In this document: positions 1-12,744 of the stretch, piece after piece
Position numbering within the stretch: position 1 is the first letter of the stretch
Layout of the letters: the number at the start of each line of letters is the position of its first letter
From: a virus
Lineage: Duplodnaviria; Heunggongvirae; Uroviricota; Caudoviricetes
Reading direction: 5' to 3' (one strand)
Length of the DNA: 12,744 nucleotides
IMG/VR virus record: IMGVR_UViG_2660238548_000016
Translations under genes and position numbers: made by a program
Notes under the pieces: generated by a model
The model's input: only the letters and a program-made list of their open reading frames with translations
Told to the model about the DNA's origin: nothing
Database searches by the model: none

Positions 1-269
1 GGCTTAAGGAAGCCGGATTACTGGCATCAACAGGGAGTACTGGCGACTCGTATGACAACGCGATGGCTGAGAGCATCAATGGTCTTTACAAAGCGGAGGT
101 AATACACCGTAAGAGCTGGAAAAACCGTGCAGAAGTGGAACTGGCCACACTCACGTGGGTGGACTGGTATAACAATCGACGATTGCTGGAAAGGCTGGGC
201 CATATTCCTCCGGCAGAAGCAGAAAAAGCTTATTATGCTTCCATCGGAAATAATGATCTGGCAGCCTGA
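1..269 (+). CDS. IS3-family transposase (OrfB, integrase-core), C-terminal fragment; 5' end lies outside the window
   Basis: The reading frame is open from base 3 and translates ...GDSYDNAMAESINGLYKAEVIHRKSWKNRAEVELATLTWVDWYNNRRLLERLGHIPPAEAEKAYY..., the characteristic C-terminus of IS3-family DDE transposases (SYDNA.AES glutamate motif, WYN..R.H..LG pattern). Stop at 267-269. Confidence 0.85.
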   Translation, partial: LKEAGLLASTGSTGDSYDNAMAESINGLYKAEVIHRKSWKNRAEVELATLTWVDWYNNRRLLERLGHIPPAEAEKAYYASIGNNDLAA

Positions 270-311
270 GTTCACAGATAAAATACTCTCCAGGAAACCC
301 GGGGCGGTTCA
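1..311 (+). mobile_element. Right end of an IS3-family insertion sequence (partial); terminal inverted repeat about 272-311 ending ...GGTTCA
   Basis: Transposase 3' end is followed by about 40 bp that ends in CA, as IS3-family termini do (5'-TG...CA-3'). The downstream exonuclease ORF on the other strand is cut exactly here. Exact terminus not verified. Confidence 0.6.
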
Positions 312-656
312 CCCCTGCCGTTCGTATGAACGGCGCAAAATCGTGTTGTCGAAGTTGGCTCCATTTCCCCAGACCTGAACAAAAAATTCACCGGAGTTTT
401 CGTCGATAAATTCCCGCAATTGTAACAGTGCATCATCTAACGGGATTTCATCGGTCATAATGGCAGATTGCGCTTCGCGTGATTGCTTAAGCCACCGTTT
501 AATGGTGTCCCGATCAATGACTCCGCCAGCAGTTTCCAGATCGATAGTCTTACTAAATTCCGGTCCCATATCTCCGGTTTGCGGATCGAAAAATATTGCA
601 CCTATTGAGATAATCGGGGCATCAGGATTTTTTCCCATGGTTTTAAGGTCGATCAT
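309..656 (-). CDS. DnaQ-like (DEDD) 3'-5' exonuclease-family protein, C-terminally truncated by the IS insertion; start uncertain (ATG 656, or upstream ATG 806 overlapping the recE-like gene)
   Basis: Translation MIDLKTMGKNPDAPIISIGAIFFDPQTGDMGPEFSKTIDLE...IKRWLKQSREAQSAIM...FVQVWGNGANFDNTILRRSYERQG resembles small phage-encoded DnaQ-like exonucleases. The ORF ends ...ERQG and its stop codon (TGA on the minus strand, bases 311-309) is formed by the terminal TCA of the IS. Confidence 0.5.
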   Translation of the reverse strand: MIDLKTMGKNPDAPIISIGAIFFDPQTGDMGPEFSKTIDLETAGGVIDRDTIKRWLKQSREAQSAIMTDEIPLDDALLQLREFIDENSGEFFVQVWGNGANFDNTILRRSYERQG

Positions 657-712
657 TAGATGGTCACACGTCCTGCTGGTGGATGTGATAACGTGATGAC
701 CGTTCACCGTAA

Positions 713-2530
713 TTAAGGGATTTGCTGTCTCGCCTGTTTCATTATTGCCATTGGCATGTTGATCGCCTTCGGTGCATTGCTTATTCGGGAGCACGGCATT
801 TTCCATTTCCTCCGGATTTTTTTCCGGGCTTCATCCTGGCTTTCTTCGTTGAATGTCTCTTGGTAGGTTGCGTCACCCATTACCGCTCCACAATCAGGGC
901 AGTTGCCGCCATCGGTCTGACCACATGTGGTGCAAACTTTTTCTGGTTCTTGTTGCACTACTGGTTCAGGTTGTTTTGTTTTTGGCTCGTTTTGTAACGC
1001 ATTTGGGCTGTTTTGTTCCGCTTTATCCTGATTCTGGTCATCATCATCGCGACTCTGGATCCCCTTCACCCATTTTGGATCATTCGGGTCGCTAATCCCT
1101 TCAACAAATTCTCCTCGAGAAGCAGCCAGTAATTTATCTGCATCGACAGGATTTTTGGGTGGAATGTTTTTCTTGGCTTCATGGAGTTCTGCACGCAGTT
1201 TCTGATATTTCGCATCAACAGAATTTATCTGTGGCTGAGCATCCATCGACTGCGTGTCCTGATTATGTTCAGTTGTATCCGGTTCCACTGCTTCAGTCGT
1301 TGCCTGTTCATCTGCCATTGCGCCAGATGGCTGCGGTTTTTCTTCATCATCCTGTTTTCCTTCTTTTGTTACACGCTGCGGCATCGGGGCAGAGGAGCGA
1401 CCACAGGCAATATCCACGATTTCCGGATCAGGGGTGGCATGATCGGTTTCAGTCAGCACCTTATTCAGGTATTCGGTGACACGGTGGGGAGTAGCCTCTA
1501 TACCAATTGGTGCTTCTTTCACGGACGCAACCACGATGGCGCGGGAGTAATCCTTGTGGCCCGGCATGGTGATGAATTTGCTGAAAAACACAGAAAATGG
1601 CGGTTTATTTTCAGCGATAATTTCCTCAATGCGTTTAGCGTGCGCGGGATGAAGGTTATAAATATCCACGTCCATTGAACGGGCCAGTACGCCAGTGGCT
1701 ACGTCACGCGCCACTGACGCATCATCGTGGACAAAACCTTCGCCGCGATCGGTAAGAATGCCGCCGCCAGCGTTAGCGCCGGATGGCGTGCGGCTGATGC
1801 GTGAAACACGATTTCCTTTCATCCACTCTTTTGTAAGCAGACCGCGATCGGTGTAGTCAGCGCCCAGGTATGCTTCGATAAAAGAGGTCATCAGTCCCAG
1901 GTCCGAATTTACGGGGGCGGGGAAAACTTTGTCAGTGTCTCGCACCAGTTTGTACAAATCCCGAAGCTCCAGCGGTTCGAGTTGCACTGCTTTATTTGAG
2001 ATGGCCAGCGCGGTAACGGCGGGAAGTTTTTCATCCTGTGCGTTATGTAATGCGCGCAGTTTGTCCAGTGAAACGTGCGTGAGCGGTTTTTCGCTGTTGT
2101 GTTGCGCCAGCCAGCGAACAGGCAGAATCTGACCTGAAACCGGAAGAAGCATATTCTCCTCAATCTTAGCCATGTCTTCGCCGTTGACGTTGGTATTGTC
2201 AGTACTGGCTGGTTTGTCCGGAACAGAGGGCGCGATAAGTATCATTGTGATACCATCTTCTCCGCCTTTTTCGTATCGGTTGCAGAATTCAGTATCAAAC
2301 ACACCTTCCGGTGGAAGGTCATTCACAACGGGTAAATGGACGCGGATGGGTTTTTTAAAATCCTCTTCGTCAAATCCGGCATCGTCCATTGCAGCAACAC
2401 CACGTGATATTGCAACCGATAATTTTTTTGCTGTGCGCCAGTAAAAACCACCTTTAATCCCAAGGCGTTTTCTGACTTTGTCATTTTTGGCTTCGTAATA
2501 TAGTGCAATTTCTTCTTTATCAGCGTTCAT
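713..2530 (-). CDS. RecE (exodeoxyribonuclease VIII)-like protein, N-terminal region only (605 aa); C-terminal nuclease domain absent
   Basis: 605-aa ORF with GAGG 8 nt upstream of the ATG. Long stretches match my recollection of Rac RecE residues about 100-600 ([101 protein letters not shown]). The ORF stops about 25 aa after the zinc-ribbon motif, where RecE would continue into its nuclease domain. Confidence 0.75.
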
Positions 2531-2622
2531 TGATAAACCTCATAACCATTTTAAGGATGAACAAATTCCTGCCATTGCTGGCATTTTTAATCCGTTGGTA
2601 TGGCGTTAATATGGCTGGCGGG

Positions 2623-2811
2623 TTATCCAGCCGGTGTTTCGTTATTCAGGTACAGCGATACTTTTTTTAACGGGAGGCATTCACCGGGGATTTTTTGTTC
2701 GTCCCTTACCTGAATGCAGGATGACTTACTGTAATAAATTCCGGTAATCACATTCTGCGGCTCACCCGTTATAAGAAAAACGGTCATTATCAGTGCAAAC
2801 GCTGAAGTCAC
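2623..2811 (-). CDS. ydfD: YdfD-like small lysis protein (62 aa), Qin-type dicB operon
   Basis: Lies immediately downstream of dicB. GTG start overlaps the dicB stop (GTGA) with GGAG 9 nt upstream. Hydrophobic N-terminus MTSAFALIMTVFLITGEP... matches my memory of Qin YdfD. Confidence 0.6.
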   Translation of the reverse strand: MTSAFALIMTVFLITGEPQNVITGIYYSKSSCIQVRDEQKIPGECLPLKKVSLYLNNETPAG

Positions 2812-2996
2812 TGCTGTTCTCCGATAATACCAAGTTCAAGAAGGGCAATTCTGGAAAGTATGGAATTATCATTAAGAAGATAAGGTTCATATTTTCTCAT
2901 CTTAATGGCATCTTCAGTAAACTCCCGGTTACTGAGCAGAACTCCAATATCAAAACAACCTTCAGACGTATTAACGTTTGGTAATAACGTTTCCAT
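2808..2996 (-). CDS. dicB: DicB cell-division inhibitor (62 aa)
   Basis: Translation from the internal ATG at 2996 is METLLPNVNTSEGCFDIGVLLSNREFTEDAIKMRKYEPYLLN..., close to E. coli DicB. GAGGA lies 8 nt upstream and the gene sits directly downstream of DicF as in Qin. Confidence 0.8.
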   Translation of the reverse strand: METLLPNVNTSEGCFDIGVLLSNREFTEDAIKMRKYEPYLLNDNSILSRIALLELGIIGEQQ

Positions 2997-3165
2997 TATC
3001 GCGTCCTCAACAATGAATTTTGTGATGCAGTGCCTGGTGCCTCCAGGTGACGTTAACCAGTTAACAATTAACGCCGGATACAGAGAATCCACCCATAACA
3101 CTGTTTTTGGTTTTAACTGTTCCGCGTGCGCTTAGCCGCATTCACCGCATCACAAAATTCACTTT

Positions 3166-3223
3166 AAAAAGGGCGGCAGAGCAGTCACGGAGTAAAACTG
3201 ATACCGCCAAATGTCACCAGAAA
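3166..3223 (-). ncRNA. dicF: DicF small regulatory RNA (ftsZ-targeting sRNA of the dicB operon)
   Basis: The minus strand reads TTTCTGGTGACATTTGGCGGTATCAGTTTTACTCCGTGACTGCTCTGCCGCCCTTTTT, which I recognise as DicF, ending in its intrinsic terminator (GC stem plus T run). A 9-bp stem (GGGTTGTCA/TGACAACCC, 3249-3287) sits just upstream on the same transcript, plausibly the processing hairpin. Ends approximate. Confidence 0.8.
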
Positions 3224-3648
3224 ATTGATAACAGAGGGCGTTGTAGCGGGGTTGTCACTTAAGCGTATGGTCAACCTGACAACCCGGTGCATTTTCTGGA
3301 GCAATGGAGGAAACCCCAGCCATACTTACCGCCGCGCCATTTCGCGGACTGCCACAACCGGAAGCGCACGGTCGACGAAAATTTAACGACAGGCTATCTA
3401 TGAACCAGCTACCTCGCCGTACGCTTTCGCGTTGTGTGCCTGCTTTTAACCACGTCAGGCGAGGTGGTTCCTGTTATTCCCCAACAACAAGAAATTTGTA
3501 TAATCTGGATATCCCCAACAACGAGAAGAGTATGTAACGTGATAGTTGAGTTCTCAGCAGCAATGTCGGCAATCAAAGAAACTGCGGTAATGGCAAAGGG
3601 TATTCTGAATGCAAAACTCAAACTGAGATAAATTCCGCTGTCAGCGAT

Positions 3649-3993
3649 ATGCTTTCAAAACTTACGTCTGTTCAGTTTGAATGCGTATCGCTCATTGAGA
3701 TGGTGCGCTCTTATCAGGAAGAAGCCGCATCTCTCAAAGCAAAAATTGCAGAGATAGAAGACTTTCAGCAACAGGCGGAAGGTTACAAACTTAACAAGCT
3801 TGATTCTGGAACTCTTGTGTATTCCAAGAAGCAATTTATAGGCGATACCGAGATAACAGTGCATCTTTGCCCACAATGTTTTGGAAAAAAGGTAATATCT
3901 GTACTGCAACCAATGGAAATAATGCGCTTTGATGCTCATTTTCGTACTTTTTGCCCCGCTTGCAATAATAAGTTCTGGATGAACTCAAGATAA
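3649..3993 (+). CDS. Hypothetical protein with an N-terminal charged/coiled-coil segment and a C-terminal C-x2-C ... C-x2-C zinc ribbon (114 aa); antisense to the dicB operon
   Basis: Clean ORF of protein-like composition (EEAASLKAKIAEIEDFQQQAEGYK ... HLCPQCFGKK ... FCPACNNKF); the overlapping minus-strand ORF looks like antisense junk. No convincing Shine-Dalgarno at the first ATG, so the start and even coding status are uncertain. Confidence 0.4.
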   Translation: MLSKLTSVQFECVSLIEMVRSYQEEAASLKAKIAEIEDFQQQAEGYKLNKLDSGTLVYSKKQFIGDTEITVHLCPQCFGKKVISVLQPMEIMRFDAHFRTFCPACNNKFWMNSR

Positions 3994-4023
3994 TTAACCG
4001 TTTAAATAAGTTGGGACTATCCA

Positions 4024-4067
4024 GATTTTTAAAGAACGTGCCGGATGCTCACCCGTGTCCGGCGCAC
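4024..4067 (-). terminator. Candidate intrinsic terminator or bidirectional hairpin (GTGCCGGA ... TCCGGCGCAC) with a T-rich run on the minus strand
   Basis: Imperfect 8-10 bp GC-rich inverted repeat at 4038-4067, followed on the minus strand by GTTCTTTAAAAAT. Lies downstream of the 79-aa minus-strand gene. Confidence 0.3.
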
Positions 4068-4108
4068 GCACTCCACCTGACCCGTAGAGAACTCCTTAAT
4101 TACCAACC

Positions 4109-4348
4109 TTATCCTCGTTGGTTAGCTATTAACGCGGGTATGTAATCATTCTGGCAATGCTTAATGCCGCTGCTTTTTCCAAATTGGTGATATCCTGCTC
4201 CAGAGCGGACAGATTTTTCAGCCTGCTTAGCCCTGGCTTCATTGGCCCATTTCAGATCCTGCGCTGCATTAATTTTCTGGCGCATCCACTCATAAAGTTC
4301 ATCATCGGTATAGTCTGGCGCGATGATGACGGGTTCTCGTTTATGCAT
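4109..4348 (-). CDS. Small phage protein (79 aa) at the ydfC position of a Qin-type dicB operon
   Basis: ORF with GAGGAA 6 nt upstream of the ATG, in the same orientation and operon position as ydfC. Sequence not recognised beyond context. Confidence 0.55.
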   Translation of the reverse strand: MHKREPVIIAPDYTDDELYEWMRQKINAAQDLKWANEARAKQAEKSVRSGAGYHQFGKSSGIKHCQNDYIPALIANQRG

Positions 4349-4395
4349 ACTGATTCCTCGCGGTGCTGTTTCGCTTATCAGCCGTTAGATTTTGC

Positions 4396-4506
4396 CTAAC
4401 TGGAAAGCGCCTGTTTAAACTCACTGAAGCTGAGAGCCTCTTCGCCTTCGGCAAGGTCTTCGAAGTATTCTTCGTAAGCCTTTTCCATGATTGTGTCGAA
4501 ATCCAT
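4396..4506 (-). CDS. Small acidic protein (36 aa; MDFDTIMEKAYEEYFEDLAEGEEALSFSEFKQALSS), at the ydfB position
   Basis: Found by hand; it is below the ORF-track length cutoff. Its ATG is separated by one base from the upstream gene's stop (TGATATG), which suggests translational coupling. Confidence 0.4.
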   Translation of the reverse strand: MDFDTIMEKAYEEYFEDLAEGEEALSFSEFKQALSS

Positions 4507-4507
4507 A

Positions 4508-4663
4508 TCACTCACCTGAGTTTCTTTCCAGCCAGCGACGGGCACCATTTTCGGTTTTAAACGTTTTGCTTTTGGTATACGTCATCGCGGTGAACGTGCC
4601 GTCCTGGTTTGGGAACACGCCGTACACCAGAGATTCGTTGCTGCCAAGATCGATAGTATCCAT
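4508..4663 (-). CDS. ydfA: YdfA-like DUF1391 protein (51 aa)
   Basis: Translation from the internal ATG at 4663 is MDTIDLGSNESLVYGVFPNQDGTFTAMTYTKSKTFKTENGARRWLERNSGE, matching Qin YdfA as I recall it. GAGG lies 6 nt upstream. First gene of the leftward operon after the repressor. Confidence 0.7.
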   Translation of the reverse strand: MDTIDLGSNESLVYGVFPNQDGTFTAMTYTKSKTFKTENGARRWLERNSGE

Positions 4664-4734
4664 GCTGACCTCATTTCCCCTTAACGCCGGAGTAGCGGAA
4701 CTGTTTGCTGAGAACACCGTGCGGTGTCTTGATG

Positions 4735-4800
4735 AGTGAAATTTAGAATAACCTAAGGCATATGATCAAGATTTTTATGTAGAAAAACCTAAGTTTTTTT
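4735..4800 (-). promoter_or_regulatory. Putative leftward (dicB-operon) promoter with CCTAAGG-type operator repeats
   Basis: ACCTAAGG at 4751-4758 and ACCTAAG at 4787-4793, the same motif found in the dicA/dicC intergenic region. Minus-strand TTGATC and TAAATT-like hexamers lie nearby. Positions approximate. Confidence 0.35.
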
Positions 4801-4865
4801 GGTGTAAAAAACACAAGTGTTTGAAAGTTTGTGCTTTTTATTACAGGGTGTGGAGAAAAAAGGGG

Positions 4866-5273
4866 TTATTTGTTTGCGCTTCTTTTGCGAGCTTTAAGTA
4901 GTTCTTCAAAAAGTTTGTTGAAATTTTCAACTCGAGCACGCATCTCTGACAACAGGGCCTTTTGCTCTGAGTCAGGCAGTGCGTCGAACAGTTGAAGTAA
5001 CTCTTTTTGATCTTCTGTCAGAATGGCTGGCTGATTATTCGGGATCGGTTCGCCTGGTTGTTTATCTTCATCCCCAAAAAGAAGCCAAGTCGGTGAGCAC
5101 TGAAGCGCTTGGCTCAGTGCGAATAATCTTTTCCCCGCCGGCTGTGTTTCATCTCTTTCCCATTGAGAAATTGTTACGTGAGCCACTTTGACCAGCTTAC
5201 CTAATGCGGCCTGAGACAGTTTTAATTTTTTACGCCTATGTAAGAGGCGAGCACCGAAGGTTTCGTTTTTCAT
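4866..5273 (-). CDS. dicA: DicA-like HTH (XRE-family) prophage repressor, 135 aa (CI analog)
   Basis: MKNETFGARLLHRRKKLKLSQAALGKLVKVAHVTISQWERDETQPAGKRLFALSQALQCSPTWLLFGDEDKQP...MRARVENFNKLFEELLKARKR closely matches E. coli DicA. Divergent from the cro-like gene. Confidence 0.9.
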   Translation of the reverse strand: MKNETFGARLLHRRKKLKLSQAALGKLVKVAHVTISQWERDETQPAGKRLFALSQALQCSPTWLLFGDEDKQPGEPIPNNQPAILTEDQKELLQLFDALPDSEQKALLSEMRARVENFNKLFEELLKARKRSANK

Positions 5274-5349
5274 ATTAGGGAATTCTAATTTTTCTTGACT
5301 TAGGTTTCTCTACGATCTAGTTTCCTTAGGAAAATCTAAGGAGCTCGAT
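5274..5349. promoter_or_regulatory. dicA/dicC divergent promoter-operator region
   Basis: TTGACT at 5295-5300; inverted repeat CCTTAGG-aaaat-CTAAGG at 5324-5341 overlapping the dicC Shine-Dalgarno (AAGGAG); additional CTTAGG at 5299-5304 and ATTAGGGAATTCTAAT at 5273-5288. Confidence 0.5.
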
Positions 5350-5577
5350 ATGTTGAAAATTGATGCTATAGCGTTTTTTGGCAGCAAAACAAAGCTTGCC
5401 AATGCCGCAGGAGTTAGGTTGGCAAGCATTGCTGCATGGGGGGAACTGGTTCCTGAAGGTCGCGCGATGCGCCTGCAAGAGGCATCCGGCGGGGAACTTC
5501 AGTACGACCCCAAAGTTTATGACGAATATCGTAAGGCAAAGCGGGCGGGGCGGTTGAACAATGAAAATCACCCCTGA
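5350..5577 (+). CDS. dicC: DicC/YdaS-like Cro-type HTH regulator (75 aa)
   Basis: MLKIDAIAFFGSKTKLANAAGVRLASIAAWGELVPEGRAMRLQEASGGELQYDPKVYDEYRKAKRAGRL matches the DicC/YdaS family. AAGGAG 6 nt upstream; divergent from dicA. Confidence 0.85.
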   Translation: MLKIDAIAFFGSKTKLANAAGVRLASIAAWGELVPEGRAMRLQEASGGELQYDPKVYDEYRKAKRAGRLNNENHP

Positions 5578-6112
5578 ACAGGTTTGTGAGGCTCTGGATG
5601 CCTGGGTATGCCGACCAGGAATGACACAGGAGCAGGCGACGATATTAATCACGGAAGCATTCTGGGCTCTGAAAGAACGCCCGAACATCGATGTTCAACG
5701 CGTCACGTTTGATGATGGCGCGGTTGATCAACGGGCGCTGGGCGTTAACCGGGTGAAGATATTCGAACGCTGGAAATCTATCGACACCAGGGATAAGCGG
5801 GAAAAATTCACGGCGCTGATTCCGGCAATTATGGCGGCTATCCGGATCAGTGATTTCAGGTTGTATCGTGAAATTACTGACGGAAAAAGCATTACGTACA
5901 TGATCGCCGGGTTAAACAAAGAATATGGCGATGTGGTGGAGTCAGGGCTACTTTTTGCGGATCCAGCTGTTGTGGAACGTGAGACTGACGAACTTATAGA
6001 AAAAGCTATTGCTTTCAAGCGTGCGTATCGTCAGCAATACCAACATTACTTTGCAGATAAACAAATATCTGTCTGGGGTTCGTATGAGTATCGATGCGCT
6101 ACGATGGGCTAA
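5561..6112 (+). CDS. YdaT-family protein (183 aa; CII-position regulator or toxin-like protein of Rac/Qin-type prophages)
   Basis: ORF overlaps the dicC stop by 17 nt; position and N-terminal pattern (MKITPEQV...) fit YdaT-like proteins that follow the cro analog. Confidence 0.7.
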   Translation: MKITPEQVCEALDAWVCRPGMTQEQATILITEAFWALKERPNIDVQRVTFDDGAVDQRALGVNRVKIFERWKSIDTRDKREKFTALIPAIMAAIRISDFRLYREITDGKSITYMIAGLNKEYGDVVESGLLFADPAVVERETDELIEKAIAFKRAYRQQYQHYFADKQISVWGSYEYRCATMG

Positions 6113-7124
6113 AAAGGTGAAAACCGGCAGTTCATCCAGTAAGTCAGTATTGACCTGGCTTGCTGATATGTGCGGTGCCGATTTGTGTGCATACCCGTCT
6201 GTATCTGCACTGGCAGAAGTAACGGAACTGAACAAAAAGACTGTGCAGGACAGCTTACGACACCTGATGGAGATTGGGTTAATTGTTGATACCGGTGAGA
6301 GAAAAGGCCGGACAAAACAAATTGTGGTGTACCGACTTATCGGTGTTGAAGAAAGTGTTACCGAGGATGAATACACCCAAAAACGGGAGTCTTTAAAGGT
6401 AGGTAAAATTGGTACTGTTAATAAAAACAGAACCGAAAACGGTTATGTTTCAGCACAAAACAGCCCCAAAAACGGAACTCTTTGCTGCATGGAAAATAAC
6501 CAAAGACACCCAAATTTTCCATCAAAGACACCCAAAAACGGATCACGGAACCCAAAGGAACCCAAAGATTTAAACCCCACACATAACGCACGCGAGAGTG
6601 CTCCGACCAGTGAGCAGGAAGTTTTGTCGTTACAGGCAGTCCCCCCTGTATTCCTGGATGGCCTGAGCGAACCCATCGGAAAATTTCCGATGACCGATAA
6701 CTGGTATCCGTCACGGGATTTTCGACGACGGGCTGCGTTGTGGGGGATGGCTTTGCCGGAGACAGAATTCACACCTGCTGAACTTGCCGCATTCCGGGAC
6801 TACTGGGCAGCGGAGGGGAAAGTGTTTACGCAGGTTCAGTGGGAGCAGAAATTCGCCCGTCACGTAAATCACGTCAGGGCGCAGGTTAAACCAGTCAGCA
6901 AGGGGGTAAACCATGCAGCAGCACCAGGTGGAACCGCATCACGGGCAGTTCAGGAAATTCGGGCAGCACGTGAGCAGTGGGAACGTGAAAACGGATTTAT
7001 CAGCGACGGAAACGGCCTGGAAGCTGTGGGAGCTCATGGGGGAGGTTTATTCGAACCGCTGGACCCAGAAGAACGGGGCCGCACCTTCGAAGCTCTGGAT
7101 TGCACAGATTGGCGCGATGACTGA
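6084..7124 (+). CDS. Replication initiator (lambda O analog): N-terminal winged-helix HTH, C-terminal DnaT-like domain
   Basis: ATG at 6084 (MSIDALRWAKKV...) overlaps the upstream stop. HTH segment ...SVSALAEVTELNKKTVQDSLRHLMEIGLI...; C-terminal DNWYPSRDFRRRAALWGMALPETEFTPAELAAFRDYWAAEGKVF resembles DnaT-like phage replication proteins. Iteron-like repeats lie inside the gene. Confidence 0.75.
   Translation: MSIDALRWAKKVKTGSSSSKSVLTWLADMCGADLCAYPSVSALAEVTELNKKTVQDSLRHLMEIGLIVDTGERKGRTKQIVVYRLIGVEESVTEDEYTQKRESLKVGKIGTVNKNRTENGYVSAQNSPKNGTLCCMENNQRHPNFPSKTPKNGSRNPKEPKDLNPTHNARESAPTSEQEVLSLQAVPPVFLDGLSEPIGKFPMTDNWYPSRDFRRRAALWGMALPETEFTPAELAAFRDYWAAEGKVFTQVQWEQKFARHVNHVRAQVKPVSKGVNHAAAPGGTASRAVQEIRAAREQWERENGFISDGNGLEAVGAHGGGLFEPLDPEERGRTFEALDCTDWRDD
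6370..6570. repeat. Iteron-like direct repeats (putative replication origin) inside the O-like gene
   Basis: CCCAAAAACGG occurs three times (6376-6386, 6465-6475, 6531-6541), with related copies GAACCGAAAACGG (6429-6441), AGACACCCAAA (6505-6515) and GGAACCCAAAGGAACCCAAAG (6547-6567). Confidence 0.45.
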
Positions 7125-7578
7125 GCAGCAAATCCGGCAGGTCTGCCGCCAGTGCATGGACTGCTGCCGGGCGGGTGAAACATGGCCTCCGGACCTGGCT
7201 GAGTTTGTGGCGCTGATTTCGGAAAGCGGGGCCAATCCATTTGGTCTGACGGTGGATGCTGTGATGGAGGAGTACCGCCGCTGGCGCAATGAGTCCTGGC
7301 GATACGACGGAAGTGATAAGTACCCGTGGTCTCAGCCTGTGCTGTATCACATTTGCCTCGAGATGCGTTCAAAGGGGATTGAACGCCAGATGACCGAAGG
7401 GGAGTTAAAACGGCTTGCAGAACGGCAGCTGACGAAATGGGCAAAGCATGTTAGCAACGGCCTGAGTGTTCCGCCTGTCCGGCGACAACTGGCAGCACCC
7501 AAACGTCCTGCGGGACCAACGCCAATTGAGTTGCTGAAACAGGAATATGAACGCCGGAAAGCGGCTGGGTTTGTCTGA
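6913..7578 (+). CDS. Replication protein P-like (helicase loader), 221 aa
   Basis: AGGGGG 6 nt upstream of the ATG at 6913. WKLWELMGEVYSNRW...SKLWIAQIGAMTEQQIRQVCRQ...YPWSQPVLYHICLEMRSKGIERQMTEGELKRLAERQL parallels lambda P (W..A....ITT.EQ.....; YPW.....YWLV......; ...ELRRKAADEL). Overlaps the 3' end of the O-like gene by 212 nt in another frame. Confidence 0.7.
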   Translation: MQQHQVEPHHGQFRKFGQHVSSGNVKTDLSATETAWKLWELMGEVYSNRWTQKNGAAPSKLWIAQIGAMTEQQIRQVCRQCMDCCRAGETWPPDLAEFVALISESGANPFGLTVDAVMEEYRRWRNESWRYDGSDKYPWSQPVLYHICLEMRSKGIERQMTEGELKRLAERQLTKWAKHVSNGLSVPPVRRQLAAPKRPAGPTPIELLKQEYERRKAAGFV

Positions 7579-7610
7579 TTTGAGAAGTAATTTTTACCGG
7601 GAGGAAATTT

Positions 7611-8357
7611 ATGGAGACTGTTTTTGACGCACTGAAAGCGATGGGAAAAGCCACGTCGGTAGAGCTGGCTGCGCGACTTGATATCAGTCGTGAAGAAGTG
7701 CTGAACGAGCTGTGGGAACTGAGAAAGGCTGGCTTCGTTGATAAAAGCGTATACACCTGGCGTGTGGCTTATAACAACGTTCAGCAGGAACAGCCAGCGC
7801 CGGCAGAACTGTCGGAAGAAACCACCACGGCAACAGTCGCTAAAATTTCGGAGTGCGATTTAACTGCGACGGTTGAACAACGCGGACCACAAACGGCTGA
7901 TGAGCTGGCTACGTTGTTCGGTACAACATCACGCAAAGTGGCTTCAACGCTGGCAATGGCAATCAGCAAAGGTCGTCTGATTCGTGTAAACCAGAACGGT
8001 AAATTTCGTTACTGCATGCCGGGCGATAAGTTACCAGCAGAGCCGAAATCCGTGCCGGTAACGGAAAATGATGGTAAAGCCTTTCCTCAGTCAGCAGGTG
8101 TTGCGTTACCAGTACAGGAAGCTGCAACACAGGAAGATATTAAAACAGAAACTGTGGCTGATATTGTGCAATCGTTGCCATCGTTTACTGAAACGCGAGC
8201 GGATGACCTGGTTTTACCATCGCTGCATATGGCAAACCGCGAATTGCGTCGGGCGAAAAGTCATGTCCAGAAGTGGGAGCGAGTCTGCGCCGCGCTGCGG
8301 GAGCTGAACAAGCACCGAGATATGGTTGCCGGGATTTGTCGGAAGTCCGGGCAATGA
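7611..8357 (+). CDS. Phage protein with two tandem winged-helix (MarR-like) N-terminal repeats (DUF1627-like), 248 aa
   Basis: GGGAGG 6-8 nt upstream. Internal duplication: residues about 1-55 and about 85-140 share the pattern (ELA..L.(I/T)SR..V...L.....G.(V/I)), each resembling a winged helix. Confidence 0.65.
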
Positions 8358-8518
8358 GCGGATGGTGCAGGCCTGAAATTATGATACTAACAATGAAGGT
8401 AAAATGCATCGGCAGTCTGATTGGTCGTAGTGAGGCGGCGGTCAGGATGAAAGCCCGGGTTAAGGGAATAAGCCTGATTCTGCGGGGTAATTTTCACCAG
8501 TCAACAAAATATCCGTAG
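8354..8518 (+). CDS. Hypothetical small protein (54 aa), possibly translationally coupled (ATGA overlap)
   Basis: ATG overlaps the stop of the upstream gene; no recognisable family; coding status uncertain. Confidence 0.3.
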
Positions 8519-8555
8519 CGCGATAACGGTCAAAAATCATGGCGCTGACACTTTT

Positions 8556-8798
8556 GTGCCACTGGAGATGACTGTACCTAAGTTCAGGGGAGAAGAACAC
8601 GTCCGGTGGGATGGTCGGGCCAGATTTAAAGGGCAGGTCATGGCTCCAGCCAGTACGCTGGCAATGGAGGCTGCCTGGCTGGAAATTGATATGGGAACCA
8701 CGCCACTCAGGGATTTACTGCCGGTCCAGAGAATAAATTCCTGTTACGGTTACACCACTGTGATCTTGCAAGTGCAGGAAAGTAGGTCTACACGGTAA
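8556..8798 (+). CDS. Hypothetical protein (GTG-initiated 80 aa, or 76 aa from the ATG at 8568)
   Basis: ORF in the operon orientation with no recognisable family and a weak ribosome-binding site. Confidence 0.3.
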   Translation: MPLEMTVPKFRGEEHVRWDGRARFKGQVMAPASTLAMEAAWLEIDMGTTPLRDLLPVQRINSCYGYTTVILQVQESRSTR

Positions 8799-9026
8799 CG
8801 CGAGTGCGTGTAACTTTTGATGTTATTTCCGTAGAAACACCGGACAAATTTTCGCTGGCAGGTCATGCTGAAGGTATAAATCTGCAGATTATGGACAATT
8901 ACGGATATCCGGCAAGAGCCGGAAAAAGCATGCCGCCTCTAATTCTCAGTGGAAGATGGACTTGATTATACTCATTGCATTGTCAGAAATAGTTATCCAT
9001 TAAAGGCTGGCTATTCCAAACAGGAT

Positions 9027-9050
9027 GTTGATTACAAAAATGTAATCAAC
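9027..9050. promoter_or_regulatory. Perfect 24-bp palindrome GTTGATTACA-AAAA-TGTAATCAAC (candidate operator) upstream of the binding-protein moron, with TATAAT at 9079-9084
   Basis: 10-bp perfect inverted-repeat arms separated by 4 bp, about 30 bp upstream of a consensus -10 hexamer and about 170 bp upstream of the ATG at 9217, in a strongly AT-rich intergenic region. Confidence 0.35.
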
Positions 9051-9216
9051 ATGTAAGGTTTATACTCTTCAATATGCGTATAATTTTCCTTATTTTGTTA
9101 ACTTTAAATAACAAGCTATGCACGAGGTAAAGTCGGATAAGTTTATCTGGATGTAATATATATTATTTGTAGTGTTTATAACTTTATTTCATGATAACCA
9201 ATAAAAGGAGTTTTTT

Positions 9217-9975
9217 ATGAGGAACATAATGGCAGGTTTTTTAATATTCCTGTCTTCTGCTGCTTATGCTGATATCAATCTGTATGGTCCTGGTGGCCCG
9301 CATACAGCCTTGCTTGATGCAGCCAAACTTTATGCCGAAAAAACAGGTATTATAGTGAACGTTCATTACGGCCCACAGAACAAATGGAATGAAGATGCCA
9401 AAAAAAATGCAGATATCTTGTTTGGCGCATCAGAACAATCTGCTCTGGCTATCATTCGGGACCATAAAGACAGCTTCAGTGAAAAAGATATTCAGCCTCT
9501 TTATCTGCGAAAAAGTATTTTACTGGTAAAGAAAGGTAATCCTAAAAATATCCGGAGTATTGACGACCTGACCAGACCCGGGATTGGCGTAATTGTTAAT
9601 GATGGTGGTGGTACCAGTAATACATCAGGCACTGGCGTCTGGGAAGATATTGCCGGACGTAAAGGGAATATAGAAACTGTCGCCGCAATCCGAAAAAATA
9701 TTATTTTATATGCGCCCAATAGCGGAACTGCACGTAAGGCTCTTGAGAATCAGCCTGAAGCAGATGTCTGGATAACCTGGGCTGACTGGGCAGCCAGTAA
9801 TCCAGAAATTGGTGATGTCGTGGAAATAGCGCCAGACTACGTGATATGGCGTGATATGAACATTACAGTACGTCAGGATGCAAATGATGAAACCCGTCGA
9901 TTTGCAGAATGGCTACAAACCGATGAAGCGGCGCCTGCATTCAAAAAATATGGCTGGACCAGGAAAGGCACTTGA
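9217..9975 (+). CDS. Secreted periplasmic substrate-binding protein, ModA-like (molybdate/tungstate-binding fold); orphan with no transporter partners in the window
   Basis: AAGGAG 7 nt upstream; signal peptide MRNIMAGFLIFLSSAAYA. ModA-like landmarks: ADILFGASEQS, LLVKKGNPKNIRSIDDLTRPGIGVIVND, C-terminal AFKKYGW. AT-rich codon usage unlike the neighbours. Confidence 0.8.
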   Translation: MRNIMAGFLIFLSSAAYADINLYGPGGPHTALLDAAKLYAEKTGIIVNVHYGPQNKWNEDAKKNADILFGASEQSALAIIRDHKDSFSEKDIQPLYLRKSILLVKKGNPKNIRSIDDLTRPGIGVIVNDGGGTSNTSGTGVWEDIAGRKGNIETVAAIRKNIILYAPNSGTARKALENQPEADVWITWADWAASNPEIGDVVEIAPDYVIWRDMNITVRQDANDETRRFAEWLQTDEAAPAFKKYGWTRKGT

Positions 9976-9981
9976 CATCCT

Positions 9982-10010
9982 CCACGTCCTTCAGGACGTG
10001 GATTCTTTTT
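9982..10010 (+). terminator. Rho-independent terminator after the binding-protein gene
   Basis: CCACGTCC-TTCA-GGACGTGG stem-loop followed by ATTCTTTTT. Confidence 0.7.
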
Positions 10011-10132
10011 CCGGATGCCGCGCCAGCGGCATGTAGGGGCAGCTCACAAAACGGAAAAAATTGTACGCTAAGCCTCGCCAGGTGAACTGAATTCATTCCG
10101 ATATGGGAATTCCCATATCGGACGAAAACGGC

Positions 10133-10160
10133 TTGCTGTAACGGCAGAGTTAAGTAGAAT
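10133..10160 (+). promoter_or_regulatory. Putative hok mRNA promoter (-35 TTGCTG, 16-bp spacer, -10 TAGAAT)
   Basis: Hexamers sit just upstream of GGTGCTTGAGGCTATCTGCCTC (10168 onward), which resembles the 5' end of the plasmid R1 hok mRNA as I recall it. Confidence 0.4.
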
Positions 10161-10167
10161 TGCTGCG

Positions 10168-10230
10168 GGTGCTTGAGGCTATCTGCCTCGGGCATGAACA
10201 CCAACGGCAGATAGATAAAAGCCCCACCCG
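10168..10230 (-). ncRNA. sok: Sok-like antisense RNA (antitoxin of the hok/mok system); boundaries approximate
   Basis: By analogy with R1 hok/sok, the antisense RNA should be complementary to the hok mRNA 5' leader. The minus strand here contains CUAUCUGCC...GGCAGAUAG followed by CCUCAAGCACC, the same architecture as the R1 Sok 3' region. Promoter not confidently located. Confidence 0.4.
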
Positions 10231-10256
10231 ACTATAAATCGAAGTGAGGCCCCTAT

Positions 10257-10469
10257 ATGCTCGTCACATATAGATTGCCTCTTACGGACCGAAAGGTCAA
10301 GGAGAAGCAGGCTATGAAGCAGCAAAAGGCGATGTTAATCGCCCTGATCGTCATCTGTTTAACCGTCATAGTGACGGCACTGGTAACGAGGAAAGACCTC
10401 TGCGAGGTACGAATCCGAACCGGCCAGACGGAGGTCGCTGTCTTCACAGCTTACGAACCTGAGGAGTAA
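10257..10469 (+). CDS. Mok-like overlapping reading frame (in-frame N-terminal extension of hok, 70 aa)
   Basis: In-frame upstream start sharing the hok stop codon, as mokC shares its stop with hokC in E. coli. Confidence 0.45.
   Translation: MLVTYRLPLTDRKVKEKQAMKQQKAMLIALIVICLTVIVTALVTRKDLCEVRIRTGQTEVAVFTAYEPEE
10314..10469 (+). CDS. hok: Hok/Gef-family type I toxin (51 aa membrane peptide)
   Basis: MKQQKAMLIALIVICLTVIVTALVTRKDLCEVRIRTGQTEVAVFTAYEPEE is near-identical in pattern to Gef/HokC; AAGGAGAAG lies upstream of the ATG. Confidence 0.85.
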   Translation: MKQQKAMLIALIVICLTVIVTALVTRKDLCEVRIRTGQTEVAVFTAYEPEE

Positions 10470-10538
10470 GAGACCAGGCGGGGGAGAAATCCCTCGCCAC
10501 CTCTGATGTGTCAGGCATCCTCAACGCACCCGCACTTA

Positions 10539-10570
10539 ACCCGCTTCGGCGGGTTTTTGTTTTTATTTTC
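10539..10570 (+). terminator. Rho-independent terminator of the hok transcript
   Basis: ACCCGC-TTCG-GCGGGT stem-loop followed by TTTTTGTTTTTATTTT. Confidence 0.7.
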
Positions 10571-10689
10571 AACGCGTTTGAAGTTCCGGACGGCGCCGGA
10601 ATAGAATCAAAAATACTTAAGTAGCGCGCAGGGAGAAGAGGGATGGACCCCGAACAGGGGAGTGCTATTTATCTGGAAGGATTCTGTTG

Positions 10690-10950
10690 ATGAAAATCGA
10701 AGAATTACGTGAAATTTTTAGTGAAGATGGCCTCTATACTGTGCGCGTTGAGAATGGCGCTATTGTCAGCCACTGCCGTATTAAATGTTTACAGTCTCAA
10801 CAAAGGAAGAGTGGAGCTGCGTTAATTCATTTTGTGGATGGGCTTGTGACGGATGGTTTTATTTTGCGTGCAAATGAATTTGTCACATCGTTGCCGTCTC
10901 TGAAAGACGCTGGGATTAAGGCTGGTTTTTCTGCTTTTGAAGATGAGTGA
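10690..10950 (+). CDS. Small protein at the rem position of Qin-type prophages (86 aa from the ATG at 10690)
   Basis: GGAAGGA 9 nt upstream. Position between hok and ydfU mirrors rem in Qin; the sequence itself is not independently recognised. Confidence 0.5.
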   Translation: MKIEELREIFSEDGLYTVRVENGAIVSHCRIKCLQSQQRKSGAALIHFVDGLVTDGFILRANEFVTSLPSLKDAGIKAGFSAFEDE

Positions 10951-11016
10951 ATTCATCTACAATTCAGCGCAGGGCTGAACCCCTGTTGAGTAACACTGTG
11001 CCACCGGAGAAAGCCG

Positions 11017-11295
11017 ATGGCGCAAAATTCCAGACTACACAATTCTGATAATTCAGCCGTCTTTGCCAGCAGGCACGGGCGGCGTTCTCATGCATTCAAA
11101 TCTGACTGGTTCCGGCACGACCCATGCACTGAAGAACAGGCCGAATGGCTGATTCAGAACTACCGCAGACGTGGGTATGAGTTTAGGAAAGCCCTCAGCC
11201 TCGATTATCGTCACTGGATAATCTCCGTCAGGCTTCCTTACTCCGAACGCCCACCGCGTCCGTCCCGCACATTCCAGCAACGGATCTGGAGGTAA
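11017..11295 (+). CDS. Hypothetical basic (Arg-rich) protein, 92 aa
   Basis: GGAGAAAG 6 nt upstream of the ATG; the stop is immediately followed by the Shine-Dalgarno and GTG start of the ydfU-like gene. Confidence 0.5.
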   Translation: MAQNSRLHNSDNSAVFASRHGRRSHAFKSDWFRHDPCTEEQAEWLIQNYRRRGYEFRKALSLDYRHWIISVRLPYSERPPRPSRTFQQRIWR

Positions 11296-11296
11296 C

Positions 11297-12346
11297 GTGC
11301 GGGTATTACTTCGACCTGTTCTGGTACCGGAACTCGGGCTGGTGGTCCTTAAGCCAGGTCGTGAATCCATGCAGGTATTTCACAATACCCGGGTACTGGT
11401 GGAGCCGGAACCGAAAAGCATGCGTAATCTGCCGTCCGGGGTCGTTCCTGCCGTTCGCCAGCCGCTGGTGGAAGACAAAACATTGCTGCCATTTTTCAGC
11501 GACGAACGAGTGATTCGTGCTGCTGGTGGTGCTGGTGCATTGTCTGACTGGCTGTTGCGCCATATTAAATCCTGCCAGTGGCCACACGGCGATTATCACC
11601 ACAGCGAAACTGTCATTCACCGTTATGGTACCGGCGCAATGGTGTTGTGCTGGCACTGCGACAACCAGCTACGGGACCAGACATCCGAATCACTCGAGCA
11701 ACTTGCTCATCAAAACCTGTCAGCATGGATGATTGACGTCATCGGTCACGCAATAAGCGGTACGCAGGAGCGTGAATTATCTCTGGCTGAATTATCCTGG
11801 TGGGCGGTCTGCAATCAGGTGGCGGACGCGCTACCGGAGGCCGTATTACGTCGTTCTCTGGGGTTACGTGTGGAAAAAATCCGCTCCTTGTACCGCGAAA
11901 GCGACATCGTACCGGGAGAGCAGACCGCCACCAGCATACTGAAGCAGCGCACAAAAAATATTGCGCTACCGCCTCACACCCACCAGCAACAGAACCCACC
12001 ACAGGAAAAGACGGTGGTCAGCATTGCCGTTGATCCGGAGTCTCCGGAATCCTTCATGAAACGACCTAAACGTCGCCGCTGGGTAAATGAGAAATACACA
12101 CGCTGGGTAAAGACACAGCCGTGTGCGTGTTGTGGTAAGCCAGCGGACGATCCTCATCATCTGATTGGTCATGGTCAGGGCGGAATGGGAACAAAATCCC
12201 ACGATATTTTCACGCTACCGCTGTGTCGGGAGCATCACAACGAGCTTCATGCGGATCCGCTGGCGTTCGAAGAAAAGCATGGTTCCCAGGTTGATTTAAT
12301 TTTTCGTTTTCTTGATCACGCCTTTGCAACCGGCGTGCTCGGGTAA
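11297..12346 (+). CDS. ydfU: YdfU-like DUF968 prophage protein (349 aa) with a C-terminal HNH/zinc-finger-like motif
   Basis: GTG start with GGAGG 5 nt upstream. Length and N-terminus MRVLLRPVLVPELGLVVLKPGRES... match Qin YdfU as I recall it. C-terminus CACCGKPADDPHHLIGHGQGG...CREHHNELH has the Cys/His spacing of an HNH-type fold. Confidence 0.8.
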   Translation: MRVLLRPVLVPELGLVVLKPGRESMQVFHNTRVLVEPEPKSMRNLPSGVVPAVRQPLVEDKTLLPFFSDERVIRAAGGAGALSDWLLRHIKSCQWPHGDYHHSETVIHRYGTGAMVLCWHCDNQLRDQTSESLEQLAHQNLSAWMIDVIGHAISGTQERELSLAELSWWAVCNQVADALPEAVLRRSLGLRVEKIRSLYRESDIVPGEQTATSILKQRTKNIALPPHTHQQQNPPQEKTVVSIAVDPESPESFMKRPKRRRWVNEKYTRWVKTQPCACCGKPADDPHHLIGHGQGGMGTKSHDIFTLPLCREHHNELHADPLAFEEKHGSQVDLIFRFLDHAFATGVLG

Positions 12347-12358
12347 AAGAGGTTACTG

Positions 12359-12733
12359 ATGCGTATAGAGTTTGTTTTGCTTTACCTGCCGACGGTGAAC
12401 ACCTACTGGCGACGTCGTGGCAGCACATATTTTGTATCAAAAGCCGGTGAGCGTTATCGCCGGGCTGTGGCGCTTATTGTTCGCCAGCAGCGGCTGAAAT
12501 TAAGCCTGTCCGGAAGGCTGGCGATAAAGATTATTGCCGAGCCACCGGATAAGCGCCGCCGTGACCTGGACAATATTCTGAAAGCGCCGCTGGATGCGCT
12601 GACGCATGCGGGGTTGCTAATGGACGATGAGCAGTTTGATGAAATCAATATCGTTCGTGCTCAGCCAGTATCTGGTGGACGTCTGGGGGTGAAGATTTAC
12701 CCCATAATGCTTGAAGGGCAGGTCAAAAAATGA
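12359..12733 (+). CDS. rusA: RusA Holliday-junction resolvase (124 aa)
   Basis: AAGAGG upstream. ...PPDKRRRDLDNILKAPLDALTHAGLLMDDEQ... matches the RusA catalytic region (DRRRRDLDN...DALT.AG...DD.Q). Confidence 0.85.
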   Translation: MRIEFVLLYLPTVNTYWRRRGSTYFVSKAGERYRRAVALIVRQQRLKLSLSGRLAIKIIAEPPDKRRRDLDNILKAPLDALTHAGLLMDDEQFDEINIVRAQPVSGGRLGVKIYPIMLEGQVKK

Positions 12734-12744
12734 AACTGGAAGAT
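12730..12744 (+). CDS. Start of the next gene (MKLED...), translationally coupled to rusA by an ATGA overlap; product unknown, truncated by the window end
   Basis: ATG at 12730 overlaps the rusA stop; only 5 codons are visible. Confidence 0.3.

Follow-up and report, generated by a model that had tools for sequence, protein, structure and literature searches.

RecE, DexA and proteins that combine them

The RecE protein (exonuclease VIII) of the Rac prophage of E. coli K-12 is 866 aa long and ends in a PD-(D/E)XK 5'-3' nuclease domain (approximately aa 600-866, PF12684-like), preceded by an N-terminal region whose function was given as unknown in a 2023 review (PMC11611040). A different group of exonucleases, of the DEDDh family and with 3'-5' polarity, includes T4 DexA (8KEL), M. 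tuberculosis Rv2179c, the founder of Pfam family PF16473, and the E. coli DexA homologue EcD ("HREX"), an exonuclease reported as an anti-T4 defence (PMC12153337).

In E. coli O103:H2 12009 (NC_013353.1) a Qin-like prophage adjoining rspB carries one unflagged CDS of 2418 nt, labeled "exonuclease", for an 805-aa protein (WP_000990639.1, also found in O45:H2, O121 and others). Compared with DexA, EcD and Rv2179c, whose family its C-terminal module shares, this protein adds a 600-residue RecE scaffold. The same two modules occur in the viable lambdoid phages mEp460 (LR597641, 823 aa) and vB_EcoS-689R5 (ON470583, 813 aa), and in an 823-aa ORF of an Enterobacter cancerogenus prophage. All three genes lie between DUF1482/ydfD and xis-int, as the 805-aa gene does, but they differ from the copy described here in being intact, at 58-70% identity and with much more diverged N-terminal regions. 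A literature search on Rv2179c-type or exodeoxyribonuclease VIII prophage exonucleases found nothing specific to a RecE-DEDDh fusion.

The copy described here lies on the minus strand (309-2530) of a 12,744-nt stretch of viral DNA (IMG/VR record IMGVR_UViG_2660238548_000016), which was analyzed as a whole and is called the window below. It is very probably a pseudogene of a single gene of a lambdoid-prophage early left operon, encoding an 805-aa two-module protein and disrupted by a deletion in a run of A and by an insertion sequence (IS). The locus is a case of ordinary prophage decay, and its frameshifted allele is already annotated as such a pseudogene in RefSeq.

Two overlapping reading frames and a shortened A tract

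Read from the sequence, the minus strand holds a 605-aa ORF (713-2530) and a 165-aa ORF (309-806) that have 94 nt in common (713-806), reproducing a preliminary description of this DNA. Domain searches also upheld both of its family assignments. The 605-aa ORF, described as the N-terminal region of RecE, matched PF06630 (Exonuc_VIII) over aa 56-187 in Pfam (E = 1.7e-24, 87.2 bits against a cut-off of 25) and covered positions 1-566 of the 877 in the NCBIfam RecE equivalog NF007259, with the alignment breaking off at residue 571. The 165-aa ORF, described as a DnaQ-like exonuclease family member, matched PF16473 (Rv2179c-like 3'-5' exonuclease) in Pfam (E = 5.3e-38, 130.9 bits against a gathering cut-off of 27), over profile positions 2-121 of 177 only. 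The domain matches of both ORFs are far above chance level.

Pfam, NCBIfam and the comparison with Rac RecE place the in-frame part of the RecE N-terminal scaffold at 824-2530 on the minus strand (approximately residues 1-569), with a zinc-ribbon-like CxxC...CxxC motif at aa 533-547. The 605-aa ORF had been said to end about 25 aa past this motif; the distance is actually 45 aa, and the last 34 residues (572-605, ending QQIP, with the stop codon; 713-816, minus strand) are out of frame and homologous to nothing. The same stretch of the minus strand (711-816) encodes a RecE-homologous acidic linker, ancestral residues 572-607, which can now be read in no frame other than that of the 165-aa ORF and includes the ATG (804-806) that opens it. 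By blastp, this linker in the intact protein aligned with Rac RecE 559-591 ("DPEEMEGAEHPHNE...ETGEVADPVI").

Comparison of window positions 312-2700 with the 12009 prophage gave 2389 identical positions of 2390. The sole difference lies in a homopolymer at 817-823 (minus strand; T7 on the plus strand), which is A7 in the window and A8 in the intact gene. Adding one A to this run regenerates exactly the single 805-aa ORF of 12009, just as the preliminary description had foreseen in proposing that a frameshift could fuse the two ORFs. The RecE homology (72% identity to RecE aa 50-591) spans aa 58-607 of the intact protein, running through the frameshift into the frame of the 165-aa ORF. Replication slippage would have shortened the A8 tract by one A. 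Ribosomes starting at the native start codon would then lose frame at codon 572 and meet a stop 34 meaningless residues later, which accounts for the 605-aa ORF. The overlap between the ORFs would be the distance that the shifted frame runs before a stop, with no coupling device. For annotation, both ORFs are best merged into a single disrupted gene, and it would be wrong to name either of them RecE or a functional exonuclease.

The two alleles differ greatly in frequency. The intact 805-aa sequence was found on at least 1000 contigs and the 605-aa product on 6, and among the 17 complete genomes with this allele 16 had A8 and one had A7. The last of these, 377323_2f (NZ_CP039404.1), carries the A7 form as E9097_RS12460, which matched the window at 100% over an 81-nt test segment and 99.9% over 2389 nt; unlike the window, it has no IS and its 3' end is intact. 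PGAP/RefSeq labels it [quoted passage not shown]. The 605-aa product was exactly encoded in six NCBI draft contigs/assemblies, most of which stop short of the IS junction, and draft contig L003 combines A7 with an uninterrupted 3' end. The frameshift probably preceded the IS insertion. One base in a 7/8-nt homopolymer is a classic type of sequencing or assembly error, which would leave the IS insertion as the only real lesion. With the same 605-aa product in six independent NCBI assemblies and A7 in one complete genome, an inherited allele fits better, and we consider such an error unlikely.

The overlap could also be taken for a deliberate two-gene design, in which a nuclease-less RecE scaffold is translationally coupled, through the shared 94 nt, to a separate DEDD exonuclease. 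GGAGG precedes the ATG at 804-806, and gene callers have called a separate downstream ORF on other contigs. However, the spacing from this Shine-Dalgarno-like sequence to the ATG is just 2 nt, and GGAGGAAATGG merely encodes the conserved residues PEEME. RecE homology persists for 36 residues past the shift in the second frame, while the tail that ends the 605-aa ORF matches nothing, and the counts above set the unsplit A8 form against very few split copies. Owing to the IS, the second ORF also lacks motif III. An Enterobacter "standalone" exonuclease of 239 aa, which begins at the equivalent of the Met of the second ORF and was considered as a genuine internal start, proved to be part of the continuous 823-aa ORF. 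A two-gene design is thus highly improbable.

Programmed recoding was a further candidate. In E. coli, slippage is known to occur at runs of A, and the A7 tract lies precisely in the linker between the modules. Transcriptional slippage or a -1 ribosomal frameshift on a slippery A7 might yield the 605-aa protein together with a full-length fusion at a fixed ratio. The common A8 allele, however, needs no recoding, the run of A is absent here from Rac recE and from other homologues (EAKEND), A7 is not conserved across diverged alleles, PGAP handles A7 as a frameshifted pseudogene, and a fusion made from the window would remain truncated by the IS. Because of the allele counts, and because the tract is not conserved in RecE, we rejected it as a site of phase variation or recoding, and programmed recoding deserves hardly any credence.

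With the locus read as a single frameshifted gene, a few products might regain the full frame through occasional slippage on A7 during transcription or translation, and weak independent initiation of the 165-aa ORF could occur from the GGAGG 2 nt upstream of its ATG. Without motif III, the products of either route would be enzymatically inactive. The cell may nonetheless produce the 605-aa RecE-scaffold fragment, which could keep whatever function the scaffold has.

The IS insertion and the exonuclease motifs

Positions 1-311 (plus strand) are the right-hand end of an IS3-family insertion sequence of the IS629/IS1203 group, identified by Pfam and by identity to annotated copies. They include the 3' end of a transposase gene (63-269, plus strand; Pfam rve_3/rve_2 integrase-core matches). 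The window begins inside the IS and covers one junction. The terminal inverted repeat of the IS, which is oriented opposite to the exonuclease gene, ends at 311, and identity to the uninterrupted 12009 gene ends at window 312, placing the boundary at 311/312. These 311 nt were 100% identical to multi-copy "IS3 family transposase" elements in EHEC genomes, where the segment was present in a median of 3 and a maximum of 49 places per genome. Among complete E. coli RefSeq genomes, none carried this IS at this junction. A related insertion carries the annotation IS1203.

The TGA stop of the 165-aa ORF (309-311, minus strand) comes from the IS, whose terminal repeat contributes its first three bases (TGAACCGCCCC...). 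The ORF is therefore truncated at its 3' end, and the preliminary description was right about the presence of an exonuclease ORF, though not about its completeness. In 12009 the frame goes on (...ERQG-IPCPWRYY...) for 65 codons past the IS junction of the window. The IS3-family element entered after codon 740, cutting off the last 65 codons with the Exo III H-x4-D and supplying the stop that gave rise to the 165-aa ORF.

What remains of the predicted DEDDh (Rv2179c/DexA-like) 3'-5' exonuclease occupies 312-710 on the minus strand, residues 608-740 of the ancestral protein. The intact allele has a complete PF16473 domain (profile positions 2-177 of 177, 211.8 bits). The window copy keeps the Exo I and Exo II regions, but Exo III (H778-x4-D783) is gone: the HNALDD sequence (aa 778-783), which the intact allele shares with all full-length homologues, is located beyond the IS junction. 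The Exo II aspartate (D of NFD, residue 728) was invariant in the homologue alignment. At Exo I, an AAA lysine codon (642-644, minus strand; residue 630 of the intact protein) stands at the position of the catalytic glutamate, turning D-x-E into D-L-K. The motif reads DLKT in both the window allele and 12009 and DLET or DIET in 66 other retrieved family sequences, with glutamate in 9/9 of the other aligned homologues.

In a PDB sequence search the RecE scaffold had no match, and DexA was the only, weak match (E = 4e-4). In its alignment D7 and D119 were matched, D119 pairing with the Exo II aspartate, and with phmmer the Lys630 position fell on E9 of the DexA sequence "IIDFETMG". Of the two DexA residues of 5hmC recognition, D169 falls beyond this weak alignment and W152 is paired with a tyrosine of the intact allele; that region is deleted in the window.

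Judging by other DEDD enzymes, replacement of the Exo I glutamate by lysine should leave metal-dependent catalysis abolished or crippled. The allele of this lineage had the lysine before the present lesions. The decay considered in the preliminary description is thus borne out by a frameshift, an IS truncation and the Exo I Glu-to-Lys change in the window copy, from which probably no functional exonuclease is made.

Module swap and genomic setting

The intact 805-aa protein has PF06630 and the complete PF16473 and no PF12684 match, whereas 889-aa RecE variants such as P0002 show 85% identity to it over aa 1-608 and then a PF12684 PDDEXK domain. Against NF007259, the intact allele aligned over profile positions 1-603 of 877, its score of 1021.9 lying below the cut-off of 1269. 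The RecE part passes sharply into the DEDDh part at residue 607/608 (near window 711), a point within the 165-aa ORF that corresponds to RecE residue ~591. The domain replacement that had been suggested is supported, with its breakpoint here and not at the end of the 605-aa ORF.

By homology, the N-terminal ~607 residues of the ancestral protein are a RecE (exonuclease VIII) scaffold, which has PF06630, the zinc-ribbon-like CxxC pairs and the acidic linker in common with RecE and the 889-aa variants. The C-terminal ~200 residues are a predicted DEDDh 3'-5' exonuclease of the Rv2179c/T4-DexA family, replacing the PD-(D/E)XK 5'-3' nuclease with one of opposite polarity. The intact architecture, found in viable phages such as mEp460 and in Enterobacter, is a real module swap that is old and widespread. 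The RecE N-terminal scaffold occurs with either of two alternative nuclease modules, PD-(D/E)XK or DEDDh, whose polarities are opposite, an arrangement that is not new but has been little noticed.

The 805-aa gene also differs from recE in its surroundings. In Rac, recE and recT are adjacent, whereas the intact relatives of the 805-aa gene, including mEp460, show the order dicB-DUF1482-exo-xis-int with xis and int directly downstream and no recT or bet. The window shares the dicB-DUF1482-exo neighbors with 12009, where the complete exonuclease domain is followed by xis-int-rspB. RecT/ERF/Bet-type matches were absent from the 12 window ORFs scanned with Pfam and from the Pfam labels given to the matching genes of L003. 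Of the earlier phrase "decay of a recombination module", the decay stands, but nothing points to a module of RecET type; intact relatives go straight to xis-int without an annealase.

The scaffold is attractive for experiment, as its DEDDh version has no annealase partner and a DexA-like anti-T4 exonuclease has been reported (PMC12153337). A PADLOC scan of the intact 805-aa protein gave no match. The intact relatives, expressed from the early left operon beside dicB, might be an uncharacterized prophage nuclease, either degrading incoming modified phage DNA in the manner of HREX/EcD or processing ends independently of an annealase, although we hold this to be improbable. If it were true, the RecE scaffold would be a general "DNA-end delivery" platform for swapped nucleases of opposite polarity. 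The window copy is dead whichever reading holds for its intact relatives, and because it has been inactivated several times over it adds nothing to the question of the scaffold.

Loss of this gene has been repeated: besides the Exo I Glu-to-Lys change and the frameshift in the A tract, there have been at least three independent IS insertions. Were the relatives such a nuclease, repeated loss would reflect a cost of carriage. Separately, E. coli exonuclease forms of 183 aa were located at contig ends.

A single gene split by a frameshift

Two minus-strand ORFs, a first of 605 aa (713-2530) and a second of 165 aa (309-806), lie in different frames and overlap by 94 nt, the upper bound given in the preliminary description. 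That description took the first for the N-terminal part of RecE, and profile searches agreed, with PF06630 ('Enterobacterial exodeoxyribonuclease VIII') matching aa 56-187 (Pfam, E=1.7e-24) and the NCBIfam RecE equivalog NF007259 matching over profile positions 1-566 of 877. A domain search of the second bore out its assignment to an exonuclease family, returning PF16473 ('Rv2179c-like 3'-5' exoribonuclease', E=5.3e-38), though with coverage limited to profile positions 2-121 of 177. The two ORFs had been described accurately apart from the distance between the zinc-ribbon motif and the end of the 605-aa ORF, which is 45 aa rather than about 25.

Megablast of window positions 1-2700 against complete E. 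coli genomes showed that 312-2700 is matched at essentially 100% in many strains, including O103:H2 12009, O45:H2 and O121. The counterpart in 12009 is one unflagged CDS of 2418 nt, annotated 'exonuclease' (WP_000990639.1, 805 aa). Base by base, the two differ once in 2389 nt: 12009 has a run of eight A (A8) and the window has seven (A7, 817-823). The A8 frame reads directly into the sequence of the second ORF; the A7 frame reaches a stop 34 residues on. Restoring A8 thus recovers the 805-aa ORF, as anticipated by the earlier suggestion that a frameshift could fuse the frames. The intact protein (residues 58-607) aligns with K-12 Rac RecE (residues 50-591) at 72% identity; as this alignment spans the frameshift point, the ancestral frame is proved independently. 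For the 605-aa ORF, alignment to the RecE profile stops at residue 571. By these comparisons, the two ORFs are a single broken gene.

The continuation of RecE homology across the shift, the truncation of the second ORF and the allele frequencies all contradict a deliberate split-gene or coupled arrangement; the intact 805-aa sequence is present in at least 1000 contigs and the 605-aa product in 6. Programmed slippage at A7 is likewise contradicted, as the in-frame A8 allele is dominant and RecE has no A-tract at this position. Of the complete genomes that carry the allele, A8 is found in 16 and A7 in a single one, strain 377323_2f, whose copy PGAP labels a 'frameshifted' pseudogene. A homopolymer sequencing error confined to the window is unlikely, since A7 occurs in seven other assemblies, and such an error would leave the gene unrescued because an insertion sequence (IS) is still there.

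A RecE scaffold with a different exonuclease module

The preliminary description had raised a domain replacement, and on sequence comparison the intact allele does represent a genuine swap of modules: its protein carries PF06630 and a complete PF16473. E. coli RecE variants of 889 aa (e.g. P0002) share 85% identity with it over aa 1-608, including an identical stretch of ~200 residues, but past aa 608 they carry a PDDEXK domain (PF12684). The proposed alignment with Rac RecE places the breakpoint at residue 607/608 (RecE ~591), which corresponds to window ~711, inside the second ORF, and coincides with the start of the RecE nuclease domain. A 2023 review puts that domain at 564-866 and describes the N-terminal region as 'of unknown function' (PMC11611040).

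The distribution of this architecture indicates that the swap is neither recent nor local, as it is found in the viable lambdoid phages mEp460 (823 aa) and vB_EcoS-689R5 (813 aa), in Stx-phage relatives and PHROG families of ~820 aa, and in an Enterobacter cancerogenus prophage (823-aa ORF). For the last of these (JBJDOB010000001.1; L013 3249-5720) the recorded product is 239 aa, while the DNA holds the uninterrupted ORF with PF06630 and PF16473. Some short 'standalone' exonucleases listed in databases may be fusions called too short.

The gene falls outside RecE proper, having no PD-(D/E)XK domain, a score under the cut-off and no RecT. By homology the gene is a PF16473 member, with two of the catalytic motifs missing from the window copy. 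Members of the gene family are usually annotated 'exonuclease', '3'-5' exoribonuclease domain-containing protein' or 'RecE family exodeoxyribonuclease'.

IS insertion and catalytic residues

Positions 1-311 are the end of an IS3-family element, identified from a transposase-domain ORF (63-269, plus strand; rve_3/rve_2 integrase-core matches) and from 100% identity of all 311 nt to multi-copy 'IS3 family transposase' elements in EHEC genomes. The window loses identity to the uninterrupted gene at 312; the next bases are the IS terminal repeat, TGAACCGCCCCGGG..., whose TGA is the stop codon of the second ORF. The second ORF is cut after residue 740 (...SYERQG), removing 65 residues including the Exo III motif H778-x4-D783, an H-x4-D found in every full-length homologue. 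A7 with an uninterrupted 3' end occurs in a draft contig (L003) and in 377323_2f, suggesting that the frameshift probably preceded the IS.

IS3-family elements (IS1203) also split this gene, or a paralogue ~90% identical to it, in O103:H2 PV16-126 (NZ_AP038987.1, L002 5730-7026) and in strain 121 (NZ_CP028656.1, L017 3368-4667). Their sites and orientations differ, one lying at window-equivalent ~963-973 and the other at ~codon 567, beside the A-tract/linker. These insertions are independent and, with that in the window, bring the separate IS hits on the gene family to at least three. IS-split copies in other strains are annotated as two partial pseudogenes.

Exo I reads D-L-K-T in both the window allele and the 'intact' 12009 gene (Lys codon at window 642-644; 6058-6060 of the 12009 locus, L001). 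The motif is DLET or DIET in 66 other retrieved family sequences, Glu occupies the position in 9/9 other aligned homologues, and the site aligns with D-x-E of T4 DexA. In DEDD exonucleases the Exo I Glu is a metal ligand, so its replacement by Lys suggests that the 12009-type allele was probably catalytically compromised before the frameshift and IS lesions. The 'intact' 12009-type ORF of those 1000 or more contigs, widespread in O103/O45/O121-type strains, is thus probably catalytically dead.

The module belongs to the T4 DexA family (PDB 8KEL, E=4e-4). A 2025 paper describes the stand-alone DexA homologue EcD of E. coli, reporting that it digests 5hmC-DNA and confers protection against T4 ('HREX'), and lists D12/E14, the ε-subunit residues corresponding to the Exo I carboxylates, as key (PMC12153337). 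In contrast to the 5hmC-recognising W152 of DexA, the intact allele has Tyr at the aligned residue, and the intact protein matched no PADLOC model. A defence or end-processing role for intact RecE-scaffold fusions is offered as a lead only. The window copy most likely has no exonuclease function at all, judging from its lesions; it may nevertheless still produce a shortened RecE-scaffold protein ending in junk residues. The decay also considered earlier is seen in the A7 frameshift and IS truncation, and is ordinary, already known prophage decay, in a genome that is IS-rich and of EHEC type.

Gene neighborhood and other window features

Directly upstream of the exonuclease gene, all on the minus strand, are DicF sRNA (3171-3222; Rfam RF00039, 77 bits), dicB (2808-2996) and a DUF1482 gene (2623-2811). 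These form a Qin-type division-inhibition operon, which places the exonuclease gene in the prophage early-left transcript. A ydfC homologue (~4130-4349, minus strand), labelled 'frameshifted' in 12009, where the sequence is essentially identical (L001 2353-2572), is possibly a second small pseudogene of the same operon.

The order dicB - DUF1482/ydfD - exonuclease - xis - int held in all intact examples examined, none of which had a RecT, Bet or ERF gene beside the exonuclease. In Rac, by contrast, recE is followed by recT. The window ORFs scanned gave no annealase match, and the earlier question of a recT- or bet-like annealase beyond the IS is answered indirectly: xis, int and chromosomal rspB come next in isogenic uninterrupted loci.

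Elsewhere, a sok RNA (10167-10316; RF01794, 103.9 bits) and a Hok/Gef-family ORF (10257-10469, plus strand; PF01848) make up a hok/sok type I toxin-antitoxin locus (10167-10469, plus strand). The ORF at 9217-9975 (plus strand), flanked by the prophage replication genes and hok, encodes 252 aa with a signal-peptide-like N-terminus, matches the periplasmic solute-binding protein family SBP_bac_11 (PF13531, E=1.6e-34) and lies where GC content is low (35% in 9001-9500); it resembles a cargo ('moron') gene. A DUF968 protein with a weak HNH-like match (11297-12346) and a RusA Holliday-junction resolvase (12359-12733), both on the plus strand, are the usual lambdoid nin-region pair.

Follow-up and report, generated by a model that had tools for sequence, protein, structure and literature searches.

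Between ydfC and the DicF small RNA, the dicB operon of a Qin-like Escherichia coli prophage harbors a module (3448-4037) that is probably a one-gene Rip1-family prophage moron, present in this copy as what is most likely an inactivated defence gene. Sequence profiles and a predicted fold assign the gene at 3539-3993 to the Rip1 ('ring interacting pore 1') family. The copy in the window is a disrupted member of an already known defence family.

The account of Rip1 used here is that of the review PMC13434031, with the primary description in Patel, McCarthy, Taylor et al., Nature 651:1060 (2026). As presented in the review, Rip1 is a prophage protein that is non-toxic by itself, and its homologues are widespread among proteobacterial prophages. 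By cryo-EM, an 11-mer ring of small terminase is encircled by 12 Rip1 monomers, whose N-terminal amphipathic helix forms the pore and whose C-terminal half touches the ring; the outcome is premature lysis (PMC13434031). Phages that escape carry portal mutations in the case of Pseudomonas phages and small terminase mutations in the case of E. coli phages (PMC13434031). A second source also lists Rip1 as sensing the small terminase subunit (PMC13601566).

The dicB operon and the inserted module

The window, that is the whole stretch of 12,744 nucleotides that was analysed, is a lambdoid Qin-like E. coli prophage. Strain 2011C-4251, in which the prophage adjoins rspB, matches positions 312-10401 at 99.96% identity. 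The dicB operon lies on the minus strand in the order dicA-type repressor, ydfA, ydfB-like, ydfC-like, DicF, dicB, DUF1482 and exonuclease. The operon, its backbone elements and the insert are laid out as follows.

4866-5273, minus strand: dicA-type repressor of the operon
4508-4717, minus strand: ydfA (DUF1391) of the operon
Between ydfA and the ydfC-like ORF in operon order: ydfB-like ORF
4109-4348, minus strand: ydfC-like gene, marked 'frameshifted' in RefSeq at the identical locus
About 4038-4067: stable hairpin (dG -19.8 kcal/mol) of the operon backbone, found in K-12-type loci
3448-4037: inserted module, 590 bp, delimited by BLAST blocks against the K-12-type locus L002 and by the junction sequences
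3250-3258 and 3279-3287 (element 3249-3287): 9-bp stem GGGTTGTCA/TGACAACCC, upstream of DicF
3171-3222, minus strand: DicF sRNA (Rfam RF00039, 77 bits, E=5.7e-16)
After DicF, minus strand: dicB (Pfam DicB, E=1.7e-37)
After dicB, minus strand: DUF1482 gene, then exonuclease gene

DicF passes the gathering score of RF00039 (77 bits against 48) over its full length (1-52), and a permissive Rfam scan of 3100-4400 returned no other RNA family. The distance from the ydfC-position ORF to DicF, estimated at about 885 bp in an earlier sequence-only reading of this DNA, measures 886 bp. The same reading had placed ydfC close to DicF in Qin, which is wrong, as about 340 bp already lie between them in the K-12-type locus, and its figure of about 0.9 kb of extra DNA is reduced to 590 bp by alignment with that locus. 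Window 2885-3447 corresponds to 2786-3344 and window 4038-4720 to 3374-4055 of L002, so that only 3448-4037 is extra; these blocks bear out the proposed insertion relative to K-12 Qin. The K-12-type dicB operon has ∼29 unrelated bp where the module sits, and the corresponding module in FORC_082 and UMNF18 measures 591 bp. Within the module, the rip1-like gene is preceded by a promoter-like region and followed by a 44-bp tail; the module is AT-rich, as had been described, with a GC content of 40% compared with 48% for the window. A search of the insert junctions for flanking direct repeats or recombination scars found none. A 13-nt inverted repeat (85% complementary; 3411-3423 and 3453-3465) straddles the left junction.

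The right junction of the insert lies directly beside the hairpin at 4038-4067. This hairpin and the 9-bp stem had been taken to flank the extra segment; both exist as described, but both are common to K-12, 33F4 and Eco889. The stem (3249-3287) does not vary between the K-12-like, 33F4 and Eco889 loci, which also carry the hairpin; as judged by these comparisons, both are backbone of the DicF precursor region and not cargo flanks. In K-12, transcription of the dicB operon continues into dicF and dicB. Since K-12 has the identical hairpin and reads through it, the hairpin alone is poor evidence of a transcription stop, and the suggestion that it would stop leftward transcription cannot be assumed. 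The minus-strand sequence 3' of the hairpin in the window (GTTCTTTAAAAATC) is U-richer than that of K-12, and a terminator scan made no call at 4038-4067 with GTTCTTTAAAAATC.

Several other features of the window accompany this segment. The ydfC-like gene (4109-4348, minus strand) is a 79-aa ORF against 72 aa and is a pseudogene in RefSeq. A second cargo site adjoins ydfC (∼4090-4108), with counterparts at 3445-4015 in locus L003, 3410-3775 in L004 and 3731-4579 in L012; its cargo in other prophages consists of operon-strand phrog_6937 or phrog_2151 genes, in which the first ∼55 residues are common and the remainder diverges, and the site also occurs with an unrelated small plus-strand ORF. 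At the left end, positions 1-311 are not collinear with strain 2011C-4251 and include an ORF (63-269, plus strand) that by eye resembles the C-terminus of an IS3-family transposase and abuts the exonuclease gene, which itself consists of two minus-strand ORFs, 309-806 and 713-2530, that overlap instead of a single frame. Further to the right, a Paa (AcfC-family) adhesin gene at 9217-9975 (plus strand) is a virulence moron of the prophage, preceded by a fimbrial gene that is frameshifted in the matching record. Rfam places a sok antitoxin RNA at 10167-10316 (plus strand, 104 bits), where it overlaps the Hok-type toxin ORF 10257-10469, which is hokD in the matching record.

Family membership and the broken reading frame

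The elements of the gene itself and of the region upstream of it, all on the plus strand, are listed below.

3539-3993: full extent of the rip1-family gene, from intact 151-aa annotations, alignment A1, the PDB 9oox match and the fold match
3539-3631: 5' fragment, from the translation, the hydrophobicity profile and homologue N-termini
3612-3613: site of the 1-bp deletion, from alignment A1 and match spans of 455 against 456 bp
3649-3993: 114-aa ORF (WP_001399959.1, a hypothetical protein in RefSeq), residues 38-151 of the intact protein
3499-3504: TATAAT, candidate -10 box of a putative promoter for this gene, from alignment A1
3478-3493 and 3512-3527: two copies of a 16-nt direct repeat, TCCCCAACAAC[A/G]AGAA, flanking TATAAT

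Assignment to the family relies on a profile built from 56 homologues, with 253 homologous protein clusters found. The profile matches one solved structure, chain L of PDB entry 9oox, which is Rip1 (E=7.9e-20, profile 6-152, chain residues 16-160), and the entry is titled as Escherichia phage HK446 Rip1 complexed with Enterobacteria phage T6 small terminase. The window ORF alone matches Rip1 residues 49-155 (E=4.9e-6), and BLASTP of an intact allele against HK446 Rip1 gives E=1e-10 with 23% identity over 141 aa. An AlphaFold2 model, made from a 99%-identical intact allele and not from the window copy, has pLDDT means of 74-92 in every 10-residue block past residue 40 and predicts helices H34-63 and H68-120 followed by a beta-rich Cys4 domain at 124-190. 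A Foldseek search of the PDB with this model gave significant matches to 9oox_L and 9oox_M alone (probability 1.00, E about 1e-6, TM(target) 0.53-0.74), and the predicted fold of the intact allele has the helical N-half and compact C-domain of Rip1.

Conserved residues point in the same direction. The four cysteines are all invariant among 19 aligned sequences, HkaP and JBD30 gp30 included; with 56 sequences aligned, three remain invariant and the fourth is conserved to at least 90%. Conservation extends to the GY-L...G-VY and LQP motifs. The first 26 residues form the most hydrophobic stretch of both the intact allele and HK446 Rip1. The N-terminal hydrophobic moments (muH), 0.33-0.42 in both proteins, are not decisive either way.

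The sequence-only reading had described a coiled-coil-like N-terminus and a Cys4 motif, which agrees with the model, and had left the protein unrecognised, a view overturned by the profile and structure-prediction checks, which lead to Rip1, a family named and mechanistically described in 2026. Its guess of an exclusion or defence moron was right in kind, given the Rip1 family of PDB 9oox, but concerns a copy that is frameshifted and probably dead. Pfam, NCBIfam and PADLOC-DB 2023, all of which predate Rip1, hold no significant family for the 114-aa ORF; among named zinc-ribbon Pfam families (DnaJ_CXXCXGXG, Zn_ribbon_19, TFIIB-type and others) the best score was 15.8 bits against a cut-off of 32.7, and SieB or any other exclusion family is absent among the Pfam, PHROGs, NCBIfam and PADLOC matches. 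The JGI label 'predicted nuclease with TOPRIM domain', carried by two homologues, lacks Pfam, NCBIfam or structural support and was probably produced by the coiled coil as an artefact. Also set aside was Zip, a Sie protein that interacts with PilZ and is a different gene (JBD26/JBD24 gp58).

The intact form of the gene is annotated with 151 aa at the equivalent place in FORC_082 (WP_001546009) and UMNF18 (WP_000559912). These annotations, the homologue N-termini and alignment A1 together indicate that the gene extends from GTG 3539, the start codon, to 3993, and GAGAAGAG is present ∼9 nt upstream of the GTG. The gene has 455 nt in the window and 456 nt (151 codons and the stop) in intact alleles. 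In the DNA alignment A1 the deletion site reads AATGCCAAAACT in FORC_082 and AATG-CAAAACT in the window. The resulting 5' fragment comprises the GTG start, 26 native codons, 4 out-of-frame codons and a TAA at 3629-3631, with a predicted 30-aa product, VIVEFSAAMSAIKETAVMAKGILNAKLKLR. This upstream frame-2 ORF, ending in ...VIVEFSAAMSAIKETAVMAKGILNAKLKLR*, agrees with the N-termini of homologues (MIAELSAAMTAIKETA...).

The 114-aa ORF had been reported as a plus-strand ORF antisense to the operon with a C-x2-C ... C-x2-C arrangement, all of which is borne out in the sequence. It had also been called clean, whereas it represents residues 38-151 of a 151-aa gene broken by the deletion at 3612/3613, and holds the second part of the helical region together with the beta-rich Cys4 C-terminal domain. 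The ORF matches phrog_1244 of PHROGs (E=3.5e-38) at profile positions 39-147 of 157; intact homologues match the same profile from position 4-5, compared with 39 for the window ORF. No Shine-Dalgarno sequence is present upstream of ATG 3649. The counterparts of the Rip1 pore helix and sensor share one chain in the intact FORC_082 and UMNF18 alleles; in the window they do not, as the 114-aa ORF begins at Rip1 residue 48-49. With both the rip1-family gene and the ydfC-like gene broken, two neighboring genes of this operon segment carry frameshifts.

Alleles, expression and the state of this copy

The frameshift allele is found in 17 complete E. coli genomes, 12 of which, including O103:H2 12009, O45:H2 FWSEC0003 and UTAK strains, carry it at 100% identity. 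In the other five (H175-H179: O103, O103:H2, O121 and strain UTAK-14), the gene is truncated further at window position 3906. Because of the 12 identical and the five further-truncated copies, the frameshift is a real allele and not a sequencing error. A near-identical intact 456-bp version is present in seven genomes, and relatives of the rip1-like gene are detectable at the DNA level in 734 of 5,426 complete E. coli genomes. Most carriers have 2-3 related loci per genome. As the O103:H2/O45:H2-type allele is frameshifted, counts of gene presence would overstate the defence repertoire of these strains.

The ydfC-DicF site is reused by alleles that are only ∼60-85% identical. Identities in the N-half and the C-half are uncorrelated between alleles (r=0.01 over 1,540 pairs of alignment A3), as exemplified by pairs with N/C identities of 0.97/0.45 and 0.44/0.99; the gap between the two halves reaches at least 0.4 in 106 of the 1,540 pairs. 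An apparent crossover lies near the invariant LKAKIAE motif (∼3750). These patterns suggest that Rip1-family alleles are mosaics in which pore and sensor modules have been shuffled.

Upstream of the gene, the 109 bp at 3430-3538 stay 95-96% identical even between alleles that share no more than 60% identity in the N-half coding DNA. The TATAAT at 3499-3504 is conserved in E. coli alleles, with a poor -35, and the 16-nt direct repeat pair around it is conserved in all alleles. A strict sigma-70 scan of 3100-4400 returned no promoter; we infer that the rip1-like gene may have its own promoter, for which TATAAT is a candidate -10 box. The extended -10-like element reported earlier, TGTATAAT, exists, at 3497-3504 instead of 3496-3503. 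The 16-nt repeat region could be a regulatory site. The apparent free recombination of pore and sensor halves between alleles and the near-invariance of the putative promoter region are relevant to the diversification of Rip1 specificity and to the regulation of the gene.

In all contexts examined, namely the window, HK446, HK620, HK630, JBD30 and E. coli and Citrobacter prophages, Rip1-family genes are oriented against the operon around them. The homologues in PhiR49_1 and the Citrobacter prophage are located between early-left genes and cI, and that of E. coli P0078 between dicB and ydfA, again on the opposite strand. The antisense placement within a repressor-controlled operon, as noted at the outset for this plus-strand gene in the minus-strand dicB operon, is confirmed. 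The dicB operon corresponds to pL, so that the arrangement seen in the window is the one standard for Rip1, here between ydfC and DicF. Convergent pL-type transcription would be expected to silence the rip1-like gene during induction. The ydfC-DicF interval of the dicB/pL operon emerges as a recurrent site for a Rip1-type defence gene, always convergent with the operon.

By analogy with Rip1, the intact 151-aa protein would be harmless alone; in the lysogen it would be expressed from a promoter of its own, with the opposing operon held silent by the DicA-type repressor. Late in infection by another phage, a ring-shaped small terminase or portal would appear and be bound by the C-terminal Cys4 beta domain. 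A ring of the protein would then assemble around the phage ring, its N-terminal hydrophobic helices would form a membrane pore, and the cell would be killed before progeny mature. A Rip1-like mechanism for the enterobacterial subfamily of the window is thus an extrapolation from Rip1 and may hold for its intact members. In the window copy, the deletion at 3612/3613 parts the first 26 codons from the rest and leaves the 114-aa ORF as a downstream remnant. As Rip1 needs sensor and pore on one chain, the frameshifted copy is most likely inactive as a defence; the detachment of 26 codons and the absence of a ribosome-binding site for the 114-aa ORF likewise make inactivation the most likely state. 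The defence function has probably been lost in this copy. The 100% identical allele in an STEC-type clade, together with the intact C-terminal ORF, is compatible with a recent inactivation and falls short of proving loss of function.

Other readings of the same locus give the fragments a function. The 114-aa C-terminal fragment might be expressed, for example by reinitiation, with a sensor-only role of its own, either binding or inhibiting the rings of small terminase or portal without lysis, or serving as a decoy that would dampen paralogous Rip1 copies of the same genome. In its favor, 12 genomes have the ORF uninterrupted and at 100% identity, it retains the entire C-terminal domain, which in Rip1 touches the terminase ring, most carriers have 2-3 related loci per genome, and the ORF begins only 17 nt after the upstream TAA. 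We nevertheless regard this as unlikely, given that ATG 3649 has no Shine-Dalgarno sequence ahead of it, that identity within a narrow clade is expected of a recent mutation and is silent on selection, that 5 of the 17 copies are truncated further at 3906 in a manner resembling ongoing decay, and that the adjoining ydfC is frameshifted as well. It is quite unlikely that the fragment, perhaps with the 30-aa hydrophobic peptide, acts as a modulator, either a decoy or antidote that would shield the resident prophages of an STEC genome from the paralogous Rip1 copies it carries, or a non-lytic inhibitor of the terminase ring. If true, this would represent a split, neofunctionalised pore-forming defence.

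Some full-length protein could also be made, through a -1 slip of tRNA-Lys on A-AAA (3613-3616) or through transcriptional slippage, which would leave a working Rip1 at low expression. The deletion does precede an A4 run on which a -1 shift of AAA re-pairs perfectly, and the shift yields exactly the native downstream sequence (...NAK-TQTE...). A run of A4 is short for efficient slippage, however; there is no canonical X-XXY-YYZ heptamer and no stimulatory structure was found, the sole nearby terminator-like stem (3635-3647) being on the minus strand, and intact alleles require no shift. A functional product by this route is very unlikely. The earlier picture of an intact, new exclusion or defence gene on a ∼0.9 kb insert bounded by its own hairpins drew on a real insertion, antisense orientation and AT-richness and on the lack of a Pfam, NCBIfam or PADLOC 2023 match; with the family being Rip1, the insert 590 bp, the hairpins backbone and the ORF a fragment, that picture is highly improbable and in its details refuted. 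A chance ORF in the non-coding spacer of a DicF precursor is likewise refuted: that the 114-aa ORF lacks a strict promoter or RBS would fit it, but the 253 homologous protein clusters, the solved homologue and the confident fold would not.

Relation to known Rip1 proteins and other prophage defences

These observations leave the known picture of the Rip1 family unchanged. They are of use for naming, as phrog_1244 and HkaP can both be labelled Rip1-family and hundreds of 'hypothetical' E. coli prophage genes become nameable. The closest characterised relative for comparison is HK446 Rip1 (gp37, YP_007111990), to which the window gene is homologous over nearly its full length (profile E=8e-20). 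Both proteins have a predicted long helical N-half and a predicted beta-rich Cys4 C-domain, and both are encoded by a single gene on the opposite strand within a lambdoid early-left (pL-type) operon. They are similar in size (151 aa in the intact alleles of the window gene and 164 aa in HK446 Rip1) and differ in site, the HK446 gene lying between N and cIII/anti-restriction and the window gene between ydfC and DicF. The identity of the window gene product to HK446 Rip1 is only 22-23%, and the window copy, unlike HK446 Rip1, is frameshifted with its N-terminal segment detached.

Two further sets of relatives extend the comparison. HkaP of HK620 and HK630, annotated as 'putative superinfection exclusion protein', belongs to the window family with ∼33% identity over 108 aa; its gene lies between N/hkaQ and cIII on the antisense strand of the pL operon, and in contrast with the window copy it is intact and encodes 164 aa. 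The exclusion annotation of HkaP appears to be positional only. The moron of Pseudomonas aeruginosa Mu-like prophages (JBD30 gp30, DMS3, D3112 orf25) is homologous to the window ORF (tblastn E=5e-7) and to HK446 Rip1 (tblastn ∼1e-17). In JBD30, this distant homologue, gp30, is a single prophage-expressed gene that sits between the terminase genes and runs opposite to its flanking operon; it was previously counted among defence morons.

The Tab/anti-Tab system of JBD26 resembles Rip1 in that Tab is a small, prophage-expressed defence gene on the opposite strand with its own promoter (PMC10884400). Tab occupies the slot that Rip1 holds in JBD30, and its target is likewise virion morphogenesis (PMC10884400). 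The slot is common to both, but the proteins are unrelated, and Tab was hence rejected as a relative of the window gene. With 83 aa, Tab blocks tail assembly via the tape-measure protein, has an antidote partner and forms no pore (PMC10884400).

Follow-up and report, generated by a model that had tools for sequence, protein, structure and literature searches.

A putative iteron origin inside the HTH_36-type initiator gene of a lambdoid prophage

The DNA analysed here, called the window throughout, is a stretch of 12,744 nucleotides from an E. coli prophage. The genes and domain-coding segments that matter for what follows are these:

4866-5273, minus strand: cI-like repressor gene, upstream of the initiator gene
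5350-5577, plus strand: cro, upstream of the initiator gene
5561-6112, plus strand: YdaT-family gene, upstream of the initiator gene
6084-7124, plus strand: initiator gene, 346 amino acids by translation (Pfam DnaT, 2.5e-17, and HTH_36; RefSeq WP_000020574.1)
6084-6359, plus strand: segment coding for the winged-helix, HTH_36-type N-domain (amino acids ~1-92), the presumed iteron-binding domain
6672-6884, plus strand: segment coding for the DnaT-like ssDNA-binding domain (amino acids 197-267; Pfam and PDB matches)
7117-7578, plus strand: Lambda-P-type helicase-loader gene (Pfam Phage_lambda_P, 1.6e-16; RefSeq 'replication protein P')

The region from 4866 to 6112 is an early-right operon context reading into the initiator gene, and the start of the Lambda-P-type gene (7117) overlaps the end of the initiator gene (7124). 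Public annotation names the initiator gene only 'DnaT-like ssDNA-binding domain-containing protein'. In its C-terminal part the DnaT domain (PF17948) was matched with 62.8 bits (E 2.5e-17), and residues 194-270 matched PDB DnaT chains (4OU6, 6AEP, 9ZBT) with E~1e-18. For the N-domain, HTH_36 (PF13730) was matched by 11 of 11 aligned relatives (E <=1, best 2.6e-13); the window protein itself scored 23.6 bits, short of the gathering cut-off of 25. DnaD_N, RP-C and Phage_rep_O, which are likewise winged helices of initiators, were matched more weakly. An earlier, sequence-only reading of this DNA had called the gene 'O-like'. Its architecture resembles that of lambda O, but its sequence falls outside the Phage_rep_O family (PF04492; E 0.02-0.045, 14.7 bits against a cut-off of 28.7). 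When the N-domain was compared with lambda O by hhalign, the probability was 1.8%, with the aligned helix-wing segment being topologically equivalent; because of this low probability, we do not claim homology to lambda O. A structure predicted with AlphaFold2 without an alignment had a mean pLDDT of 39.5 and was too low in confidence to use.

Midway through the initiator gene, between the HTH and DnaT domains, lies an array of short direct repeats. The array from 6370 to 6548 comprises four good sites, one variant and one decayed site, and is followed by a tandem duplication:

6370-6393, plus strand: iteron 1, core CCCAAAAACGG at 6376-6386, in frame +1, read as T-Q-K-R
6392-6432, no strand: least stable 40-bp duplex (nearest-neighbour scan; GC 0.24, z=3.2), candidate unwinding region
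6396-6419, plus strand: decayed iteron AAAGGTAGGTAAAATTGGTACTGT, by alignment the positional homologue of the '+318' iteron of relatives
6426-6449, plus strand: iteron 2, core ACCGAAAACGG at 6432-6442, palindrome AACCGAAAACGGTT
6459-6482, plus strand: iteron 3, core CCCAAAAACGG at 6465-6475
6503-6526, plus strand: variant iteron, core CCCAAATTTTC at 6509-6519, of the near-palindromic form CCCAA(A/T)TTT(G)G
6525-6548, plus strand: iteron 5, the last full site, core CCCAAAAACGG at 6531-6541
6547-6567, plus strand: 10-bp tandem GGAACCCAAA x2.1 (TRF), lineage-specific

A search of the whole 12.7-kb window found CCCAAAAACGG in three exact copies, all on the plus strand, at 6376, 6465 and 6531; a degenerate fourth copy, with two mismatches to it, begins at 6432, the conserved variant at 6509 and the decayed copy at 6402. 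The shorter word ACCCAAA occurs at 6375, 6508, 6530, 6550 and 6560, and three of these occurrences are additional to the 11-mers: that at 6508 belongs to the conserved variant site, and those at 6550 and 6560 lie inside the 10-bp tandem duplication. By alignment, other genera do not have this duplication as conserved repeats, and in strain 2013C_3963 the loss of one of its units has put the initiator gene out of frame. The earlier claim of three repeats with at least three further ACCCAAA copies within 200 bp was thus borne out, and the clustering exceeds chance, as three or more non-overlapping copies of any 11-mer arose in just 1 of 20,000 dinucleotide-preserving shuffles of 6370-6570. This count replaced an earlier one of 271/20,000, which was too high because overlapping homopolymer words had been counted. 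No other clustered direct-repeat family with at least three copies was found in the window, which extends from int to Q. As the sequence-only reading had also stated, the repeats encode the linker between the HTH_36-type winged helix and the DnaT domain, here residues ~97-162 (YTQKRESL...NSPKNGT...KTPKNGSRNPKEPKD).

Full sites are about 24 bp long, are spaced irregularly in the window (22-56 bp), and are partly dyad-symmetric, with the form AA-N4-CCC-rAAAAC-GG-N5-TT. The consensus of 54 copies was symmetric about the A-tract (AA/TT, CC/GG, s/s). Complementarity between the arms was 0.69 in the window and ranged from 0.50 to 0.69 over 15 lineages, relative to a chance value of ~0.42, which is our own estimate rather than the output of a tool and is this high because the search pattern fixes two of the nine pairs. 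The duplex-stability scan covered the initiator gene and 600 bp on each side of it. Its minimum, at 6392-6432, sits between iterons 1 and 2, on the decayed iteron, and the right flank of the array has a GC content of 0.50-0.55. The sequence-only reading had proposed looking for an unwinding element next to the repeats; the least stable 40 bp do lie in the array, but the right flank, unlike that of lambda, is not AT-rich. In six relatives and in the lambda control, the stability minimum abutted the right end of the array. No DnaA box (TTWTNCACA) was present near the array, and a promoter and terminator scan gave nothing above chance (four terminators found, 3.5 expected), the two minus-strand 'terminators' being the iteron palindromes themselves.

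Comparison with relatives indicated that the array is widespread. A core array of 3-6 copies, starting 260-320 nt after the ATG, was found in 15 lineages, among phages of Enterobacterales, Vibrio, Acinetobacter and Burkholderia, with protein identity as low as 35%, and the core was present in homologues whose HTH domain is just 35-48% identical. Examples with the core array following the HTH segment are phiV10, Vibrio H20, Acinetobacter LZ35 and Ab105-2phi, Bcep176, GF-2, EBPR podovirus 1 and Pandoraea prophages. Repeats were absent from Acinetobacter phage BS46 and of a different kind in Moraxella phage Mcat8, and comparable repeats were not found in Rac-SA53 ydaU, which shares the C-terminal half only. 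Homology to that ydaU begins at ~6563-6567, the right edge of the HTH and iteron segment, and an Actinobacillus phage likewise has its homology breakpoint at the end of the array. As the HTH segment and iterons are joined to at least three C-terminal types (DnaT-type, Phg_2220_C-type and others), comparison of these sequences indicates that the HTH domain and the repeats are inherited as one specificity module to which exchangeable C-domains are attached. Copy number, which the sequence-only reading had proposed comparing among related prophages, varied across lineages with the core retained, but not among the E. coli loci recovered from IMG/VR with the HTH alignment, where no copy-number variation was seen; all matches from that scan were E. 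coli loci, 97-100% identical, and we used them for population variation. The window's array shows an 11-bp A-tract period, but site spacing varies from 17 to 66 bp across lineages, and we rejected helical phasing as a general property (lineage spacings of 17, 18, 22, 24, 26, 33 and 55-66 bp).

Several observations bear on whether the repeats are conserved as DNA or as peptide. Copy 1 is read as TQKR and the other copies as (P/T)(K/E)NG, with copy 1 and the variant copy lying in frames other than that of the remaining copies; in 11 of the 15 lineages the copies use two or three reading frames, and in Burkholderia-type arrays, with spacings of 17 and 22 bp, the core is read in all three. Within the X[KEQR]NG motifs of relatives, codon choice was invariant when compared with usage elsewhere in the same genes: Pro was CCC in 26/26 cases (22% elsewhere), Thr ACC in 13/13 (37%), Lys AAA in 21/21 (49%), Glu GAA in 16/16 (50%) and Asn AAC in 40/40 (63%); the third base of Gly was unconstrained. 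Among genera, identity over the HTH-coding DNA is 65-73% overall and 37-49% at third positions, near saturation, and the iteron-1 core is identical at 10-11 of 11 positions in nine of ten other genera, at a constant offset of +292 nt from the ATG. The last iteron copy is kept in all Enterobacterales relatives by alignment, and the variant form recurs in Edwardsiella, Serratia and Plesiomonas prophages and in phages LZ35, Bcep176 and GF-2. The core is retained even where the linker peptides differ completely. From these sequence comparisons we concluded that the repeats are constrained as DNA and not as peptide. At the population scale, SNPs in 78 E. coli loci (for example 6440 C>T, present in most loci, and 6474 G>A) were equally frequent in cores 2/3 and between cores, and therefore no extra constraint is seen at that level; many of these E. 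coli prophages are defective (PMC8112680).

The module was present in 912 of 5,426 complete E. coli genomes (~17%), in up to four copies per genome, and its carriers include PPompW-type effector-carrying prophages. One record, NZ_CP148379.1, was deposited as a complete circular plasmid of 8,461 bp (pZ1323HEC0067-2, from E. coli Z1323HEC0067) whose only replication genes are cI-cro-ydaT-initiator-P; its iterons are intact, and the motif occurs nowhere else in the record. This 8.5-kb circle is possibly lambda-dv-like. A second circular record of 15.6 kb, pZ1322PEC0161-3, was set aside as evidence; its cro, ydaT and initiator ORFs are broken, and such 'plasmids' may therefore be assembly artefacts.

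The lambda origin, located in gene O, has four iterons (ATCCCTCAAAACGAGGGA) and an AT-rich region and is served by the O and P proteins. The parallel with it that the sequence-only reading had drawn held up at several points. Both have four to five partly palindromic sites in the middle of the initiator gene that code for an inter-domain linker, each site having an AAAAC centre between one C-rich and one G-rich arm, with one copy having an AAATT centre (compare lambda iteron 3). In both, specificity resides in a module of N-domain plus iterons, whereas the C-domain is the part turned to the loader; a P-type loader gene comes next, and the gene order is cI-cro-X-O-P. The differences are that the initiator here is of HTH_36 and not Phage_rep_O type, with homology unproven, that its C-domain is DnaT-like, that the gap from CCC to GG(G) is 6 nt rather than the 9 nt of lambda, that the ~24-bp sites are irregularly spaced, and that the AT-rich stretch lies within the array rather than to its right. 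The locus is very probably a further example of the well-known lambda-type design in which the origin lies inside the initiator gene.

At plasmid iteron origins (pSC101, RK2, F and R6K), a winged-helix Rep protein binds direct repeats beside an easily melted stretch; the iterons lie outside the rep gene, usually with DnaA boxes. The locus described here resembles them in having multiple direct repeats, a winged-helix initiator and an easily melted stretch, but differs in that its array is coding and has no DnaA boxes near it. With E. coli DnaT (primosomal protein I) the initiator shares the C-terminal ssDNA-binding domain, whereas DnaT itself has no sequence-specific winged-helix domain and no iterons and acts in PriA-dependent restart rather than at a fixed origin. 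Lambda, P22 and L each have different iterons inside their O-like genes, and gene 18 of phage L contains six copies of TGTCCAACGGA, whose assignment as an origin is by inference only (PMC8022706). Like gene 18 of P22 and of L, the present gene is a lambdoid initiator gene with its own family-specific mid-gene repeats, read as origins; the repeat sequence and the initiator family are different. Full-text literature searches for the repeat strings returned no phage paper, the matches being to primers and papillomavirus E2 sites.

Across many phages it is the DNA of the array that is conserved and not the peptide, which makes it very probable that the array holds the initiator's binding sites and is the phage origin. 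Specifically, our analysis favors, with a probability of about 0.8, the reading that the repeats are iterons bound by the initiator's own N-terminal winged helix and form an in-gene origin of a lambdoid prophage. By analogy with lambda ori, O and P, we infer the following course of events. Upon derepression, transcription from the early-right promoter would pass through cro and ydaT, and the initiator would be made; dimers of its N-domain would fill the four or five ~24-bp sites and bend or wrap the A-tract-rich DNA; the least stable stretch would then melt, and the DnaT-like domain would hold the single strand, recruit a P-DnaB complex with P supplied by the next gene, or both. Initiator binding, unwinding, helicase loading and initiation at the array are all predicted on this basis.

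Of the other explanations, the one to which we give most weight, although we consider it unlikely, has the initiator binding these sites for the sake of autoregulation, copy control or incompatibility, through titration or handcuffing, with opening and loading occurring elsewhere. Conservation of the DNA proves only that there is a sequence-specific reader and not what follows binding, and the right flank of the array is not rich in A and T, both of which would suit such a role. In contrast, the region from int to Q holds no other repeat cluster, the least stable duplex of the stretch scanned around the gene is within the array, the 8.46-kb circular record offers no other candidate, and every lambdoid phage characterised so far has its origin at the iterons inside the gene (PMC8022706). 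Far less probable is the proposal that the conserved words act as 'linkers' for recombination where two modules meet and are kept for the swapping of lambdoid replication modules. It gains from the Rac-type ydaU and Actinobacillus phage breakpoints falling exactly at the array end and from the at least three C-terminal types joined there; however, homologous exchange needs more than an 11-bp core to be efficient, the role does not call for multiple dyad-symmetric copies at fixed offsets, and use of the junction is better read as a consequence of the domain architecture.

Two further explanations we regard as more improbable still. If the dyad units acted as RNA or single-strand DNA hairpins, in translational pausing, attenuation or priming, and not as duplex binding sites, one could account for the terminator-like score of two units on the minus strand and for the co-variation of the arms across lineages; but the stems are just 3-6 bp with A-rich loops, terminators occur at chance level, and conservation is strongest in the asymmetric centre and the CCC/GG rather than in pairing potential. 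The idea that the repeats are a by-product of a low-complexity PKNG-type linker peptide, functionless as DNA, draws on three of the four best copies sharing a frame and encoding (P/T)(K/E)NG and on spacings of 33 and 66 bp being divisible by three. The sequence comparisons effectively refute it, as neither copy 1 nor the variant copy shares that frame, synonymous sites are invariant where the same codons are used at 22-63% elsewhere, closely spaced arrays read the core in all three frames, and the core survives where linker peptides wholly differ and the HTH domain is down to 35-48% identity. One outcome that the sequence-only reading had named as its refutation, repeats arising from a repetitive peptide and unconserved as DNA, is thereby excluded.

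On the reading of the array as an in-gene origin, these results extend the lambda paradigm without changing it and give a precise candidate origin to a replication module met very commonly in the prophages of pathogenic E. coli. They also yield a search rule, in which 3-6 copies of CCCrAAAACGG beginning ~290 nt into an HTH_36 gene mark candidate phage origins, that reaches many unrelated phages of Enterobacterales, Vibrio, Acinetobacter and Burkholderia. More tentatively, and in our judgment with the odds against it, HTH_36-type initiators and CC(C)rAAA(A/T)nYGG iterons may represent a very old, pan-proteobacterial class of origin specificity, with replication cross-talk between prophages. On such a scheme the protein would have diverged to ~35% identity around an unchanging DNA core, with change in the sites confined to the arms. 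If it were true, the initiator of one induced prophage could act on the origins of defective prophages and mini-replicons in the same cell, firing or titrating them, since the module is common, multi-copy and perhaps present on an 8.5-kb circle, and replication cross-talk among the prophages of EHEC would have a concrete mechanism. Shared origin specificity among co-resident prophages would have consequences for cross-activation and incompatibility, and for the mobilisation of defective prophages with virulence genes.

The sequence-only reading had claimed that an 11-mer is repeated three times within an O-like initiator gene, forming a putative origin as in lambda. With both strands of the 12.7 kb searched, CCCAAAAACGG had exactly three perfect copies, at 6376, 6465, and 6531, and only 1 of 20,000 dinucleotide-preserving shuffles of 6370–6570 yielded three non-overlapping copies of an 11-mer, confirming the threefold repeat. 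ACCGAAAACGG lay at 6432, and the array repeats were the sole clustered direct-repeat families with at least three copies in the whole window. The ACCCAAA copies were also present, at 6375, 6508, 6530, 6550, and 6560, but the last two are probably not conserved sites, since they fall within a 10-bp tandem whose sequence is not repeated here in relatives. Across the window and ten relatives, 54 aligned copies gave a site of about 24 bp, AA-s-r-s-n-CCC-r-AAAAC-GG-k-A-n-y-s-TT, which exceeds the 11-mer and has partial dyad symmetry (AA/TT, CC/GG, and s/s positions) centred inside the A-tract.

Layout of the array
6370–6393, full site 1
6396–6419, decayed copy, positional homologue of the relatives' '+318' site
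6426–6449, full site 2
6459–6482, full site 3
6503–6526, variant site with near-palindromic centre CCCAAATTTTC
6525–6548, full site 5, the last full site
6547–6567, 10-bp tandem GGAACCCAAA x2.1

The A-tracts of the array showed a sharp 11-bp periodicity (power 1.27, with none of about 480 other 201-bp windows exceeding 0.28), which is compatible with intrinsic bending, and the least stable 40-bp duplex of the gene plus 600 bp on each side was 6392–6432 (GC 0.24, z=3.2). No DnaA boxes were found near the array, and a promoter and terminator scan gave no signals above chance. Iteron 2 holds, at 6432–6443, ACCGAAAACGGT, which is also a papillomavirus E2 binding site at the HPV origin (ACCG-N4-CGGT with an A-tract spacer); the likeness in design, a dimer that binds an origin on a pre-bent A-tract, is coincidental and does not imply homology.

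As the repeats encode a low-complexity linker, they might be regarded as a by-product of a repetitive peptide with no conservation at the DNA level. That explanation was excluded by the use of several reading frames, by invariant synonymous codons, by the divergence of flanking DNA, and by the breadth over which the core is kept across unrelated linkers. Copy 1 is read as ACC-CAA-AAA-CGG (TQKR), copies 2, 3, and 5 as CCC-AAA-AAC-GGn (PKNG/TENG), and the variant site in a third frame. For the codon comparison, X[KEQR]NG motifs were picked at the peptide level in 13 genes, so that the DNA had no influence on which were taken; codon use within them was invariant except at the third base of Gly, which varied.

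Codon use within the motifs and in the remainder of these genes
Pro, CCC: 26/26 in motifs, 22% elsewhere
Thr, ACC: 13/13 in motifs, 37% elsewhere
Lys, AAA: 21/21 in motifs, 49% elsewhere
Glu, GAA: 16/16 in motifs, 50% elsewhere
Asn, AAC: 40/40 in motifs, 63% elsewhere

The HTH-coding DNA beside the array was 65–73% identical between the window and other genera, with third positions at 37–49%, near saturation. The core of iteron 1 lies at an unchanged offset (+292 nt) and was nevertheless identical at 10–11 of 11 positions in 9 of 10 other genera, so recent transfer does not explain its retention.

The core array was common to 15 lineages, with three to six copies beginning 260–320 nt past the start codon; among these lineages HTH identity fell to 35–48%, linker peptides were unrelated, and copies used two or three frames in 11 of the 15. 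They include Edwardsiella phages EPP-1 and GF-2, prophages of Enterobacter, Kluyvera, Plesiomonas, Serratia, and Pandoraea, the E. coli podovirus phiV10, Burkholderia phage Bcep176, EBPR podovirus 1, Acinetobacter phages LZ35 and Ab105-2phi, and Vibrio phage H20, whose array consists of five perfect 24-bp tandem units. Burkholderia-type arrays had 17- and 22-bp spacings. The arms varied by lineage yet remained roughly complementary (ACACCC/GGGTGT, ATCCC/GGGAT, AGTCCC/GGGACT, GTACC/GGTAC), which is the prediction for a dimeric reader with evolving specificity. Two homologues were more distant: Moraxella phage Mcat8 carried three 84-bp tandem units (1301–1552 of its record, L102) built from GGGGGTACAATTTTGCA-like sub-repeats and not of the CCCAAAAACGG type, an apparent switch of iteron specificity, and Acinetobacter phage BS46, whose match spans part of the HTH domain only, had no repeats. 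Directly right of the phiV10 array (1609–1644 of its record, L015) stand three tandem 12-bp units, AACCAGTCATAT, in one of that region's least stable stretches; they are a candidate unwinding-element repeat.

The initiator has three parts, an N-terminal winged helix of HTH_36 type (with weaker likeness to the initiator winged helices DnaD_N, RP-C, and Phage_rep_O), the linker, and a C-terminal domain matching the ssDNA-binding domain of E. coli DnaT (Pfam 2.5e-17; PDB 4OU6, 6AEP, and 9ZBT at about 1e-18). The HTH and iterons were joined to the DnaT C-terminus in the window, its closest relatives, and phiV10, to a Phg_2220_C C-terminus in the Edwardsiella, Serratia, and Plesiomonas group, and to unrelated C-termini in the Pandoraea, Bcep176, Vibrio, and Acinetobacter phages, and the genes downstream also differed (P-type loaders, DnaB-like helicases, DUF6475). 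Conversely, ydaU of Rac-SA53 and an Actinobacillus phage had only the C-terminal half in common with the window gene, the homology beginning at about window position 6563–6567, directly after the array, and array-type repeats were absent from ydaU. An HTH and iterons with exchangeable C-termini is the classical arrangement of lambda O, whose N-domain and iterons set origin specificity and whose C-domain sets partner specificity.

Analysed with the same tools, lambda showed four mid-gene iterons, ATCCCTCAAAACGAGGGA, one copy of which is AAATT-centred, and the last of them is adjoined by the region's second least stable 40-mer. The lambda and window sites are alike in having a C-arm, an AAAAC centre, a G-arm, and an AAATT-type variant, but the CCC-to-GG distance is 6 nt in the window and 9 nt in lambda. 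Comparisons with lambda O did not establish that the initiator is homologous to it (hhalign probability 1.8%; Phage_rep_O E 0.02–0.045). From this and the common layout, we infer that the array would work like ori-lambda with an initiator outside the O family. Lambda, P22, and L are known to carry iterons inside the initiator gene (PMC8022706), a paradigm of which the array is probably a further case; we found no description of the window repeat in the open-access literature, and an earlier description elsewhere is possible. The lambda-like origin proposed from the sequence is supported by the DNA-level constraint, the breadth, and the HTH-iteron modularity. Judged on these comparisons, the repeats very probably form an array that a protein binds sequence-specifically and that is tied to the N-terminal winged helix, and we put the probability that the array is the replication origin of the prophage at roughly 0.8.

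The window, which is the early region of a lambdoid prophage of E. coli, matched strain 2011C-4251 at 100% identity and PPompW-type prophages at about 97%. Its order from left to right is int, xis, exo, dicB, ydfC, ydfA, cI-like repressor, cro, YdaT-family gene, initiator, lambda-P homologue, DUF1627, paa, hokD, DUF968, and RusA, and the antiterminator gene of the source genome follows RusA just past the window end.

Genes around the array, the moron region (8523–10469) that lies downstream of those for replication, and other tandems
4866–5273, minus strand, cI-like repressor, 135 aa, HTH_3 domain without S24 peptidase domain
5350–5577, cro
5561–6112, YdaT-family ('toxin') gene, between cro and initiator
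6084–7124, initiator, 346 aa
7117–7578, lambda-P homologue
8523–9056, frameshifted fimbrial gene, moron region
9217–9975, paa (AcfC-family adhesin) gene, moron region
10314–10469, hokD, moron region
2968–2992, 13-bp tandem GTAATAACGTTTG x1.9, 5' end of the dicB gene region
9840–9858, 10095–10122, and 11773–11800, further two-copy tandems

The YdaT-family gene takes the place of lambda cII, and its last 29 nt overlap the start of the initiator, an arrangement also seen in Rac-type prophages and in the small circular records described below. The short repressor resembles those of the O157 Sakai prophages Sp6, Sp9, and Sp10, which are non-SOS-inducible (PMC2669165).

Among 78 E. coli loci in IMG/VR, array length, checked for variation in repeat number, was constant, SNPs were equally frequent in cores 2 and 3 and between cores, and there was no population-level support for constraint on the array. 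As many such prophages are defective (PMC8112680), relaxed selection is a plausible source of the SNPs in cores 2 and 3. In E. coli 2013C_3963 (1257–1530 of its record, L002, corresponding to window 6547–6567), the tandem has lost one 10-bp GGAACCCAAA unit, with a resulting frameshift in the initiator gene, which RefSeq gives as a truncated HTH protein and a DnaT-like pseudogene; this suggests that slippage at the tandem is a route to prophage inactivation.

The E. coli record pZ1323HEC0067-2 (NZ_CP148379.1, 1–8461), deposited as a complete circular plasmid of 8,461 bp, carries essentially cI, cro, ydaT, the initiator, and P together with a Septu-like AAA ATPase/HNH pair, DUF5677, hokD, and rem. 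Further rep genes are absent, as are ORFs of at least 70 aa in its gaps, and the intact array provides its only motif copies. It looks like a mini-replicon of lambda-dv type that occurs naturally, or else like an artefact produced when an amplified prophage segment was assembled; a second small circular record was discounted, as its ORFs were broken. If real, pZ1323HEC0067-2 would be a natural analogue of lambda-dv and would place the origin in the shared 2.4 kb (window 5436–7828). Among the 5,426 complete genomes of E. coli, 912 carried the HTH-iteron segment, in up to four places per genome, so that several co-resident prophages may share one origin specificity, which would then be common to many co-resident EHEC prophages. 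Across phages of several Proteobacteria orders, conservation of the iteron core is unusually strong.

Follow-up and report, generated by a model that had tools for sequence, protein, structure and literature searches.

Are the 70 or so codons shared by two neighbouring prophage replication genes read in both frames, or is one of the two frames an accident of annotation? The question arises from a stretch of tailed-phage DNA of 12,744 nucleotides (the window), in which a replication-initiator gene runs over positions 6913-7124 into a putative helicase-loader gene of the lambda P type (P hereafter). Read from the ORFs of the window, the shared stretch is 212 nt long, that is 70 P codons plus 2 nt. 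The module belongs to an E. coli prophage, and matching DNA is present in 1256 of the 5426 complete E. coli RefSeq genomes. An initial annotation made from the sequence had reported an out-of-frame overlap of this length, which the ORF coordinates confirm, with P in the +1 frame, and had hesitated between a compact dual-coding segment and a frame that is fortuitous or a frameshift-derived extension. Long overlaps on the same strand are commonly dismissed as errors in bacterial annotation. The present one has strong comparative support, and the sequence comparisons described below argue that both genes are very probably real and that 6913-7124 is translated in two frames. A published description of an overlap of the O/P type was sought in the open-access literature and none was found, which is weak evidence because the search covered open-access papers only. 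Coordinates are collected in Table 1. Long antisense ORFs are also present at 7000-7444.

Table 1. Features of the initiator-loader overlap, in window coordinates
Feature	Position	Strand	Remarks
Replication-initiator gene ('O-like' by position)	6084..7124	+	346 aa; same coordinates in RefSeq WP_000020574.1
Shine-Dalgarno (SD) sequence AGGGGG for the P start	6901..6906	+	6 nt before the ATG; the initiator reads K-G there
TAA stop, P frame	6907..6909	+	one codon upstream of ATG 6913; upstream limit of the P frame
Lambda-P-like helicase-loader gene (putative), full form	6913..7578	+	221 aa; +1 frame relative to the initiator
Overlap, first half	6913..7017	+	initiator-tail helix opposite the variable P leader (aa 1-34)
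Overlap, second half	7018..7124	+	P helices (AWKLWELMGEVYSNRWTQKNGAAPSKLWIAQIG) opposite the sequence-tolerant initiator end (aa 312-346)
Internal in-frame ATG, P Met42	7036..7038	+	start chosen by PGAP in other genera
Internal in-frame ATG, P Met69	7117..7119	+	inside ATGACTGA; RefSeq start of WP_000139453.1
Initiator stop TGA	7122..7124	+	window sequence

The two proteins

The initiator ORF is open from 6009, and its likely start is ATG 6084 (MSIDALRW...). The protein is composed of an N-terminal HTH, a low-complexity linker with iteron-like repeats, a DnaT-like domain and a C-terminal tail of about 70 aa. The DnaT-like domain (aa 201-267) matches Pfam PF17948 at 62.8 bits, for a cut-off of 25; HTH_36 scores only 20.9 bits, under its cut-off, and no match to PF04492 (Phage_rep_O) was found on this protein with the Pfam profiles. 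The name O-like that the gene had received therefore does not reflect its ancestry: the upstream protein is a functional analogue of lambda O, not a homologue. Nor is it DnaT itself, since it reaches 94.5 bits against the NCBIfam DnaT equivalog, below the cut-off of 201. AF2 models the initiator poorly as a whole (mean pLDDT 51.7), with values of 77-89 across aa 201-260, in the DnaT-like domain. In the tail, an amphipathic helix is predicted at aa 287-302 (SRAVQEIRAAREQWER, nt 6942-6989), with a pLDDT of only about 51-67, and residues 307-346 are predicted to be disordered (pLDDT <50). The tail is part of the family: initiator homologues do not end near 6913, as those with 50-58% identity are covered at 100%, tail included, phrog_3992, a primosomal-protein profile, extends to the same end as the initiator, and homologues in the species-level loci keep the tail down to about 29% identity. 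The helix motif S-RAVQ-IRAAR, in the first half of the overlap, is kept as far as Vibrio phages.

The loader is recognized by Pfam PF06992 (60.9 bits, cut-off 26), P residues 56-188 matching profile positions 28-161, and by phrog_109, 'P-like helicase loader' (E=1.8e-62, P residues 19-220). Its AF2 model has a mean pLDDT of 77, and Foldseek ranks three chains of lambda P (9oa1_Z, Y and V) first for this model, aligning 198-220 columns (220 for 9oa1_Z) with a probability of 1.00. With the lambda P domain limits taken from PMC12661323, P has the same predicted fold and domain order as lambda P, from the leader through domains II and III to the C-terminal lasso. The leader (aa 1-34) is variable among homologues and predicted to be disordered, with a pLDDT <50 for residues 1-26. 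Residues 31-70 have a pLDDT of 87-89, and the helices predicted near the N-terminus (25-46, 48-54 and 60-67) belong to the counterpart of lambda P domain II. Conservation within the family is among the strongest at residues 35-68, which precede the RefSeq start; W50, K53, N54, G55, P58 and W62 are conserved in at least 90% of the P homologues that span the region. The lambda-P-like signal attributed earlier to the N-terminal 70 residues is thus found at about residues 35-70, and not in the variable residues 1-34. Residues 35-70 are also conserved, without any overlapping frame, in two orphan P genes (L032 and L040) that lie beside chromosomal genes; for this reason these two loci were dropped as non-overlapping ancestral comparators.

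Start of the loader gene

P can start no earlier than 6913, since TAA 6907-6909 closes its frame. The strong SD sequence noticed there holds up: its predicted pairing with the 3' end of 16S rRNA is -11.9 kcal/mol, and the mean over 35 loci is -9.3, for a background mean of -2.8 kcal/mol in which values of -8 or lower are found at only 3% of positions. The aligned ATG and its SD are kept in 32/37 species-level loci, where P identity falls as low as 42% and the overlaps measure 149-242 nt; in Vibrio phages (n=3) they measure 200-230 nt. In most loci a motif of the GGAGG or GAGG type precedes the aligned ATG. The P frame of many other loci likewise opens just 1-10 codons ahead of the first ATG, and in two (L012 and L020) this ATG is the sole ATG, GTG or TTG codon upstream of the conserved W36 and W39. 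P homologues of 212-223 aa beginning with MQ are found in many genera. The GTG codons at 6928, 6970 and 6985 were rejected as P starts, none being conserved and some loci having no alternative start codon in the interval.

In all four E. coli genomes inspected, RefSeq/PGAP makes P start at ATG 7117, as a 153-aa 'replication protein P' (WP_000139453.1), and the Rac-SA53 record uses the same start. The overlap would then be an annotation artefact reduced to a classic 8-nt ATGACTGA junction, typical of translational coupling, and the P frame upstream would be fortuitous, which in the first half is not a rare event by itself, as that frame is open by chance fairly often given the initiator amino acids (median 0.78). 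However, the residues ahead of Met69 (35-68) belong to the best conserved ones, including in the orphan P genes that have no second frame to impose conservation, and P homologues do not start at the equivalent of 7117: about 9 lineages have F, L or C in place of Met69, with the upstream residues still conserved. Furthermore, upstream of Met69 the codon periodicity is that of the P frame and P-nonsynonymous changes are very rare, the ATG and SD at 6913 are kept in relatives, initiator codons that would stop P are avoided (33/33), and a start at 7117 would delete the three confidently predicted helices of the lambda P domain II equivalent. These observations make ATG 7117 a highly improbable start of P, while a minor re-initiation product may arise from it. 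Since enterobacterial prophages and Vibrio phages alike keep this stretch with its two frames, the shorter loader protein of RefSeq is, judging from sequence, probably truncated.

The other internal candidate, ATG 7036, is the PGAP choice in Citrobacter, Klebsiella and Salmonella, and would leave a real overlap of just 89 nt. Many RefSeq proteins of 179-181 aa, among them the 180/181-aa forms of other genera, begin with MGE(I/V)(Y/F)S, and a GGGAG lies close upstream, with a mean pairing of -5.7 kcal/mol. This GGGAG is nevertheless only 3 nt from the ATG, and the pairing at ATG 6913 is far stronger and more widely conserved than at 7036. Met42 is absent in 7/35 loci and lies inside the predicted helix 25-46, with the conserved W36 and W39 upstream of it. 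ATG 7036 is probably not the main P start, and an overlap confined to 89 nt appears very unlikely.

Programmed ribosomal frameshifting could also be imagined to join the two frames into an initiator-P fusion, a scenario brought to mind by phrog_15931 (482 positions), which matches both the initiator (163-347) and P (271-482), and by a few database proteins in which initiator and P are fused (P0079 and P0107). The geometry of the frames argues against it: a ribosome that slips by -1 out of the initiator frame would miss P, which is in the +1 frame, and enter the third frame, which has 3 stops over the overlap in the window and 2-8 in most loci. P moreover has its own conserved SD and ATG, P0079 resembles a deletion derivative, and P0107 resembles a run-on ORF that continues past P into unrelated sequence; neither looks like a regular product. 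Frameshifting was rejected on these grounds and is hardly credible here.

Initiation of P at 6913 would have practical consequences. The P protein annotated in the four inspected E. coli genomes would lack 68 residues, including half of the lambda P domain II equivalent, and shortened forms are found elsewhere (180 aa in other genera, 140 aa in phage records), so that structural or functional work on a shortened P would begin with the wrong construct.

Constraint on the two frames

The initiator frame is open in 35/35 loci tested. When the P protein was held fixed, its synonymous codons were drawn at random and the initiator frame was scored for stops, only about 4% of the trials per locus kept that frame open. 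The chance of an open initiator frame is about 0.04 over the whole overlap and about 0.25 when only the second half is considered, figures that apply per locus: the loci are phylogenetically related and share ancestry, and multiplied probabilities therefore overstate their independence. Codon usage tells the same for each frame. T-ending P codons that would stop the initiator are used 0 times in 93 in the second half, compared with 166/659 (25%) in P-only sequence. Reciprocally, initiator codons with a synonymous alternative that would stop P make the safe choice in 33/33 cases, compared with 129/204 in the control, in other words 0/33 stop-creating choices for 37% in the control. In 55 haplotypes neither frame showed a nonsense variant, and variant density is 20-24 per 100 nt in the overlap and 32-42 in the flanks.

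Substitution rates show how the two frames share the sequence. In the first half, the P-synonymous rate is 0.117, the initiator-synonymous rate 0.137 and the rate of changes altering both proteins 0.026, for synonymous rates of 0.345 and 0.266 in single-coding controls; P-synonymous changes are therefore depleted three-fold, and the least conserved codon position is position 3 of the initiator. In the second half, identities at the three codon positions are 0.85, 0.89 and 0.62, a P-frame periodicity, and the P-nonsynonymous rate falls to 0.006-0.013, while changes that are synonymous in P and nonsynonymous in the initiator occur at 0.240, to be compared with 0.345 for neutral-like sites where only P is encoded. 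At the amino-acid level, this part of the initiator tail is under almost no purifying selection, and the need for it rests mainly on stop avoidance. Changes altering both proteins are the rarest class, and the synonymous rates of each frame are lowered in the overlap relative to controls. The check on synonymous sites that had been suggested for this overlap thus gives a positive answer for both frames, with weak selection on the initiator in the second half. In conclusion, constraint is partitioned and not uniformly dual: it is dominated by the initiator in the first half and by P in the second half.

This partition bears on the idea that only P matters in the overlap, the last 35-70 or so codons of the initiator being a non-functional read-through of a protein whose functional part ends soon after the DnaT-like domain. 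Initiator amino acids of the second half do evolve nearly freely, and much of what looks conserved in them is a shadow cast by P motifs in the other frame (KNG in P, for instance, gives EER or EEW); in addition, AF2 predicts disorder at 307-346. A useless extension should not, however, avoid stops in all loci when about one quarter of the available synonymous choices would create one, and it would account neither for the conservation of the S-RAVQ-IRAAR helix up to Vibrio phages nor for the depletion of P-synonymous changes in the first half. In addition, the initiator stop is confined to 23-40 codons past the conserved Trp36 of P. We consider that a non-functional tail is unlikely, if somewhat less so than the alternatives discussed above. 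Stop avoidance, together with constraint in both frames, supports a dual-coding segment; a fortuitous or frameshift-derived extension is not supported, and both comparisons with homologues, at the end of the initiator and at the start of P, speak against an artefact.

The tail and the loader gene as a cassette

The tail of about 70 aa is found on at least five unrelated initiator architectures and is always paired with this lambda-P-like type of loader. Tail-bearing initiators include HTH + DnaT, DUF1376 + DnaT, Phage_rep_O, and DUF1376 + another middle domain, as well as several proteins without a Pfam match; in L022, for instance, this tail ends a true Phage_rep_O initiator. The shared sequence begins about 25-40 nt ahead of the P ATG. 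As the sequences read, tail and P gene travel together as a single cassette, which is joined to several initiator bodies that are unrelated to one another. A protein search with the tail alone (85 aa) returned only E. coli fragments and was uninformative on distribution.

Taken together, the comparisons indicate that translation of P very probably begins at ATG 6913, behind an SD of its own within the initiator coding sequence, and yields 221 aa, and that the initiator is read through to TGA 7122-7124. In the first half of the overlap the initiator would encode the conserved amphipathic helix and P its disordered N-terminal leader; in the second half P would encode the folded helices of its N-terminal compact domain, and the initiator tail would be disordered, with a sequence mostly set by P codons, yet kept free of stops. 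Co-inheritance and the analogy with lambda suggest that the tail may act as a loader-specific adaptor by which the initiator recruits P, or P-DnaB. With the tail encoded within the P gene, the partners would stay together when lambdoid replication modules recombine, and the presence of the P ribosome-binding site inside a translated gene may couple P output to translation of the initiator.

More generally, and only tentatively, the loader gene may carry in its own 5' end the adaptor tail of the upstream initiator, an SD-tail-P cassette being grafted in frame onto unrelated initiators by recombination. On this view the overlap would serve to keep two interacting partners linked, from Enterobacterales prophages to Vibrio phages and possibly in the domesticated vdhL loaders of Vibrionaceae; because the adaptor tail would be encoded inside the loader gene, the initiator-loader interface would be inseparable from the loader. 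If the tail binds the loader, this would explain how initiators and loaders are swapped in mosaic phages without breaking their interaction, and it would indicate where initiator-loader specificity lies in this family, which is large and little studied and to which the Vibrio VdhL loaders belong.

Comparison with known systems

The module resembles the lambda O-P module in that an initiator gene lies directly upstream of a PF06992 loader gene, and P shares with lambda P a four-part layout (disordered leader, compact domain II, domain III and C-terminal region), the disordered leader occupying a place like that of lambda P domain I. In lambda, the C-terminal part of O contacts P, as known from genetics and biochemistry, and the O and P genes overlap by a few bases only. 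The overlap is also short (17 nt) in the phi80-gp14-type relatives L042 and L043, compared with 212 nt here. Unlike lambda O, the initiator described here has an HTH and a DnaT-like domain and no homology to O, and its candidate P-contacting part is a short helix followed by a disordered tail, encoded inside the P gene.

Loaders of the VdhL type, which in Vibrio phages lie beside lambda-O-like genes (PMC11087808), are about 30% identical to P. In the three Vibrio phage records the loader gene overlaps the upstream O-like gene, which carries a related tail, and the annotated loader ORFs are shortened; no mention of the overlap was found in PMC11087808. The Rac prophage offers a counterpart without overlap. 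Its YdaU-YdaV pair occupies the same neighbourhood (dicA/dicC-ydaT-initiator-loader-ydaW), and the YdaU body shares 53% identity with the L031 initiator, from a P-type locus, up to 'QGLF.K', after which YdaU has an unrelated 27-aa end and no tail. The Rac loader YdaV is DnaC/IstB-like, not P-like, and YdaU ends 7 nt before ydaV.

The classical out-of-frame overlaps of phage genes on the same strand include those of phiX174 (A/B/K and D/E), lambda Rz/Rz1 and MS2 L. The present overlap has in common with them two frames in which an ordered segment is set opposite a disordered or tolerant one. It differs from them in that neither gene is nested in the other, the C-terminus of a replication protein being joined to the N-terminus of its presumed partner, and in that it moves as a cassette among unrelated upstream genes.

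Overlap of the initiator and P reading frames

The initiator and P (a lambda-P-like helicase loader) ORFs have 212 nt in common (6913-7124), and the out-of-frame overlap reported in the initial annotation, with its AGGGGG motif and ATG 6913, is exact in ORF coordinates and sequence (see table). Because the TAA stop shuts the P frame, 6913 is the earliest start possible in that frame. The downstream product falls in the Pfam family PF06992 (replication protein P). The upstream gene had been called O-like but is not a lambda O homologue: in its product the DnaT-like domain is clear (PF17948, aa 201-267) and the HTH weak. Neighbouring genes encode dicA/dicC-like regulators, a YdaT-family protein and a DUF1627 (ydaW-like) protein, an early region of the Rac type. 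The window matches, at 100%, a prophage carried by E. coli O103:H2 strain 12009. The YdaT-family gene overlaps the initiator start by 29 nt, as in the RefSeq annotation of both genes. Long ORFs also occur in antisense orientation: three of them (116, 136 and 80 aa; 7000-7444, minus strand) are found across from the overlap and the 5' portion of P. Downstream of the DUF1627 gene, RefSeq annotates a pseudogene for a fimbrial protein, frameshifted and containing an internal stop (L003 3324-3857; window ~8523-9056).

Features of the window and initiator/loader overlaps in Vibrio phages
Feature	Location	Strand	Remark
YdaT-family gene	5561-6112		
Initiator ORF	likely ATG 6084 to TGA 7122-7124	+	346 aa
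Shine-Dalgarno AGGGGG	6901-6906	+	6 nt 5' of P ATG
TAA stop in P frame	6907-6909	+	just upstream of ATG 6913
P ORF	ATG 6913 to 7578	+	221 aa, +1 frame
Further in-frame P ATGs (Met42, Met69)	7036 and 7117	+	
Vibrio phage D75	L044 2001-2212		212-nt overlap
Vibrio phage vB_VpM-pA2SJ1	L045 1881-2110		230-nt overlap
Vibrio phage D68	L046 1893-2092		200-nt overlap

The start of P

We aligned 23 P homologues (44-74% identity) and judged conservation in those spanning each region. Residues ~35-68 of P (AWKLWELMGEVYSNRWTQKNGAAPSKLWIAQIG) are among the best conserved, and W50, K53, N54, G55, P58 and W62, all encoded upstream of 7117, are each at least 90% conserved. The conserved region of the homologues thus extends upstream of 7117, the alternative start put forward in the initial annotation, and Met69 itself is replaced by F, L or C in ~9 lineages, which argues against that start; Met42 is missing in 7 of 35 loci. 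The AW.LW...NRW..KNG..PS..W region is retained in two orphan P genes (L032, L040) without an overlapping upstream frame, so its conservation is not imposed by the initiator frame. These orphans come from two Erwinia genomes (L032 2492-3118; L040 2474-3043). Both lack an initiator gene 5' of P and adjoin chromosomal genes: in L032 one that is likely ttcA-type as read from its translation, in L040 a large ORF resembling a membrane transporter. Each may be either what is left of a prophage or a loader that has been domesticated.

Scanning a single genome for each species yielded 37 loci across Enterobacterales. In 32 of these the aligned P ATG precedes, by 149-242 nt, the stop of a -1-frame ORF of 300-390 aa, most commonly with an overlap of 212-215 nt. 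The five exceptions are the two orphans, L042 and L043, where the N-terminus is of the phi80-gp14 type and the overlap 17 nt, and a broken locus (L038). Most loci carry a GGAGG-, GAGG- or GGGGG-type motif 5' of the aligned ATG, and predicted pairing with the 16S 3' end at the P start averages -9.3 kcal/mol versus a background mean of -2.8, only 3% of background positions reaching -8 kcal/mol or below. Two loci (L012, L020) have no further ATG, GTG or TTG between the aligned ATG and the conserved Trp residues. The PHROG profile of P-like helicase loaders (phrog_109) spans residues 19-220, and the AF2 model of P (mean pLDDT 77) scores 87-89 over residues 31-70 and below 50 over residues 1-26, with predicted helices at 25-46, 48-54 and 60-67. 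At the level of sequence, this comparative evidence supports internal initiation of P at 6913.

Database entries differ: for each of the four E. coli genomes that we inspected, RefSeq/PGAP starts P at 7117 (153 aa, overlapping by 8 nt at ATGACTGA), as does the Rac-SA53 phage record, PPompW phage records start even later (140 aa), PGAP picks the 7036 equivalent in Citrobacter, Klebsiella and Salmonella (180/181 aa), and nr also holds forms of 221-223 aa. Being inconsistent, this annotation is no evidence for any single start. A minor short P isoform may nevertheless arise by re-initiation at the ATGACTGA overlap where Met69 is present.

The end of the initiator

The possibility that O-like homologues stop near 6913 was not borne out: initiator homologues (50-58% identity) match through to the last residue, phrog_3992 has the same end point, and the tail alone (the ~70-aa C-terminus encoded in the overlap, aa 277-346) matches this profile at E=3e-16. 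Each locus's P protein was kept fixed while its synonymous codons were redrawn according to codon usage in the loci. In these trials the initiator frame stayed open across the overlap ~4% of the time, and across the P-dominated second half (7018-7124, P codons 35-70) ~25% of the time; the actual frame is open in 35/35 loci. At P codons preceding AA, AG or GA, a T-ending synonym would stop the initiator frame; this choice is made at 0/93 such codons in the second half and 0/176 in the first (6913-7017, P codons 1-34), versus 166/659 in P-only sequence, and since A, C and G are all present at these codon ends, the sites have turned over. Conversely, first-half choices that bear on the P frame are safe in 33/33 cases versus 129/204 in the control; the loci being related, combined probabilities are inexact, but synonymous sites are nonetheless extensively turned over. 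These results place the end of the initiator at 7124.

Constraint in the two halves

Codon-position identity in 17 sequences shows initiator-type periodicity over P codons 1-34, initiator position 3 being least conserved, and P-type periodicity over codons 35-70 (0.85, 0.89, 0.62). In seven independent close pairs, with small counts, substitution rates per site in the first half were 0.117 (P-synonymous/initiator-nonsynonymous), 0.137 (P-nonsynonymous/initiator-synonymous) and 0.026 (nonsynonymous in both), and in the second half 0.240, 0.006 and 0.013, respectively. The corresponding synonymous rates are 0.345 in P-only and 0.266 in initiator-only sequence. The pattern was repeated in an independent set of 55 IMG/VR haplotypes (96-100% identity), with 20-24 variants per 100 nt in the overlap versus 32-42 in the flanks, 11 initiator-synonymous versus 5 P-synonymous variants in the first half, 14 P-synonymous versus 4 in the second, and no nonsense variant in either frame. 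As read from these patterns, constraint is split between the halves: the first is constrained in both frames, while in the second P is constrained as elsewhere and the initiator mildly so, apart from a ban on stops.

AF2 models the initiator poorly overall (mean pLDDT 51.7), with a confident DnaT-like domain; at this low confidence, residues 287-302 (SRAVQEIRAAREQWER) are predicted to be helical and residues 307-346 disordered. With the P model, this suggests that each protein's ordered part faces the other's disordered part. Frame shadows are visible: the initiator's EER/EEW derives from P's KNG, and P's GQ.F.K..GQ from the initiator's AVQ.IRAA.

The dual-coding option raised in the initial annotation is thus upheld by comparative evidence, which supports two products from the two frames. 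Some database proteins join initiator to P sequence (P0079, P0107), one by an apparent deletion after which the DnaT-like domain continues at P residue ~105, the other as a run-on ORF, and phrog_15931 (482 positions) matches both window proteins over the overlap; such fusions probably stem from prophage defects or from errors of assembly.

Association of the tail with the loader type

The tail comprises, in order, a GG-type stretch (also the SD), S-RAVQ-IRAAR and G..G...LD.EE. It is found on an HTH+DnaT body in the window, and elsewhere on DUF1376+DnaT (L004), on a true lambda-O-type PF04492 body (L022), on DUF1376 with other middle domains (L024, L025), on unclassified bodies (L023, L028, L031, L035) and on an unclassified N-terminus with DnaT (L036). 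Three Vibrio phages have related initiator tails and loaders ~30% identical to P; their records list shortened loader ORFs, e.g. 2334-2660 in L044. These loaders are of the VdhL type, adjoining lambda-O-like genes, and VdhL-group loaders are reported to be domesticated in Vibrionaceae chromosomes (PMC11087808); that paper does not mention the overlap. The Rac protein YdaU, by contrast, is paired with a DnaC-type loader. Over residues 1-235, as far as 'QGLF.K', it shares 53% identity with the L031 initiator, but the 27 residues that follow are unrelated, and the next gene begins 7 nt past the ydaU stop. This divergence places an exchange boundary just 5' of P's SD, within the initiator ORF. Sequence comparison thus supports inheritance of tail and P as a single cassette.

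Proposed roles and comparison with known systems

In lambda, the C-terminal domain of O contacts P, and by analogy the tail would be a loader-specific adaptor, the overlap keeping the tail-loader pairing intact through modular recombination. Embedding of the P ribosome-binding site in a translated region may also couple or limit P synthesis; lambda P is described as toxic when over-expressed (PMC4926192).

PF06992 loaders, DnaT-like-domain initiators and same-strand overlapping phage genes are known kinds, and the 221-aa P ORF as such is already in nr. We found no description in the open-access literature of a conserved ~200-nt initiator/loader overlap, nor of an overlap carrying a portable initiator tail. 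In lambda P, a disordered lasso forms the N-terminus (residues 1-29, or 1-40 by rigid-body definition); compact domain II (~30-119) and domain III follow, and a second lasso forms the C-terminus (PMC12661323). The 221-aa P reproduces this layout, whereas a 153-aa form would miss half of domain II. Finally, the low-complexity linker of the initiator, between HTH and DnaT-like domain, is encoded by DNA containing four ~17-nt direct repeats AAnAnnCCCAAAAACGG (6370, 6426, 6459 and 6525, within 6370-6566) and three copies of CAAAGACACCCAAA (6501, 6523, 6553). These repeats are iteron-like, which makes the region a candidate replication origin within the initiator coding sequence, much as O contains ori-lambda.

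Follow-up and report, generated by a model that had tools for sequence, protein, structure and literature searches.

The window, by which we mean the whole stretch of 12,744 nucleotides that was analysed, carries on its plus strand a gene for a secreted binding protein, with replication genes to its left and hok/sok to its right. The features in and around this gene are the following.

8550-9011, plus strand: decayed fimbrial-subunit pseudogene, which travels with paa in prophages
9016-9216, plus strand: AT-rich paa leader or promoter region, 26.4% GC, where homology to the plasmid paa-like modules starts
9025-9052, no strand assigned: inverted repeat ATGTTGATTACA-AAAA-TGTAATCAACAT, with 12-nt arms at 9025-9036 and 9041-9052 and a non-palindromic AAAA spacer
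9079-9084, plus strand: candidate paa -10 hexamer TATAAT, perfect and invariant in five diverged copies
9206-9210, plus strand: ribosome-binding site AGGAG, 6 nt before the ATG and kept in the plasmid copies
9217-9975, plus strand: paa/adfO coding sequence, 252 aa
9981-10010, plus strand: paa intrinsic terminator, a 9-bp G+C-rich stem (9981-10002) with a 4-nt loop, followed by TTCTTTTT
10011-10040, plus strand: right end of the DNA common to the plasmid paa-like modules, from alignments

The original prediction of a 252-residue secreted binding protein between the replication genes and hok was borne out by the open reading frame at 9217-9975, its signal peptide and its match to SBP_bac_11. The replication genes are a DnaT-like gene (6009-7124), a lambda-P-like gene (6913-7578) and a DUF1627 gene (7611-8357). 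The open reading frame is paa, synonym adfO, a long-known adherence-associated prophage gene. NCBI names its product "AcfC family adhesin Paa" and the protein cluster to which it belongs, 99% identical, carries the same name. Copies at least 99% identical are present in 576 of the 5,426 complete E. coli genomes, and 11 deposited phage records with 99% DNA identity are annotated 'porcine attaching-effacing associated protein Paa/adherence factor AdfO', Stx2a/PPompW phage records being among them. It is the same gene as paa of porcine EPEC O45 and as z2053 / ECs1772 of O157:H7, with DNA that is 99-100% identical, and the copy in O-island 57 of O157:H7 (CP-933O/Sp9) has the same prophage position and like neighbours, namely the fimbrial pseudogene upstream and the hok-family gene 'ckf' downstream, so that there are no differences of substance from the known E. 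coli paa/adfO. In strain 2011C-4251 the copy is 100% identical over 8700-10100 and the prophage is integrated beside rspAB. The protein had been thought an unusual cargo for a moron, which it is not, because paa/adfO of O-island 57 serves in the literature (PMC8565820, PMC2749873) as a standard marker of virulence in E. coli of the attaching-effacing, Shiga-toxigenic and porcine enterotoxigenic types. Descriptions of paa/adfO date from 1999-2003 onwards, the gene is routinely used as a virulence marker in PCR and on microarrays, and structures of its relatives have been solved. Thus, since the gene had been described in EHEC and EPEC prophages, the earlier observation was correct but the gene is not new, and as a discovery the locus matters little.

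The gene is cargo of foreign origin, low in GC, which brings a terminator of its own and occupies a variable prophage slot. The GC content of the paa coding sequence is 43.9% and that of the leader at 9016-9216 is 26.4%, compared to 51-52% in the flanking phage backbone, and at third codon positions it is 35.2% in paa against 48-65% in the backbone; the deviant base composition that had been proposed is therefore real. Prophages without paa have DUF4752/DUF4014 genes, DUF977/DUF551 genes or methyltransferase genes in this slot, which runs from the DUF1627 gene to hokD. No paa-less prophage in which the two flanks are directly joined was found because the slot is always filled by other cargo. 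A diverged paa-like module is also present on IncF plasmids in four copies with 86-89% DNA identity, and on one of these plasmids it lies about 2 kb from an ST enterotoxin gene. The plasmid alignments begin at about 9013-9031 whatever stands to the left. A precisely bounded mobile cassette was considered and rejected, the left ends agreeing within about 3 nt in four contexts and the right ends being staggered. No terminal repeats were seen at the ends of the paa module and we do not claim a transposable unit.

The classical lambdoid morons, such as bor and lom of lambda, are extra genes that are dispensable for phage growth and have an atypical base composition; they have their own terminator, are expressed in the lysogen and benefit the host during infection. 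The paa cassette resembles them in each of these respects. It differs from them in that its promoter is a candidate only, in that it is a composite which includes a dead fimbrial fragment, and in that a diverged paa-like module also occurs on IncF plasmids. The moron layout suggested earlier thus holds for the foreign cargo, the terminator and the variable slot, whereas the promoter of its own comes down to a TATAAT without a -35 element.

The DNA upstream of paa had been described as about 400 bp of AT-rich sequence, and this is so for the leader at 9016-9216 but not for 8550-9011, which is a fimbrial pseudogene and not promoter DNA. The GC content of 8550-9011 is 48% and that of 8800-9015 is 42%. 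In tblastn with an intact fimbrial gene, that of E. coli muskdeer13-4 (L003 7754-8341), the pseudogene was recovered in three pieces with 73-80% identity and a joint E of 3e-58. It matches residues 24-182 of the intact 195-aa homologue, with both ends gone, and is interrupted by two frameshifts and an in-frame stop, in agreement with the NCBI annotation 'fimbrial protein, frameshifted; internal stop'. Its DNA is 87% identical to genes of chaperone-usher operons elsewhere. The original prediction overlooked this pseudogene, which fills half of what was called the upstream region. The paa gene came in together with this dead piece of fimbrial DNA. Among known structured RNAs in Rfam, none was found in the paa leader, the matches in the window being sok and DicF only.

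The TATAAT near the palindrome is, as had been noted, perfect, and it is conserved, but no -35 element is recognisable for it (1/6 matches) and the consensus promoter scan, which found no strong sigma-70 promoter for paa, did not return it. The palindrome itself is a non-random inverted repeat, although it is not the perfect 24-bp palindrome at 9027-9050 that was first described but a pair of 12-nt arms separated by AAAA. Only 0.015 such repeats are expected per shuffled window, and the repeat folds with -14.3 kcal/mol and a z-score of -6.1. Its possible roles include those of an operator and of an RNA hairpin. The core ATTACAAAAATGTAATCAA alone is invariant across five variants of the repeat. 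The search for it elsewhere in host genomes, which the original prediction had proposed as a way to its regulator, gave no copy beyond the paa loci: in the 5,426 E. coli genomes it occurs once per genome in those that carry paa, as well as in the plasmid paa-like copies, and nowhere else. The idea of an operator of a wider regulon was rejected on these grounds, since a repeat that is confined to the neighbourhood of paa gives no hint of a regulon. When 185,579 species were scanned for the exact pattern, with one genome each, there were six unrelated matches, none of them in Enterobacterales; they fall in Bacteroidota, Burkholderiales and similar groups and are consistent with chance.

That a dedicated transcription factor controls paa through the repeat as its operator, as the original prediction proposed, is a tentative reading, a possibility rather than an expectation. 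It draws on the statistics of the repeat, on its position 27 nt upstream of a conserved -10 without a -35, an arrangement for which an activator is usually required, and on the core and right arm, which are unchanged in five diverged copies. Against it, besides the lack of any second copy, the outer left arm is neither kept nor compensated in the 86-87% class of plasmid copies, and the repeat was not found upstream of the orthologues in E. albertii, Edwardsiella and Enterobacter. The repeat also lies at most 10 nt from the point where four different left contexts join, so that a relic of the junction or a hairpin in the RNA would explain it just as well. The dead fimbrial fragment, the palindrome private to paa and the -10 without a -35 are nonetheless concrete handles on paa regulation.

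At the other end of the gene the intrinsic terminator that had been predicted is indeed present, at 9981-10010, with a folding energy of -16 kcal/mol and a z-score of -5.5. Its stem and T-run are retained in three of the four plasmid copies, and in pCFS3246-1 the 5' arm is deleted. The stretch 10011-10040 contains a weak hairpin, ATGCCGC-GCCA-GCGGCAT, which is non-significant (fold z-score -1.0), and homology to the prophage backbone resumes at about 10084.

Paa begins with a predicted Sec-type signal peptide, MRNIMAGFLIFLSSAAYA (residues 1-18, followed by D), which has an n-h-c region ending in AYA before the D. In the AlphaFold model residues 1-15 have a pLDDT below 50, and the mature chain of PEB3 (2hxw) aligns from residue 19. 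The sequence of Paa thus predicts export to the periplasm. Mature Paa would be a cysteine-free protein of 234 aa and about 25.8 kDa, and no lipobox, cysteine, beta-barrel or anchor was found in its sequence or model. The profile and structure searches found a periplasmic binding-protein fold. Pfam SBP_bac_11 (PF13531) matches residues 20-247 with an E of 1.6e-34 over profile positions 1-226 of 227, and phmmer against the PDB gave 4.1e-82 for PEB3 (Paa residues 11-248) and 1.5e-81 for AcfC (residues 16-248). The model, with a pLDDT of 90.4 and a pTM of 0.85, superposes on AcfC 4jb7 with a TM of 0.97 and an rmsd of 1.3 A and on PEB3 with a TM of 0.94-0.95 (0.95 on 3fj7), and in the structural alignment Paa is 52-53% identical to PEB3 and AcfC. 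Paa belongs to the AcfC/PEB3/Paa family and is a soluble periplasmic binding protein of type II, with two lobes. The invariant motifs of the family, LYGPGGPH, SNTSGTGVWED, PNSG and DxWxTWxDW, are intact in it. When 14 homologues from nine genera (Escherichia, Salmonella, Edwardsiella, Enterobacter, Aeromonas, Vibrio, Francisella, Helicobacter and Campylobacter) were aligned, 70 columns were invariant, SNTSGTGVWED included. Inside this motif T136/S137 of Paa align with T138/S139 of PEB3, which are reported to be ligand-site residues (Min et al. 2009).

PEB3 of C. jejuni (PDB 2hxw, 3fir, 3fj7) is like Paa in its fold (53% identity), its conserved SNTSGT ligand loop, its signal peptide and its stand-alone gene. 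It differs in having K135 where Paa has T133. The DFNVS stretch of PEB3, which we take to be its N-glycosylation sequon, reads DSFSEK in Paa, so that the sequon is absent there. AcfC of V. cholerae (52% identity) is like Paa also in that its gene lies on a horizontally acquired virulence element and has a role in colonisation. The gene acfC, however, is in the Vibrio pathogenicity island and is described in an operon downstream of the chemoreceptor-like acfB (PMC5976639), whereas paa is in a prophage and has no chemoreceptor neighbour. In the solved relatives the cleft is occupied by a small anion, which the titles of the PDB entries name as L-phospholactate for PEB3 and as D-aspartate for AcfC. 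The protein had been called ModA-like, and this is right insofar as ModA, with 17% identity, is the nearest fold outside the family of Paa, but Paa is not a member of the ModA or TupA families. ModA and Sbp/CysP, the oxyanion binders of ABC importers, share with Paa the type II (cluster D) fold with a TM of 0.70-0.78, and the structure matches of Paa to ModA and to the sulfate-binding protein have only 12-20% identity. For ModA, TIGR01256 gave 18.6 bits against a cut-off of 62.5, and Paa was far under the cut-offs of NF002920, NF002918 and NF007958. For Sbp/CysP, NF008022 gave 22.7 against 288, TIGR00971 21.6 against 155.5 and NF008106 19 against 308, with the matches confined to a stretch of 40-50 residues. 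By the curated cut-offs membership in ModA, TupA and Sbp was thus rejected and the likeness is at the level of the fold alone.

As had been stated, paa has no permease or ATPase partner: neither in the window nor in the whole prophage of the reference genome was a permease or ATPase gene found, and modB/modC and cysTWA partners were likewise absent from both. The gene also stands by itself in E. albertii, Edwardsiella, Campylobacter, V. cholerae and Francisella, and a permease or ATPase neighbour was absent in six of the seven contexts examined. In Enterobacter an AfuABC-like transporter, which has its own binding protein, is encoded 690 nt upstream of the one orthologue concerned. The state without a transporter is therefore typical of the whole AcfC/PEB3/Paa family, and as it is family-wide it argues for a function that does not depend on a transporter.

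Taken together, it is very probable that the locus is a lysogenic-conversion cassette for paa/adfO, carried by a lambdoid prophage whose immunity region is of the Qin/dic type, and that its product is an anion-binding Paa which promotes adherence and colonisation. Transcription would begin inside the AT-rich leader, with the conserved TATAAT as a possible site, and because no -35 is present we infer that it would depend on host factors. Between the two lobes of the mature protein, the cleft would take up a small anion. If PEB3 and AcfC are a guide, this ligand may be a sulfate-, phosphate- or carboxylate-bearing compound, for example 3-phosphoglycerate, phosphoenolpyruvate or a sulfated mucin component. 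Paa would work without a dedicated ABC transporter, and its activity would, going by the literature, improve the adherence and gut colonisation of the lysogen. In published work, O157:H7 with a mutated adfO shows poor adherence to HeLa cells (PMC8565820) and paa contributes to attaching-effacing lesions (PMC2749873). A Sec-exported small-anion binding protein that promotes adherence and colonisation is the most likely description of Paa.

How Paa would promote adherence can be explained in different ways. Paa could be a surface-exposed adhesin that binds sulfated host glycans or mucin directly and tethers the cell at the first step of attaching-effacing adhesion. Adhesin is the usual label for Paa and PEB3 in the literature and, for Paa, also in the NCBI annotation, the HeLa phenotype of the adfO mutant fits it, and AcfC binds heparan sulfate, chondroitin sulfate and mucin in ELISA (PMC5976639). 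We nevertheless regard a surface adhesin as rather unlikely, as mature Paa is without any of the surface attachments looked for, and AcfC, a binder of sulfated glycans with an influence on distribution in the gut and on chemotaxis towards mucin, is periplasmic and does not mediate cell adhesion (PMC5976639). Moreover, the pocket is invariant across genera with very different hosts, including a Francisella that is an endosymbiont of ciliates, and this is easier to reconcile with a small ligand common to them all than with a receptor on the host. From the analogy with AcfC and the missing membrane anchor, an indirect route is somewhat more likely than a true surface adhesin, and it would consist either of ligand sensing and chemotaxis as in AcfC or of scavenging via a transporter encoded elsewhere. 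In its sensing form, Paa would be an orphan periplasmic sensor for a chemoreceptor or kinase of the host, comparable to what has been proposed for AcfC with AcfB, by which the prophage re-tunes the chemotaxis or signalling of the lysogen to anions derived from mucus; if this were true, the palindrome at 9025-9052 would be the control site that restricts paa expression to the gut. This proposal, which is built on analogy, has in our judgement a minor chance of being right. In its scavenging form, with PEB3 as the model, Paa would feed a phosphorylated or sulfated metabolite to a chromosomal ABC transporter and the gain in colonisation would be metabolic. Phosphoenolpyruvate and 3-phosphoglycerate are listed as ligands of PEB3 (PMC8835900), there is a structure of PEB3 with L-phospholactate bound, and the transporter near the Enterobacter orthologue speaks in the same direction. 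The scavenger is nonetheless unlikely, as the other six contexts have no adjacent permease or ATPase, the Enterobacter transporter has its own binding protein and there is no known docking partner in E. coli.

It could also be argued that the cassette is inert hitch-hiking DNA, a decaying fimbrial and paa remnant without current function in the lysogen, since the neighbouring fimbrial gene is clearly dead and the promoter is weak by consensus. This is highly improbable and has been largely refuted by conservation and by published phenotypes. The paa reading frame is intact and hardly varies among the 576 genomes, it keeps all the family-invariant residues, and phenotypes of mutants are reported (PMC8565820). 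Furthermore, RNA-seq detected expression of the paa gene of EDL933, which was induced in bovine rumen and rectum contents (PMC8524897).

The ORF at 9217-9975 is the well-known virulence gene paa/adfO. In phage records, megablast gave 11 full-length matches at 99% identity, in Stx2a-converting and "PPompW" phages, where the gene is annotated Paa/AdfO and is followed by "gef". The region 8700-10100 was present at 99% identity or higher in 576 of 5,426 complete E. coli genomes, annotated as "paa: AcfC family adhesin Paa" adjoining a "fimbrial protein" (pseudogene), and one genome, that of strain 2011C-4251, was 100% identical over it, in a prophage beside rspAB. It has been reported that O-island 57 (CP-933O) of O157:H7 holds adfO (z2053, ECs1772) and the hok-like ckf (z2054), that HeLa adherence is lowered in an adfO mutant, and that paa adds to attaching-effacing lesions (PMC8565820, PMC2749873, PMC1890555, PMC10562709). 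Surveys of porcine ETEC and EPEC use paa as a routine virulence marker (PMC12883757). The gene and its neighbours are as follows.

6009-7124, DnaT-like replication gene
6913-7578, lambda-P-like replication gene
7611-8357, DUF1627 gene, counted with the replication genes
8550-9011, fimbrial-subunit pseudogene, aligning with residues 24-182 of an intact homologue (195 aa)
~9013-9016 to ~10040, paa module, roughly 1 kb
9025-9036 and 9041-9052, palindrome arms of 12 nt each, AAAA between
9079-9084, candidate -10, TATAAT
6 nt upstream of the paa ORF, ribosome-binding site AGGAG
9217-9975, plus strand, paa/adfO CDS, 252 aa
9981-10002, 9-bp stem of the paa intrinsic terminator, then TTCTTTTT (-16 kcal/mol, z -5.5)
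10167-10316, sok (Rfam, 103.9 bits)
10257-10469, mok ORF
10314-10469, hok

The stretch 10167-10469 makes up a full type I toxin-antitoxin module (hok/mok/sok), and it is the 'ckf' gene that is always reported with adfO in O-island 57.

The original prediction was largely correct in what it observed. It had described a 252-aa ORF with a signal peptide between the replication genes and hok, and this was borne out: the N-terminus, MRNIMAGFLIFLSSAAYA followed by DINLYGPGG, is a typical Sec signal peptide, residue 19 is where the mature PEB3 crystal chain begins aligning, and residues 1-15 are the sole part of the AlphaFold model (pLDDT 90.4) with pLDDT below 50. Pfam SBP_bac_11 spans mature Paa (E 1.6e-34), and a sequence search of the PDB gave C. 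jejuni PEB3 (4e-82) and V. cholerae AcfC (1.5e-81), both over the full length. The model superposes on AcfC (4jb7) with a TM of 0.97 (rmsd 1.3 A) and on PEB3 with a TM of 0.94-0.95. The predicted likeness to ModA holds for the fold, as ModA proteins are the next neighbours (12-20% identity, TM 0.65-0.78), but not for the family, in which membership was rejected (TIGR01256, 18.6 bits against a cut-off of 62.5). Sulfate-, iron- and sugar-phosphate-binding proteins rank beyond ModA, and membership in Sbp or CysP was likewise rejected with model scores far under the cut-offs. Across 14 aligned homologues, drawn from nine genera, 70 columns are invariant, including the motifs LYGPGGPH, ADILFG.S.QSA, SNTSGTGVWED, PNSG and D.W.TW.DW. 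T136/S137 of Paa align with T138/S139 of PEB3, which are reported to be the ligand-site residues (Min et al. 2009). Paa is a soluble type II binding protein, predicted to be exported, whose cleft is intact and invariant in the family.

The gene was shown to be foreign cargo that brings a terminator of its own. The phage backbone stops after a 54-aa ORF (8354-8518) and restarts at ~10084, within a small ORF present ahead of hok in many prophages. In related prophages the same slot holds other small genes (DUF4752/DUF4014, DUF977/DUF551, a methyltransferase) and is therefore a variable cargo slot, so that the moron reading is sound. The deviant base composition that had been proposed is also there, the GC content being 43.9% in the CDS (GC3 35%) and 26.4% in the leader (9016-9216) compared to 51-52% in flanking phage DNA. 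However, the stretch 8550-9011, which takes in the 8800-9015 of the prediction, is not regulatory but a dead fimbrial-subunit gene with two frameshifts, one stop and both ends absent. Its intact homologue, on a chromosome piece of E. coli muskdeer13-4 (L003 1-8341), stands second among the subunit genes of a chaperone-usher operon that adjoins pgtABC, which regulates phosphoglycerate transport; beside the reported binding of 3-phosphoglycerate by PEB3 this is curious and may be a coincidence. IncF plasmids carry the paa module at 86-89% identity, and one copy has the enterotoxin gene sta1 at ~2 kb distance. Across four different left contexts the module begins at the same place to within a few nt, but the right ends are staggered, and we therefore make no claim that it is a discrete mobile element.

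The palindrome predicted at 9027-9050 is not a perfect 24-mer, as its centre is not self-complementary. The repeat with the arms listed above is far from random, since a dinucleotide-shuffled window is expected to hold 0.015 of this kind. In the 5,426 complete E. coli genomes the palindrome is confined to those that carry paa, each with one copy, and to ~30 paa-like copies on plasmids. Its 20-base core, searched in one genome per species (185,579), gave six unrelated matches, none in Enterobacterales, and the palindrome is missing ahead of the orthologues in E. albertii, Edwardsiella and Enterobacter. Thus the element is real and private to paa, and the proposed search of host genomes cannot identify a regulator, as copies occur only with paa. 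It may be an operator, an RNA hairpin (-14.3 kcal/mol) or a relic of the junction. Plasmid copies of the 86-87% class have an outer left arm that is altered without compensation, and the only invariant parts are ATTACAAAAATGTAATCAA and the GTAAGGT directly after. The right arm and following bases (9042-9057) read GTAAT-N6-GTAAG, which five diverged paa modules keep unchanged; as a lead only, this is similar to the direct repeat of CpxR type (GTAAA-N5-GTAAA), from which its spacing differs by one. The predicted TATAAT matches the hexamer perfectly and is kept in diverged copies, but it has neither a -35 (1/6 matches) nor an extended -10, and a consensus promoter scan reported nothing at 9079-9084.

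As predicted, no permease or ATPase gene was found in the window, nor across the whole prophage of one reference genome. The gene also stands alone in E. albertii (within the aga/PTS region), Edwardsiella, Campylobacter (adjoining cdtABC), V. cholerae (in a pathogenicity island) and Francisella, which makes the absence of a partner a trait of the family and nothing peculiar to the phage copy. Transport or sensing genes were seen close by in one context only, that of Enterobacter bugandensis (L010/L011 313-5750), where an AfuABC-like transporter with its own binding protein, a fused permease and an ATPase lies 690 nt upstream of the orthologue. The same orthologue adjoins a hybrid sensor kinase with SBP_bac_3 domains.

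The contribution of Paa to adherence and colonisation is taken from the literature. EDL933 paa is induced in contents of the bovine rumen and rectum (PMC8524897). The periplasmic AcfC binds sulfated glycans and influences chemotaxis towards mucin, not cell adhesion (PMC5976639), and the ligands listed for PEB3 are phosphoenolpyruvate and 3-phosphoglycerate (PMC8835900). According to the PDB entry titles, solved relatives have L-phospholactate or D-aspartate bound. Paa would then bind a small anion and might act indirectly via sensing, chemotaxis or scavenging. As it lacks an anchor, and as hosts that differ widely share the same conserved pocket, such indirect action is more likely than that of a true surface adhesin, and this is the least secure step.

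The other features of the window are as follows.

63-269, C-terminus of an IS3-family transposase (rve_3/rve_2)
269-311, terminal-repeat-like sequence of the IS3-family element
309-2530, minus strand, prophage exonuclease, split into two overlapping frames
713-2530, minus strand, exonuclease frame with Exonuc_VIII domain
309-806, minus strand, exonuclease frame with Rv2179c-like 3'-5' exonuclease domain
3171-3222, minus strand, DicF small RNA (Rfam RF00039, 77 bits)
10097-10122, perfect 13+13 palindrome TCCGATATGGGAA/TTCCCATATCGGA (-19.2 kcal/mol, z -5.4)

The 3' end of the insertion sequence (1-311), which resembles IS629, abuts the exonuclease gene. This gene has probably become a pseudogene by frameshift, as PPompW phage records annotate it; the exonuclease at that place in 2011C-4251 is annotated intact, so that the window may derive from a different strain. 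DicF together with dicB, dicA/dicC-like repressors and ydaT marks a Qin/dic-type immunity region. The palindrome at 10097-10122, just upstream of sok/hok, belongs to the prophage backbone and not to the paa insert, and it has several copies per EHEC genome, lying in other prophages in a 34-aa ORF or a KilA-N gene.
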